A DNA stretch of 64,000 bases, taken from an uncultured Anaerolineales bacterium (GTDB lineage Bacteria > Chloroflexota > Anaerolineae > CG2-30-64-16). Below, in pieces: positions 1 to 64,000 of the stretch. The stretch is taken from positions 9,450-73,449 of the forward strand of contig CAZTMA010000005.1 of the NCBI GenBank assembly GCA_964614645.1, given 5' to 3'. Both the position numbers and the translations under genes were made by a program. The notes below the pieces were generated by a model that saw only the letters and a program-made list of their open reading frames with translations, did not search any database and had not been told where the DNA came from. Every line of letters starts with the position of its first letter. Within the stretch, counting starts at the first letter, position 1.

Positions 1-2661
1 GGCCTCCTGACCGAGAACGTCGGCCTGGATAGCTGGGAGCTGGCGACCATCCTGCTCCCCTCCCTGCCGGGCTACAGTCTTGCTGCGCTGGCGGAGCGGT
101 TCGACATCCGCTCGCCCAGCCAGCACCGCGCGCTGGACGACGCGCGCGCGACGGGCAAGCTCTTTGCGCTGCTTTGCGACGAAGCCGCGCGGCTGCCCCA
201 GGCCGTACTACTCGAGATCAACCGGCTGACCGCGGGCAGTGACTGGCCGCCGGCCGTGGTGTTTGGTGAGGCGCTGACCACGCTGGGCATCCTGCGCGTG
301 CCGCGCGAGGAGATCCCCCTGCCGGAGATCGCCCCGGCCAGCCCGCTCTATCAGCCCTGGCGGATGCCGGAGCCACTCACCGCCGCCGAGACGCCTGAGC
401 CAGTGGATGTGGATGAACTGGCCGACATCCTGCAGCCGGGCGGCGCGCTGAGCCAGGCGTTCCCCGGCTACGAGTACCGCCCGCCCCAGGTCGAGATGAT
501 GCAGGCCGTGGCCGAAGCGTTTAACCAGGGCCATCACCTGCTGGCGGAAGCAGGCACCGGCACGGGCAAGTCGCTCGCCTACCTGCTGCCCGCGCTGGCC
601 TTTGCGGTCAGGAACAACGAGCGGGTGGTCATCAGCACCAACACCATCAACCTGCAGGACCAGCTCTTCAAGAAGGACTTGCCCGACCTGCAGCGCGTGG
701 TGGCCCGCAACCTAAGCGACGAGCCCACGGGCATCCCCTTCCCGCGCTTCGACCCGAATCGCGAGGGCTTCCGTGCGGTCCTGCTGAAGGGACGCAGCAA
801 CTACCTCTGCCCGCGGCGCTTCAGCGCGCTCAAAGCGCGGCCCAACCTGTCGCACGACGAGCTGCGCGGCATTACGCGCATCCTGGCCTGGCTGCCGCGC
901 ACGAAGACCGGCGACCAAAGCGAACTTTCGCTGCCACTGCCGTCGGACCGCTTCGTGTGGAGCCAGGTCTCCGCGGAGAACGAGGGCTGCAGCCTCACGC
1001 GCTGCCAGAGCGAAATGAACGGCCGCTGCTTTTTCTACCGCGTGCGTAAGGCAGCCGAGGCCGCGCATGTCATCGTAGTCAACCATGCCCTGCTGATGGC
1101 CGACATCGCGACAGAAAACCGCGTCCTGCCGGAGTACCGCCGGCTCATCGTGGACGAGGCGCACCACCTGGAGGACGCGGTCACCGACCAGCTCAGCTTC
1201 AAGGTCGACGCGTTCGCGATGCGCCAGTTGTTCTATGTCCTCTACAGCCAGCCGAGCACGACCGCCGTAGCCCGGGCGAGCGGCAGCCGCATGCGCACCG
1301 GTGGCCGCGCTGCGCCGGTGGCTGCATCGGCCACTGCGCGTGCCAGCGGACTGCTGCCGGAGCTGCTGACGCTGTTGCGCGCCAGCCTGACTGACGCGGA
1401 CTTCAGCCGCTTCCGCGAGCCGATCATCCGCCTGCACGGCGATGTCGAGGCGGTCTACGCGCGGCTGGACAATTTCTGGGAAGTGCTCGACGATTTCGTA
1501 CAGGAGATGGTCCCACGCGGGCAGACCAACGAATATGACCTGCGGCTGCGCGTCACGCCGGCCACCCGCAGCCAACCGCTGTGGGTCGATATCGAGGTCG
1601 CGTGGGACAACCTCGGCATCGTCTGGAGCACGCTTATCAAGCACCTGGAAGACTTGAAGGAGGACCTGGCCCGGCCCGCAGCCAATCGTGAAGACCTGGC
1701 CTCGCTGCACGAGGAGTTTTCCGGCGCCATCCTGCAGCTCACAGAGACGCACGCCCAGATGGAAACCTGGGTGATGAAGCCCGATGCGGGCAGCGTCTAC
1801 TGGATGGAGGTCAGCACGGGCGAGCGGCAAGGCAAGCGCGTTACGCTGCGCTCCGCGCCGCTGCACGTGGGGCCGCTCGTCCAGGATCACATCCTGTTCA
1901 AGAATGAGACGGTGGTGCTCACTTCGGCCACGCTGCGCACCGCAGGCACGTTCGATTACCTGCGCGACCGGCTGTCTGCCCACGACGCGGACACAGCTAC
2001 GGTCGGCTCGCCGTTCGACTACAAGGCCTGCACCCTGCTCTACCTGCCCGCCGACCTGCCGGAGCCGAACGCGCCCGGCTACCAGACTGCGGTCGAGCAG
2101 ACCTTGATCGGGCTGGCGAAGGCGCTCGACGGGCGGACCCTGGCGCTATTCACCTCATACGCGCAGCTCAGGCGCACCGCGCAGGCCATCATGCCCGCGC
2201 TCACGCAGGCGGGCATCACCGTGCTGAGCCAAGCCAGCGGCGGCTCGCGTCACCAGATGCTCGAAACCTTCAAGGCCAACGATCGGACCGTGCTCCTCGG
2301 CACGCGCAGTTTCTGGGAAGGCGTGGACGTGGTCGGCTCCGCACTCAGCGCGCTGGTGCTGGTGCGCCTGCCATTCGCGGTGCCGACCGACCCCATCGTG
2401 GCCGCGCGCAGCGAGACCTTCGACGATCCGTTCTACAACTACCAGGTGCCGGAGGCCATCCTGCGCTTCCGCCAGGGCTTTGGCCGCCTCATCCGCAGCA
2501 AGACCGACCGCGGGGTCGTGGTCGTCCTCGACAAGCGCCTGACCTCCAAAAGCTATGGTCACCTGTTCCTGGACTCGCTGCCCGAGTGCACCGTGCACAA
2601 GGGCCCGCTGATGAACCTGCCCGCCGCCGCGAAGGCGTGGGTGGACGACGCGACGGGGTGA
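1..2661 (+). CDS. dinG: DinG-family ATP-dependent helicase with an N-terminal DnaQ-like 3'-5' exonuclease domain. It is 5'-partial: the ORF is open from the window edge.
   Basis: Frame 1 is open from nt 1. The exonuclease III motif H-x4-D (HRALDDARATG) sits near nt 120. Walker A (GTGKS), DEAH-box (VDEAHHLED) and helicase C-terminal motifs follow. The stop is at 2659-2661. Confidence 0.8.
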   Translation, partial: GLLTENVGLDSWELATILLPSLPGYSLAALAERFDIRSPSQHRALDDARATGKLFALLCDEAARLPQAVLLEINRLTAGSDWPPAVVFGEALTTLGILRVPREEIPLPEIAPASPLYQPWRMPEPLTAAETPEPVDVDELADILQPGGALSQAFPGYEYRPPQVEMMQAVAEAFNQGHHLLAEAGTGTGKSLAYLLPALAFAVRNNERVVISTNTINLQDQLFKKDLPDLQRVVARNLSDEPTGIPFPRFDPNREGFRAVLLKGRSNYLCPRRFSALKARPNLSHDELRGITRILAWLPRTKTGDQSELSLPLPSDRFVWSQVSAENEGCSLTRCQSEMNGRCFFYRVRKAAEAAHVIVVNHALLMADIATENRVLPEYRRLIVDEAHHLEDAVTDQLSFKVDAFAMRQLFYVLYSQPSTTAVARASGSRMRTGGRAAPVAASATARASGLLPELLTLLRASLTDADFSRFREPIIRLHGDVEAVYARLDNFWEVLDDFVQEMVPRGQTNEYDLRLRVTPATRSQPLWVDIEVAWDNLGIVWSTLIKHLEDLKEDLARPAANREDLASLHEEFSGAILQLTETHAQMETWVMKPDAGSVYWMEVSTGERQGKRVTLRSAPLHVGPLVQDHILFKNETVVLTSATLRTAGTFDYLRDRLSAHDADTATVGSPFDYKACTLLYLPADLPEPNAPGYQTAVEQTLIGLAKALDGRTLALFTSYAQLRRTAQAIMPALTQAGITVLSQASGGSRHQMLETFKANDRTVLLGTRSFWEGVDVVGSALSALVLVRLPFAVPTDPIVAARSETFDDPFYNYQVPEAILRFRQGFGRLIRSKTDRGVVVVLDKRLTSKSYGHLFLDSLPECTVHKGPLMNLPAAAKAWVDDATG

Positions 2662-2704
2662 ACGGGTGACAAGGTGAAGAGGTGAACAGGAGAACAGGTG
2701 AGGA

Positions 2705-2726
2705 GTTCGCATCCTCAGATGCGAAC
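2705..2726 (+). terminator. Small palindromic hairpin GTTCGCATC-CTCA-GATGCGAAC downstream of dinG. A related copy sits at 16949-16966.
   Basis: Perfect 9-bp stem with a 4-nt loop. There is no clear T-run, so terminator function is uncertain. Confidence 0.3.
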
Positions 2727-2761
2727 AGCCTCCACGGATTCCTGCCCATCGCCCATCATAT

Positions 2762-2790
2762 TTGACACAACCCCCCGGCATCGCTAAAAT
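2762..2790 (+). promoter_or_regulatory. Sigma70-like promoter upstream of efp.
   Basis: -35 TTGACA (2762-2767), 17-bp spacer, -10 TAAAAT (2785-2790). Confidence 0.4.
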
Positions 2791-2801
2791 AAACGTTCGC
2801 A

Positions 2802-2833
2802 ACCTCCGAGGCTCCGTTGGCTCGGAGGTTTTG
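2802..2833 (+). terminator. Hairpin ACCTCCGAG...CTCGGAGGT followed by TTTT, lying in the efp leader. It could be an attenuator or a read-through terminator for dinG.
   Basis: 9-bp perfect stem, 10-nt loop, T4 run. Confidence 0.35.
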
Positions 2834-2915
2834 CCGCAATCTTTCGCACAGGTGGGATGCACTCCAGACGACGAAGCGTCAGTGGCTCCCGCCTCAGCCA
2901 GGAGCAGTTAGAGCC

Positions 2916-3473
2916 ATGATCGGCGTTCAGGATCTACGCAAGGGAACCACTTATACCGAAGACAACGAACTCTTTCGAGTGCTTGAGTACTCGCACATCA
3001 AGTCGGGCCGCGGCAATGCAACGATCCGCGTGAAGGTGCGCAATGTACGCTCAGGCTCCACGATGGAAAAGACCTACCCCTCCGGCGGCCGCGTGCAGGA
3101 TGTTCGGCTGGATCACGCCGAGGTGCAGTATCTCTATCACGAAGGCGACCTGTACACCTTCATGAACATGGAGACCTACGAGCAGCCGGTGTTGCACGCA
3201 AACATGCTGGGTGACGCCGTCAACTTCCTGGTGGATAACATGGTTGCCCAACTCGAAAGCTACGAGGGCGAGAATATCAGCATCGAGTTGCCGACGACCG
3301 TGGACCTCGAAGTCGTCCAGACCGACCCCGGCTTTGCAGGGGATACGGCTACGAACGCGACGAAACCGGCCCGCGTCGCGACCGGCTACCAGGTTAACGT
3401 CCCGCTGTTCGTCAACATCGGAGACAAGGTGCGGATTGACACCCGCACGGGCGAGTATCTGACTCGGGTCTAG
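2916..3473 (+). CDS. efp: Elongation factor P.
   Basis: 186 aa, MIGVQDLRKGTTY...VPLFVNIGDKVRIDTRTGEYLTRV. The RBS GGAGCAG lies about 9 nt upstream of the ATG. Frame check: 2817 and 2916 are both ≡ 0 mod 3, so this is the same ORF as the 2817 track entry. Confidence 0.9.
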   Translation: MIGVQDLRKGTTYTEDNELFRVLEYSHIKSGRGNATIRVKVRNVRSGSTMEKTYPSGGRVQDVRLDHAEVQYLYHEGDLYTFMNMETYEQPVLHANMLGDAVNFLVDNMVAQLESYEGENISIELPTTVDLEVVQTDPGFAGDTATNATKPARVATGYQVNVPLFVNIGDKVRIDTRTGEYLTRV

Positions 3474-3542
3474 CCGGATTTTGCGCACAACACCAATCTG
3501 GATATAATCATTGTGGTCGGTGCTGCATCAGCCCGGCTGCGT

Positions 3543-3618
3543 GCCACCCTAGCTCAATCGGCAGAGCAAGCGCTTCGTAAGCGCTAGGTTAACGGTTCAA
3601 TTCCGTTGGGTGGCTCCA
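3543..3618 (+). tRNA. tRNA-Thr, anticodon CGU, with an encoded CCA end.
   Basis: Cloverleaf reads: acceptor GCCACCC/GGGTGGC, D-arm GCTC..GAGC, anticodon stem AGCGC/GCGCT with loop TTCGTAA, T-arm AACGG-TTCAATT-CCGTT, discriminator T, then CCA. Confidence 0.85.
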
Positions 3619-3701
3619 TGTGACGGCCCTGACCCGCCCGTCCGCCCCGGCCTTGCCGGTCGTGCGAGGGGGGTCGGGGTCTCTTGTTTTTCCGAGCCAC
3701 T

Positions 3702-5105
3702 ATGTCCTTGAATTCAGCGCCAGCCCGCCGGCTCAACCGTGCTCTGGACAGCCTGTGGTATCTTGCCAGCGCGCCGCAGACCCTGGCGTTGCTGTCGGCG
3801 CTATTGGCTGCAACGCTCGCGTTCGCAGCCAGCGTCTCGCAGATGCCGCGCGGCCTGGATGCGAATGCAGAGGAACGGTGGCTGGCCTCGGTTCTGCCCC
3901 GCTTCGGCCAGTTCAGTCCATTCCTGCGTGCCATCGGCGCCTTCAATGTCCTTGAGGGCGTGTTTGTTCACGCACTCCTGGCTGCACTGGCGTTCGTTCT
4001 GACCCTGCGGCTCGCGGCTCAGGTGCGCTTTGCCGTCCGCCTGCAGCAGCAAACGGCCATTCCGCTTGCGCCAATCGGGTTGCCGGTCGCGCAGGCGGAC
4101 GCGCGCGGCGCGCTGGCCGACGTCGCACCCCGCATCATTGCCGCCTGTCGCACCATCTTCCCTGTGACCCGAGTCACCGAGGAGGAAGGGCATGTACAGG
4201 TCTATGCCGAACGACGGCGTGTCGGGGCCTGGGCCCCTGCCGCGACCTACCTCGGCGCGCTGCTATTGCTGGCTGGATTGTGGGTAGACAGCCTGCTGGG
4301 TTGGGGTGCACCTACGTCCGTGATCCTGGCGCCGGGCGCCAGCGCCGCCGTCGGCGCAGGCGACACGCTCACCCTGACCCTGACAGATGTTGCGGACGCA
4401 CCCAGCCGTTCGACGGTGCTTCTGGCACGCGCAGGACTGGAGACCACCGCCCGCGCGGGGTTCGCGTGGCCGGGCCGCTGGCGTAACGTCTGGCTGGCGC
4501 AACGCGCGACCGGCCCCGCGCTGGTTGTGAGCGCGCAAGACCGCGCCGGCAGGTTGCTGCCATTGCAATCGCTGGCCGCCGACGGCGAGGTCGGCGAGAC
4601 CCTCCAACTCCTGTTCAGCGAGACGCAAAACGAGCAAGCCTTCGCGATTCCGACCCTCAACCTGACGCTGCGAGCCATCTACTATCCTGCGCTGCCCGAC
4701 CGCGGCATCACCGCGCCGGTCTACCAGGTCGAAGCCTACCGCGAGGACGAAGCCGCGCCGCTTGCCAGCGCCCTCATTGAGGATGAGGCCGAGGTCCCGC
4801 TGGACAGCGTCACTTTGAACCTGGCCGCAGAGCGTTACGTCGAGCTGGCCGTCGCTTATTTGCCCGGCCTGGCCCTGGTCGCCCTGGGCGGGGTCCTGCT
4901 GCTGGCCGGGGCCATGCTGTCCGCGTGCTGTGGACCCTTGCGCATGTGGGTGGACCTGACCACGAGCGCGGACGGTGCGCGCGTTGTAGTGCGGCAGGCG
5001 CTGCCGTTCTTCCCCCGCCGCGAAGCAGCACAGCTACTCAAACATGCAGCCGCGCCGGTCGCGCTGCCGGCCTCGCCGCCCGACGAGTTGCCGCATGACG
5101 CCTGA
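3702..5105 (+). CDS. Membrane protein with ResB/Ccs1-like architecture: N-terminal transmembrane helices, a large extracytoplasmic domain, and a C-terminal transmembrane helix. The family assignment is tentative.
   Basis: The N-terminal region resembles the ResB start. The middle ~250 aa is hydrophilic and the C-terminus carries one more helix. The ATG at 3702 is in frame with the TTG at 3684. Confidence 0.35.
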   Translation: MSLNSAPARRLNRALDSLWYLASAPQTLALLSALLAATLAFAASVSQMPRGLDANAEERWLASVLPRFGQFSPFLRAIGAFNVLEGVFVHALLAALAFVLTLRLAAQVRFAVRLQQQTAIPLAPIGLPVAQADARGALADVAPRIIAACRTIFPVTRVTEEEGHVQVYAERRRVGAWAPAATYLGALLLLAGLWVDSLLGWGAPTSVILAPGASAAVGAGDTLTLTLTDVADAPSRSTVLLARAGLETTARAGFAWPGRWRNVWLAQRATGPALVVSAQDRAGRLLPLQSLAADGEVGETLQLLFSETQNEQAFAIPTLNLTLRAIYYPALPDRGITAPVYQVEAYREDEAAPLASALIEDEAEVPLDSVTLNLAAERYVELAVAYLPGLALVALGGVLLLAGAMLSACCGPLRMWVDLTTSADGARVVVRQALPFFPRREAAQLLKHAAAPVALPASPPDELPHDA

Positions 5106-5910
5106 GCGTATGCTCTGGCTGCTCGCCGCCCTCGTCGCGCTGGCGGGGAGCCTGCTCACGCGCTGGCCGCACGGCCTGCGCCGCCGGGATCAGTGGGTGC
5201 AGGCGGCTACCGGTCTCGCCGGGGCCATCCTGGTGATAGGCCTGCTCTGGCACAGCAGCTCGGCTGCGACCTGGCCCGGCGCGACGCTGGAGGAACGGCT
5301 AGCCCTGCTGGGAATGGGAGCACTGGTCACGTTTACCTGGTGGAGCGTCCATGCCCTGCGACACGGCGAGCCGGCGACCCATCGCGGCGCCGCGGCACTG
5401 CTGGCCGCCGCAGCCGTACTGGCTGCTGCAGCGGCCCTGGTTGCTGTGCCAGCGCCGGTTGAGGCGGGACCGTGGGGCGGGATCGCTTGGCTGCCTCGCC
5501 TGCAGCAGGTCGTGGCGGGAGTGGGCCTCGGCGGGCTGCTCGCAGCGTTTGCGCTGTCTGCTGCGCGGCGCGCGCCGGTCATGCCGAGCGGAGCAGAGCT
5601 ACCGCCGGGCCTCAATGCGGTGCGTATCCCTGCCCTCGATGCCGGCCGAGGCGCGGCGCTTTTCGGCTATCCCTGGCTGACCGCTGCTGCCCTGCTCACG
5701 GCAGGGTGGAATCTGGCTGCCTATGCAACCCTCTGGCGCGGGGCGCCGGGCGAGCTATGGCTGCTGGCAGCGTGGCTGCTGGCCGGGGCCTACCTGCATC
5801 TGACATCGAGTTGGCGTCCGCTAAATTTGCCGGCCTGGCTGCCGACGCTGGTGGCTGCGCTGGCTTTTGCCGCCGCGTTTGCCGCCACCATCACGGGCGG
5901 CGGCGCGTGA
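5095..5910 (+). CDS. Polytopic membrane protein of unknown function. It is translationally coupled to the upstream gene through an ATGACGCCTGA overlap.
   Basis: About 8 hydrophobic segments. The CcsA tryptophan-rich WWD motif is absent. Confidence 0.45.
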   Translation: MTPERMLWLLAALVALAGSLLTRWPHGLRRRDQWVQAATGLAGAILVIGLLWHSSSAATWPGATLEERLALLGMGALVTFTWWSVHALRHGEPATHRGAAALLAAAAVLAAAAALVAVPAPVEAGPWGGIAWLPRLQQVVAGVGLGGLLAAFALSAARRAPVMPSGAELPPGLNAVRIPALDAGRGAALFGYPWLTAAALLTAGWNLAAYATLWRGAPGELWLLAAWLLAGAYLHLTSSWRPLNLPAWLPTLVAALAFAAAFAATITGGGA

Positions 5911-5944
5911 GCCTGCTCCTGCATCCGTTGCGTAGCGAGGTGAC

Positions 5945-6622
5945 ATGAAACCCATCATCATCGGTGTGGCCGGGGGCACCGGCTCGGGCAAAACCACCGT
6001 GGCTCTGAAGATTCTGGAGCGGGTGGGCTTCGATCGCGTTGCATATGTGCCCCACGATGCCTATTATCGCGATGCCAGCCACCTGCCACCGACAGAACGT
6101 GCCCAACTCAACTTCGACCATCCGGACTCGCTGGACAACGACCTGATGGCCGAACATATGCGGCACCTGCGCGCGGGCCAGGCAGTCGAGATTCCGACCT
6201 ATGACTTCAAGACGCATTCGCGGCTGGCAGAGACGCGCCGCGTAGAGCCGCAGCCGATCATATTGGTCGAGGGCATCCTCATCTTCGCGGACCGGCAACT
6301 GCGCGACCTGATGGACATGAAGATATTCGTGGACACGGACGCCGACCTGCGGCTCATCCGCCGGCTGCAGCGCGACATCACAGAGCGTGGCCGCTCATTC
6401 GAGTCGGTAGTCAACCAGTACCTGAATACGGTCCGGCCCATGCACCTCGAGTTCGTCGAGCCGAGCAAACGGTATGCCGACGTGATCATACCGGAAGGTG
6501 GACATAACGAAGTCGCGATTGACATGGTGGCAGCCCGGCTGAGGTCTCTGGTTGCGGATGCAAGCACAGACGCAGATACGGCCGCACATGCAGATGCGGT
6601 CGCATCTGTGAATGCAGAATGA
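5945..6622 (+). CDS. udk: Uridine kinase.
   Basis: P-loop GVAGGTGSGKTT and uridine-kinase core motifs. It is about 15 aa longer at the C-terminus than typical. Confidence 0.85.
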   Translation: MKPIIIGVAGGTGSGKTTVALKILERVGFDRVAYVPHDAYYRDASHLPPTERAQLNFDHPDSLDNDLMAEHMRHLRAGQAVEIPTYDFKTHSRLAETRRVEPQPIILVEGILIFADRQLRDLMDMKIFVDTDADLRLIRRLQRDITERGRSFESVVNQYLNTVRPMHLEFVEPSKRYADVIIPEGGHNEVAIDMVAARLRSLVADASTDADTAAHADAVASVNAE

Positions 6623-6632
6623 GAGAACTACG

Positions 6633-7244
6633 ATGAGCGAGCGTCCCTACTCCGTGCACCCCAGCGCATACGTCGATGAGCCGAGCATTATCGGCGCAGG
6701 GACACGCATCTGGCATTTCTGTCACGTCATGGCCGGCGCCGTCATCGGTGAGCGGTGCGTGCTGGGCCAGAACGTCTTCGTCGCCAACGGCGTCACGGTG
6801 GGCCGCAACGTCAAGATCCAGAACAATGTCTCGCTCTACACGGGTGTAGAGCTGGAGGACGATGTCTTCTGCGGCCCGTCGTGCGTCTTCACCAACGTCA
6901 TCAATCCCCGCTCGCAGATCGTCCGCCACAGCGAGTACCAGCGAACGCTCGTCCGCCGCGGCGCGACCATCGGCGCCAACGCCACCATCGTCTGCGGCGC
7001 AACTATCGGCCGCTATGCGTTTATCGGCGCGGGCGCCGTCGTGCGGGGCGATGTGCCAGACTATGCGCTGATGCTCGGCGTGCCCGCGCGGCGTCGCGGC
7101 TGGATGAGCCGCCACGGTCACCGTCTGCCCGCACCTGACGCCGGCGGTCTCATGGTCTGCCCGGAGAGCGGCTGGCATTACCGCGAAGTCGAGCCGGGCG
7201 TCCTCCGCTGCCTGGACTGGCCGGAGGAACGCGCTTTAGAATGA
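6633..7244 (+). CDS. Left-handed beta-helix N-acetyltransferase, WbpD/WlbB-like.
   Basis: Hexapeptide repeats. The IWHFCHVM motif is typical of WlbB/WbpD. Confidence 0.7.
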   Translation: MSERPYSVHPSAYVDEPSIIGAGTRIWHFCHVMAGAVIGERCVLGQNVFVANGVTVGRNVKIQNNVSLYTGVELEDDVFCGPSCVFTNVINPRSQIVRHSEYQRTLVRRGATIGANATIVCGATIGRYAFIGAGAVVRGDVPDYALMLGVPARRRGWMSRHGHRLPAPDAGGLMVCPESGWHYREVEPGVLRCLDWPEERALE

Positions 7245-7343
7245 GTTGCAGGTTGCAGGTTATGAGGTTGAAGGTTTGCCGTGTTGGGTTCAAGCCGCTT
7301 GTGGAGCCTCAAACCTGCAACCTGTGACCTGCAAACCTGTAAC
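7245..7343. repeat. Intergenic inverted repeat built from heptamer units: a GGTTGCA/GGTTGAA arm and an AACCTGC/AACCTGT arm.
   Basis: Left arm 7245-7276, right arm 7311-7343. The arms are imperfectly complementary and lie between the acetyltransferase stop and the aminotransferase start. Confidence 0.8.
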
Positions 7344-7367
7344 CGCAATGAAAGGACAACCCGCTAA

Positions 7368-8486
7368 ATGCCTTACACGCAGCCCATCCCTTTGTTGGAT
7401 CTGAAGGCGCAGTATGCGCCGATTCGTGAGGAGATTCGCGCAGCCATCGACCGCGTGGCCGACGCGCAGTATTTCATCGGCGGCCCCGAAGTAGAAGGGC
7501 TGGAGCGCGAGATTGCGGCCTATTCGAGCGCCGCCTACGGCATCGGCGTCACGTCGGGCACCGACGCGCTCATCGTCGCGCTGATGGCCCTCGACATCGA
7601 GCCGGGCGACGAGGTCATCACCACGCCCTATACCTTCTTTGCGACGGGCGGCTGCATCCACCGGCTCGGCGCGGTGCCGGTGTTTGTCGATATCGATCCG
7701 GCCAGCTACAACATCGAACCGGCGCTTATCGAGGCAGCCATCACCAGCCGCACGTGCGCCATCATGCCCGTTCACCTGTACGGCCAGATGGCCGACATGG
7801 ACGCGATCATGGACATCGCCGCGCGCCATAATCTCCACGTGATCGAGGATGCCGCACAGGCCATCGGCGCAGAGTACCAGGGTCGTCGCGCTGGCTCCAT
7901 CGGACACTTCGGCTGCTTCAGCTTCTTCCCATCGAAGAACCTGGGGGGGTTCGGGGATGGCGGCATGGTCACCGCGCAGGATGAGAAGCTGGCCCACAAC
8001 GCGCGGCTGCTGCGCAACCACGGCGCGGAGCCGAAGTACTATCACAAGGTCGTCGGCGGCAACTTCCGCCTCGATGCTCTCCAGGCCGCGGTGCTGCGCA
8101 TCAAGCTCACCTATTTGGACGGCTGGACCGCGGGCCGCCAGCGCAACGCGGCGCGCTATCGCGCCCTGTTTGCCGAGCGCAAGCTGGCGGACATCGTGCT
8201 GCCGACGGAACTGCCGGAGCGCCGCCACATCTACAACCAGTTTGTCATCCGCACCACGCGCCGCGACGCGGTCATGGCCGAGCTGAAGGCGCGCAAGATC
8301 GGGCACGAGATTTACTACCCGGTTCCGCTGCATCTCCAGGAATGCTTTGGCGGGCTCGGCTACCGCGCGGGCAGCCTGCCGGAGAGCGAGCGGGCCGCGA
8401 ACGAGACGCTGGCGCTGCCTATCTACCCGGAGCTGACCGAGGAGATGCAGGCTGCAATTGTGGATGCGGTCGCCGCGGCGTATTGA
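7368..8486 (+). CDS. PLP-dependent nucleotide-sugar aminotransferase of the DegT/DnrJ/EryC1 family, WbpE-like.
   Basis: Family-typical N-terminus and sequence throughout. 372 aa. Confidence 0.85.
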
Positions 8487-8512
8487 GAAACTCGCATGGA
8501 CCGAACCTGCCC

Positions 8513-9589
8513 ATGAAGATCGTCACCATCGTCGGCGCGCGGCCGCAATTTATCAAGGCCGCGCCCGTGAGCCAGGTCCTGCGGCAGCAGCATCACGAGG
8601 TGCTGGTGCATACGGGCCAGCACTATGACCACGAGATGTCCGACATCTTCTTCACGGAGCTTGCCATCCCCCGGCCAGACCACGAGCTAAACATCGGCTC
8701 GGGCTCACACGGCCGGCAGACGGGGCAGATGCTCGTGCGCATCGAGGAAGTACTCCAGGCGGAGCGGCCGGATTGGGTGCTCGTATATGGCGACACGAAT
8801 TCCACCCTGGCCGGCGCGCTGGCCGCGGTCAAGCTGGGCATCCGTGTCGCGCATGTCGAGGCAGGACTGCGCAGCTTCAACCGGTCGATGCCGGAGGAGC
8901 ACAACCGCGTGCTCACCGATCACTGCGCCGACCTGCTCTTCTGCCCGACGCAGACCGCGGTGGACCTGCTCGCGGCCGAGGGCGTGACGCAGGGCGTCCA
9001 CCTGGTCGGGGATGTCATGTTCGATGCCGCGCGCCAGTTCGCGAAGATCGCGGCCGCGCGCTCGACGATCCTGGCCCGCCTGGACCTGACGCCGCGCGGC
9101 TATGCCCTCGCGACCCTGCACCGGCCCTACAACACGGACGACCCGGCGCGGCTCCGCGTGGTGCTCGATGCACTGAACCGGTTGGAGCTGCCCGTTGTCT
9201 TCCCTGTGCACCCGCGCACGCGGGCGCGGCTAACGGAGATGGGCAACACGGAGTGTGCCGGCACAACGGCTGCCAGCCTGCGCTGCGTGGAGCCGGTCGG
9301 CTACCTGGATATGCTGGCACTCGAACAGCACGCACGGCTGGTCCTGACCGATTCCGGCGGGGTGCAGAAGGAGGCGTACTTCTTCGCCGTGCCGTGCGTC
9401 ACGCTCCGTCCCGAGACCGAGTGGGTCGAGACGGTGCAGACGGGATGGAACCGCCTCGCCTGGGGCAACGCGGAGACGGTGCTGGCCGCGGCCCGCGCGC
9501 CCTGGCCGGGCGATCCGCCGCCGCCCATCTTCGGTGACGGGCACGCGGCCGAACGCATCGCCGCGTTGTTGTACACGCAGGGAGGCTAG
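8513..9589 (+). CDS. wecB: UDP-N-acetylglucosamine 2-epimerase, non-hydrolysing.
   Basis: MKIVTIVGARPQFIKAAPV... matches the WecB/WbpI family. The ATG at 8513 is in frame with the annotated ORF. Confidence 0.85.
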   Translation: MKIVTIVGARPQFIKAAPVSQVLRQQHHEVLVHTGQHYDHEMSDIFFTELAIPRPDHELNIGSGSHGRQTGQMLVRIEEVLQAERPDWVLVYGDTNSTLAGALAAVKLGIRVAHVEAGLRSFNRSMPEEHNRVLTDHCADLLFCPTQTAVDLLAAEGVTQGVHLVGDVMFDAARQFAKIAAARSTILARLDLTPRGYALATLHRPYNTDDPARLRVVLDALNRLELPVVFPVHPRTRARLTEMGNTECAGTTAASLRCVEPVGYLDMLALEQHARLVLTDSGGVQKEAYFFAVPCVTLRPETEWVETVQTGWNRLAWGNAETVLAAARAPWPGDPPPPIFGDGHAAERIAALLYTQGG

Positions 9590-9592
9590 AAC

Positions 9593-10237
9593 GTGCTACC
9601 GCCGGCCGAAGTCAAGCTACCGCGGCCCAAATGGCTTCGGGCAATAAGCTGGATACGTTGGGGCAGGCAGGCCATCGAGTGGGGCTACGGCGCCGTCCCG
9701 CCGAGCCTGCTCCTGGTCAACTTTATCTTCCAGCGCGTCTTCCGGCAGAGCATCAGCGCGCCGTTCTCGGTCAACTACCGGTCGACGGTGAGTCACGGAC
9801 AGCATATCCGCATCGGCCGCCGGGTCGGCGCGAGCTTTGCGCTCAGCGGCGGCCTGTATGTGAACGCCATGCACGGGGTAGAGATCGGCGACGGAACCGT
9901 CATCGCACCCAACGTTGGCATCCTCACCACCAACCATGACCTGTATGACCGCAACCTGCCCACCGCAGACGGGCCGGTGCGCATCGGCAAGAACGGCTGG
10001 ATCGGGATGAACGCGGTCATTCTGCCCGGCGTGACGCTGGGCGACAACGTGACCGTGGCCGCAGGTTCGGTCGTCACCACGAGCTTCGGGAGCAACGTGG
10101 TCCTCGGCGGGACGCCCGCACGCGTGCTGAAGGAGGTCACGCCCGAGGCGGTGCTGGCTTACCGCCAGCGGCACGGCATCCGCGAGATCGAAGACCTGCA
10201 GCCGTACCTCAAGGATCGTGAAGAGGGAATCCGCTGA
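9593..10237 (+). CDS. Hexapeptide-repeat acyl/acetyltransferase.
   Basis: Left-handed beta-helix repeats in the C-terminal half. GTG start with RBS GGGAGGC. Confidence 0.7.
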   Translation: MLPPAEVKLPRPKWLRAISWIRWGRQAIEWGYGAVPPSLLLVNFIFQRVFRQSISAPFSVNYRSTVSHGQHIRIGRRVGASFALSGGLYVNAMHGVEIGDGTVIAPNVGILTTNHDLYDRNLPTADGPVRIGKNGWIGMNAVILPGVTLGDNVTVAAGSVVTTSFGSNVVLGGTPARVLKEVTPEAVLAYRQRHGIREIEDLQPYLKDREEGIR

Positions 10238-10320
10238 ACACGCCAGACCGACTGCGCGAGCTGACCCGGCGCCCGTTCTTCCGCCAGGTCGGGCTCACCT
10301 TCACGGCCCAGATCGCCGGC

Positions 10321-11535
10321 ATGGTGCTGACGGTTGCCAATGCCGCGATCGTCGCGCGCTGGTTGGGGCCGGATGGCAAGGGCGCGTACACGCTGGCGAC
10401 CCTCATGCCCTTCATGCTGGCGCTGTTTCTCAGTGGGGGCATCGGTCTCGCAAATGTTTACTTCGCGGGTTCGCAGCGCATCGACATTGCCCGCCTGACC
10501 GCCAACACACTGGCCTATGCGCTGATGGCAACCGCTGCGGCCGCGCTCATCGTTGCAGTCCTTGTTCTCAGCGGCGCCCTCGCGCGCTGGATGCCGGGCG
10601 TGCCCATGCAGGTCGTGCTCCTGGCATCTTTCTGGCTGCCGCTATCCCTGCTGAACAGCCTCCTGCTCAACATCCTCCAGGGGTTGCGCCGCATCCGGGA
10701 AGTCAACTTCGCGAACCTAGCCCAGGGCTTTGTCATCTTAGCCGCCACCGGCGTCCTCGTGATCGTGCTGGGCTGGGGCCTGGTCGGCGCCGTCATCGCC
10801 ACCTGGCTGGGCGCGGCCGCCGCGCTGGCGATGGCCGTCCGTTATCTCAAGCGGGAGGGAGCGAGCTTTCGCCCGCGCTGGGATGCGAGTGTCCTGCGGC
10901 CGACGATTTCGTATGGCTTGCGGGGCCATATCGGCAGCATCTTCCAATTTCTCAATTACCGGCTGGATACTTTCATCGTCAACGGCTTCCTGGGCACCAG
11001 CGGGGTCGGCTTCTACGGCTCGGCCGTCTCGCTCGGTGAGCTCCTGTGGCAGTTTCCGACTGCGGTCGGGTTTGTCATCTTTCCCAAGTCATCGGCCAGC
11101 CGGCCGGAAGAGATGAACCGATTCACGCCCAGGGTCCTCAAAATCACCCTTGGTATCCTGATCGTGGGTGCAGTGATGCTGGCCCTTACCGGCCCGTTCC
11201 TGATCGAGATTCTATACGGGCCGGCCTTCGCCCCCTCCTACCTGCCACTGCTGGCGCTGCTCCCCGGCATCGTCTTCATGGGCGGCGGCAAGGTGCTGGC
11301 GAACGAGATGGCGGGGCGGGGCTACCTGCAGTACAATTCGATCTGTGCCGGGTTGTCGCTGGTTCTCACGATCATCCTTGACCTGACGCTGATCCCGCGC
11401 TTCGGCGCCGTCGGCGCAGCCGCGGCCTCGAGCCTGGCGTATCTGGCCTTCTTCATTGCTGCGCTGACATTCTACCTGCACGTCAGCCGCCAGACACGTG
11501 CACCCGCCGCAGTATCGTTGACAGAAAGAGATTGA
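10321..11535 (+). CDS. wzx: Polysaccharide flippase of the Wzx/MOP family. The true start is probably upstream, but no canonical start codon is present there.
   Basis: 12+ transmembrane segments. The frame stays open back to 10222 and encodes a Wzx-like N-terminus (RLRELTRRPFFRQVGLTF...) with no ATG, GTG or TTG. Confidence 0.65.
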   Translation: MVLTVANAAIVARWLGPDGKGAYTLATLMPFMLALFLSGGIGLANVYFAGSQRIDIARLTANTLAYALMATAAAALIVAVLVLSGALARWMPGVPMQVVLLASFWLPLSLLNSLLLNILQGLRRIREVNFANLAQGFVILAATGVLVIVLGWGLVGAVIATWLGAAAALAMAVRYLKREGASFRPRWDASVLRPTISYGLRGHIGSIFQFLNYRLDTFIVNGFLGTSGVGFYGSAVSLGELLWQFPTAVGFVIFPKSSASRPEEMNRFTPRVLKITLGILIVGAVMLALTGPFLIEILYGPAFAPSYLPLLALLPGIVFMGGGKVLANEMAGRGYLQYNSICAGLSLVLTIILDLTLIPRFGAVGAAAASSLAYLAFFIAALTFYLHVSRQTRAPAAVSLTERD

Positions 11536-11540
11536 GCATC

Positions 11541-12710
11541 ATGAGCCAACGCAAACGCGTCTGTATTCTGTCTCTTGCCCCGGTCCAGAACGATGGCCGC
11601 GTGCTGCGCCAGATTGAGGCTGCCTCGCGCGACTATGATGTGACGGTGGTCGGCTGGGGCCACCTGGACAAGTCCCGGCCCAATGTGCAGATGAAGCCGG
11701 TCGAACCCTGGGTCTTCTCTGCCATGCAGCGCCGCGTTCAGGCCGTCCTGATGGGCGCAGGGCGCATCTCTCCGGCTTTTTGGGACCGCTGGTACTGGCG
11801 TAAACCCGACCATCGGGAGGCGCTCCGGCTTGTGCGTGAGACCCCGTGCGACCTGCTGCACATCGACGAGGCCATCGCGCTGCCGATCGGCATCAAGGCC
11901 GCCGAGACGCTAGGCTGCAAGGTATTGTTTGATGCTCACGAGTACAGCCCGGACCAGGATACTGACAAGCTGTGGTGGCGCTTGCTGGCCCAACCGTTCT
12001 ACACACACCTGATCCGCCACTACGCGACCCGCGCAGACGTGATGACCACTGTGGCATTTGGCATAGCCGAGCGCTATAAGCGCGAGTTTGGCCTCAAACC
12101 CACGGTGGTCATGAACGCGCCACATTATGTGGAACTGCCTTTCCGGCCCGTGAATCCCGATCGCATCCGCATCGTCCACCAGGCGACCGCAATGCGCGAC
12201 CGGTACCTTGAGCAGATGATCGAGACAGTGGCGCTGACCGACAGGCGGTTCACACTGGAATTCATGCTGGTCGAGAAGGACGCCGGGTACATTGCGGAGA
12301 TCCGGCAGAGGGCGGCCGCGCGTGCTGCGGACCGCATTTCTTTTCGCCCGCCGGTCGCGCCTTCGGAGATTGCGGCCACGATCAACGCCTATGACATCGG
12401 GCTGCACCTGCTTCCGCCGGTCAACTACAACAGCGCAAACGCGCTGCCCAACAAATTCTTCGAGTTCATCATGGCCGGCCTGGCCCTCGCCATCGGGCCA
12501 TCGCCTGAAATGATGCGGATCGTCCGTGAGCATGGACTGGGGGTTGTCGCCATCAACTTCGAGCCGGCGGAAATGGCCCAACGGCTGAATGCGCTGCAAC
12601 CTGAACAAATCGACGATATGAAACGCCGGTCGCTGGCCGCGGCCAAGACCTACAACGCCGGGACTGAGATGGACAAACTGCTCTCGCTCTACGAGCGTGC
12701 GCTGCAATGA
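11541..12710 (+). CDS. Glycosyltransferase family 4.
   Basis: GT-B fold. The alternative TTG start at 11532 overlaps the wzx stop. Confidence 0.7.
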   Translation: MSQRKRVCILSLAPVQNDGRVLRQIEAASRDYDVTVVGWGHLDKSRPNVQMKPVEPWVFSAMQRRVQAVLMGAGRISPAFWDRWYWRKPDHREALRLVRETPCDLLHIDEAIALPIGIKAAETLGCKVLFDAHEYSPDQDTDKLWWRLLAQPFYTHLIRHYATRADVMTTVAFGIAERYKREFGLKPTVVMNAPHYVELPFRPVNPDRIRIVHQATAMRDRYLEQMIETVALTDRRFTLEFMLVEKDAGYIAEIRQRAAARAADRISFRPPVAPSEIAATINAYDIGLHLLPPVNYNSANALPNKFFEFIMAGLALAIGPSPEMMRIVREHGLGVVAINFEPAEMAQRLNALQPEQIDDMKRRSLAAAKTYNAGTEMDKLLSLYERALQ

Positions 12711-13534
12711 ACCCGCGCCCAGACCTCTCGATCATCGTTCTATCGTGGAACGTGCGCGACCTGCTGCGCGCCTGCCTGGCGTCCGTCCACGCGGCAGCCG
12801 AAACAGGGCGCGCCCCGATGGAGGTGATTGTCGTCGATAACGCGTCGACAGACGGCAGCGCCGACATGGTGGCGGCAGAGTTCCCCGCCGTGCTGCTAAT
12901 TCGCAATGCCGCCAATGCAGGCTATGCTGCCGCTAACAACCGGGGCATCGCAGCCAGCCGGGGACGCCACGTGGCCTTGCTCAACAGCGATACGCTCGTG
13001 CCTCCCACGACGTTCGCAGAGCTGCTGGCCTTCATGGAGGCGAACCCGAATGTAGGAGCATGCAGCCCACTTCTGCAGCAGCCCGACGGCAATCCGCAGC
13101 CATACGCCTATGGTGGCGATCCGTCGCTGTCCTATCTCGCACGCCGTGCGGCCGCCCGATTTCTGCTTCGTCGCCCGCTTCATGATTGGAGGGTAGAACA
13201 CACCGTCGAGGTGGACTGGGTTTCAGGCGCGTGCCTCGTGGTCAGGCGCGAGGCTATCGAAGCTGTCGGTGGGTTGGACGAAAGCATGTTCATGTATTTC
13301 GAGGACAACGACTGGTGTCGCCGTATCCGGCGGGTAGGGTGGACGATCAGCTACGTGCCGCACGTTGCCATCACGCACATCGGCGGCGCGAGCCTGCGGC
13401 AGAACCCCGCCGCGCGCCGCGCCTATTACCGCAGCCTCGAACGGTTTTACGAGAAGCACTATAGCTTGCCTGCTCAGGGCGTGCTGAAGCTGGCCCTGGT
13501 AATTTACCGGTTTTTTACACACCAAGAACTCTGA
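12707..13534 (+). CDS. Glycosyltransferase family 2.
   Basis: GT2 N-terminal region and DXD motif. The start overlaps the previous stop as ATGA. Confidence 0.75.
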   Translation: MNPRPDLSIIVLSWNVRDLLRACLASVHAAAETGRAPMEVIVVDNASTDGSADMVAAEFPAVLLIRNAANAGYAAANNRGIAASRGRHVALLNSDTLVPPTTFAELLAFMEANPNVGACSPLLQQPDGNPQPYAYGGDPSLSYLARRAAARFLLRRPLHDWRVEHTVEVDWVSGACLVVRREAIEAVGGLDESMFMYFEDNDWCRRIRRVGWTISYVPHVAITHIGGASLRQNPAARRAYYRSLERFYEKHYSLPAQGVLKLALVIYRFFTHQEL

Positions 13535-14655
13535 TGCTCTACTTTGACATCTCGGCCGCGGTGCACCGCCGCGCAGGGCTGGGCCGCTATGCGGAAAGCC
13601 TGGCGTGTGGCCTGCTGCCGCTGCTCGGTGACCAACTGGCCTTCTTCTATAACCGGGAGCAGGGCATCGAGCCGCTGACCGGGCTGGAGCACGTGCCCGC
13701 GGCCACCGTCGGCCTGGGCTATAAGCCGTGGCGCATGCTCGTCTGGCTCGGCCAGCTGGGCCGCGTCGGGTTCAACCGCCTGCTGCCAGGCGCGCGGCTC
13801 TATCATGCGACCGAACACCTGCTCATGCCCCTGCACGGCATCCCGACCGTCCTGACCGTCCATGACCTCATCTTCCGCCGCTACCCTGCGCACCACAAGC
13901 CGCTCAACCGCACGTACCTCAACGCGACGCTGCCGCTGTTCTGCCGCCGCGCCGGCCACATTATCGCCGTGTCGGAGCAGACGAAGCGCGATGTCATGGC
14001 TGCGTACGGCGTGCCCGCAGAGAAAATCAGCGTCATCTACGAGGCGGCAGACGCGCGCTTCCAGCCGCAGCCGCCGGAGATCGTAGCCGAGGTCCGCACG
14101 CGCTACAAGCTGCCTGCGCGCTACGTGCTGTTCGTCGGCACGATCGAGCCGCGCAAGAACCTCGGCCGCGTGCTGGCCGCATTCGAGCGGCTGCACCGCG
14201 AAGGGCTGACCGACGCGCTGGTGATTGTCGGCAAGCGCGGCTGGCTGTACGAGGACTTCTTCGCGCAGCTCGAAGACTCGCCCGCGCGGCAGGCCGTCAT
14301 CTTCCCCGGCTTCGTGCCCGACGCGGACCTGCCCGCGTTCTACGCGGGCGGCCAGGTAGTTGCCTTCCCCAGCGAGTTCGAGGGGTTCGGCCTGCCGATC
14401 CTGGAGGGGATGGCGAGCGGCGCGCCGGTCGTCTGCTCGAACACCTCCTCGCTCCCCGAAGTGGCGGGAGATGCCGCGCTGCTCATTGACCCGCTGGACA
14501 CGGATGCGCTGGCCGACGCGCTGCGCCGCGTGCTCGCTGATGCCGCGCTTGCTGCCGAGCTGCGCCGCCGCGGGCTTGTGCAGGCCTCGCGGTTCTCGTG
14601 GGCGCGGGCCGCGCAGGAGACGGCGGCCGTGTATGAGAGGACCCTGCGGCCATGA
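13534..14655 (+). CDS. Glycosyltransferase family 4.
   Basis: Conserved C-terminal EFEGFGLPILEGMASGAPVV (E-x7-E). Confidence 0.8.
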   Translation: MLYFDISAAVHRRAGLGRYAESLACGLLPLLGDQLAFFYNREQGIEPLTGLEHVPAATVGLGYKPWRMLVWLGQLGRVGFNRLLPGARLYHATEHLLMPLHGIPTVLTVHDLIFRRYPAHHKPLNRTYLNATLPLFCRRAGHIIAVSEQTKRDVMAAYGVPAEKISVIYEAADARFQPQPPEIVAEVRTRYKLPARYVLFVGTIEPRKNLGRVLAAFERLHREGLTDALVIVGKRGWLYEDFFAQLEDSPARQAVIFPGFVPDADLPAFYAGGQVVAFPSEFEGFGLPILEGMASGAPVVCSNTSSLPEVAGDAALLIDPLDTDALADALRRVLADAALAAELRRRGLVQASRFSWARAAQETAAVYERTLRP

Positions 14656-15788
14656 GCCACTACGTCCTTGATGCCCGCACGGCCACGCCGCATTTCCCCG
14701 GCATCGGGCGATATGTTACCAGCCTGGCGCATGCGCTCGTACCGCAGTTGCAGCCCGGCGAACGACTGACTCTCCTCGGCCACCCGGAGCATCTTACTCC
14801 GCTGCCGACGGGAGGCGCGGTGCAGGTGCACCCGCTGGACGTCTCACCGTTCTCGCTCGCCCAGCAGTGGATCGTGCCCGGCCTGCTGCGGCGGCTGGGT
14901 GCGGACCTCTACCACAGCCCGTATTACCTCATGCCCTACCGGCCCGGCGTGCGCACGGTTCTGACTGTTTATGACGTCATCCCGCTGCGTCATCCGGAGC
15001 ACAGCTCGGCCCGCGCGCGGCTGTTCTTCCGGCTGACCACTGCGCTGGCGCTGCGCAGCGCGGCGCAGGTCCTCGCCATCTCTGAAGCCGCGCGGCAGGA
15101 TTTCGTCACGGACTTCCAGGTTCCGGCAGGCCACATTCACGCCATCCCCCTGGCCGCGGACCCCGCCTTCCGTCCCCAGCCGCCGCAGGTCATCGAGGAA
15201 GTGCGCCGACGGTACAATTTGCCCGATCGCTTCGTGCTCTACCTGGGCAGCAACAAGCCGCACAAAAACCTCGTGCGGCTGGTGCAGGCGTGGCTAGACG
15301 TAGGTTGCAGGTTGCAGGTTGCAGGTTGCAGGTTGGTGATCGCCGGAGCCTGGAACCCGCGCTATCCCGAAGCCAGGATGCTGGCGGAACAGGCAAACAA
15401 CCTTCGACCTTCAACCTTCAACCTTCAGACCATCCTCTGGCTCGGCCGCGTGCCGGAGGCCGACCTGCCTGCGCTCTACGCCGCAGCCGCGGCATTCGTC
15501 TTCCCCAGCCTGTACGAGGGGTTCGGGCTGCCCGTTCTGGAGGCCATGGCGTGCGGCGCGCCGGTCATCTGCTCGGATGTGTCCAGCCTGCCCGAGACCG
15601 CGGGTGACGCGGCCCTGCTCGTGGACCCGACCGACGTGGACGCCCTGGCCACGGCACTGGGACGCGTCCTGAACGAACCCAACCTGGCCGCCGATCTGCG
15701 CGCCCGCGGCTTTGAGCAGGCGGCCCGCTTCACCTGGGAACGCACGGCCGCGGAAACCCTGAGCATGTACAGGCAGGCATCAGCGTGA
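14652..15788 (+). CDS. Glycosyltransferase family 4 with heptamer tandem repeats embedded in frame.
   Basis: Paralogue of the 13534 gene, ending ...YEGFGLPVLEAMACGAPVI. The repeats encode VGCRLQVAGCR and NNLRPSTFNLQT. Confidence 0.75.
   Translation: MSHYVLDARTATPHFPGIGRYVTSLAHALVPQLQPGERLTLLGHPEHLTPLPTGGAVQVHPLDVSPFSLAQQWIVPGLLRRLGADLYHSPYYLMPYRPGVRTVLTVYDVIPLRHPEHSSARARLFFRLTTALALRSAAQVLAISEAARQDFVTDFQVPAGHIHAIPLAADPAFRPQPPQVIEEVRRRYNLPDRFVLYLGSNKPHKNLVRLVQAWLDVGCRLQVAGCRLVIAGAWNPRYPEARMLAEQANNLRPSTFNLQTILWLGRVPEADLPALYAAAAAFVFPSLYEGFGLPVLEAMACGAPVICSDVSSLPETAGDAALLVDPTDVDALATALGRVLNEPNLAADLRARGFEQAARFTWERTAAETLSMYRQASA
15303..15428. repeat. (GGTTGCA)x4 tandem heptamers at 15303-15330 and a near-complementary (AACCTTC)x4 array at 15399-15428, both inside the GT4 coding sequence.
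   Basis: Direct reading of the sequence. The two arrays can pair with one C-U mismatch per unit. Confidence 0.85.
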
Positions 15789-16885
15789 AGATCCTCCACA
15801 TCTACAAGGACTACCCGCCCATCCTGGGTGGTATCGAGAACCACGTCAGGCTCTTGGCCGAGGGACAGGCCCACCGCGGGCACCAGGTGACGGTACTCGT
15901 GACCAATCCGGCGGGCCCGAAGACGGCCATTGCGGAAGAAGGCGGCGTGCGGGTGATTCGCGCGAGCCGCCTCGCGACTGTCGCCTCCACCCCCCTCAGC
16001 CTGGCGCTGCCTGCGCAGCTCGCGCGCAGCCGGCCCGACGTGGTCCACCTGCACTTCCCGTACCCGGTGGGGGAGGTCAGCCAGTGGCTGCTGCGCCGCG
16101 GCCAGGCCACCGTGCTGACCTACCACAGCGATGTCGTGCGGCAGGCCAGCATCCTGCGGCTGTACCGGCCGCTGCTGCGCCGCGTGCTGCGCGACGTCGA
16201 TGCCATCATCATCGGCAGCCCGCCCATGCGCAAGAGCGCGTACCTGGCCGAGCACCAGGATAAGCTCCACCTGATCCCCTACGGCATCCCGCTCGCGCGA
16301 TTCCGCGACGTGCCGCCTGCCAAGGGCATGCAGGACGCCGCCGCGCTGCCCACGCTCCTGTTTGTCGGTCGGCTGCGCTATTATAAAGGGCTGGATTACC
16401 TCATCCGCGCGCTGCCGCTCGTCCACGCGCGGTTGCTCGTCGTGGGCATCGGACCGATGGAGGCGGAATGGCGCAAGCTGGCCGCGGAGGTCGGTGTGGG
16501 GGAGCGGATGACCTGGCTAGGCGAGGTGCCCGACGCGCACCTGCCCGCGCTATACCATGCCGCCGACCTGTTCGTGCTGCCGGCCAGCCACACGAGCGAG
16601 GCCTTCGGGTTGGTTCAGGTGGAGGCGATGGCTGCCGGGCTGCCCGTGGTCTGCACCGAGTTGGGCACCGGCACATCTTACGTCAACCAGAACGGCGTAA
16701 CCGGCCGCGTCGTCCCCCCGCGCGACCCGGCAGCGCTGGCCGCTGCCATCAATGCGCTCCTGGCCGATCCTGCGGAGCGCGCGCGCCTGGCTGCGGGCGC
16801 GCAGGCTCGCGTCGCGGCGGAGTTCGACCTGCCCATCATGGTGCGCCGCGTGCTGGAGCTTTACGAAAGCGTGCGCCGCACGTAA
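15785..16885 (+). CDS. Glycosyltransferase family 4.
   Basis: C-terminal FVLPASHTSEAFGLVQVEAMAAGLPVVCTELGTG motif. GTGA start-stop overlap with the previous gene. Confidence 0.8.
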   Translation: MKILHIYKDYPPILGGIENHVRLLAEGQAHRGHQVTVLVTNPAGPKTAIAEEGGVRVIRASRLATVASTPLSLALPAQLARSRPDVVHLHFPYPVGEVSQWLLRRGQATVLTYHSDVVRQASILRLYRPLLRRVLRDVDAIIIGSPPMRKSAYLAEHQDKLHLIPYGIPLARFRDVPPAKGMQDAAALPTLLFVGRLRYYKGLDYLIRALPLVHARLLVVGIGPMEAEWRKLAAEVGVGERMTWLGEVPDAHLPALYHAADLFVLPASHTSEAFGLVQVEAMAAGLPVVCTELGTGTSYVNQNGVTGRVVPPRDPAALAAAINALLADPAERARLAAGAQARVAAEFDLPIMVRRVLELYESVRRT

Positions 16886-16948
16886 CAAGCCGTCCACATT
16901 ATGGTGGAGCGGAGCGTCCTCAGACGCGGAGCAGGCAGAGGCGTCCGT

Positions 16949-16980
16949 CCGCATCTGAGGATGCGGACTCCTCTTTTCAG
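16949..16980 (+). terminator. Hairpin CCGCATC-TGAG-GATGCGG followed by a CTCTTTTC run.
   Basis: 7-bp stem plus a T-run, 64 nt after the GT4 stop. The core is related to the 2705 element. Confidence 0.45.
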
Positions 16981-17080
16981 CGTGAACCGCGGCCGAAAGC
17001 GTGCGAGCTTTGCGTTTAAGCGCGGGCCGGGGTAAAATGATATGGTTGTCATCCTGTCGACCCTGTGCTGAGAGTCACTT

Positions 17081-20000
17081 TTGGAAACGCGCCTGAGCCG
17101 TATCTGTAGCGCCATCATCGAGGCCGGCTGGCTGGCCGCCCTGGTGGTAGCCCCGCTTTTTTTCAATACCTTCTCCAACCGCGTCTTCGAACCGGATAAA
17201 CTCCACCTTGTGCGATCCATCGCGTTGCTTATGGCAGTTGCGTGGGTTATCCAGTTGCTGGACAGCGGGCTGCGGCGAGGCGAGGGTGCGCGCGGGCTAT
17301 GGGAACGCGTGCGCCGGACGCCACTGGTGCTGCCGGCGCTGGTGCTGGTGTTGAGCTACCTGCTCAGCACTGCCCTGTCGGTCGTCCCGCGCATCAGCTT
17401 CTTCGGCTCGTATGTGCGGATGCAGGGCACATTCTCCTACCTGAGTTATGTCGCCATCTTCGTGATGATGCTGACCAATCTGCGCACGCGCGGCCAGGTC
17501 AGCCGCCTGCTGCACACGGTTATCCTGACGAGCCTGCCCATCAGCATCTATGGCATCCTGCAGAACGCCGGGCTGGACCCGCTGCCCTGGGGCGGCAATG
17601 TGCGCGAGCGGGTCGCGGCCAACATGGGCAACGCTATCTTCGTCGCGGCCTATCTCATCATGGCCGTATTCCTGACGCTGGAGCGCCTGCTCAACAGCCT
17701 CACCGCCATGCTCAGCACGGAGCGCGGCGGCCTGAGCGACTCGCTGCGCGCGGGCGGCTATCTGTTCATCCTCGTCGTCCAGCTCATCGCCATCGTCTAT
17801 ACGCAGAGCCGCGGCCCGTGGATCGGCCTGGCTGCAGGGCTGTACGTCTTTGCCATGCTGGGCCTGCTGCTGCTCGCGCGCTGGGCTGTGCAGCGGAAGC
17901 AGGTGCCCTCGGGCCTGGGCTGGCTGACGCGCCACCTGCGGAGCGCGTGGCTGGCCCTCATCGGGCTGACCGTGGCCGGGCTCCTGTTCCTGGTTGCGCT
18001 CAACATACCGAATGGCCCGCTTGCCGCCGTGTGCAACCAGCGTTACGTGGGCCGGCTCTGCACGGTCTTCAGCACGACCGAAGGGACCAACGCGGTGCGC
18101 GTCCTCATCTGGGAGGGCGTGGCCGACATGATGCTGGCGCCGCACGCGCCCATCCAGCGGCCGGACGGCACGCCCGACGCGCTCAATGCGCTGCGTCCGC
18201 TGGTCGGCTACGGCCCCGAATCCATGTGGGTTGTCTACAACCGCTTCTACCCACCGGAGCTGGCACACTATGAGTCGCGTAATGCGTCGCCCGATCGCTC
18301 GCACAACGAGACGTTCGACACGCTCGTGCGCGGCGGGCTGTTCCAGTTCGCGGCCCAGCTAGTCCTCTACAGCGCCATCTTCTACTACGCGCTCCGCTGG
18401 CTGGGGCTGATGCGCGGGGCCAACCGCCGGCGCATCTTCATCGCGTTCCTCGTGGGCGGCGGCGCGCTGGGCGTCATCGTGCCCCTGCTCGTGGACGGCA
18501 GCCTGCGACTGGCCGGCATTGGCCTGCCGGCCGGGCTGATTGCAGGCGTGATGGTGTACGTCACGGTGGACTTGTTGTTGAGCAGCGGGCATGCTGAGGA
18601 AACCGCGACTGCGGACGGAGCGGCTGGCGGCGACCGGCAGTTGTTGGTGCTGGCACTATTTGCGGCCATCGTCGCCCATTTCGTCGAAGTCCACTTCGGT
18701 ATCGCAATTGCCTCGACGCTCACCCATTTCTGGGCTTTTGCGGCGCTGCTCGTCGTCACCGGCATGGGCTGGATCGAAACAGATGCAGAACCGGAACCGA
18801 TCGCTGCACCCCCGGCCGTATTGCCTGCTGAGACGGGCGCCAACGCTGGGCGGACAGGTTCCAGGCGCAAGTCCGCAGCCGCGCGCGCGGCCCAAGCGCA
18901 ACGCCAAGCAGGCAGCACACCCGCGGCCCTGCCGCCGGTGGGGCATCCCTCGCCGCTGCGCCGGTTCCTGCCCTATGCCGGCATCGCCGCGCTGGTCACA
19001 ATCGTGCTGGTCTGGAACTATACCGTCAACCAGACGGGCGCACAGGATGCCCTGACCATCCTGCGCAACGCCTTCACGCTCCGGGTAAGCAACTACCAGA
19101 TCGTCTCGTCGCCGATGCTACTCATTCTGGTGCTCTTCACGTGGCTCGTCGGCGGGATGCTGGCCGTCACAGAAACAGCCGCCGCCACAACACGAGGTGC
19201 AGCTGACAGCGAGCGACCTGCGGTGCGGCTGCCGGTGCTGCTCCTGGCGGCCATCTATGCGGCGGTCGTCATCGGCGTCTTCCTGGTGTACGGCTTGATG
19301 CAGGCCGGGCGGCTCAGCCTCGGAGGGCTGTCGGGCATCGATGTATATCACCGCTACGCGGGGCACATCGTCGTTTTCGACATCGTGCTGCTCCTGAGCG
19401 CGGGCGTTTTGGCCATGACGCTGGCCCTTGCGGGCAGCCGAGCGTCCCGCACTGCGCTATTTGGGCGCTCACCGGTGCTCTCGCTGGGCGTGGGCGCGGT
19501 GCTGGCCGTCCTGGCGCTGCTCGTGGTTGTCAACGTGAACCTACAAACGGTGCAGGCTGACACCTATTACAAGTCCGGCTCAGGCTTCGAGGGGGCGAAC
19601 GACTGGGAAAGCTCGGTCGTGTTGTATCGGCAGGCCTCAACGCTGGAACCGCAGGAGGACTACTACTATCTCTTCCTGGGCCGCGCCCTGCTGCAATTGA
19701 GCCAATACTCGCAGCCGGGCACGCCGACCCTGCCGGAGGACCTGGACCAGACGCCGACAGCCGATCTGCAAGCGCTCATCGAGCGGGGCCTCCGGTCAGG
19801 GACGCGCGAGGATATCCTGCGGTCGGCGCACGCGGCGCTGGTGGCCGCGCGGCGGCTCAACCCGCTCAACACCGACCACAGCGCGAACCTCGCTCGGTTG
19901 CACCGCGCGTGGGCTTTCTCGGATGCGGGCACGGCTGCCAACCTCAACGATCCCAACAGCCTGCGCGAGCTGCTCATCAGCGACCCAGACCTCGTCAATC

Positions 20001-20665
20001 GCGGCCGGCTGGACAACTCGCTCGCCTACTACAACCAGGCGCTTTCCCTCAGTCCGAATAACGCCGGGCTGTGGAATGAGTTGGCGACCGTGCAATTCAT
20101 CCTGAACGATCTCACGGCTGCGCAGGCGACCCTGCAACGCTCGCTCGCCCTGGACCATCAGTTTTCGCCGACCTACCTGTTGCTGGGCGATGTCCTGGAC
20201 GCAGCGGGCGACGCGACCGGTGCGCTGGCCGCGTACCAGCAGGCCGCTGAGCTGGCCCCAAGCAATACGAGCGTCCTGAGCGCCGCGGGCGTAGCCAGCG
20301 CCCGCGCGGGCGCCACGGATGCCGCGGTGGCATCCTTCCGGCGCATCATCCAAATTGAGACGAACGTGCTGGAATCCGCCGCCGCGCAGCTTGATCAGTT
20401 GGATGCGATGGCCGCGACCGCGGGCGGCTATGCCCGGCTCCAGTCAAGCGCGACAAACCGGCAGGGCCTCCTGCAGGGCCAGATCAACAGCCGCCGCTCC
20501 CAGATTGCGTTGAGCTACCGTAACATTGCGCTGGTGCTCAGAGACGCGGGGCGCCTCGAAGAAGCGCTGGCTGCCGCGCGCCAGGCCGCGGAATATGCCG
20601 GCCAGAACGACCTCCCCGCCATCGAACAGTTGATTGCCGAGCTGCAAGAACGGCTGACCCCATGA
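17081..20665 (+). CDS. O-antigen ligase/polymerase-like (Wzy family) membrane domain fused to a long C-terminal TPR-repeat domain.
   Basis: TTG start. About 12 transmembrane segments including the Wzy-like [10 protein letters not shown] segment. TPR-like helical repeats run through the C-terminal ~400 aa. Confidence 0.7.
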
Positions 20666-21717
20666 CAGCATACCTCCTGATTCTCATCAGCGCCTTGTTC
20701 CTGGCGATTGTGGCGACGCCGGTGGCGAAACGCGTCGCGTACCGGTTCGGCGTCATCGACAAGCCCAATGCGCGGAAGGTTCACAACGTTCCTACGCCGC
20801 TGCTCGGCGGCGCGGCCATCTTTGCGGCAGTGATCCTCGCCCTGGTCATCATGGGCGACCGGTTCTACGCCAGCCAGGTCGCGGGCATCCTCCTGGGCGC
20901 AACGCTGATGTCCTTCATGGGCCTGTGGGACGACCGCCGCGGGCTGAGCCCCTGGATCAAGCTGGCCGGCCAGTGTGGGGCCGCGGCCATCCTGACGGTC
21001 ACGGACGTGCGCATCGGCCTGTTTGCGTGGGAGCCGCTCAACTACGCGGCTACGATCTTGTGGGTGGTGGGCATCACCAATGCGATGAATCTGCTGGACA
21101 ACATGGATGGCCTGAGCGGAGGCATCGCGGCAATTGCCGCGCTCTTCTTCCTGCTGTTCGCCGCGATGAGCCGGCAGTATCTCGTCGGCGCGCTCGCGGC
21201 CGCACTCGTCGGCGCGTGCCTCGGCTTCCTGTTCTATAACCTGAACCCTGCCAGCATCTTCATGGGCGACACGGGCAGCCTGTTTCTCGGCTTCACTTTG
21301 GCAGCCGTCGGCATCAAGCTGCGCTTCCCGGAAAACTCTGTGTTCGTCACGTGGATGGTGCCGCCGCTGGTGCTGGCCGTGCCCATCTTCGATACCAGCC
21401 TGGTCATCCTATCGCGGCTGCGCCGGGGCCTGAACCCGCTGACGACGCCGGGCAAAGACCATCTCAGCCACCGGCTCGCGCGGCTGACGGGCAGCCGTCG
21501 CGAAGCCGTGCTGATGTGCTATCTGTTTGCCTTCATCGCGGGCGTGGTCGCCACCTTTGTAACTCAGGCCAGCGCGCTGGAAGGTTACGCGGTGGGCGTC
21601 GTAATGCTCGTCGCAGGGCTGTATGGCATCTGGCGCATGGAGAAGCTGTTCCGCGGCTGGCTGGCTGCAGATGCACTGTCAGCCCACCAGGCGTCACACA
21701 GCGATACAACAACGTAA
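20662..21717 (+). CDS. Polyprenyl-phosphate N-acetylhexosamine-1-phosphate transferase of the WecA/TagO/MraY superfamily.
   Basis: LWDDRRGL and [12 protein letters not shown] signature motifs. 10-11 transmembrane segments. Confidence 0.8.
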
Positions 21718-21753
21718 TTGTCAGCCTGTATCACTTACATGAGGAGAAGTAAC

Positions 21754-23091
21754 TTGAAGATTCGAATCACCGTTCTGTTTGCTCTGCTGCTGGCGCTAGT
21801 GCTGGCAGCTTGCGCACCTGTACCCACGACACCTGCCGCGCAGGAACCGGCCACGGTCGCGCCGACCGAAGTCGTGGCAGAGATGACGGCCACCCCGCTG
21901 CCCGCGGAAGAGGCTGCACCTGAGGAACCAGCGGCAACCGATGACACGCGGCCCGTTGTGCCCGCGCCGGTGGATGGCGAGCGCCCTCTCGCCGCGCTGC
22001 CTGCGGCGGAGCGCGAGGAACGCTTCAGTGGACCGGCCGAGACTTACGTCAAGCCCGACACGGTCTACATCGCCACGATTGTCACCGCTAAGGGCAACAT
22101 CGTCGCGGAGCTGTACCAGGACACCCCGGAGAGCCTCAACAACTTTGTGACACTGGCGCTGAACGGCTACTACGATGGCCTGACGTTCCACCGGGTGGAG
22201 CCCGGCTTCGTCGTGCAAGGCGGCGATCCGGCCGGCACTGGCATGGGCGGCCCTGGCTACACCATCCCCGCGGAAATTATCCACAAACACCCGCGCGGTG
22301 CGCTGGCCTGGGCCCGCACCGGCGACCAGGTGAACCCGGAACGCCGCTCCAGCGGCAGCCAGTTCTACATCACCCTCGACGTCACCGAATTCCTGGATAA
22401 TGGCTACACGGTCTTCGGCTACGTCGTCGAGGGCATGGATATCGTAGACCAGATTGCCGTCGGTGACACGATCGAGCGCATTGACATCAGCGAGGGCACG
22501 GCCTCACAACTGCCGACGCCCGTACCGACGCCGACCCCCTACGCTCCGACCACTGCAGAGGGTCGCCCGCTGGCGCAGCTCTCGCTGGAAGAGCGCGACG
22601 GCGTTTACAACGCCGCGCCTGAACTGGACCTGGACACGGCCAAGACGTATCAGGCGACCCTCGAGACTGACAAGGGCAATATCGTGATCGAACTGAATAC
22701 CGAGGCCGCGCCCCTGACAGTCAGCAACTTCGTCATGCTGGCAAACCTGGGGTACTATGATGGGATGCCGGTTGCGCACGTGCAGGCCGACACCTACCTG
22801 ATTATCGGCTCGCCTGCGGGCCGGCCCGACAGCGATGTGGGCTACTCGCTCGAAATCGAAGCCGGCGCGGCTGCGCAAGAGGTGATTACCGGCACGGTGG
22901 CGATGTACCCCGTGCCGGACAGCACGGGCGCGCTCAAGGCCAGCGGCAGCCAGTTCTTCATTTCCTTCATGGCGTTGCCGCAGAGCGAAACGCCGCTGGA
23001 TATCTTCGGCGCCGTCGTTGAGGGCATGGATATCGTGCTGCAACTGGGCATCGGCGATCTGGTCAACCAGATTACGGTTACTGAGAAATAA
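21754..23091 (+). CDS. Lipoprotein carrying two tandem cyclophilin-type peptidyl-prolyl isomerase domains.
   Basis: TTG start after GAGGAGA. Signal peptide with lipobox LAAC. Two cyclophilin cores separated by a PTPVPTPTP linker. Confidence 0.75.
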
Positions 23092-23117
23092 CCAGCCCTG
23101 GAGAGTTGAGGAGTATC

Positions 23118-23600
23118 ATGGCAAATCGCTATACCAAACCTTTTGAGTTGAAGATTGACCTGAAGAAAAACTATACGGCCACCATCGAGACGAATCGCGG
23201 GGTCATCACCCTGAAGCTGCACGCGACGCAGGCCCCGCGCACGGTCAACAACTTCGTCTGCCTGGCGGAAGATGGTTTCTATGATGGCATCACCTTCCAC
23301 CGCGTCATCAAAGACTTCATGGTGCAGACCGGCGACCCGACCGGCACTGGCCGCGGAGGCCCGGGCTACCAGTTCAAGGATGAGTTCGACCCCAAGCTGA
23401 GGCACGACAAGGCAGGCGTCCTCTCGATGGCGAACGCCGGGGCGAACACCAACGGCAGCCAGTTCTTCATCACCCACATACCGACCCCCTGGCTGGACGG
23501 CAAGCACAGCGTCTTCGGCCAGGTCATCAAGGGCCAGGACGTGGTGGACAAAATCGAGCAGGGCGACGTGATGCTGTCGGTGCGCATCACGGCTGAATAA
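23118..23600 (+). CDS. ppiB: Peptidyl-prolyl cis-trans isomerase, cyclophilin type.
   Basis: 160 aa. [15 protein letters not shown]...GSQFFIT motifs. Confidence 0.85.
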
Positions 23601-23610
23601 AGGCAACAAC

Positions 23611-23672
23611 GCGGGGGCGAGAGGCGAGCTTCGCCTGCAACCGTGCGAGCGAAGCTCGCCTCTCGCTCCCGC
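23611..23672 (+). terminator. Long GC-rich hairpin after ppiB. There is no T-run.
   Basis: 24-bp arms with one mismatch and a 12-nt loop. Confidence 0.35.
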
Positions 23673-23744
23673 AACACCGGTTTCGTTGGGTGCTGTAGAT
23701 TCCCGAAGCCGGCCGGTGGCACAGGCAGGAACACAAAGCTCGGA

Positions 23745-24404
23745 ATGACGACGAAGGAAGGTTACGCCACGAACGACACCGAACAGCGCAGGCCAACCTC
23801 AAAGGAAGGCAGCCGGCCGGTGTCGCCTGTTACGCGCCGACCGTCGCCCGACCTGCGCCAGGTCTTGCTGCGTGTGCTGGCGTTTCTCTTTGTCGTCGCG
23901 GTCTCCGCGCTGATCTTCATCTACAGCGATCAGCTCGTGCGGCTCGGCGCCTACGGCTATTCCGGCCTGTTCCTGCTCAACCTGCTTGCCAGCGCGACGT
24001 TGATCCTGCCCGCGCCGGGCATTGCGCTGGCCTTCGCGGCCGGCGCCAGCCTCAACCCCTTGCTGGTCGGACTGACGGTCGGCGCAGGGTCAGCCCTCGG
24101 AGAGCTGACAGGCTACCTGGCGGGGTTCAGCGGGCGGGGCATCGTGGAGTCTGACCCACAGTACGAGCGCGTGCACCGCTGGATGGTCACGCGCGGGCTG
24201 TGGGTCATCTTCTTCCTCAGCATCGTACCTAACCCCCTCTTCGATGTAGCAGGTATCACCGCGGGTGCGATGCGGATGCCCGTCTGGAAGTTCCTGGCCG
24301 CCGCGCTGCCGGGCAAGGTCATCAAGGCCACCCTGTTGGCGCTGGCGGGGGCCGGGATGATGGAGGCGCTCAGCCCGGTTATCGAGCGCCTGCTGATGCG
24401 GTGA
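23745..24404 (+). CDS. DedA/VTT-domain membrane protein of the TVP38/TMEM64 family.
   Basis: VTT-domain pattern. Roughly 4-5 transmembrane segments. Confidence 0.65.
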   Translation: MTTKEGYATNDTEQRRPTSKEGSRPVSPVTRRPSPDLRQVLLRVLAFLFVVAVSALIFIYSDQLVRLGAYGYSGLFLLNLLASATLILPAPGIALAFAAGASLNPLLVGLTVGAGSALGELTGYLAGFSGRGIVESDPQYERVHRWMVTRGLWVIFFLSIVPNPLFDVAGITAGAMRMPVWKFLAAALPGKVIKATLLALAGAGMMEALSPVIERLLMR

Positions 24405-24856
24405 CGCCGATGAGTACCTCGCTCGACGCCGCATTTGTCTTCGCCATCCTGGCCTTCCTGCAGCTTTGGGGCGGGTTGGCATTGGGCGCGGGCATCTGGG
24501 GCCGCAAGCCGCTTCCCATCCTGTGGGGCCTGCTCATCGGCGGGGTGCCGCTCTACCTGGGGCTGGAGCGGGGCCTCGTGCTCGGGTCCTGGATCGCGCT
24601 CGCAGCGCAGATGGCCGTCTTGCTGTTGAGCGCGGCCTGGATATTCCTGCGGCCGTCGCGACTACGTGAGGCATTCCTGAAGCCGGGCATGAACACGCTG
24701 ATGATCGGCACCTTCCTCATGACAGGTGGTGCGATCCTCGGCGCACTGTTCTTCCGCCTCGGCTCTGAGCCACTCTCGCTGATTGTCGGCGGGGCAGGTT
24801 TCATCTTCGGCGCCATGTGGTTTGGGGCCGGCATCAAACAACTGCGCGGCAAGTAG
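24401..24856 (+). CDS. Small membrane protein of unknown function.
   Basis: 151 aa, 4 predicted transmembrane segments, GTG/ATG start overlapping the previous stop. Confidence 0.45.
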   Translation: MTPMSTSLDAAFVFAILAFLQLWGGLALGAGIWGRKPLPILWGLLIGGVPLYLGLERGLVLGSWIALAAQMAVLLLSAAWIFLRPSRLREAFLKPGMNTLMIGTFLMTGGAILGALFFRLGSEPLSLIVGGAGFIFGAMWFGAGIKQLRGK

Positions 24857-24886
24857 GCGCTTTGCTTCTTCGATTCGGCAAGAGTT

Positions 24887-25891
24887 ATGTTTGAACTTGT
24901 TTTTCTTGGCACATCTGCCTCCGCACCTTCCGCGCAGCGCGGGCTCTCCGCCGCGATGGTGCTCCATCGCGAGTTCCGCTTCCTCATCGATTGCGGCGAA
25001 GGCACGCAGCGCCAGATTTTGCGCAGCGGCCTGGGCTTCAAGCGACTGGAGCGCATCCTGCTGACCCACGGCCACCTGGATCATATCCTGGGGTTGGGCG
25101 GGTTGGCGTCCACCTTTGGTCGCTGGGAAGCCATCGAGGAGATGGAGATTTATGGCGGCGCGCCGGCGCTGGCGCGCGTACGGGACCTGATGCGCGTGGT
25201 GTTTGGCCCGGCGGAGGCGAAGGTCAACATCGCATACCGCCCTGTGGAGCCGGGGACCCTGCTGGAAGATGAGCTGTTCAAGCTGCGCGCCTTCCCTGTC
25301 GAGCACCGGCGCACAGAGGCGCTTGGCTACAGCTTCGAGGAAAAGGCACGACGGCCCTTCCTGCCGGAACGGGCCGAGGCATTGGGGGTGCCGTTCGGCC
25401 CCATCCGCCGTGACCTGGTCAACGGGCGGCCGGTGACGCTGCCCGATGGCCGCGTGATTCAGCCGGAAGAGGTGCTGGGTCCGGAGGTCAAAGGACTACG
25501 GCTGGTCTTCGTGGGCGATGCGGGCCGAGTAGACAACCTGGTGAGCGAAGCCGCCGGTGCGGACCTGCTGTGCATCGAAGCGACCTACACGCAGGCCGAG
25601 GCGGATGTAGCGGCGGCCTTCGGCCACCTGACCGCACAGCAGGCCGCATGGCTGGCCCGCGAGGCAGGCGTGAAGCAGCTCGTGTTGCACCACATCTCGC
25701 GGCGCTATGGCAGCAAGGAAATCTTCGACGAAGCGACGCAGGTCTTCCCGGACACGATGGTCGCCCGCGATTTCGACCTGTTTCGCCTCGTCAAGCAGAA
25801 GCCGCTGGAGCGCGAGGATGTGCGCCAGCCGCGGGAGGCCGCTGCACAGGCGAACCGGCAGCGCAACGAGGATGCGGGGGCCGGGAGTTAG
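24887..25891 (+). CDS. rnz: Ribonuclease Z or a related MBL-fold hydrolase.
   Basis: [15 protein letters not shown]... with the HxHxDH motif (LTHGHLDHI). Confidence 0.8.
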
Positions 25892-25897
25892 CTGCGC

Positions 25898-26140
25898 TCA
25901 GCCGGGCGGCGGGACAGGCAGCCGGTCGGCCGGCGTCTGCAGCCACGGGTCGGCCGCCTCGATGCGCATGTCCGGGATGCCGCCCACGACCGGATATTTG
26001 CGGTTGCAGCCCGGCTCCTGGCATACAAGCCAGGCATCCTTGACCACTACAACACGGCCGGGATCCCCACCGGTCGCCCGCGTTGCGCCTGTGACGCAAT
26101 GCGGGCAGCGCAGGATTTCGAGCAAGTCTTGCGGAATCAC
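25898..26140 (-). CDS. Trm112-family small zinc-binding protein.
   Basis: LLEILRCPHC...L.C....C..KYP...GIP.M pattern. Confidence 0.7.
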   Translation of the reverse strand: MIPQDLLEILRCPHCVTGATRATGGDPGRVVVVKDAWLVCQEPGCNRKYPVVGGIPDMRIEAADPWLQTPADRLPVPPPG

Positions 26141-26176
26141 ACTCTCTCCTCATGAACTTTCAGGTTATCAGGCCGA

Positions 26177-26205
26177 ACCATACTTGTGCCCGCAGGATTT
26201 GTCAA
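26177..26205 (-). promoter_or_regulatory. Sigma70-like promoter for the Trm112 gene on the minus strand.
   Basis: Read on the minus strand: TTGACA, 17 bp, TATGGT. Confidence 0.35.
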
Positions 26206-26218
26206 GAGCGGTAAGAGG

Positions 26219-26300
26219 CTCACGCAAAGACGCAAATGAGACCTTCGAGGTCTTAAGCGAGCCGGAGGTTCGCCCGAGACCTCGAAGGTCTTTGCGTGAG
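26219..26300. repeat. Complex nested inverted repeat.
   Basis: Outer 13-bp stem CTCACGCAAAGAC/GTCTTTGCGTGAG encloses two inverted copies of AGACCTTCGAGGTCT. It lies immediately 3' of the repeat-protein gene. Confidence 0.6.
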
Positions 26301-26316
26301 ATAACATGTCACACGC

Positions 26317-28806
26317 TTACCGGATGACCAGCGGCAGATACAAGTGCAAGGCGTCAGATGGCGGTGACGATGTAGCGGTCACTGTAGGCGATGCCGTTGC
26401 CGTAGGAGATGGCGTGTGCGTGACCTGCGGTGACGACGTCGCCGTAGGCGTGTAAGTCACCACAGGTGACGACGTCGCCGTAGGCGACACCTCGTCCACC
26501 AGGGCCGCGTACTTCAGGTCGCGCACGGTCATGCCCATGTACGCGATGCGCGGCGCACCGGCTGCATCCAGCGCCAGCGCGGCGTACTGGCCGGCGGCCC
26601 CGGCCGCATCCACCGTTGTGATCGTCCAGCTTCCCCCCGCGCGATGCGCGTACTTCAGGACGGCGCGCGTGTCATCCAGGTAGGCCAGGTGCGGCGTGCC
26701 CGCGCCGTCGAGCGCCAGTGCACAGTAGCTGCCTGTCACCGGAGCACCTGTTTCCACCGTCTCGACCTGCCACCCTCCGGCGGTGAGATACGCGTAGCGC
26801 AGGTCGGACGTCACGCCGGACTCCTGCGTGAAGCAGAGATCCGGCGCATCCGCGGCATCCAACGCCAGCGCGTTGAACCGGCCTGCGAAAGCACCCTGCG
26901 CGACTTCCGCCCTATCCCAGGTCGTGCCGGTCCGGGTCATGTAGACGAGGGCGTCCACCTGTGCATCGTAGAAGCTCAGATGCGGTTCCGCGGCTCGGTC
27001 CAGGGCCAGCGAGAGGGCCTCGCCGGTCTGGGTCGGCCCGGCCGCGGTGTCTGCGATCCACGCGGCGCCCGTCCACACCGCAACCTTCACCGACTGGTCG
27101 CTGCCGTCGTAGTAGGCGATGTGCGGCTGGCGGCCGGCATCGAAGCGCAATGCCGGCCGCTTCGGGCCTGTGGTATCCAGCGCGCCCACGTCGCCGTCAA
27201 TCGTGGTGAGTTGCCATTGGCTGCCCGTCCACGCCGCATAGCGAAGCTGACCGGGCGTCTGCACATCCGGGTAGCGATAATAGACGATGCGAGGTTGGCC
27301 GTCCTGCAGCGCGATGGCCGTGTATGCGGGCAGGCCCGGCGTGGCGTCGACCACTTGCAGTGCCCACGTCTCGCCCGACTGCCGCGCGTAGCGCAGGCTG
27401 CCGCTCTCTGCATCGCGGTAGCTGATGTGGGCTGCGCCCCCAGCTTCGTCCCCTGCGTTGCCGCCGGCGTCCAGCGCAAGCGCGGTATACAGGCCGGTCG
27501 TGCGCGCGGTGTCGAGCGTGCGGAAGGCCCAGTTGATGCCGGGGCGGCTGGCATACACCAGCTCCAGCCCGCGGCGGTAGGTGATGTGGGGCGTGCCCGC
27601 TGCGTCCAGTGCGAGCGAGGTGTCGCGACTCTCTACGTCATCCACGACCACACGATACCATGCGCTGCCCGTCCAGCGCGCGTACTTCAGCCCGTTGTAG
27701 GCCCGGTAGCTGATGTGAGCGTAGTCCTGCCGATCCAGCCGCAGCGACGGCTCGAACCCGACCTCATGCGGAAGAACGGTGTCGACGACCTGGACGAGCC
27801 AACCGGTGCGGGTGAGCCGGGCCAGCCGCAGCTCGGCGCGGCCGCCGATATTCGTGCCGGTGTAGGCCACCTGCGGGCTGCCGCCGCTGTCCACTGCGAG
27901 GGAGCGGCCGAGCATGACACCCGCGGGGTCGACAGTCTGGGTGGTCCAGCCGCCCGCGTCGCGCTGCGCATGGCGGAGCGCACCCGTCCCGTAGACGAGG
28001 TGCGGCGTACTCTCGACTAAAGCGAGGTCCACCGCGCCGCCGGCTGCCTTCTCGACAGATTCATGCACCCAGCCGCCGGCCGCCCGGCGCGCGTAGGCGA
28101 CCGAGCCCGTCGTCGCATCCCGGTAGGCCGCATGCGCAGTGCCGGCTGCGTCGAGCGCGAAGCCCAGCGCAGCGTCGAGCGTCACGCCCGCCTGCACGGT
28201 CTCCGTGCGCCAGCCGGCGACCTCGCGCGTCGCATAGCTGACCGCGTTGCGCACGGCGTCGTAATAGAGGAAGTGGGGCGCGCCCGTCGCATCGAGTCTG
28301 AGCGCGGCGTACCGGCCTGCGCCCGGGCCGGCGTCCACGACGACCTGCTGCCAGAATATACCGTCGAACCAGGCATAGTACAGGTAGTCTCCGCCGTAGG
28401 CCACATGCGGCCAGCCCGCCGCGTCGAGAGCCAGACTGCGCGGCCCCATGTCCTCGAACCACTTGGGCGCGTCGAGGCTGCGCACGCGCCAGGCCAGCGC
28501 TGCACTACCGGCCGGGCCGGGCGACTGCGCCTGCGCAGACAGCAGCACACCGCTCAACAGGATGACCGCCGCAACGACCAAACAGGCGGCTTTCCAGGCG
28601 AAGTTGGACTTTGGATCAGACAAAGGAACCCCCAGCGGGATCACGGGCACACCCCGCAGATGGTATGGATGGGTAGGATGATACCACGAAGCTCGCGCCC
28701 GGTCAGTGAGCGCCGCGCCATTGACCCGCGCCGTAATGGCTGCAGGCGAACCTTCGGTTCGCCCGATAATCGGATGTAGCGCCGGCAGCAAAGCGCTTTC
28801 TATCAA
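26317..28806 (-). CDS. Secreted repeat protein. It has about 13 tandem ~48-aa repeats with consensus Y.ALALD..G.PHIAY.D.....L.YA...G..W....VD, likely beta-propeller-like, followed by a Pro/Thr/Ser-rich C-terminal tail.
   Basis: Regular repeat periodicity. N-terminal signal/anchor KAACLVVAAVILLSGVLLSAQAQSP. An alternative GTG start near 28650 gives a shorter pre-signal region. The plus-strand ORF 26644-28020 is rejected. Confidence 0.65.
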   Translation of the reverse strand: MIESALLPALHPIIGRTEGSPAAITARVNGAALTDRARASWYHPTHPYHLRGVPVIPLGVPLSDPKSNFAWKAACLVVAAVILLSGVLLSAQAQSPGPAGSAALAWRVRSLDAPKWFEDMGPRSLALDAAGWPHVAYGGDYLYYAWFDGIFWQQVVVDAGPGAGRYAALRLDATGAPHFLYYDAVRNAVSYATREVAGWRTETVQAGVTLDAALGFALDAAGTAHAAYRDATTGSVAYARRAAGGWVHESVEKAAGGAVDLALVESTPHLVYGTGALRHAQRDAGGWTTQTVDPAGVMLGRSLAVDSGGSPQVAYTGTNIGGRAELRLARLTRTGWLVQVVDTVLPHEVGFEPSLRLDRQDYAHISYRAYNGLKYARWTGSAWYRVVVDDVESRDTSLALDAAGTPHITYRRGLELVYASRPGINWAFRTLDTARTTGLYTALALDAGGNAGDEAGGAAHISYRDAESGSLRYARQSGETWALQVVDATPGLPAYTAIALQDGQPRIVYYRYPDVQTPGQLRYAAWTGSQWQLTTIDGDVGALDTTGPKRPALRFDAGRQPHIAYYDGSDQSVKVAVWTGAAWIADTAAGPTQTGEALSLALDRAAEPHLSFYDAQVDALVYMTRTGTTWDRAEVAQGAFAGRFNALALDAADAPDLCFTQESGVTSDLRYAYLTAGGWQVETVETGAPVTGSYCALALDGAGTPHLAYLDDTRAVLKYAHRAGGSWTITTVDAAGAAGQYAALALDAAGAPRIAYMGMTVRDLKYAALVDEVSPTATSSPVVTYTPTATSSPQVTHTPSPTATASPTVTATSSPPSDALHLYLPLVIR

Positions 28807-28825
28807 ACGAACGCCCGTCTAATTC

Positions 28826-28854
28826 TTGCTGTCACATGGGCTGTATGGTATACT
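28826..28854 (+). promoter_or_regulatory. Sigma70-like promoter upstream of rpsB.
   Basis: -35 TTGCTG, 17-bp spacer, -10 TATACT (28849-28854). Confidence 0.45.
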
Positions 28855-29002
28855 CACACGTCGGGCCGGTAGCTAGACCACTGGCCCAATTATACACGCC
28901 TGCGTTCCAACTGGCCGTGCCCCAAGCACATGCACCGCATGTGCCCGGGTCCCAGGGAATCACGCAGGCGGAAGATCAAACGGAAAGGGAGAACCACATA
29001 CC

Positions 29003-30034
29003 GTGTCAGTCATTTCCATGAAGCAGCTGTTGGAAGCGGGCGTCCACTTTGGGCACCGCACGCGGCGTTGGCATCCGAAGATGCGCACGTTCATCTTCAC
29101 CGAGCGCAACGGCATTCACATCATCGACCTCCAGCAGACCATGCGGCAGGTCAACAACGCCTATACCGTCGTCCGTGACACCGTGCGAGAGGGCGGACTG
29201 GTGCTGTTCGTCGGCACCAAGAAGCAGGCGCAAGAAACCATCCGGCAGGAAGCCGAGCGTGCGGGCATGCCCTTCATCGTGCAGCGGTGGCTGGGCGGCA
29301 CGCTGACCAACTTCCGCACCATTCGCCTGCGCACCGAGTACATGCAGGAACTGGAGCGCCGCGAGGCCCGCGGCGAGCTGGACCGCCTGCCCAAAAAGGA
29401 AGCCCTGCTGCTGCGCAATGAGCTGCAACGTCTGAACACCCGCATCGGCGGCCTGCGTAACATGACGCACCTGCCCGACATGATCTTCATCGTCGACGTG
29501 ATGCGTGAGTCGCTGGCGGTCACCGAGGCCAACAAGCTGAATATCCCGATTGTCGCGATGGTCGATACCAACTGCGACCCGGACCCGATCACTTACCCCA
29601 TTCCGTCGAACGACGACGCCATCCGCGCCATCAAGCTGATGGCCGGCAAGATGGCCGACGCCGTGATCGAGGGGTTGCAGATGCGCACGATCGACGAGGC
29701 CGATCGCGGCGCGGCTGCGGCTGCGGACTATGAGCCGGATGAACTGGCCGACGAGAAGCCGACCTATGTATCCGTGCAGGATATGATGGAACAGGACACC
29801 CCGGAAGGCGAGCCCGAGGAATACCTTGGCCCGTCCGTACTGGCACGCCTGGCCCAGGGTCTTGACGAGGAAGCCGTCCCCGCAGCGACCGAGAGCACTG
29901 AACCGGCCACACCTGAACCGGTCGCCACTGAACCGGCCGTAACTGAACCGGCCACACCTGAACCGGCCGCCACTGAATCGGCCGTAACTGAACCGGCCGA
30001 ACCCGCAGCGACCGACGCGGAAGAAGTGAACTAA
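29003..30034 (+). CDS. rpsB: 30S ribosomal protein S2 with a ~90-aa low-complexity C-terminal extension containing tandem (T/V)EPA-type repeats.
   Basis: GTG start. [27 protein letters not shown] matches the S2 N-terminus. RBS AAAGGGAG. Confidence 0.9.
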
Positions 30035-30044
30035 GGAGTTCAGC

Positions 30045-30635
30045 GTGGAAATCACCGCAGCCATGGTTAAGGACCTGCGCGCGCTCAGCGGCGCAGGGGT
30101 TTTGGAATGCCGTAAAGCGCTGGAAACGGCAGGGGGCGACCTCAACAAGGCAGCCGAGCTGTTGCGCGAGAAGGGCATGGCCGTTGCGGCCAAGAAAGCC
30201 AGCCGCGAGGCCCGCGAAGGGCTGATCGGCCATTACATTCACATGGGCAGCAAGGTCGCCGGGCTGGTCGAGGTCAACTGCGAGTCCGACTTCGTGGCCC
30301 GCACCGAGCAGTTCCAGGCGCTCTGCAAGGACCTGGCAATGCAGGTTGTGGCCGCCCGGCCCACCTACGTACGCATCGAGGACATCCCGGCAGACGTGGC
30401 CGAACAACAGCGGACGCAGTTCCGCTCCGAGGTCGATGCCAGCAAGCCGGCCGAGGTTGCTGAGCGCATCATCGAAGGCAAGATGGCGAAGTTCTACGAG
30501 GAAAACGTCTTGCTCGAGCAGCCGTTCATCAAGGATGAAGGCGTACGCATCAAGGACCTGATTACGCAGACGATTGCGAAGCTGGGCGAAAACATTGTCG
30601 TCCGGCGCTTCAGCCGCTTCGAAGTCGGCGGCTGA
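30045..30635 (+). CDS. tsf: Elongation factor Ts, short form.
   Basis: GTG start after AAGGAG. UBA-like N-terminus [24 protein letters not shown]. Confidence 0.9.
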
Positions 30636-30641
30636 GCCGGC

Positions 30642-31358
30642 ATGAGTGCTCTCCGCTATCGCCGCATTTTGCTGAAGTTGGGGGGCGAGGCCCTGGCCGG
30701 CGAGGGTGGTTTTGGCATTGATCCCAATCAAGCCAACATCGTCGCCGGCAAGATTCGCCGCCTGCTGGACATGGGCGCAGAAGTCGCGGTCGTCATCGGT
30801 GCGGGGAACCTCTGGCGCGGGAAAGACGGCCAGGAACACGGCATGGAGCATGTCACCGCCGACCACATGGGCATGTTGGCGACGGTGATGAATGCCCTGG
30901 CCCTGGCCGACGCCCTGCGTCGCTTCGGCATCGAACCGCGCGTGATGACAGCCATCGGAATGCAGAGCGTAGCCGAGCCATACATCCGCGGTCGGGCCAT
31001 CCGGCATCTGGAAAAGGGCTACGTCATCCTGCTGGCCGCGGGTACGGGCAATCCGTACTTCACCACTGATACGGCCGCCGCGTTGCGCGCCATGGAAATC
31101 CACGCGGAAGTCGTCATCAAGGCGACCAAAGTGGATGGCGTCTACGACAAAGATCCTAAGCGCAACCCGGATGCCAAGCGATTTGAGCGTCTCACCTACA
31201 TCCAGGCCCTCAACATGCGCGTCGGTGTCATGGATAACACTGCGCTAACGCTGTGCATGGACAATGAGATGCCGATTATAGTGCTCGACCTCTGGCAGCC
31301 GGGCGCTGTCGAGCAAGCTGTGCTCGGTGAGACGGTCGGGACGCTGGTCAGCGCGTGA
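30642..31358 (+). CDS. pyrH: UMP kinase.
   Basis: [11 protein letters not shown]...[11 protein letters not shown] motifs. Confidence 0.9.
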
Positions 31359-31384
31359 TCATCAACTAGGAAAAGGAGTGTCTC

Positions 31385-31942
31385 GTGATCAAAGATGTTC
31401 TGCAAGATGCTCGCGAGCGTATGCACAAGACCGTTGAGTCCCTGCAGAACGATCTGCGGGGCATCCGCACCGGCCGCGCCTCGCCCGCCTTACTCGAAGG
31501 GGTCAAGGTGGACTACTATGGCACGCCGACCGGCCTGAACCAACTGGCCGGCGTCACTGCCCCGGAGCCGCGGCTGCTCGTCATCCGCCCCTGGGATCGC
31601 TCGACTATCAGCGTCATCGAGAAGGCCATCCTGAAGTCGGACTTGGGTCTTAACCCCAATAATGACGGCCAGGTCATCCGGCTGGTCATCCCGCAACTGA
31701 CGGAAGAACGCCGCCGCGACCTGAGCAAACAGGTTGCGAAACGGGTCGAGGAGGCGCGCATTTCCGTGCGCAACATCCGCCGTGACGCCATCGATATGCT
31801 GCGCGACCTCGAAAAGGAGAAGCTGATCAGCGAAGATGACGAGGAAGAAGGCAGCAAGAAGGTGCAGGACTTGACCGACGACTTCATTAAGCAGGTCAAC
31901 GAAGTCGGCAAGGCCAAAGAGGCCGAAATCCTCGAAGGATGA
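31385..31942 (+). CDS. frr: Ribosome recycling factor.
   Basis: 185 aa. GTG start after AAAAGGAG. Confidence 0.9.
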   Translation: MIKDVLQDARERMHKTVESLQNDLRGIRTGRASPALLEGVKVDYYGTPTGLNQLAGVTAPEPRLLVIRPWDRSTISVIEKAILKSDLGLNPNNDGQVIRLVIPQLTEERRRDLSKQVAKRVEEARISVRNIRRDAIDMLRDLEKEKLISEDDEEEGSKKVQDLTDDFIKQVNEVGKAKEAEILEG

Positions 31943-32095
31943 CGCGAGAAACGATGGACCGACACAACCAGCCCAGGTACAACTAACCTGAAGCTGGAGG
32001 ATGACTGCGCCCTTCAAAAAAAGCAGAACCGATCTTCTGCGTGGTCCGTCTATTTCGTGGTTGCACTTAGGCGTTGCGCAGTCTGAAAGGCCCTT

Positions 32096-32842
32096 ATGCC
32101 GAGCCCAACCTGGCGTGAACGTTACCCGGAAGTCACGCGCGTCCCCTACCACGTGGGCATCATCATGGATGGCAACGGCCGGTGGGCGCAGAGCCGCGGG
32201 CAGCCCCGGCTGGCAGGCCACAAGGCCGGCACGGAAAACATCCGCCGCGTCCTGCGTGCGGCGACCGACTTCGGCATCAAAGCCCTCACCATCTACGCCT
32301 TCTCCACGGAAAATTGGGGCCGCCCGGCCGACGAAGTCGCGGGGCTGATGAGCCTGCTGGGACAGGTTATCCGTCGCGAGACGCGGGACCTGCACGCCAA
32401 CGGGGTGCGCATCCTCCATAGCGGCCGGCTGGAAGGGATTGCGCCCAATCTCGTGCGCGATATCCAGGATGCGATCGCCATGACGCGCGACAACGACCGC
32501 ATCACGCTCAATGTGGCCTTCAACTACGGGGGCCGCGCCGAAATCGTGGACGCCGTCCGCCACATCATGCGAGACGGTCACACGCCCGAGGAAGTGACCG
32601 AGGAACTCATCTCGCACTACCTGTACACCGGTGGCCTGCCCGACGCCGACCTGATTGTGCGCACGGGCGGGGAGTATCGCCTCAGCAACTTCCTGCTGTG
32701 GCAATCCGCATACGCGGAATACTATGCTACACCGACCTTCTGGCCCGATTTCGATGAAGGCGAGCTGGCCGCGGCACTGGTCGAGTATAGCCAACGCGAG
32801 CGCCGGTTCGGCAAAGTCCCCTCCGCTGACACAACTCAATAA
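32096..32842 (+). CDS. uppS: Undecaprenyl-diphosphate synthase.
   Basis: [13 protein letters not shown]...FSTENW motifs. Confidence 0.9.
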
Positions 32843-32864
32843 CCCCATTCGCCCGGAGACAGCC

Positions 32865-33671
32865 ATGCTGCGCGCGCGCGTCTTGAGCGCCATCATCGTG
32901 GTTCCCGTAGTCGCCCTGGTTCTCTATTGGGGCGACCTGCCCTGGCTCGGCATCATCCTCGTGACCGGTGCCTTGGCCTGGCTAGAGATGAACGGGCTGT
33001 TGCGCCGCCCGGCGTGGTCAGCCGATCGCCTCCTCAGCCTGGCATTCATCGTTGCTGCCCTGCTGGAAGCCTATTTCCGCCAGAGCGGTCACCTGCGCAT
33101 GGACCTCTTTCGCCCGCTGGTGGCGGCGCTGCTCATACTGGGGCTGGTAGCCGCCCTCTATGACAAAGCGGACCAGCCGGTGCAGCAGTGGGCCATGAAC
33201 ACTGCATCTTCCCTCTATCTCGGGTTCCTGCTCAGCCATTTCGTCACCCTGCGCCTCCTGCCGGATGGCCTGCGCTGGGCCCTGGCCGGGCTGCTGCTCA
33301 CCTGGATCTATGACGCGGCGGCCTATTTTGTCGGCAGCATGCTGGGCAGGCACAAGCTGTGGCCGCGGATCAGCCCCAAAAAATCATGGGAAGGTCTGGC
33401 CGGCGGCACGTTCGCCATCCTCATCGTGGGGCCGTTGCTCGGTCTGTGGTTGCTGGATATTGGCCCGACACGCGGGCTGCTGTTGGCCGCGCTGGTTGCA
33501 CTGGCCGCACCCTTCGGTGACTTTGCTATCTCGCTCCTCAAGCGGACAGCCCAGGCGAAGGACAGCGGCCATCTGATTCCCGGTCACGGCGGTGTCCTCG
33601 ACCGGCTCGATAGCCTGCTCTTCACCTTTCCGGTGGTCACTTATTTCGCAATCTTCAGCCTCGGGGGGTAA
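32865..33671 (+). CDS. cdsA: Phosphatidate cytidylyltransferase.
   Basis: C-terminal signature SLLKRTAQAKDSGHLIPGHGGVLDRLDS. Confidence 0.85.
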   Translation: MLRARVLSAIIVVPVVALVLYWGDLPWLGIILVTGALAWLEMNGLLRRPAWSADRLLSLAFIVAALLEAYFRQSGHLRMDLFRPLVAALLILGLVAALYDKADQPVQQWAMNTASSLYLGFLLSHFVTLRLLPDGLRWALAGLLLTWIYDAAAYFVGSMLGRHKLWPRISPKKSWEGLAGGTFAILIVGPLLGLWLLDIGPTRGLLLAALVALAAPFGDFAISLLKRTAQAKDSGHLIPGHGGVLDRLDSLLFTFPVVTYFAIFSLGG

Positions 33672-33674
33672 ATC

Positions 33675-35207
33675 GTGACTCAAGCCAAATCGGCTCGCCG
33701 CATCGTCAATTCCTGGGTGATGTACGACTGGGCCAACTCGGCCTTTGCGACCACGGCGATGGCTGCAGTACTGCCGGTGTTCTTCAGCACGGTTGCCGCC
33801 AAAGGCGTGCTGACGCCCGTGCAGGCGAGCAGCACTTGGGGGGTCATCAACACCATCGGCATGTTGCTCGTGGCCGTAGCCGCGCCGGTGTTGGGGGCCA
33901 TTGCCGATTACAGCGGTTCCAAGAAGCGTTTTCTCGCTGCATTCGCCATGCCCGGCATCCTGGCCGCCGCGCTGATGGTTTTCATCGGCACCGGCAACTG
34001 GTTGCTGGCCGCGGTGCTCTACATTATCGGTGAAATCGGCTTCTCCGGCTCCATCATCTTCTACGATTCGCTGCTGCCCCACATCGCCAGGTCAGACGAA
34101 ATCGACATGGTCTCGGCGCGCGGGTATGCGATGGGCTATCTGGGCGGCGGGATTCTGCTGGCGATCAACGTGCTGATGATCCAGATGCCCGACGTGCTGG
34201 GCATCACGGCCCTGGGTGCGCGTTTCGGTATCGGCGGCACGGAGATGGCGACCCGGCTCAGCCTGTTCAGTGTCGGCGTATGGTGGGCCATCTTCTCGAT
34301 TCCACTCTTCCGCAATGTGCCGGAGCCACCGGGCACGCGGCTGCAGGCGGAGCGGCCGGGCAACCCGGTGCGCGGCGGCTTTGCGCGGCTGGTCACAACC
34401 TTCCGGGAGCTGCGCCTCTATCGCCAGTTGCTCGTCTTCATCATCGCCTTCTGGATCTATAACGACGGCATCGGCACCATCATCAAAATGGCGACCATCT
34501 ACGGCGCGGAAATCGGCATCGGGCAGACCGACCTGATCGGCGCGCTCCTGTTGACGCAGTTCGTCGGCATCCCGTTCTCGCTGCTGTTTGGCCGGCTGCC
34601 GCGGCGCGAAGACCCCAACCAGGCCTTTTTCCTGAGCATGGTGCTCTACAATGCGTTCACCATCCCCCTCATCGGCATCCTGGCCCCGCGGTTCGGCGTC
34701 ACGAGCGGTCCGGTGGCAGTGGGCATCGTGCTGGTCAATCAAGTCGTGGCCTTCCTGCTGGCCCATTTCGTAGGACGGCGGCTGCTGGCCGGCGTCGCGC
34801 AGCGCATCAACGCCAAGAATGCCATCCTGGTCGCCCTGGGCGTCTACTGCCTGGTGTCTATCTGGGGTTATTTCATGGCGACGGCGGTCGAGTTCTGGCT
34901 GCTGGCCGTGATGGTTGGGCTGGTGCAGGGTGGCAGCCAGGCATTGAGCCGCTCCCTGTTCGGCAACATGGTTCCGAAGGCGCAGACCGCGGAGTTCTTC
35001 GGCTTCTACGACATGAGCTCGAAGTTCGCAGGGCTGCTCGGCCCGCTGCTTTTCGCGTTGGTGGGCCAGGCCTTCGGCAGCAGCCGCCTGAGCATCGTCT
35101 CGCTGATTGTCTTTTTCATCGTCGGCGGGCTGATCCTGAGCCGGGTGAACGAAGAAGAGGGAATGGCAGTTGCCCGTGCAGTGGATGCCCGGACTGTGAC
35201 GGAGTGA
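33675..35207 (+). CDS. MFS transporter of the UMF1/Atg22-like family.
   Basis: GTG start. 12 transmembrane segments. N-terminal VNSWVMYDWANSAF motif. Confidence 0.7.
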   Translation: MTQAKSARRIVNSWVMYDWANSAFATTAMAAVLPVFFSTVAAKGVLTPVQASSTWGVINTIGMLLVAVAAPVLGAIADYSGSKKRFLAAFAMPGILAAALMVFIGTGNWLLAAVLYIIGEIGFSGSIIFYDSLLPHIARSDEIDMVSARGYAMGYLGGGILLAINVLMIQMPDVLGITALGARFGIGGTEMATRLSLFSVGVWWAIFSIPLFRNVPEPPGTRLQAERPGNPVRGGFARLVTTFRELRLYRQLLVFIIAFWIYNDGIGTIIKMATIYGAEIGIGQTDLIGALLLTQFVGIPFSLLFGRLPRREDPNQAFFLSMVLYNAFTIPLIGILAPRFGVTSGPVAVGIVLVNQVVAFLLAHFVGRRLLAGVAQRINAKNAILVALGVYCLVSIWGYFMATAVEFWLLAVMVGLVQGGSQALSRSLFGNMVPKAQTAEFFGFYDMSSKFAGLLGPLLFALVGQAFGSSRLSIVSLIVFFIVGGLILSRVNEEEGMAVARAVDARTVTE

Positions 35208-35373
35208 GGAGCAGGTTCGTCGTAGGCGCTTCAGCGCCCGCGCGGGATGAGGCGCTCAAGCGCCCACTACGAACCCGGGTGCTAAAGGCGGAGTAGGCCA
35301 CAGAGCTGCGGCATGTTACAATAGCGCCTGTGTTTTTGACGCAGAAGATGTATCGAGTCGGAGGAGGTTCCAG

Positions 35374-36360
35374 ATGGCAGAGCTGCCCGAGCGGAATCTG
35401 GCATTGGATCTAGTGCGCGTGACCGAGGCGGCTGCGCTGGCCGCCGGTCGCTGGATGGGCCGCGGGGACAAGATTGCGGCAGACCAGGCCGCGGTGGATG
35501 CCATGCGCCTCGTATTGAACGAAGTTGAAATGGATGGCGTCATAGTTATCGGGGAGGGCGAGAAAGACGAAGCGCCCATGCTCTACAACGGCGAACACCT
35601 GGGGACCGGCAATCCGCCGGAGGTGGACATCGCAGTAGACCCGATCGATGGAACCACGCTCACCGCCACGGGCCGCTCCGGTGCATTGGCCGTGGTGGCG
35701 CTTGCCCCGCGCGGCACCATGTATGCGCCGGGCAGCCTGTTTTACATGAACAAAATCGCGGTCGGCCCCAAGGCGGCGGACGTAATCGACATCAATGCGC
35801 CGGTGGCCACCAATCTGCAGGCTATTGCGCAGGCCAAGCACCGCGACGTAGATGACTTGACCGTGCTGATTCTCGACCGGCCGCGCCATGTGGGCTTGAT
35901 TCGCGAAATCCGGCAGACCGGCGCGCGCATCCGGCTGATTGCAGACGGGGACATTTCCGCGGCCATCAGCGCCAGCACGCCAGACACGGGCGTCGATGCG
36001 CTGTTCGGCATCGGCGGCTCGCCCGAGGCGGTTATCACCGCAGCGGCGATTCAGTGTCTCGGCGGCGCACTCCAGTGCAAGCTCTGGCCGCGCAACGATG
36101 ACGAGCGGCGGCTGGCGCAGGAGCAGGGGCTAGAGTTGGACCGCGTGCTGACGCACTGCGACCTGATTGACAGCGACAACGTCTTCTTCGCCGCGACCGG
36201 CATCACCCGCGGTGAGTTGCTGGACGGCGTCCAGTATTTCGGGGGCGGGGCACGGACCACGAGCATCGTGATGCGCTCCAAGTCCGGGACCATACGCCAG
36301 GTCGTCGCGACCCATCGCTGGGACAAGCTGATGCGGTTCAGCCAGATTAAGTTTGACTAA
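35374..36360 (+). CDS. glpX: Fructose-1,6-bisphosphatase class II.
   Basis: GlpX family sequence throughout, including VDPIDGTT. Confidence 0.9.
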
Positions 36361-36382
36361 AATCCAGACAGACCAGAGTTGC

Positions 36383-37558
36383 ATGACAGATACGAACGAA
36401 TACTCACAACTTGTTCCACAGACCGGCGAGGAGCGGCGCTTGCCGCCCGCAGTGCTCGTGGATTCGCGCGCCTCGTTTGACCAAATGATGGCTGCGTTGC
36501 GCGAGCAGCCTGCGCTCGCGCTCGACACGGAATCCGATAGCCTCTACCGCTACTTCTACCGGGTCTGCCTCATCCAGATCAGCCTGCCCGACATGGACTA
36601 CCTCGTGGACCCGCTGCGCGTGCCCGACCTGGAGCCGCTGGGCGCGCTGCTGGCCGATCCGGGGTACCAAAAGGTGTTCCACGCGGCAGAGAACGACATC
36701 ATTACGCTGAAGCGCGATTTCGGCTTCAGCTTCGCCAACCTGTTCGACACGATGGTCGCGGCCCGAATTCTCGGCTGGCGACAGGTCAGCCTAGCCGCGC
36801 TGCTCGAAAAGCACTTCGGCGTCACGCTCGACAAGCGAACGCAGTTGACGGACTGGGGCCAACGCCCCCTCAGCAGGGCGCAGCTCAGCTATGCCCGGTT
36901 CGACAGCCACTACCTGCTGCCCCTGCGCGACCTGCTCACTGCCGAGCTGCAACGCCGGGGCCGCTGGCGCGAGGCCCAGGAGAGCCTGGCCTCCCTGGCC
37001 GAAGTGAGCTACGTCGAGAAGCCGTTCGACCCCGACGGATTCTGGCGCATCAAGGGCGCGCGCGACCTGCGGCCCTCCGAGCTAGCCGTGCTGCGTGAGC
37101 TGTACCTCTGGCGGGATAGCCAGGCGCGCGCGGCCAACCGCCCGCCGTTCAAGATCATCGGTGATAACTCACTCCTGCGGCTCAGCCAACGCCAGCCGCG
37201 GCACCTCAGCGACCTGCAGCTCAGTGAGCGACAGGTGGACCACTATGGAGACAGCCTGCTCGCCGTTATCGAGCGGGCGCAGAATGCGCCGCCGCCCCAG
37301 CCGCCCGTGCGGCAGCGCGGCGGCAATGGCCGTCCCGATCCAAACGTGGCTGCGCGCTTCGACCGGTTGCGCACGTGGCGCTCGACTCGTGCTGCCGAGC
37401 GTGGGGTGGAGGCCGACGTGGTGCTCACCAACGATGCGCTCATGGCGATTGCACGCGCCGCGCCCGCGACTCTGGACGAGCTCGCCGGACTGGAAATTCT
37501 CGGGCCCTGGAAGCTGGAGGAGTACGGCGCCGACCTGCTGGACGTGCTGGCAGCATAG
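36383..37558 (+). CDS. rnd: Ribonuclease D, a DEDDy 3'-5' exonuclease with an HRDC region.
   Basis: LALDTESD...[13 protein letters not shown]...HAAENDI motifs. Confidence 0.8.
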
Positions 37559-37566
37559 GATATCGT

Positions 37567-37845
37567 ATGCCCGATCCTTCGTATCACGAGGTTCGCCTGG
37601 GCGATGTCGTGCGGATGCGCAAGGCGCACCCCTGCGGCAATGACCAGTGGGAGGTCGTGCGGCTGGGCGCAGACATCGGCATCCGCTGTCTGAAGTGCAC
37701 CCGGCGGGTCCTGCTTCCGCGCAGCCAGTTCTTGCGCCAGGTGAAAGCCCTGCTCCGGCCCGGCCCGGAACCCGCGCGCAATCCCTTCGACATGCAAGAC
37801 GACGGCCCCTTCTCCGGCGGGCCTACCGAACGATTCGACGGCTGA
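37567..37845 (+). CDS. DUF951-like small protein with a C-terminal extension.
   Basis: [44 protein letters not shown] pattern. Confidence 0.5.
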
Positions 37846-37850
37846 CGGGC

Positions 37851-39164
37851 ATGTCTCAGATGACCGGCCGCGGCTTCCGTCCCGTGCTCGCCAACCGCTA
37901 CTTCCGCGTGCTTTGGGTGGCCCAACTGCTCGCGCTTGTGGCCCAGCACGCCATCACCTTCGTCCAGTTGGTGTTGGTCGAAAAATTGACCGGCTCCACC
38001 ATCCACCTCGGCCTGACCATCCTGGCTTTCTCCCTGCCCGGCGTGTTCCTCAGCCCAATCGCCGGCGTGACGGTGGATCGTCTGCCGCGCAAGTGGATCA
38101 TGGTCGGCTCGAACCTCGTGCGCGTCTTCTTTGCCCTCGGCTACATCCTGATCCTCCAATTGCCCGCGGGGACGTGGCAACTGCTGTCCATCTATTTCAT
38201 CACCTTCCTGACTTCAACCGTCGCCCAGTTTTTCGCCCCCGCGGAAGGCGCAACCATCCCGACCCTCGTCGGAGAGCAACACCTGCTCGCCGCAAACTCG
38301 CTCTTCACACTGACGCTCATCATGTCGCAGGTGCTGGGGCTGGTCGTGTTGGGGCCGCTCGCCATCAGCCTGCTTCGGATCGAGGGCGGGTTCGCGCTGA
38401 TTGCGGCCATGTACCTGGGGGCCACGCTGCTGCTGACGCGGCTGCCGCGGGATGTTCCCCTTGAACACGGGACCGCCAACGCGGCCTCTATCTGGCAGGC
38501 CCTGTGGGCCGACCTGCGCGAGGCCCTGCGCTTCCTCTCCGGCCACCGCCGGCTGCAGGCCAACCTGGTGCAGCTGCTCACGATTTCCACCATCATCATC
38601 CTGCTGGCGATGCTGGCTCCGGGGTATGCCGCCCGCGTCCTGGGCATGGAGCCGGAGAACGCCATCATCGTCTTCGCGCCCGCGGGCCTGGGGATGCTGC
38701 TGGCCACGGCTGCAACGGGCCGCTGGGGCCACCTGCTGCGCCGCATCGGCTTTCAACACCTGGGGCTTGCGCTGGGTGGGCTGGCCTTCGCGGGACTGGG
38801 CTGGGTCAGCCTGGACTATCACCGCCTGCTGCAGCCGCTGCTCGCCGTCTATCCGCAGGCCGCGTTCAGCCTGACGACTGTCACAATGATCCTGGGCCTC
38901 GTCCTCGGCGTCAGCCTGGCGATTGTCAACATCCTCGCGCAGACCTCCGTGCAGCAGGAGACGCCGCCCGAGATGCGCGGGCGGGTGCTGTCGCTCCAGT
39001 TCATGCTCAACAACCTCCTCGGCATCCCGCCGTTGCTCGGCTTCGGCGGCCTGGCCGATGCCATCGGCATCCCCCGTGTGATGGTCATTATCGGTCTCGT
39101 AACCGTCACGATGGGCGGCGTCAGCCTGCTGGTCACGCGCCTGCCGGTCAGCAGGTCAAGATGA
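37851..39164 (+). CDS. MFS transporter.
   Basis: 12 transmembrane segments. The ATG at 37851 is in frame with the long ORF. Confidence 0.75.
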   Translation: MSQMTGRGFRPVLANRYFRVLWVAQLLALVAQHAITFVQLVLVEKLTGSTIHLGLTILAFSLPGVFLSPIAGVTVDRLPRKWIMVGSNLVRVFFALGYILILQLPAGTWQLLSIYFITFLTSTVAQFFAPAEGATIPTLVGEQHLLAANSLFTLTLIMSQVLGLVVLGPLAISLLRIEGGFALIAAMYLGATLLLTRLPRDVPLEHGTANAASIWQALWADLREALRFLSGHRRLQANLVQLLTISTIIILLAMLAPGYAARVLGMEPENAIIVFAPAGLGMLLATAATGRWGHLLRRIGFQHLGLALGGLAFAGLGWVSLDYHRLLQPLLAVYPQAAFSLTTVTMILGLVLGVSLAIVNILAQTSVQQETPPEMRGRVLSLQFMLNNLLGIPPLLGFGGLADAIGIPRVMVIIGLVTVTMGGVSLLVTRLPVSRSR

Positions 39165-39166
39165 AT

Positions 39167-39195
39167 TTGACACAGACGCCCGGACCTAATATAAT
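39167..39195 (+). promoter_or_regulatory. Consensus sigma70 promoter.
   Basis: -35 TTGACA (39167-39172), 17-bp spacer, -10 TATAAT (39190-39195). An imperfect hairpin plus T5 run follows at about 39209-39243. Confidence 0.45.
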
Positions 39196-39285
39196 TGTAC
39201 AGCTTGAGCGGGTGAGACCCAACGTCTGTCTCGCCTGCTTTTTCTGTCTGCAATCAAACTGATACAATGTCAGGAGTTCTAATTC

Positions 39286-39426
39286 ATGTCAACCAAGCGA
39301 ACGTATCAACCGAAGAGCCGCCGCCGGGCGCGCGTGCACGGCTTTTTCAGCCGCATGAGCACCCATGTAGGCCGGCGCGTGCTGAAGGCACGCCGGGCGA
39401 GAGGCCGTAAGCGACTCACGGTCTAG
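39286..39426 (+). CDS. rpmH: 50S ribosomal protein L34.
   Basis: [46 protein letters not shown]. Not in the supplied ORF track because it is under 60 aa. RBS AGGAG. Confidence 0.92.
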
Positions 39427-39441
39427 GGTGCGAGCATCACG

Positions 39442-39819
39442 GTGGAACGCCGGTATCGGCTGAGCGACAAGGCGCGATTCCGGCAAGTGAGGCAGGAAGG
39501 CACAAGCTGTGCGCACCCATTGATGGTGCTCTGTTACCTGCCCAACGGGTTGTCTGTCAGCCGGTGTGGATTCACGGTCAGTAAGCGAATCGGGAATGCG
39601 GTGGAACGGAACAGGGTGCGCCGCCGGATGCGTGAGGCGGTGCGACTGATGTGGGAACTGGTTGAGCCGGGATATGACCTGGTTTGGATCGCCCGCTCAG
39701 GGGTCACCCGTGCGGAGTTTGCCGAGTTGCAGAGTGCTTGTGCCCGCCTGTTGCGGCGGGCACGCTTGCTAGTAAACGATGGTCAAAAGTCTGTTCCTGA
39801 CACTGATCCGGTTTTATAG
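39442..39819 (+). CDS. rnpA: Ribonuclease P protein component.
   Basis: Family-typical sequence throughout, including the basic [22 protein letters not shown] segment. GTG start. Confidence 0.85.
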
Positions 39820-39991
39820 ACGCTGGATTTCACCAGCGTTACCGCCCTCCTGCCGCTTCTACCCGAGCTGTTCGGAGTATACCTACGAGGCGATCGAGAA
39901 ATACGGGGCCTTACGTGGTGGCTGGATGGGCGTGCGGCGCATTGTCAGATGTAACCCCTGGACCCCCGGCGGTTACGATCCTGTGCCCTAA
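39779..39991 (+). CDS. yidD: Membrane protein insertion efficiency factor.
   Basis: FYRRWISP...[15 protein letters not shown]...RCNPW motifs. Confidence 0.85.
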
Positions 39992-40012
39992 CTATCAGGA
40001 GTTTCTAAGAGC

Positions 40013-40987
40013 GTGAATAAAAAGCGCCGAACCTTGCTCTTGCTGGCGGTCATGGTCATGGCGACCATGATCCTCTCAGGATGCACCCTGCCGCAAGGTG
40101 ATGTCGATCTCAACAACCCATCAGGTGTGTGGAACACCCTCGTCTACCTCGTGGCGAAGCTGCTCATCGCCCTCAACAACGGCCTCGAATCCATTGGGAT
40201 TCCCTATAGCTGGGGCTGGGCGATCATCATCTTCACGATTGCCATCAAGCTTGTCACCCTGCCGCTGACCCTCAAGCAGCTTCAGTCCACCAAAGCGCAG
40301 CAGGAACTCCAGCCCAAGCTCCGTGAATTGCAGGAGAAGTACGGCAAGGATCGCCAGAAGCTTTCCGAAGAGCAGATGAAGCTCTACAAGGAATCTGGCA
40401 TCAATCCGATGGGCGGATGTCTACCCCTGCTCATCCAGATGCCCGTGCTGTTCGCACTTTATCAGGCGCTGTATATCCTGGCGAACCCCAGCGTCAACGA
40501 GTTGACCAACGCGCGCTTCTTCTGGATTCCGGACCTATCCTATCCTTCCCTGGAGGTCGGCACCAGCTGGATTGGCTCGAGCTTCACGGAGGGCAACTGG
40601 GGCAAGCTGATCACCTATTTCAGCCTGCCCGTCGTCATGCTCATCACGCAGATGCTGCTCCAGAAGATGTCGCAGCCGCGTAAAGACCCGAAGAGCGGCC
40701 AACAAGACGCGCAGGCGCGGATGATGGGCCAGATGATGCTGTTCATGCCCATCATGTTCGGCTACATCACCCTGGGGCTGCCTTCCGGCCTGACCCTCTA
40801 CTGGACCGTATCGAACATCCTGGGCATGATCCAGCAGTACTTCATCACCGGATGGGGCGGCTTGGGCGATTGGTTCGCGTTCCTGCGCAAGCCTGACGCA
40901 GCGTCGGTCGCGGTCACCGCTGGCGGTCCTTCGGTGATGCCGACTGAGCCCGAACGGCAGGTCAAGCGGCGCAAGCGCCGCAAATAG
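40013..40987 (+). CDS. yidC: Membrane protein insertase of the YidC/Oxa1 family, short lipoprotein form.
   Basis: Lipoprotein signal ending in SGC. 60-kDa insertase core. Confidence 0.85.
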   Translation: MNKKRRTLLLLAVMVMATMILSGCTLPQGDVDLNNPSGVWNTLVYLVAKLLIALNNGLESIGIPYSWGWAIIIFTIAIKLVTLPLTLKQLQSTKAQQELQPKLRELQEKYGKDRQKLSEEQMKLYKESGINPMGGCLPLLIQMPVLFALYQALYILANPSVNELTNARFFWIPDLSYPSLEVGTSWIGSSFTEGNWGKLITYFSLPVVMLITQMLLQKMSQPRKDPKSGQQDAQARMMGQMMLFMPIMFGYITLGLPSGLTLYWTVSNILGMIQQYFITGWGGLGDWFAFLRKPDAASVAVTAGGPSVMPTEPERQVKRRKRRK

Positions 40988-41031
40988 AGCCCGCAGCGGC
41001 CAGTGTCATGTGATTTGAGGTAGTTACAGGA

Positions 41032-41880
41032 ATGATCTCAGATAACGAACGCAGCGGAGAATTCCGCGGAAAAACAATCGAGGCAGCTATCAGCGCGGGA
41101 TTGGCCGCGCTGCGCGTGTCGCGTGAAGAGGTCGAAATCGAGGTCGTGCGGCCAGGCAGCCGCGGGGTATTGGGCATCGGCGCTGAAGATGCCGTCGTGC
41201 GCCTGACGGCCATCCGGCCTGAACGGCCGGCGCCGAAGGCCGCAGCCCCGGTCCGCCAGCCCGCTCCGCCTGTCGCAGAGCCGGCCCGGCCCGCGCCTGC
41301 GCGTACCGAACCAAAGCCCGTAGCCACGCCGACGCCTCAGCCCAAGGTCGCCCCACGCCAGCCTGAGAATCGCCCCCTGGCGGTAGGTGATGACAAGGCC
41401 ATGGTTGCAGCGCAGAAAGGCCGGGAGATTCTCGCGGGCCTGCTGGAACGCATGAACCTGCGCGCCACGGTCGAGGTCGTGGCGCAGAGCGAAGCGGAAA
41501 CGGACGAAGAAGACGAGTCCGTGCTGGTCCTGAATATCCAGGGCGAGGATTTGGGCGCCTTGATCGGCCGCCAGAATGAAACGCTGTCGGCGCTCGAATT
41601 CCTGACCCGCCTGATGGTGAACCAGCAAGTGCACATGCGGACGTCCTTTGTGGTGGATGTCAACGGCTATCGCGCCAAGCGCGCAGAGGCGCTGCGCAAG
41701 CTGGCGCTGCGCATGGCGGAACAGGCTATGCAGACCAACCGCACAGTCTCGCTGGAGCCGATGCCGCCAGCCGAACGCCGCATCATCCACATCGCCCTGC
41801 GCGAACACCCCTCCGTAACCACGGAGAGCGTGGGTGAGGGCGACCGCCGCAAGGTCACCATCGTCCCGAAGCGCAGCTGA
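41032..41880 (+). CDS. jag: Jag/KhpB RNA-binding protein with KH and R3H domains.
   Basis: Jag N-terminal domain, a Pro/Ala-rich linker, and a C-terminal R3H domain (AERRIIHIAL). Confidence 0.8.
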   Translation: MISDNERSGEFRGKTIEAAISAGLAALRVSREEVEIEVVRPGSRGVLGIGAEDAVVRLTAIRPERPAPKAAAPVRQPAPPVAEPARPAPARTEPKPVATPTPQPKVAPRQPENRPLAVGDDKAMVAAQKGREILAGLLERMNLRATVEVVAQSEAETDEEDESVLVLNIQGEDLGALIGRQNETLSALEFLTRLMVNQQVHMRTSFVVDVNGYRAKRAEALRKLALRMAEQAMQTNRTVSLEPMPPAERRIIHIALREHPSVTTESVGEGDRRKVTIVPKRS

Positions 41881-41982
41881 CCCTGCCGTGCAGGCTGGCC
41901 TCGCGTGAGGTAGCGCGATTCGCCGCTCATTCTGTCCCGGCTGGAACTGCAGGCTGCGACAGCCATAACCCTGTGTTCACCG

Positions 41983-42014
41983 CGCCGGCCCTTAGCTAAA
42001 AGGGCCGGCGTTTT
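41983..42014 (+). terminator. Rho-independent terminator after jag.
   Basis: 11-bp perfect stem CGCCGGCCCTT/AAGGGCCGGCG, 6-nt loop, T4 run. Confidence 0.65.
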
Positions 42015-42072
42015 CATGCAGTCCACCCGCTGTGTTACAATAGACCCCAGCTACCCTTACAAGAGGTCTCGC

Positions 42073-42951
42073 GTGCCCATAGATTTCCTGACAATCGGCC
42101 ACATCACCCATGACCGCACCCCTGAGGGATTCCGCCTCGGCGGCACCGTGTCTTTTGCAGCCGTCACCGCGCGGCGACTGGGCCACCAGCCAGCCATCGT
42201 CACCCGTGGCTCAGCCGAGTTGTTGCACGACGGCGCGGACACCGCCACGCGCGGCTACCACGTCGCCCCCCCAGGCAGCCCGCTGGCAGGGATTCCGATC
42301 CGGCTGCTGCCTTCGCCCGTCAGCACGACCTTTACGAATATCTATCATGGCGGCCAACGCACCCAAATCCTCGAGGCCCTGGCCGATCCGATCGCGCCTG
42401 ACGAGCTGCCCGACGAGTGGCGCGCCGCGGCCATCGTCCTGCTGGGGCCGATTGCCCGCGAGATTCCGACCGAGTGGGCTGACGTCTTTCCCAACTCCCT
42501 TGTCGGCATCACACCCCAGGGCTGGATGCGCCAATGGGATGAGGCAGGGCACGTCCGCCCAGCGGGCTGGCACAACGCGGCCCCGTTCCTGCGCCATGCG
42601 GATGCCGTCATCCTGAGCCGTGAGGATGTCGGCGGCGATGACGCGTATCTGAAGGACCTGGCAGAGCAGACGAAACTGCTGGTTGTAACCGACGGCTATC
42701 ACGGCGCCTGGATCTATACCGGCGGCCATAGCTACCATATTCGCCCGCGTGCCGCTCAGGAAGTGGACCCGACGGGAGCAGGCGACGTCTTTGCCACATC
42801 GTTTCTCATTCACCTCAGCGAGACGGGCGACCCGTTGGCCGCTGCGCGCTTCGCCAACATCGTCGCGTCGATGTCCATCGAAGCTCCGGGGATGGACGCC
42901 ATCCCGGAGCGGGCGCAGGTTGATGCCTGGTTGAGACAGCAAGCGACATGA
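42073..42951 (+). CDS. PfkB-family carbohydrate kinase, ribokinase-like.
   Basis: N-terminal glycine-rich FLTIGHITHD region and the C-terminal DPTGAGD anion-hole motif. GTG start with a TGTTACAAT -10 upstream. Confidence 0.7.
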   Translation: MPIDFLTIGHITHDRTPEGFRLGGTVSFAAVTARRLGHQPAIVTRGSAELLHDGADTATRGYHVAPPGSPLAGIPIRLLPSPVSTTFTNIYHGGQRTQILEALADPIAPDELPDEWRAAAIVLLGPIAREIPTEWADVFPNSLVGITPQGWMRQWDEAGHVRPAGWHNAAPFLRHADAVILSREDVGGDDAYLKDLAEQTKLLVVTDGYHGAWIYTGGHSYHIRPRAAQEVDPTGAGDVFATSFLIHLSETGDPLAAARFANIVASMSIEAPGMDAIPERAQVDAWLRQQAT

Positions 42952-43745
42952 CGCGCATCTACGCATTCGCCAACCAAAAGGGCGGCGTCGGCAAGACTAC
43001 CACCGCGGTCAACCTGGCCGCGTATCTGGCCGATGCCGGGCGACGCGTGCTGCTCATCGATTCCGACCCGCAGGCCAATGCGACCAGCAGCCTGGGCGTG
43101 GATGCGACAACCCTGCCGGCTTCCCTCTACGATGTCCTCGTGCGCCGCGTGCCGCTGACCGACATCATCATGTCCACCGACCTGCCCGGGCTGGCCCTGG
43201 CGCCCAGCGCCCCGGCACTGGCCGGCGCGGAAGTGGAGATGGTCTCCATGCTGGCCCGCGAACACCTGCTGCGTCGCGCGCTGGATGGTGTGAGCGAGCA
43301 GTATGACCACGTCCTGGTGGATTGCCCGCCCAGTCTCGGCCTGTTGACTCTGAACGCGCTGACCTGTGCCACCGACGGCGTCATCGTGCCCATCCAGTGC
43401 GAATATCTGGCTCTGGAGGGACTGGGCCGGCTGTGGCAGACCATCCAACTCGTGCGCGAGAACCTCAACCCGCAGCTCTATATCAGCGGCCTGATTCTGA
43501 CCATGTTCGACTCGCGCACCAACCTGGCCGAACAGGTCGCCAACGAAGTGCGCACCCATTTCAGCGAGCAGACTTTCCGTACCGTCATTCCGCGCAGTAT
43601 CCGCCTGAGCGAAGCGCCCAGCTACGGGCGCACCATCATGAACTATGCGCCGCAATCTGCCGGCGCGCTGGCCTACCAGGCGCTGGCGCAGGAGTTGCTG
43701 GAGCGGGAAGCGATCTTAGGGTCGATTCAGAAAAGGGTCGCGTAG
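42948..43745 (+). CDS. parA: Chromosome-partitioning ATPase ParA/Soj.
   Basis: Deviant Walker A NQKGGVGKTTT. Confidence 0.9.
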   Translation: MTRIYAFANQKGGVGKTTTAVNLAAYLADAGRRVLLIDSDPQANATSSLGVDATTLPASLYDVLVRRVPLTDIIMSTDLPGLALAPSAPALAGAEVEMVSMLAREHLLRRALDGVSEQYDHVLVDCPPSLGLLTLNALTCATDGVIVPIQCEYLALEGLGRLWQTIQLVRENLNPQLYISGLILTMFDSRTNLAEQVANEVRTHFSEQTFRTVIPRSIRLSEAPSYGRTIMNYAPQSAGALAYQALAQELLEREAILGSIQKRVA

Positions 43746-43826
43746 CCCCTTGCGGGCGTTCTCACGGGCACATGGCCCTATGCGACAATTCCTGAGTGGA
43801 ACCGCGGTGTGAGGCAGGAGGTTGAC

Positions 43827-44732
43827 ATGCCACAACCAACACGTGGACTGGGCCGGGGCCTGGGTGCGCTCATTCCGCAGGGGAGCCGGGCCAATGAGCC
43901 GTCGGAAGAAGGGACTCAGCCAGCGCCGGGCATCCTCCAGGTCCCGGTGGGCGAGATCGTCCCCAACCCACGCCAGCCGCGCGGCAAGATTGCCCCGGAA
44001 TCGCTGAACGAGCTGGCCGCCTCCATCCGCGAACACGGGATGCTCCAGCCGCTCATCGTCACCCGCGGCCGGCCAACCGACCGCGTGCCGTATCAGCTCA
44101 TTGCAGGTGAGCGGCGCTGGCGGGCCGCGCAATTGGCCGGACTGCCGACCGTGCCGGTGCTCATCAAAGAGGCGACCCCTCAGCAGTTGCTCGAGATTGC
44201 GCTCGTGGAGAACATCCAGCGCGCGGACCTCAACGCGCTGGAGGAGGCGGAAGCCTACCATGCGCTCATCGAGGATTTCCGGCTGAGCCAGCAGGAAGTG
44301 GCCGACCGCGTGGGCCGCAACCGGGTGACGGTCGCGAATGCGCTGCGCCTGCTGCGGCTGCCCGATGCGGTCAAGGCGCTGCTCTCGGAGGGGGAGCTCA
44401 CCGAGGGCCATGCCCGCGCGCTGCTGGGGCTGGATGACGACACGCTCATCGAACGGGCCGCGGAGCAGGTGACAACACGCGGGTTGAACGTCCGCCAGAC
44501 CGAGGAACTGGTCCGGCGCCTTCTCGCGGCGCAACAGAATGAGGCAGCTGGTGAAGCGGAGGACGCTGCGCCCCCCGATCCCCTGACCCGCCAGCTCGAG
44601 GACGCCTTCCGCGGCGCACTCGGCACGAAAGTTGCACTTACGCGCGGCCGCCGCGGCGGTCGCCTGGTCATCTCCTTCTACTCGGACGAGGAATTGCAGA
44701 CCATCTACGAACGGATTGTGGGGAACGAGTGA
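43827..44732 (+). CDS. parB: Chromosome-partitioning protein ParB/Spo0J.
   Basis: Conserved ParB-box region GERRWRAA and an HTH. ATG after RBS AGGCAGGAGG. Confidence 0.9.
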   Translation: MPQPTRGLGRGLGALIPQGSRANEPSEEGTQPAPGILQVPVGEIVPNPRQPRGKIAPESLNELAASIREHGMLQPLIVTRGRPTDRVPYQLIAGERRWRAAQLAGLPTVPVLIKEATPQQLLEIALVENIQRADLNALEEAEAYHALIEDFRLSQQEVADRVGRNRVTVANALRLLRLPDAVKALLSEGELTEGHARALLGLDDDTLIERAAEQVTTRGLNVRQTEELVRRLLAAQQNEAAGEAEDAAPPDPLTRQLEDAFRGALGTKVALTRGRRGGRLVISFYSDEELQTIYERIVGNE

Positions 44733-46378
44733 TGACCGCCCGCCCTCTCTACGCTGACCTGCTCTTCACCGGCGGCCCTGTCTATACCGCCGATCCCGCC
44801 GGCCTTCGCTGGGCCGAGGCCGTCGCCGTGCGCGACGGGCGTATCCTGGCCGTTGGCTCCGCAGCGGAGCTGGCCGACCTGCGCGGGCCGCAGACCGAGC
44901 TAGTTGACCTCGCCGGCCACCTGCTGCTGCCCGGCTTCACCGAGAGCCACGTCCATTTCATCGAGCTGGCGCTGCGCGCGGTGCAGGTGGATGCCACCGA
45001 TGCTGTCTCGGCCCACGAGGTTGCGGGCATGGTGGATGCCGCGCTGGCGCAGCGCCGCCAGGACGCCGGCGGCGGGTGGGTGCGCGGCGGCGGCTGGAAC
45101 GTCAACATCTGGGCCGACGGCAGCCTTCCCCACCGCCGCATCCTGGACGCGGCCGCGCCCGACACCCCTGTCGCGCTGGACAGCAAGGCGATGCACGCAG
45201 TGTGGGTCAACAGCGCGGCGTTGCGGCGGGCAGGCATCACCGCGGCGACCCCGGACGTACCGGGCGGCGTCATCGAACGGGACGCAGATGGCGAACCCAC
45301 GGGGGTGCTGCACGAAAACGCGGCCGACCTGGTGGCGCGGACCTATCCGAAACCGGAAGTAGCAGACACCATCGCGGCAGTCCGGGCCGCGACGCCGGGC
45401 ATGTGGCAGACCGGTATCGTAGCTCTGCACAACGCCAATGACTCGTGCGAGGGCCTGTCCTTCCGCACGTACCAGGCGCTCCGCAGCGAAGGGCGGCTCG
45501 GGCTGCGCGTCGTGCAGCACATTCCCGTCTGCAATCTCCCCCATGCGGCGGCGCTCGGCCTGCGCAGCGGACTGGGTGATGCGTGGCTGCGCGTGGGCGG
45601 CATCAAGATGTTCGCGGACGGCGCGCTCGGCAACCGCACGGCCAGCATGCTGCAGCCGTTTACCGGCGAGCCGGACAACTGGGGCGTGCCGACCACCGAC
45701 CCGGAGGAAATGCTGGAGCTGGCGCTCGCGGCATCAGCCGCGGGCCTCAGCCTTACCATCCATGCGATCGGTGACCGCGCCAACCGCGACGTGCTGAACG
45801 TCCTGGCCGAGGTGCGGCGGCAGGAGGCGCTGCACGGCAGCGCACCGCACCTCCGCCATCGCATCGAGCATGTGCAGGTGATCCACCCGGCGGACCTGCC
45901 GCGGCTGGCGGGGCTGGATGTGCTCGCGTCGGTCCAGCCCATCCACGCAACATCGGATATGCTGATCGTGAACCGTTTCTGGGGGCCGGAGCGCGCGCCC
46001 GGCGCCTATGCATTCCGCAGCCTGCTTGACTCCGGTGCGCATCTTGTGTTCGGCTCGGATGGGCCGATCGAGCCGCATGCGCCGCTCACCGGCATCCACG
46101 CGGCTGTGACGCGCCGCCGCGCGGACGGCACGCCCGGCCCTGACGGGTGGCAGCCGCAGGAGCGCATCACGGTGGCCGAGGCGGTGGACGCGTACACCTA
46201 CTGGCCGGCCTATGCCGCGGGGGAAGAAAGTTACCGCGGCAGCATCACGCCGGGGAAGGTGGCGGACCTGGTGGTGCTGGGGGCCAATATCTTCGAAGCG
46301 GACCCGATGACCATCCGCGATGCGCCGGTGGCGATGACCGTGCTGGACGGGAAGGTCGTCTGGCGGGCCGGAAGCTAG
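44729..46378 (+). CDS. Metal-dependent amidohydrolase, amidohydrolase-3-like.
   Basis: FTESHVHF metal-binding HxH motif and fold-wide similarity. Confidence 0.7.
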
Positions 46379-46472
46379 TACACCGCCACGCTGATCTTGA
46401 GGAACGTAGCGTGGCCCCTTGTGGGCGTAGCCGCGTTGGCGCCAGGACGGGCACAAGGCCCGACGCTACATA

Positions 46473-47204
46473 TCAGCGGCCATACACGGAGACGTGCATG
46501 CTGCTGGTTGCGGCAAACGGTTCTTCACTCCAGCCGCCCCAGCGGTTCTTCAGACGCAGCCCGGCGAGGCGCGCCATCAAGTCGAGCTCGGCAGGCCAGG
46601 CATACCGCTGGACCACGGGGTTCAGGTGCACGCCGGCAGGCGAAAGCGACACATGGCTCTCCTCGATCACCTGTGTCGCCGCATCATGGCGCAAGACATC
46701 GAGCCGCACCTCAGCGACCTCGATCGCTTCGGCCTCCACATACTGCTCGTTCTGCAGCCGGTAAAGGAAAGCCGGCACATAAGTCTCGATCACGAAGGAA
46801 CCATCGTCGGTGAGGTGGGTGGCCACGTTCTCGAAGCACCGCACCTGATCGTCCTGGGTGAGCAGGTTGAAAAGCGTATTCCACACGATATAGATCAGGC
46901 GATAGCTGCCCGGCACGGATACATCGGCAAAGTCCCCGACCGTGACCGAGAGCTCAGAGCCACCCGGTTTGCTCTTTAGCTGAGCGAGCATGGCGGGTGA
47001 GATATCGATGCCATCGACGCGCACGCCCCGTGCAGCCAGCGGCAGCGCAATCCGTCCGGCGCCGATAGCCAGCTCCAATGCCGGACCACCGCCGGCCAGC
47101 CGTTCCAGAAACGCGACGGCCGCGCGCTCGTCCCCACGCTCGACATCCCGGTACGTCGTGGCGACATCCGCGCCGAAGCTCATGACCGGCTCATAACCCT
47201 TCAT
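46473..47204 (-). CDS. Class I SAM-dependent methyltransferase.
   Basis: Motif I ELAIGAGRIALPLAARG and post-I DGIDIS. Confidence 0.75.
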   Translation of the reverse strand: MKGYEPVMSFGADVATTYRDVERGDERAAVAFLERLAGGGPALELAIGAGRIALPLAARGVRVDGIDISPAMLAQLKSKPGGSELSVTVGDFADVSVPGSYRLIYIVWNTLFNLLTQDDQVRCFENVATHLTDDGSFVIETYVPAFLYRLQNEQYVEAEAIEVAEVRLDVLRHDAATQVIEESHVSLSPAGVHLNPVVQRYAWPAELDLMARLAGLRLKNRWGGWSEEPFAATSSMHVSVYGR

Positions 47205-47258
47205 CGTGCGTTACCCTCTTCTCAGATCGTTGCATGGGCGATAGACGGCGATATACGG

Positions 47259-49238
47259 CTACCGCAACACCCGTTCATCCCCCACGCGACGAGTGATCTT
47301 CTGCTCGTCCAGCCGCTCCATCAGCGCCAGCGCATACTTGCGGCTCGTGTTGTAGCGGTCGCGCACCTGGGCGACCGTCATGCTGCCGTGCGTCTTGATA
47401 TGGCTGATGATGCCGGCCACCATGTCGTCGTAGGTTTCCCGCAGCAGCAGCACGTCCTCGCTCAACCGCACCAGCACACCCTGATACATCAACGCGCTGA
47501 TCATCTCCGGGTCTGTCATGGCAACACTCTCGGCCATCGAGGGCGGCGTGTAGGGCTGGCGCCGGAACGCGGCCAGCAGCGCGTCGACCCGGGGCCGCTG
47601 CGCGGGGGTGAAGACGATCTCGTGGCCGGGCCGCGCCAGGTACTCCGCGCGCTCCACCAGCACGCCCTCGCTGACCGCGCGCCCCAGCAGCTCGTTGTAC
47701 AGCTTGCCCGACCACCGGTCACGGCCCTGGAGGCGGCTCTTGAGTTCCTCCCGCGCCATGCCTGGGCGCAGCGGGTACTGTGTGTGAAAATCGGCCAGCG
47801 TATCCGCCATGCGGGCAGCCAGCAGACCCCAACCGCCGAGCGAAATGACCGGGGTCAGGCTCTTGCTCAAGGGCAGCTGCACGGGGCCCAACGGAATGAG
47901 CTGTCCGCCGGCGACCATGCTCGCCGGCACCGGGTCCGCTCCTGCCGCGTCCAGCCCGGAGGCTTCGACGACCGCCTTGAATGCGGCCGGTTCCTGCCGC
48001 GCCAGGCCGTGCAGCACCAGGTCTTCCGGCGTGCCGCGGGCGAGCGTTTCAAGCTGCACCAGCACGTCCGGCTGGAGCCGCCGCCAGCGCCGCCGCGGGT
48101 GCGGGTTGACGACTGTCCCGCCGCCGAGCGTCAGGCTGGGCGACGCCTGCCGGATGATGAACCGGTCGCCCGCCGCGACGACCACAGGCGCAGCCAGCAC
48201 GACCTGGACCCAACCGGTCTGCCCCTCACTGAGCTGTTCCGCGCTGAGAAGACGGGCGCGGCCGGGGACCTCCGCCGCGCCGCTGAAGAAGTCTACGGGT
48301 TGGCTGTGGCGCAGGGGCGGCAGAGACGCATCCCCGCGCACCATCCGCAGCCGCACATCGACCATCGTAGTCGGCTGCACCGTGCCGGGTTTGGCAACCA
48401 CCATACCGCGCTGCAGGTCGTCGGGATGCACACCGGTCAGGTTGATCGCGAGGCGGCTCCCCGGCAGCGCCAGATCCACCGCCTTCCTGTGCGTTTGCAG
48501 CCCGCGAATGCGCGCGGTCAGCCCGCCGGGGAGGATCTCCACCTCGTCGCCCACGCGGAAATGCCCGTCGCTGAGCGTGCCCGTCACGACGGTGCCGAAC
48601 CCAGCCACGGTGAACACCCGGTCAATCGGCAGCCGCGGCTGCGCCTTATCGCGGCGCGGAGGCACGGTTGCCAGCGCATCCGCAAGCGCCTGCCGAAGCT
48701 CTGCCAATCCCGTCCCCGCCCGCGCAGATACGGGCACAATCGCCGCGTCTGCCAGCGCCGTCCCCTGGAGCGCCTCGCGCAGGTCCGCCTCGACCAGCTC
48801 CAGCCAGCCTTCTTCAGTGATGGTGTCGGTTTTGGTCAGCGCGACTACGCCCGCGGGGATTTGCAGGAGGTCGAGGATCGCAAGATGCTCGCGCGTCTGA
48901 GGCATGACGCCCTCGTCCGCGGCGACGACGAACAGCGCGGCGTCAATCCCGCCCACGCCCGCCAGCATGTTCTTGATGAAGTCGATGTGGCCCGGCACGT
49001 CGATGACGCCGACCGTTTCGGCGCCGACCGTTTCGGCGCCGGCAGAATCAGCGGGAAGCCCCGACCCATCCGCAGCGTCGCTGCGCGCAGGCGGCAGGGT
49101 GAGCCAGGCAAAGCCCAGATCGATCGTCATCTCGCGCTCCTTTTCCTCGCGCAGCCGGTCCGGATCGATGCCGGTCAGCGCGCGGACGAGCGTTGATTTG
49201 CCATGGTCAACATGCCCGGCAGTGCCGATGACACGCAT
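47259..49238 (-). CDS. selB: Selenocysteine-specific translation elongation factor.
   Basis: [17 protein letters not shown]...[10 protein letters not shown]...DVPGH...TKTD GTPase motifs plus C-terminal winged-helix extensions. Start at ATG 49238 with GGAGG. It contains a 15-nt tandem duplication ([10 protein letters not shown]). Confidence 0.8.
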
Positions 49239-49314
49239 AGGAGCCTCCATAAACACAGGCGACGAAGAGGCAGGAGCGCCTGCTTTCGTCGCCTGCGAAT
49301 CACAAGCCTGGGAG

Positions 49315-50502
49315 TTACTCAGCCTTGGGACGAGAGGCGAGCGACCCGCTGATGGAATCCAGCAACCGCTGTGCGTTCTGCAACTGCAGGCTGCCCTGCC
49401 CTTCATAGGCCCGCCACAGGGCTTCGACTTCACGGAGAAGCTGGGTAAGCTGCTTCTCGAGGGGCGGGAAGCGCTCGATCACCTTCTGGTTGACCTTCTG
49501 CTGTTCCTGGATGGTGTAGTCCCAGCGCAGGGTCTCTTTCTTCCACCGTTGCTCATTCTCGCCCTGCCACTCGGCCAGTTCCTTCCGTTGTCGTTCTTCA
49601 GCCAAACGCTGCAGTTCAGATACCTGCTTCTGGCTGTGCACCACCTGGGCCTGGAATTCCTCGAGCGCCTTCAGCGTCCGGCCGACCGCCTCATGGCGCG
49701 TCTCGAACTCGCGGAGACGCACGGCCTGCTTCTCGATGAGCGTCCGCTGGTCGACGAATTCCTGCTCCCAGACGGTCATCTGCCGGCTACGTTCGACCTC
49801 ACCCAGCTTCTGCGCCTCGATGAACACCTGCTGCTCCTGGCGCAGCGCTTCGGGGATCGGCTGAATCTTCTGCAGGTCACGCTCCAGCCGCTGGACGCGC
49901 TCCTCGACGGGCGGCATGCGTGTGCCGATCAGCTCCGTGCGTTTCATGAGGTCAACGTGCTCACCCTGCAGCTGGGCGATGCGTTTGTTGTCCTGCGCGC
50001 GCTGCTCGATCATGTACGGCAGACTGCGCGTGCGGTCGTCAATTTCCTTGCTGACATTCGCGACCGACTGGCGCAGCGCCAGCAGCATTTCACCGAGCCG
50101 CTGATCCTCGGCCTGCCGCGTGACCAGCTCTTCCTCCAGCCGGGGAATGCGCGTCAGTTCCTTGCGCACTTCCGCCACCCCGCGGCCGAGAGCCTCACGG
50201 TCGGACAGGCGAGCGCGCTCAGATTCACGCTCGGCTTGCACGCGGGCCTCGGTCTGCTTATCCAGCATGACCACGACCTCGCTTCGAAGCTGCTGAAGCG
50301 ACTGCTCGATCTGCGTGAAGCGCGTGAGTTGCGCCTGTGTGCTTGCGAGCCGGCCCTCCAGGTCCTGTATGCGGCGGGCTTGCTCCTGGCGCTCGATCGC
50401 CAGGCTCTGCAGGCGCTGGTCCAGCTTGGCAATTTCCTCACGATCGCGGCGGTGCTCTTCATCGAGCCAGGCCACCATCTGGCTGAGTTGGGTTAGGTCC
50501 AT
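49315..50502 (-). CDS. Long coiled-coil protein of unknown function.
   Basis: About 395 aa, Q/E/R/L-rich heptad-like sequence with no transmembrane segment. Start chosen at the internal [11 protein letters not shown]. Confidence 0.45.
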
Positions 50503-50595
50503 GTGTCTCCGTCCAGGAAGCAAGGATGGGAAGCTATTTGAGGCGATGGAGCGCCGCCTCCGCAGAGACGGCACAGCCCCTCGTATCGTGCAAGC

Positions 50596-51252
50596 CTATT
50601 CGTCCAGTTCGACGATGGCATTGGTTCGCAGGAAGACCACGCGCTCACCGATATTGGTTGTGCGGTCAGCAAACCGTTCGAGGTTGTGCGCCACCCATAG
50701 CAGGTAGGTTGCACGGGTGATGGTGCGCGGGTCGGTCATCATAATCATCAGCAGCTCGCGGTAAACCTGGTCGTTGAGCTGGTCAATCTCGCTGTCACGC
50801 GCGGCCAGCGCGCGGGCTGCGTCCACATCGCCGCGCAGGAATGCGTCAAGCTGTCCGTGCAGCAGTTCGCGGCCGATTTCGGCCATGCGCGGCACGTCAA
50901 TCAACGGCTTCAACATGGGTTGGTCGGCGAGCCGCACCGCAATGACGGCGATGCCCTTGGCGTGGTCGGCCATCCGCTCCAGTTCCCACGCAATCGACGA
51001 GATGGAGAAAATCAGCCGGAGGTCGCGCGCAACAGGCTGCTGACTGGCGATCAGCAGAAGGCATTGCTCTTCGATCTCATGCTGGGCCCTGTTGATGCTT
51101 TGATCTGCCGCGATAAGCTCCTGAGCCAGCTGCCCATCGCGTTCTGCCAGCGCGCGCACGGCCTGTTCCTGGGCCTGTGCCACCATCGAACCGAGGCTGA
51201 CGAGGCGCTCCTGCAGGGCTGTCAATTGGAGATCGAAACTCACACGTGTCAC
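50596..51252 (-). CDS. phoU: Phosphate-signalling regulator PhoU.
   Basis: Two PhoU repeats, for example ERMADHAKGIA and LERFADRTTNIGE. Confidence 0.85.
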   Translation of the reverse strand: MTRVSFDLQLTALQERLVSLGSMVAQAQEQAVRALAERDGQLAQELIAADQSINRAQHEIEEQCLLLIASQQPVARDLRLIFSISSIAWELERMADHAKGIAVIAVRLADQPMLKPLIDVPRMAEIGRELLHGQLDAFLRGDVDAARALAARDSEIDQLNDQVYRELLMIMMTDPRTITRATYLLWVAHNLERFADRTTNIGERVVFLRTNAIVELDE

Positions 51253-51432
51253 CGTGCTGCTCCTTCTGAAGCGGCGGCGTGAGGACGGAGCCGCTGCTGA
51301 TTGCTGAACGTATTATAGCATCCTTTAGCCAGCGCCGAAAACTGCGCCAAACCTCAGAGACGCCTTTGGTCTCCAGGGCCATCCCATGCTAAGATAGATC
51401 CGTAAGTGTGTAAGTCGTGTAGGGAGGACAGC

Positions 51433-52098
51433 ATGGAACCAACATTGGCCGTCATTGACATCGACATCATCAGCGGCCAGGACGAACTTGCGCGAGAGGG
51501 CCTCCTCGCCAACCTCAGGCATCACTGCGAGCCCTGCCTTACGGTTTTGTGGGTCAATTGGCTACGTGAACGCGCAGACCTGCGCGTCGTCTGCGTGATC
51601 CATGACCTGGCCGAGCTGGATAACTTCCTGATCGACGTCATCCGGACTGTGCCGGGCGTGCGCGGCACTTCCGCGCAACTGGCGTTCGATGGGGTCGTGT
51701 ATGCCGACCCCATGCTGGATGTCTCATTGATGGAGACCGGGTGGGATCGCCGCGCGGCCGCGACTGTGCTCGTTAAGCTTCAACCGGGCCGCGACCGTGA
51801 AGCGTTCCAGGCGCTCGTCAGCCTGCCCGCGCATGAGCAGGTGACCGTTGTCTGGGTGCTCAAGCTCTTCCACCGGGCCGATGCCGACCTGCTGATCCTG
51901 CTGCTGGGTGAGCGCACCGCAGCTCTTACGGGCTATGTCATGAGCTGGATTCGCACCGTGCCTGGCGTCATGGACACGCAGCTCACCAGCGTATTGGACT
52001 GGTCCATCCTGGGCGAACCCGAGAGCTTCGTTGCGCTTTCTGAACGGTTCCCTGTGCCGGCCGTGCAGGCCGAGGCAGAGACGGAAGCTCAGCCCTAA
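51433..52098 (+). CDS. Protein with two tandem Lrp/AsnC-type ligand-binding (RAM) domains and no HTH.
   Basis: Internal duplication visible (NFLIDVIRTVPGVRGT... and TGYVMSWIRTVPGVMDT...). RBS AGGGAGGA. Confidence 0.5.
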   Translation: MEPTLAVIDIDIISGQDELAREGLLANLRHHCEPCLTVLWVNWLRERADLRVVCVIHDLAELDNFLIDVIRTVPGVRGTSAQLAFDGVVYADPMLDVSLMETGWDRRAAATVLVKLQPGRDREAFQALVSLPAHEQVTVVWVLKLFHRADADLLILLLGERTAALTGYVMSWIRTVPGVMDTQLTSVLDWSILGEPESFVALSERFPVPAVQAEAETEAQP

Positions 52099-52116
52099 AC
52101 CGAAGAAGGGAACACC

Positions 52117-52437
52117 ATGCTTGCGATAACTTGTGACAAATGCAGACGGCGCTTTACGCCGGCAGTTGAAGAAGTGCAGGGTTACCTGCAGCAGGCCGAA
52201 GGCAAGAAACACGCGCTCGTGCTGTGTCCCCACTGCGGGAAGGGCAACAAGGTGGCGCTCATGCGCCTGACGCAGGCGTTGAGCGCCGTGCGCCGTGCCC
52301 CGGCCGCTGAAGAGCCGGCATCTGAGACGCCCGTGGCTCCACAGGAGCCCGTAGCTCCACAGGAGCCCGTAGCTCCACCGGAGCCCGTGGCTCCCGGGGA
52401 GCCGATAGCTCCAGAGGAGCCGTCGCCCGCTGAATGA
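52117..52437 (+). CDS. Small zinc-ribbon protein (CDKC...CPHC) with a C-terminal tail of PQEPVA-type tandem repeats.
   Basis: Two CxxC pairs and 15-nt tandem DNA repeats. Confidence 0.45.
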   Translation: MLAITCDKCRRRFTPAVEEVQGYLQQAEGKKHALVLCPHCGKGNKVALMRLTQALSAVRRAPAAEEPASETPVAPQEPVAPQEPVAPPEPVAPGEPIAPEEPSPAE

Positions 52438-53516
52438 AAGTTGCCCTTGTCCATGACTGGCTGAACCAGGTCGGCGGCGCAGAGTACGTGCTGGAAGTGC
52501 TAGTGAGCATGTTCCCGGCCGCGCCGGTCTTCACCAGCATCTACGCACCTGCGAGGATGCCGCCCGCCTACCAGGCATGGGATATCCGGCCTAGCTTCAT
52601 GCAGCGGCTCCCCGGGGTGATGGCCCACCACCAGGTCTACCTGCCGGTCTATCCGCTGGCATTCAGCCGGGTGAACCTGCAGGGCTATGACCTGGTGGTG
52701 AGCAACAAGAGCGGCTTCTGCCACGGCGTGCAGCCGCCGCCGGGCGGCACGCACATCTGCTACTGCCTGACGCCGACCCGCTTTCTTTGGCAATATGACA
52801 CCTACCGGCAGCGTGAAGCCATCCGCCCGACGCTGGACCGGCTGCTGCGGCCGTTGATCGCCGCGCTGCGGCGGTGGGACTATGCCGCGGCCCAGCGTGT
52901 CCATCACTTCATTGCGATTTCGAGCGAGATCCAGGAGCGCATCCGCCGGTTCTACGGCCGCGAGAGCGCCATCATCTATCCGCCCGTGGACATCGCGCAG
53001 TTCCGGCCGGACGGTGGACCGGCCGGCGACTACTTCCTGGCCGGCGGCCGGCTGATTCCCTACAAGCGGTTGGACCTGGCCGTGCGGGCCTGCTCAGAGC
53101 TGGGGCTAAAGCTGTTCGTCTACGGGGCCGGTCGCGACCGCTCTGCGCTGGAGCAGGTGGCCGGGCCGACCGTGACGTTCCTGGGCCGCGTGCCCGCCGA
53201 TGAACTGGCACAGCTCTACCGCGGCGCACGGGCCTTCATCTTCCCCGGCCTGGAGGATTTCGGCATCGCGCCGCTGGAAGCCCAGGCTGCGGGCCGGCCG
53301 GTCATCGCATTCCGCGGCGGCGGTGCGCTGGACACGGTCATCCCCGGCTGCACCGGCGAGTTCTTTGCCGAACAGACACCGGCAGCCCTGATGCAGGTGC
53401 TCAGCCAGTTCGACCCGGGGGCCTATGACGCGGCTGCGTGTCGCACTAACGCCGAACGCTTCAGCCGGGAGCGGTTCGAGCGCGAGCTGGGCGAGTATAT
53501 TGCAAGGACGGTCTAA
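52434..53516 (+). CDS. Glycosyltransferase family 4.
   Basis: MKVALVHDWL... N-terminus and C-terminal FIFPGLEDFGIAPLEAQAAGRPVI. Confidence 0.8.
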   Translation: MKVALVHDWLNQVGGAEYVLEVLVSMFPAAPVFTSIYAPARMPPAYQAWDIRPSFMQRLPGVMAHHQVYLPVYPLAFSRVNLQGYDLVVSNKSGFCHGVQPPPGGTHICYCLTPTRFLWQYDTYRQREAIRPTLDRLLRPLIAALRRWDYAAAQRVHHFIAISSEIQERIRRFYGRESAIIYPPVDIAQFRPDGGPAGDYFLAGGRLIPYKRLDLAVRACSELGLKLFVYGAGRDRSALEQVAGPTVTFLGRVPADELAQLYRGARAFIFPGLEDFGIAPLEAQAAGRPVIAFRGGGALDTVIPGCTGEFFAEQTPAALMQVLSQFDPGAYDAAACRTNAERFSRERFERELGEYIARTV

Positions 53517-54202
53517 TGGAGCTGCGTGCCTACTGGAACATTATCATGCGGCGCTGGTGGCTGCCCGTGGGGCTGGCGCTGGCGGTCGCGGCCCTGACCC
53601 TGGTCATGCAGCGGCCCTGGCAGCCCCGGCCACCGGTGTACGCGGCCTCGATGCGCTTCAACGTCGGCGTCCAGCCCGAGCGCATCCCCGGCGTCTACAC
53701 CTACGACCGCTACTACACCCTGCTGACTTCAGAATACCTGGTGGACGACCTGGGCGAAATCGTGCGCAGCAGCGCATTTGCCGCGGCCGTGAGCGAGCGG
53801 CTGGCTGGACAAGGCATCACCGTAGCGCCCGGCGCCATCGGGGCCAGCACGCAGCCCGGCAAATTGCACCGCATCCTGACGGTTCATGTGACCTGGCCCG
53901 ATGCGGACGTGCTGGCGGCCATCGCAAACGCAGTTGCAGCCACGCTGACCGAGGGCAGCGCGGAGTTCTTCGGCCAGTTCAGCGCGGAAGAAGCCGATAT
54001 CCGGCTCATCGACGCGCCGTCGGTCAGCGCGGTGGGCCGCCCGGCGCGCGAGCAGCTTGACCTGCCGCTGCGCGTACTGCTGGCCCTGGCCGCAGGCATC
54101 GGCCTGACCTTCCTGCTGGATTACCTCGATACTTCGGTGCGTGAGCGGCGTGACCTGGAGGAACTAGGGCTGCCGGTGCTGGGCGAGGTACCGCGGCGCT
54201 GA
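53516..54202 (+). CDS. Polysaccharide chain-length determinant (Wzz/CapA-like) protein without a kinase domain.
   Basis: N-terminal and C-terminal transmembrane segments flank a periplasmic domain. Confidence 0.5.
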   Translation: MELRAYWNIIMRRWWLPVGLALAVAALTLVMQRPWQPRPPVYAASMRFNVGVQPERIPGVYTYDRYYTLLTSEYLVDDLGEIVRSSAFAAAVSERLAGQGITVAPGAIGASTQPGKLHRILTVHVTWPDADVLAAIANAVAATLTEGSAEFFGQFSAEEADIRLIDAPSVSAVGRPAREQLDLPLRVLLALAAGIGLTFLLDYLDTSVRERRDLEELGLPVLGEVPRR

Positions 54203-54204
54203 AA

Positions 54205-54351
54205 GTATCCACAATGGCCCGAACTAGCGTCTAAACGTGGCCCACTAGGGGTAGGGGCCGCCCCTGTCTCGAAGCCTAATGCTGCCCTGCATGTCAAGAC
54301 TTATCCACACAGCGCCCCGGTTATCCACACGAAAGGGGCCAGTTATCCACA
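54205..54351 (+). promoter_or_regulatory. Cluster of four DnaA boxes, a candidate oriC element. Three are perfect TTATCCACA (54301, 54321, 54343) and one is GTATCCACA (54205).
   Basis: Direct reading of the sequence. All four lie in the same orientation downstream of dnaA. Confidence 0.55.
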
Positions 54352-54361
54352 GAAATGCCTT

Positions 54362-54417
54362 AAAAGCCACCTGGGGATGTCTGCCGTCAGCCGTGCAGAG
54401 ACCCCCAGGTGGCTTTT
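54362..54417. terminator. Bidirectional rho-independent terminator that serves dnaA on the minus strand.
   Basis: 15-bp perfect stem AAAAGCCACCTGGGG/CCCCAGGTGGCTTTT, giving an A-tract and T-tract on both strands. It lies 16 nt after the dnaA stop. Confidence 0.65.
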
Positions 54418-54432
54418 ATAGTCGTGCGTATA

Positions 54433-55857
54433 TCAGGCGCGCGCGTGCCCGTTCTGGCGGACGCGCACCGGCTCATACAGCCGGTTGCGCAGGTCGTTCA
54501 CGGTGCGGGCAAGATCGGGGTCGTTGTCCAGCTCGCTGCTCACCCGCTCACAGCCGTGCAAGACAGTCGTGTGGTCACGCCCGCCCAGGACCAATGCGAT
54601 CTGCGGCAGCGAGGCGCCCGTTTCCTCCCGCATGACGTGCATGACCACCTGGCGTTGCAATGCAATGCGCGCGCTGCGGTTGCGGCCTTTCAGGTCCTCG
54701 ACCGTGACGCCGAAGTACTCGGCGGCAACATCGAGGATTGCGTCGAGGCTGAGCTTGCTCTGAGCGGGGGCCAGATAGGCCAGCGCATCTTCCACCAGCC
54801 CCGCATTGAGCGGCCGGTGGAAGAACTCGGCATGCGCCAGCACCTTATTCAGCGCGCCCTCCAGGTCGCGGATGTTGCGATAGGCGCGCTGTGCAATCAG
54901 GTGCAAAATATCGTTCGGCACATCCCGCCCCAGCGAAGCCGCCTTCGCCTGCAGGATGGCGATACGCGTCTCCAGGTTGGGCGGCTGGATATCCGCAATC
55001 ATGCCCCAGCCGAAGCGCGAGCGCAGCCGCTCCTCCAGGGTCGGAATGGCCTGGGGCGGGCGGTCGCTGGTCATCACAATCTGGCGGTTGGCCGCGTGGA
55101 GCGCATTGAAGGTGTGGAAGAACTCCTCCTGCGTTTGCTCCTTGCCCGCAATGAAATGGACATCATCCAGCAGCAACACGTCGATCGTACGGTACTTCGC
55201 CCGGAACTGGTCGGTGGATTGCATGCGGATGGCGTTGATGAGGTCGTTGGTGAAGACTTCCGACGTGACATACAATACACGCTTGCCCATTGTCTGCACG
55301 GTGTGACCGATGGCCTGCAACAAGTGAGTCTTGCCCAGCCCGCTGCCGCCATAGAGGAAGAGCGGGTTGTATGCTGTGCCGGGACGCTCGGAGACGGCCA
55401 GCGCAGAGGCATGCGCCATACGGTTGGACGGCCCTACAATGAAGGTGTCGAAGCTATAGCGCGCACTCAGGTCGGCCCCATACGTCGCCTTCGGCTCGGC
55501 GGGCGCAGGCTCGGCCTGGGTCTCATATGCGAGCAGCGGAACCGGCGGCGCGTCCGGGTCATCTGCCACCGGCGTGGCCTGAACCACAAACGTAACCTCC
55601 ACCGTCCGGCCCACGATGCCGGTCAGCGTGCGTTTGATCAGGGGGCGGAGCCGGAGCGAGAGCCAATCCTTCGCGTACGCGTTGCCGACTCCGATCACAA
55701 AAGCTCCGTCCTCATGGGCCAGGCACTCGGTGTCCCGAACCCATGTCTCGTAGGTGCTCCGGGGCAACTGCAGCCGCAACTGGCTGCGCGCGGTGTCCCA
55801 GACATCCCTGGCGGATCTGTTTGTCGGCACTTCAACGGCACACATGGCAATCACCAT
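54433..55857 (-). CDS. dnaA: Chromosomal replication initiator protein DnaA.
   Basis: AAA+ motifs YNPLFLYGGSGLGKTHLLQAIGH, box VII and the C-terminal DNA-binding domain. Confidence 0.92.
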   Translation of the reverse strand: MVIAMCAVEVPTNRSARDVWDTARSQLRLQLPRSTYETWVRDTECLAHEDGAFVIGVGNAYAKDWLSLRLRPLIKRTLTGIVGRTVEVTFVVQATPVADDPDAPPVPLLAYETQAEPAPAEPKATYGADLSARYSFDTFIVGPSNRMAHASALAVSERPGTAYNPLFLYGGSGLGKTHLLQAIGHTVQTMGKRVLYVTSEVFTNDLINAIRMQSTDQFRAKYRTIDVLLLDDVHFIAGKEQTQEEFFHTFNALHAANRQIVMTSDRPPQAIPTLEERLRSRFGWGMIADIQPPNLETRIAILQAKAASLGRDVPNDILHLIAQRAYRNIRDLEGALNKVLAHAEFFHRPLNAGLVEDALAYLAPAQSKLSLDAILDVAAEYFGVTVEDLKGRNRSARIALQRQVVMHVMREETGASLPQIALVLGGRDHTTVLHGCERVSSELDNDPDLARTVNDLRNRLYEPVRVRQNGHARA

Positions 55858-56385
55858 TACCCCAAGTTACTCAACGGCAAAACGTCGAACCCGAGTCCGC
55901 AACAACCGGACCGGTCAAAGCTGGCCTAAAGCCCACCTACGAATGACGGTAGCAGACCAAATCGAAGCCCGCCTGACACGCGAGGCGTGCAAGCATCCGG
56001 ATTCATGCCCCTACAAGAAAACGACCGCGTTCGTTTAAGTCAGGACGGCAGGTGGGCCGCCCACAGCAGAAAATCAGAGGAACTCATCACAAGCTGTAGC
56101 ACCCAAGCTGGAGGTGCGGATCCGGTATCGATTGTGCATCCTAATGCGGGGGGCATTCTAGCAAAGGTGTCCGGAGGAGGCAAGGCAGCAGTAAACCGCC
56201 AACTGCTGCCTTGCTGATGCTTATGTAGTCCGGCCGTCGCGCGCACTACTGTTCTACGCGACCGGTTGTGGCAGCTTTCCCGCAGACCACAGTAGGAAGG
56301 CGCAGAAACTGCGCGCGAACCCGACCTTAAATTTAGAGCGCGTGCCAGGTCGTTAAGGTATGTTATGCCAACCGTCCCGCGGGCG

Positions 56386-57249
56386 TCAGGGCGCCTGCTG
56401 CACTTGGATATCACCCACCCGTGAGCGCAGGAAAAGCTCGGTGCCGCCGGGCTCCCCAACCTGCCCGGTGATCTCCTTCCCCGTAAAACCGGGCCGCTCT
56501 TGCTGGCCGACGACATCGAAGTCCACGGTTGCATCACCGATATCGCTGCGCGCTTCGATATGGAACGCGCTCTCACGCGGCAGTTGCAGCAGGATGCGTC
56601 CCACGTCGCTGGTCATCCGGTACGTGGCGCCGGTTGTTAACGTGCCTGCGAACCGGATGCTGGCGACCCGCGATTCCACCTCCAGCGCGGCCACCGGCTG
56701 CACATCCGTCAGTTCGACTTCGCCCACGTCGGCTGTGATCTGCACATCGCCGCGCACGCCGTTCACCGCAAGTTGGCCCACGCCGACCTTCAGGTCAAGC
56801 TGTGTCTGCTCGGGCACCGTCACCACCACGTCCACTTGGGGGGTGCGGGGGGTCGCGCTCGCCCCGTCCTGCCAATCCGGCCCCATGACTACAACCCGCA
56901 CGCCCCCAGCGGCCGGCTCGATGGTCACATCGATGCGATTCAGCGTACGCTGCGCTTCGGCGTCATTCCGGCCCCACGCGCGCTTCGTGGCCTCGACCGT
57001 CATCTGGCCGGGCCTGCCGGTGCGGACGGTGAGACTGCCCACTGGCAGGTCAACTTCCAGACTGGCCGGGTCGCTCACCTCCAGCGTACTGGCAACTGTG
57101 GCAGTCACCTCGTTGTTGGCGCTCCAGACCCAGTTCGCCCCGCGCTGCAGGTTGCGGGCGAGCACGAGACCGCCCAGGCTTGCAACGAAACAGCAGACCG
57201 CCAGCACTGCCAGCAGCAGGACAATCCACAGCGTGCGATTACTTCTCAT
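56386..57249 (-). CDS. DUF4097-like beta-strand-repeat protein (putative adhesin/LiaG-like) with an N-terminal transmembrane anchor.
   Basis: Start at ATG 57249 after GGAGGAG. N-terminal transmembrane segment. Repetitive (V/L)xVxTxxGD(I/V) beta-strand units. Confidence 0.55.
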   Translation of the reverse strand: MRSNRTLWIVLLLAVLAVCCFVASLGGLVLARNLQRGANWVWSANNEVTATVASTLEVSDPASLEVDLPVGSLTVRTGRPGQMTVEATKRAWGRNDAEAQRTLNRIDVTIEPAAGGVRVVVMGPDWQDGASATPRTPQVDVVVTVPEQTQLDLKVGVGQLAVNGVRGDVQITADVGEVELTDVQPVAALEVESRVASIRFAGTLTTGATYRMTSDVGRILLQLPRESAFHIEARSDIGDATVDFDVVGQQERPGFTGKEITGQVGEPGGTELFLRSRVGDIQVQQAP

Positions 57250-57387
57250 AGCTCTCCTCCGTTGGCAGACAGACCGATCCATCCGGCCCATCTGTCATTC
57301 ATTACGACTGGAGAGAGAGAAAGTTTCTCGGCAAGGCCGTTCCGCATCCGGGGATGCTCCACTCCGCAGTTCCCATAGATTCCGCTG

Positions 57388-59037
57388 TCAGGGCAGCATC
57401 GGAATCTTCACGCCCATGCGCTGCGCGGCCGCGATGGCCTCCGGGTAGCCCGCATCCGCATGCCGCACGATGCCCATGCCGGGATCGGTCGTCAGCACGC
57501 GGTGGAGCCGGGCCGCAGCCGCGGGCGTGCCGTCTGCCACCGTGACCTGGCCGGCGTGCTGGCTGTAGCCGATGCCGACGCCGCCGCCGTGGTGGAAGCT
57601 GACCCACGTCGCGCCGCCCACCGCATTGATGAGCGCGTTGAGGATGGGCCAGTCGGAGATCGCGTCAGAACCGTCGCGCATCGCCTCCGTCTCGCGATTC
57701 GGGCTGGCAACGCTGCCTGCGTCGAGGTGATCACGGCCGATGACGATGGGAGCGCTCACGCGGCCCGCAGCCACGGCCTCGTTAAAGGCCAGCCCGGCCC
57801 GCGCCCGTTCCCCGTACTTCAGCCAGCAGATGCGCGCGGGCAAGCCCTGCCAGGCGATCCGCTCCTGGGCCATGGTGATCCAGCGCCGCAGGTGCTCGTT
57901 CTCGGGGAACAGGTCCAGGATGATGCGGTCGGTCTCATAGATGTCCTGCGGGTCACCGCTCAACGCAACCCAGCGGAACGGGCCGGAGCCTTCGCAGAAC
58001 AGTGGGCGGATGTATGCGGGGACGAAGCCGGGATAGGCAAAGGCATCCTTGACGCCGTAGTCATAGGCGCGCTGGCGCAGGTTGTTGCCGTAGTCGAACA
58101 CGACTGACCCGGCAGCCCGGAAGTCCAGCATCGCCTGCACATGCGCGGCCATGCTCGCCATCGCCTGTGCCTGGTACCGGTCGGCATCGACCTGGCGCAG
58201 TTCCGCGGCCGCGGCCATACTCAGGCCGGCCGGGATGTAGCCCATCAGCGGGTCGTGTGCGCTCGTCTGGTCGGTGACGACATCCGGCCGCACCCCGCGC
58301 GCGACCAACTCCGGCAGCACCTCGGCGGCGTTGCCCAGCAGGCCGATGGACTTGGCCTCGCCGCGGGCGCGCGCCTCCTCGGCCCACGTCATCGCCTCTT
58401 CCAGGTTATCGGTCGCTACATCGAGGTAGCGATGCTGCAGCCGCCGCTCGATGCGCCACGGGTCCACCTCGACGACAAGCGCCACACCCCCGTTCATGGT
58501 GACAGCCAGCGGCTGTGCGCCGCCCATCTCGCCCAGGCCTGCGGTCAGCACCAGCTTGCCCCTGAGTGAGCCCCAGCCTTCCTGCCGCGCCAGGCTCCCG
58601 AACGTCTCATAGGTGCCCTGCAGGATGCCCTGCGTGCCGATATAGATCCAGCTCCCTGCGGTCATCTGGCCGAACATGATCAGGCCCTCGGCCTCCCAGC
58701 GGTCGAAGTTCGCCTGCGTGGCCCAATGCGGCACGATGTTGGAGTTGGCGATGAGCACGCGTGGTGCGTCCTCGTGCGTCCGGAATACCGCGACGGGCTT
58801 GCCGGACTGGACCAGGAGCGTTTCGTCCGGCTCCAAATTGCGCAGCGACTCCAGGATGGCATCGAAGGAGGCCCAGTTGCGGGCAGCCTTGCCGCGGCCG
58901 CCGTACACGATCAGGTGTTCGGGATCGCCCGCGACCTCCGGGTCCAGGTTGTTCTGGAGCATCCGGTAAGCCGCCTCGATGAGCCAGTTCTTGCAGGTCA
59001 GTTGGGTGCCGCGCGGTGCGCGAATCGTGCGTGACAT
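57388..59037 (-). CDS. hutU: Urocanate hydratase.
   Basis: Full-length family match. Start at the internal [13 protein letters not shown]. Confidence 0.9.
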
Positions 59038-59058
59038 ATGCACCTCCATCGGGGTATG

Positions 59059-60633
59059 TCAGGTGTTCTCAATAGAGGGTAGTGGCGCGTGACCCGTCGC
59101 CAGAGCCGCGTCCACGGCCTGCCGCAGCGTCCCATCCATGACCAGCCGGTGCACCGCGTCCATATGCGGGTACATTACGACATCGCGCTCGATGAACGGC
59201 ACGTGGCTGCGAATCAGCTCAAATGCGGCGCGTGTGCCGCGACCGAGCTGCGCATCGGGCAGAGCCGCGCGGCGGAAATCGATGGCCTGGGCCGCGGCCA
59301 GCAACTCGATGGCGACAATCCGCTGCACGTTGCCGATAATCTGCCGCGCCTGCCGTCCGGCAATCGGCCCGTTGGAGACGTGGTCCTCCCAGTTGGCAGA
59401 GGTCGGGATGGTGTCTGCGCTGGCCGGATGCACGAGCGCCTTGTTTTCGGAGGCCAGCGCGGCTGCGGTGTACTGTGTGAGCATGAAGCCGGAGTTGAGG
59501 CCGCCACTTTCGGTCAGGAAATCGGGCAGCACGTGGCGGTTGCTGCTGCCATCGGTCAGTCGCGTCAGGCGACGCTCCGCAATGTTACCCAGCTCTGTGA
59601 GCCCCAGTCCCAGGTAATCGAAGGCAATGGCGAGCGGTTCACCGTGGAAGTTACCGCCGCTGATGGCGATGGGCGTGCCGTCAGCCTCCCAGAAGATGAG
59701 AGGGTTGTCGGTCGCACTGTTCAGCTCGATTTCCACGACCCAGCGCGCGTACTTGATGGCGTCGTGACAGGCGCCGTGGACCTGTGGGATGCAGCGGAGT
59801 GTGTAAGCGTCCTGCACGTCGGGGTGATCGGGCGGGCGGACGAAGGTGGAACCGGCCAGCAGCTCGCGCAGGTGTGCGGCGCATTCGGTCTGCCGGGGAT
59901 GCGGACGAGCCGCGTGGATGCGCGGATCCAGCGCCCACAAGGTCCCGTGCAGCGCCTCAAGGCTCAACGCGCCTGCCACGTCTGCACAGCGGGCCGCGTT
60001 CTCTGCTTCTATAACCGCCAGGCTGCCGAGCGCGGCCATCAGCGCGGTGCCGTTGGTCAGGGCCAGCCCTTCCTTGGCCTCCAGCGCCACCGGCGCCAGC
60101 CCGGCCCGGCGAAGGGCTTCGTCGCCGGGCAGCCGCTCCCCGCGATATTCCGCCTCGCCCAGGCCAATCATCGTGAGGGCGATGTGGGCCAGCGGCGCGA
60201 GGTCGCCCGACGCACCGAGCGAGCCCTGGATGGGGACGATGGGATGGACGCCGCGCGCCAGCATATCCAGCAAGAGGTGCAGCGTCGCCAGGCGGATGCC
60301 CGAATGACCCTTCGCCAGAGTGTTGGCGCGAATCAACATCATCGCGCGCACGACCGGCGTCTCGAACGGTGCACCTACCCCAACCGCGTGGCTCATGACG
60401 ATGTTGCGCTGCAGCTCGCGCACCTGGTCGGCCGGGATGACGCGGTCCTTGAACGCGCCGAAGCCGGTCGTGATGCCGTAGATGATGCGCCCATCCGCGA
60501 CGAACTGCTCGACTGCAGCCCGCGCCCGGTTGACGCGCGCCTCGGCTTCCGGCGTCAGGCCCAGCACCGCCTCGTCCTGCGCATGAGCGACAGCCCATAC
60601 GGCTTCAATGGTCAGATGCTCGCCATCGAGCAT
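59059..60633 (-). CDS. hutH: Histidine ammonia-lyase.
   Basis: MIO-forming ASGDL motif and family-wide similarity. Start MLDGEHLTIEAV. Confidence 0.9.
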   Translation of the reverse strand: MLDGEHLTIEAVWAVAHAQDEAVLGLTPEAEARVNRARAAVEQFVADGRIIYGITTGFGAFKDRVIPADQVRELQRNIVMSHAVGVGAPFETPVVRAMMLIRANTLAKGHSGIRLATLHLLLDMLARGVHPIVPIQGSLGASGDLAPLAHIALTMIGLGEAEYRGERLPGDEALRRAGLAPVALEAKEGLALTNGTALMAALGSLAVIEAENAARCADVAGALSLEALHGTLWALDPRIHAARPHPRQTECAAHLRELLAGSTFVRPPDHPDVQDAYTLRCIPQVHGACHDAIKYARWVVEIELNSATDNPLIFWEADGTPIAISGGNFHGEPLAIAFDYLGLGLTELGNIAERRLTRLTDGSSNRHVLPDFLTESGGLNSGFMLTQYTAAALASENKALVHPASADTIPTSANWEDHVSNGPIAGRQARQIIGNVQRIVAIELLAAAQAIDFRRAALPDAQLGRGTRAAFELIRSHVPFIERDVVMYPHMDAVHRLVMDGTLRQAVDAALATGHAPLPSIENT

Positions 60634-60701
60634 GTATTGAGACACGCTATGCCTCCCCGAATAACAGCCTGTGGCAGGCGCCATGCGCCACTAGAACCCT
60701 G

Positions 60702-61127
60702 CTATGCGCTCCGGGCCAGCTCCAGCGCCCGCGCAATCATCTGGCGCACGGCCTCGGTCAGCGGGTAGGAGGCGAGCTCGTCCGGCGCAACCCAGCGCAC
60801 CTCATCCGCATCATCGCCGGCCTGCGCCTCGCCTGAGATGCAGTGGGCCAGGAAGTCGATCACGACGAAATGGTAGACCACGTGCTCCTGCTCGTCGCGC
60901 TGCACCGGCTCGAAGACGCCCAGCACCGGCCCGACAGCAACTTCCAGGCCGCACTCTTCGCGCACCTCGCGCTGCACCGCGTGCGCGGCTGCCTCGCCAA
61001 GCTCGATCAACCCGCCCGGCAGCGACCAGGCGCCGGCTGCGGGCGGATGTCCCCGCCGGATCAACAGCACCCGCGCGCCATCCCAGACCACGGCGCCGAC
61101 ACCTACGAGAGGCCGAGATGGATACAT
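60702..61127 (-). CDS. NUDIX hydrolase.
   Basis: Nudix box GGLIELGEAAAHAVQREVREECGL. Start at the internal ATG. Confidence 0.7.
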   Translation of the reverse strand: MYPSRPLVGVGAVVWDGARVLLIRRGHPPAAGAWSLPGGLIELGEAAAHAVQREVREECGLEVAVGPVLGVFEPVQRDEQEHVVYHFVVIDFLAHCISGEAQAGDDADEVRWVAPDELASYPLTEAVRQMIARALELARSA

Positions 61128-61261
61128 CCGCTCCGCTTGCTCGCTCACGCGCTCACCGTTCCTTGCCTGCCTGAAAACGACATCCTTCGACTGGCGGCCT
61201 GCGGTTGTCCAGGTTGCGTCGCCCAGCCGCTCAGGATACGCCGTTGTGGTTGCCAATCACC

Positions 61262-61296
61262 CATCCATAAAAGCAAGCCCCTGCCGGAGCAGGGGC
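61262..61296 (-). terminator. Rho-independent terminator downstream of the ferredoxin gene.
   Basis: Stem GCCCCTGC/GCAGGGGC with loop CGGA, followed on the minus strand by TTGCTTTTATGG. Confidence 0.55.
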
Positions 61297-61332
61297 CTGA
61301 ACGGAGATGGCAATATTTCCCCGTCTATGATT

Positions 61333-61608
61333 TCACTTCTTGGGGTAGCCGGGGCCGCTGTGGAAGTATTCGGCATTCAACTCGATGGACGCAACATACT
61401 GCGGGAACTCGATCTTAAGATCATCCTCAGCCCGGATCGCGTCCACCGGGCATTCAGGCACGCACGCGCCGCAGTCGATGCAGGTGTCGGGATCGATGTA
61501 GAACCAGGGCCATTCGTCCTCTGGCTCACCGGGTACGATGCATTCCACCGGGCAAACCTCTGCGCATGCCCCGTCGCGAATGCACAGGTCAAAAATCACA
61601 TGGGTCAT
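61333..61608 (-). CDS. 7Fe (3Fe-4S plus 4Fe-4S) ferredoxin, FdxA-type.
   Basis: CIRDGACAEVCPVECI and CIDCGACVPECPVDAI cysteine motifs with a C-terminal extension. Confidence 0.8.
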   Translation of the reverse strand: MTHVIFDLCIRDGACAEVCPVECIVPGEPEDEWPWFYIDPDTCIDCGACVPECPVDAIRAEDDLKIEFPQYVASIELNAEYFHSGPGYPKK

Positions 61609-61743
61609 TTCGTTTCCTCCTGAAAGTGGGGGGTGCTGTGAGATACGCAACGCGGCGACCAGGCCCCGTTCGTCTTGTGGCTGACGAAATTCTAATCCTG
61701 GTTGTACTGTTTGTCAAACAGCGCACGATGGATACAGATGCAA

Positions 61744-62427
61744 CTAGCTGCGGGCGACCTCGGCCAGGCGTTCCATGTCCAGAATGTCGATGCGCTTGCG
61801 TCCGATGTCAATCAAGCCCTGCGTCTTCATGTCGTTGAGCACCTGGGTCGCGGTCTCCCGATAAGTGCCGATGGTTTCCGCCAGGTCCTGATGCGTCAGG
61901 CCGACAATATCATTGGCGCCGCGTTCGTTTGCCAGCCGAATCAACAGCGAAGCCAGCCGCGCGGGGATGCCCTTGAAGGCCATGTCTTCCAGCCGGGACT
62001 CGGCATCATTGAGACGCCGCCCGGTAATCTCCAGCATCCGCAGCCCGACGACAGGCTTGTTGAGAATCAAGCGCTCCAGGTCGGCCCGGCTCATCACCAG
62101 AATCAGGCAGTCATCGAGCGCCTCGGCAAACGCGTTGTGCATCGCCTGGCCCAGAAGCGCCATCTCCCCGAAGAGCGTGCCGGGGCCTAATGTGGCGATC
62201 ACCAGCTTCTTGCCTTCCGGCGAGATGCGGTATAACTGGACGCGGCCCTCCTTGATCAGGAATAGCACCTCTCCGACATCTTCAGGTTGGTAGAAGACAC
62301 GGCCGCGTGGCACGTTGGTAATCGTGGTCATGCGGTCAAGCTCAACCATGTCCCGGTCCGACAGGTCGCGGAAAAGGTCTACATCCGACAGATAGTCCAG
62401 TTTTTCGTCCATGGTGGCCTCACTCAT
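61744..62427 (-). CDS. Crp/Fnr-family transcriptional regulator.
   Basis: cNMP-binding domain ([11 protein letters not shown]...GEMALL) and a C-terminal HTH ([19 protein letters not shown]). Confidence 0.8.
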
Positions 62428-62510
62428 GCGCTGTACCGGCTCGCGGGCCGTACTGATGATTATAAAGCTTGCGAATGGAAATGACAAGGGCCTTGCGCTA
62501 TAATAGCGCC

Positions 62511-63995
62511 ATGACTCACGTGCCTGTGGCCTCATCCTCGCCATCGCCGTCCCCCAGCCACCCAGATGGCCGCCATCTGGATGGCCTGCTGCTGGCGGTG
62601 CTGACCGTCGCGCGCATCCGGCTCGACACGCTGGCGGAGGCTGCGGTGCTGCCGCTGAGACAGAACGACGTCGCGCGGCACCCATGGCTGGGGAGCCTGC
62701 TCTCGCCCGACGCGATGGCCTTGTTGGCCCAGCAGCAGACGGTGGACCCCATTGGGCTGCTGCTCATCGTGGCCGCGCTCGCGTGCCTCCTCGGCTACCT
62801 GCTGGTCTCTGAGTTTATGCAGCCGGGCCGCGCCCGCCACAGGACGAAGCTGGCACTCATCTGGGGCATCATCCTGCTCACGGTGTTTGCGTCCAGCCTC
62901 AAGCTGACCCTGCTGCGCCAGCAGAGCGGCCCGGCCTCCTACAGCCACGATGGCGGCGTAATTCAGACCGAGGTGACCATCGACTATCTGCTGGCGGGAC
63001 GCAACCCCTACGTAGAGGATTACACGCAGACCCCGATGGCGGAATGGGGCATCAACGAGTTCCGCACCGCGCTCTATCACTACCCGTACCTGCCGTGGAC
63101 GTTCCTGTTTTCTGCACCGTTCAAGCTGGCAAGCGAGGCCTTGCTGGGCTGGTATGACCAGCGGTTCGTCTATCTGCTGCTCTTCGCCCTGACCCTGGTG
63201 CTGGCAACAAGACTGACCGTCTCGGCGGAACGGCAGCGGCTGATGCTGATACTCCTGGGACTGAATCCGCTGCTGGGGTCCGACCTGATTTACGGCCAGA
63301 ACGACAGCTTCGTCCTGGCCTGGATTGTCCTCAGCCTCTTCCTCTGGCGACACAGCGTACGTCGCGCGGCCCTGGGCCACCCCCGCGCTCTCTGGCAAGC
63401 CGGGGCCGCGGTCGCCTTCGGCCTCGCCTGTGCCAGCAAACCGACGGCCTGGTTCCTGGCGCCCTTCTACTTCATGCTGCTGGCCGGCGGCGACCCGCGC
63501 GACCTCTGGCGCCGGCCCCTGGCCTGGGCAGGCCGGGCACTGCGGGCGGGCTGGCCCGCGCTGGCAACGGCCCTGGTCATTATCGGCCCTTACTTCCTGT
63601 GGCAGCCCACAGCCATGATTGACGATGTCTGGCGCTGGTCTGCCGGCACCTCGGACACCGCATACCAGATCTGGGGCTGGGGCGCCTCCAACCTGCTGCT
63701 GGCAGCCGGCTGGGTCAGCGATCGCTTTGCCTACTGGCCCTTCTGGATCCCCGAACTGGTGGTCGGGAGCGCATTGCTGGCGGCGCTGCTCAAAAAGCAA
63801 GCCGGCGTGAATACGCCGGCTCGTGTACTGTGGGGCTACAGCCTGTGGCTGTTGGCTTTCTTCTTCGTCTCGCGCTTCCTCAACGAGAACTACCTGAGCT
63901 TCATCCTTGCGGGACTGACGCTCGGCGCGCTGGTAGATGGCAGTGTTGCCACCGGAGATGATGCCGCAGGCCCGAAGCCGGCTGCCGTCCCTTAG
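62511..63995 (+). CDS. Polytopic integral membrane protein, possibly a GT-C-fold or DUF2029-like glycosyltransferase.
   Basis: 10+ transmembrane segments. A TATAAT lies 7 nt upstream of the ATG, which would make the mRNA leaderless. Confidence 0.4.
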
Positions 63996-64000
63996 CTGGG

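Follow-up and report, generated by a model that had tools for sequence, protein, structure and literature searches.

The spacer directly 3' of dnaA holds an array of DnaA boxes that is a real, selected structure and, judged from its sequence and its conservation, a predicted DnaA-binding one. We read the array as a non-firing site of DnaA assembly, the relic of an ancestral dnaA–dnaN origin that was kept as a titrating or inactivating locus, and we give this reading a probability of about 0.5; what we infer is that DnaA occupies the array, that the array titrates or inactivates DnaA and that it descends from an old origin. The window, which is the whole 64-kb stretch of DNA analyzed here, had been described in a first-pass annotation as an origin region with a candidate oriC at this site. 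That proposal keeps a conserved box array at the position directly 3' of dnaA, which is the commonest oriC position in bacteria. However, the array has neither DnaA-trios nor a consistently placed AT-rich DNA-unwinding element (DUE), shows no skew switch and was lost twice in the clade.

Architecture of the box array

The features of the spacer and of the two genes that border it are as follows.

54301–54309, + strand: perfect DnaA box TTATCCACA, direct sequence match
54321–54329, + strand: perfect DnaA box TTATCCACA, direct sequence match
54343–54351, + strand: perfect DnaA box TTATCCACA, direct sequence match
54205–54213, + strand: distal DnaA box 4, GTATCCACA, one mismatch, beginning 3 nt past the stop of the neighbouring gene
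54301–54351, + strand: core triple array, present in 12 clade genomes with 22/20-bp spacing (21/20 in one)
54243–54256, − strand: palindrome-like motif C[AC]C[TC]A-N4-TAG[TG]G, which is CCCTACCCCTAGTG on the dnaA-sense strand, at a fixed offset in relatives
54275–54280, − strand: motif AWTAGG (ATTAGG on the dnaA-sense strand), at a fixed offset in relatives
54433–55857, − strand: dnaA, 474 aa, with Pfam DnaA_N, Bac_DnaA and Bac_DnaA_C; TIGR00362 at 490.9 bits (cut-off 343.9)
53516–54202, + strand: chain-length-determinant-like gene, 228 aa; TIGR03007 at E = 1.8e-11, below cut-off

The array occupies a 230-bp gap in which two genes converge, one ending at 54202 and the other, dnaA, at 54433. 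On the dnaA-sense strand, the triple array reads TGTGGATAAC-N13-TGTGGATAAC-N11-TGTGGATAA(C). All four boxes are co-oriented and span 147 bp, three of them being perfect and one carrying a single mismatch; the positions, sequences and common strand given for them in the first-pass annotation were exact on re-checking. Box 4 marks the outer boundary of a conserved module of ~150 bp that runs from box 1 to box 4. The spacers between the three strong boxes would accommodate a 9-mer, yet only ~3 of the 9 consensus positions match there, and any low-affinity boxes between the strong ones would be putative. No other 400-bp stretch of the window exceeds one third of the box score of the array, and a second box cluster is absent from all other intergenic regions of the 64 kb. 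The IHF consensus WATCAANNNNTTR, allowing at most one mismatch, is absent in 10 of the 12 array-carrying genomes. One more perfect TTATCCACA (22277–22285, + strand) lies within a cyclophilin-type isomerase gene (21718–23091); it is isolated and probably a chance occurrence.

Conservation among relatives

The DnaA protein of the window falls in Chloroflexota, among uncultured Anaerolineae-like genomes. Genome and metagenome collections supplied 14 distinct relatives at 65–80% DnaA identity, and the array could be scored in 13 of these, the sequence of the excluded L087 stopping at the dnaA 3' end. The triple array is found in 12 distinct clade genomes (the window is counted among the 12 in the box-4, motif and hairpin tallies), co-oriented and directly 3' of dnaA, 10–125 bp past its stop codon. 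The boxes lie on one strand in every relative. The sequence surrounding them is not alignable across the array-carrying genomes, while the boxes and their spacing persist. Box 4 is kept in the same orientation ~96 bp from box 3 in nine of the 12 genomes (the window and eight relatives). The two inner motifs are also held at nearly constant distances from box 3: AWTAGG at an offset of +18 to +21 in 7/12 and C[AC]C[TC]A-N4-TAG[TG]G at +43 to +45 in 9/12. Among 160 dnaA loci, the spacing pattern is restricted to the clade of the window and is absent from the ~140 other loci.

The gene past the array changes from genome to genome. It is chain-length-determinant-like in the window, L001–L004 and L082, and purA, an FTR1 permease, PIN toxins, ClpB or bAvd in the other relatives; it is mostly convergent with dnaA, and two relatives have it co-directional. 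The 228-aa neighbour in the window had been called Wzz-like. Its C-terminal 70 residues, and only these, do match chain-length-determinant models, all under cut-off, and the Pfam search gave no match. This gene is a variable flank outside the array module. Since the neighbour varies, synteny stops right at the outer boundary of the module, and this break identifies dnaA plus the array as the unit under selection; by this comparison of predicted genes, the array is linked to dnaA rather than to any neighbour. In L006 (11944–15489), the array is followed by a gene resembling bAvd and by a large one with NACHT and FGE-sulfatase domains, a pairing typical of diversity-generating retroelements.

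The array is missing from L005 and L086, where no box was found in the flanks examined; both genomes retain the dnaA gene together with its promoter and the conserved region upstream, and L005 has box-like remnants with three mismatches. L005 and L086 are non-sister lineages, and the most divergent member, L090, retains three perfect boxes; therefore, the array is ancestral and was lost at least twice.

Origin-marker genes in the window

The genes rpmH (39286–39426), rnpA, yidD, yidC, jag, parA and parB all lie at 39.3–44.7 kb, with parA and parB at 42948–44732, so the complete set of markers that the first-pass annotation had listed was found. The gene dnaN is absent from the window, and it is also absent within 10 kb of dnaA in every Chloroflexota relative. 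Thus, the separation of dnaA from dnaN and rpmH, which had been regarded as unusual, is real but normal for Chloroflexota, as in Thermomicrobium roseum (PMC2615216). Although parA and parB are present, no parS site (TGTTNCACGTGAAACA) occurs at up to three mismatches anywhere in the window. A perfect TTGACA-17-TATAAT promoter (39168–39196, + strand) lies immediately upstream of rpmH, and this consensus promoter explains an AT-rich dip before rpmH that was considered as an origin candidate. When the whole window was searched against Rfam at the gathering score, tRNA-Thr was the single match, and a permissive search of 53400–56700 gave sub-threshold matches only. One candidate within the dnaA coding region, the dnaA antisense RNA AsdA, reached 26 bits where the gathering score is 52, and was judged a chance match.

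Unwinding elements

The basal unwinding module consists of at least three DnaA-trios no more than 16 bp from a box, on the side to which the box points (PMC8287927). The dnaA-proximal box has 0–2 NTN trios within 16 nt in all 12 array-carrying genomes, and runs of 3–4 trios occur in the clade only where they overlap the next box. Control dnaA–dnaN spacers from Bacillales have 6–9 trios, followed by a stretch of 3–20% GC. The lowest-GC 30 bp in the window region has 40% GC and contains a box, and the least GC-rich 30-bp stretch is located at a different place in each clade genome, so that no consistently placed DUE is seen. The first-pass annotation had proposed a DUE search of 54203–54432, and this search returned neither an AT-rich element nor trios. 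By the orientation rule of B. subtilis, the array points at the terminator-like hairpin and, beyond it, at the GC-rich end of the dnaA coding region; the same rule holds in E. coli.

A more distant Chloroflexota locus, L015 (49% DnaA identity), has tandem box-like sequences, TTATCCGCC and GAATCCACC, between dnaA and obg (4604–4650). Five consecutive NTN triplets start 12 nt beyond this pair, resembling the box–trio module that is absent in the clade of the window.

Strand composition

The + strand of the window is C-rich by ~0.024 at all three codon positions, in genes of either direction and on both sides of 54.3 kb. The skew is −0.016 for genes on the + strand and −0.032 for genes on the − strand, and for the latter genes it measures −0.030 on the left side of 54.3 kb and −0.036 on the right side. 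The offset is equal at all codon positions; therefore, it is a property of the strand and not of transcription. This single skew sign, which extends over 64 kb in genes of both orientations, speaks against the description of the window as an origin region.

Read in the dnaA direction, an origin at the array would give a negative skew on the dnaA side and a positive skew beyond. This switch is absent from all seven clade genomes compared: the skew is positive on either side of the array in three and negative on either side in two, and in the remaining two it goes from positive to near zero. Two more genomes, reached via a conserved methyltransferase ~9 kb upstream of dnaA, show no change of sign as far as 19 kb and 24 kb upstream. 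As a control, the 8-kb flanks of 88 other dnaA loci were compared in the same crude manner; most of these loci are from Bacillota, in which the origin flanks dnaA. The expected negative-to-positive switch appears in 82 of these 88 loci (93%), with mean values of −0.10 and +0.09, and all four of the more distant loci from Anaerolineae are among the six that do not show it. With 82 of 88 controls passing, the skew test is sensitive, and this class fails it as a group. The argument is drawn from flanks of 8–54 kb with a modest amplitude (0.02–0.06), and it covers these flanks rather than whole replicons. GC skew had been named in the first-pass annotation as the measure that could speak against its candidate; the outcome is against an origin within the window and the clade flanks.

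In T. roseum, which also belongs to Chloroflexota, the origin markers are scattered and a strongly mirrored skew puts the origin away from dnaA, and the failure of the skew test in Anaerolineae agrees with this arrangement (PMC2615216). The strand composition argues that replication forks would pass through the dnaA locus.

Weighing the array as an origin

The array could be a working oriC, or the DnaA-assembly half of one, that opens DNA which is not AT-rich, perhaps via dnaA transcription or a protein binding the palindrome. Apart from its place 3' of dnaA, this explanation draws on the fact that the array is the sole box cluster in 64 kb that also carry rpmH, rnpA, yidC, jag and parAB, on the fixed spacing and inner motifs, which resemble an organized nucleoprotein complex, and on the boxes with a trio-like run downstream of dnaA in the distant relative L015. 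However, of the oriC attributes assessed from sequence, only the box cluster is seen; DnaA-trios, a consistent DUE, a skew switch and retention in all relatives are not. The boxes are oriented toward a terminator and the GC-rich end of dnaA, the skew switch is found in 0/7 genomes compared with 93% of the control loci, and the array was dispensed with in two lineages. Moreover, forks starting from the array would make transcription of rpmH–parB head-on. We consider an origin at this site the leading alternative, though an unlikely one.

The hairpin after dnaA

54362–54417, either strand: putatively bidirectional terminator-like hairpin with 15-bp outer arms and an inner stem, set between an AAAA and a TTTT tract

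The outer arms of the hairpin are AAAAGCCACCTGGGG (54362–54376) and CCCCAGGTGGCTTTT (54403–54417), and 15 nt lie between the hairpin and the dnaA stop codon. The calculated fold energy is −43.5 kcal/mol for the + strand and −45.5 kcal/mol for the − strand, with z = −8 and −9 against shuffled sequences. The hairpin noted in the first pass was thus borne out as a genuine terminator-like structure with correct coordinates and a very stable stem. The adjoining U runs are short (UUUUAU and UUUUAA), and a scan with a simple terminator consensus gave no call because of the long nominal loop and the short T run. A hairpin is found at the same site in seven of the 12 array-carrying genomes (the window, L001–L004, L082 and L089) with unrelated sequences; its position is conserved by structure, not by sequence. 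In L006, L084, L085 and L090, the first box follows the dnaA stop by 10–28 nt and no hairpin lies between. L083 has six tandem 8-mers (GTAGACAN) at 1573–1620, where other relatives have the hairpin, seen in one metagenome contig only.

The four genomes with boxes close to the stop are of interest for a transcriptional role of the array, since their dnaA transcripts must cross the boxes. DnaA at the array could be a roadblock or insulator against convergent read-through into dnaA, regulate the next gene or, in genomes whose boxes precede the terminator, exert feedback of the DnaA level on the dnaA mRNA at its 3' end. The prevalence of convergent neighbours would suit such a role; DnaA is known to act as a transcription factor, and in Pseudomonas aeruginosa gidAB–parAB is regulated by a former origin region (PMC13438810). 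Nevertheless, the position of the array relative to terminators and neighbour promoters is inconsistent among the relatives, and there is no promoter-like site in 54203–54432. The neighbour genes are also mutually unrelated, which leaves no common regulatory target. On balance, a transcriptional role appears improbable.

The region upstream of dnaA

56155–56183, − strand: dnaA promoter, TTGCCT, 17-nt spacer and TAGAAT preceded by TG; the −35 and extended −10 elements are conserved in 12/12 aligned genomes
56184–56372, − strand: conserved block array upstream of the promoter, ~190 bp of near-invariant blocks at fixed spacing

The 528-bp spacer upstream of dnaA had been noted for its lack of a recognizable DnaA box. 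This holds, as no box occurs in 55858–56385 at up to two mismatches to TTATCCACA, and the site TTATGCCAA comes to two mismatches only with the fifth base left free; but the spacer is not featureless, since it contains a promoter and conserved blocks. The promoter (TTGCCT, 17-nt spacer, TGCTAGAAT) is of the sigma-70 type and leaves a 5' leader of ~290 nt. The blocks upstream of it are TTGGCATAAC, CCTTAA-N22-TTTAAGG, GTCGCGTAGAAC, ACATAAG and a CAGT...ACTG palindrome. Every one of the 12 genomes with enough upstream sequence has them (the window, L001–L006, L082, L084, L086, L087 and L089), and hence also L005 and L086, both of which are without the box array. The block array is clade-specific and single-copy; it belongs to the dnaA locus and is not assigned to the box array. 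A structured RNA upstream of dnaA was considered and rejected, as the consensus fold reached only −1.48 kcal/mol with one covarying pair and Rfam gave no match. The upstream region looks like a dense, putative protein-binding control region for dnaA.

The invariance and fixed spacing of these AT-containing blocks in 12 genomes, and the consensus folding that speaks against an RNA, raise the alternative of a split origin spanning dnaA, like those of H. pylori and B. subtilis, in which the downstream boxes would recruit DnaA and the upstream block array would open. A precedent is found in H. pylori, where a DnaA-bound box cluster beside dnaA does not itself unwind and is half of a bipartite origin (PMC3479198). 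However, the upstream array has no trios in addition to its lack of boxes, and its overlap with a clear sigma-70 promoter means that ordinary regulation of the gene suffices to account for it. The missing skew switch applies to this arrangement too, because both halves lie within 2 kb, and we regard a split origin as very improbable.

Lastly, a chance cluster or a functionless, decaying relic, at which the absence from two relatives and the three-mismatch remnants in L005 might hint, is scarcely credible when base composition predicts ~0.13 perfect boxes for the whole window on both strands and four are observed, three of them inside 51 bp, and when the boxes and their exact spacing are kept where DnaA differs by 20–35% and the flanks cannot be aligned.

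Comparison with known DnaA-box loci

We compared the array with the known loci that it most resembles. In E. coli, datA promotes the hydrolysis of ATP bound to DnaA, and deleting it leads to early initiation. The locus is 183 bp long, has co-oriented essential boxes and lies in an intergenic region to which converging genes lead; the long gap separating two of the essential boxes carries a site for an architectural protein (PMC5742627). Like datA, the array is a compact element of ~150–180 bp that lies outside an unwinding site, has co-oriented boxes and is not essential (PMC5742627). Its long inter-box gap likewise holds conserved non-box motifs, and it is mostly located between gene ends. 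Regarding the differences, the array lacks the IHF consensus, and two other conserved motifs occupy the gap. The array has three evenly phased consensus boxes, whereas datA uses boxes 7, 2 and 3; the array is fixed to dnaA, whereas datA lies ~470 kb from oriC and is unlinked to dnaA. The array also comes from a different phylum, and a role in ATP hydrolysis is putative here. In terms of datA-type features, a compact element of co-oriented boxes away from any unwinding site is found and the IHF site is not; with no IHF consensus, the datA mechanism is not simply transferable.

In B. subtilis, non-origin DnaA-box clusters bind DnaA and restrain initiation without firing (PMC3245932). The array resembles these clusters more loosely than it resembles datA, sharing consensus boxes, an intergenic location and proximity to origin-marker genes. 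The B. subtilis clusters have more boxes, in mixed orientation, and none is known to adjoin the dnaA 3' end, where the array lies. In B. subtilis, the dnaA–dnaN spacer is the unwinding part of oriC. The comparison with that incC-type oriC itself shows the same position directly 3' of dnaA and the same consensus TTATCCACA boxes. However, the array is without dnaN, DnaA-trios, an AT-rich DUE and a skew switch, and its boxes face dnaA, whereas those of B. subtilis face away.

The oriCII of P. aeruginosa is also a box cluster in a classical origin neighbourhood, and its documented role is regulatory (PMC13438810); unlike the array, which lies at gene 3' ends with no common target, oriCII is upstream of the gidA promoter. 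The core of three DnaA boxes at fixed spacing recalls DARS1 and DARS2 of E. coli (PMC5742627). Assignment to the DARS type was rejected, as the defining geometry of these elements (PMC5742627) is not seen and the boxes of the array are co-oriented in every relative.

A proposed control site for DnaA

The array is selected, yet it has no unwinding elements, lies in a uniform strand bias and can be lost; therefore, a control site for DnaA assembly is favoured. In its favour are the conserved boxes and their attachment to dnaA, the lack of unwinding elements and of a skew switch, the two losses and the resemblance to datA. On the other side, the array occupies the classical position of oriC 3' of dnaA and would be picked up by an origin predictor. 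Pure titration has no obvious need for 22/20-bp phasing or for a fixed distal box, and the convergent, transcriptionally quiet setting is not universal, given the two co-directional neighbours.

For this control site, we propose that DnaA would assemble head-to-tail on double-stranded DNA at the array without opening it. The array would be the remnant of an ancestral origin between dnaA and dnaN; dnaN, and presumably also the unwinding part, would have moved elsewhere while the remnant stayed, retained for buffering or inactivating DnaA. Being fixed to the 3' end of dnaA, the array would be replicated together with dnaA. The hairpin, where present, may terminate dnaA transcription and shield the array from convergent transcription.

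With considerable doubt, the idea can be extended to a family of Anaerolineae in which the origin became detached from dnaA, dnaN, rpmH–rnpA–yidC–jag and parAB, and in which the old origin became a datA-like locus of DnaA control with a different architectural protein, one binding the conserved palindrome CACTA-N4-TAGTG. To our knowledge, such an element would be the first of its kind outside Proteobacteria and Bacillota. If this is true, an origin has turned into its own regulator.

Automated origin callers and metagenomic estimates of growth rate from peak-to-trough read coverage often assume an origin beside dnaA or at the densest box cluster. The array would be called oriC on the grounds of markers and boxes, yet the further tests point to forks passing through. 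If they do, origin assignment in Anaerolineae needs evidence from skew or coverage, not from marker genes, and the array would exemplify in nature how the remnant of an origin is retained to control the initiator. The main value of the array is thus as a caution for marker-gene-based origin calls in Chloroflexota. The gain is modest, because non-origin DnaA-box clusters are known and T. roseum already showed markers away from the skew-defined origin (PMC2615216).

An atypical region of the window

Elsewhere in the window, a run of − strand ORFs at 29161–33353 has no Pfam match, a lower overall GC content and a strongly positive AT skew. Its two large ORFs (29631–31103 and 31490–32896) have a third-position GC of 0.62–0.66 compared with ~0.8, and the region may be foreign DNA.
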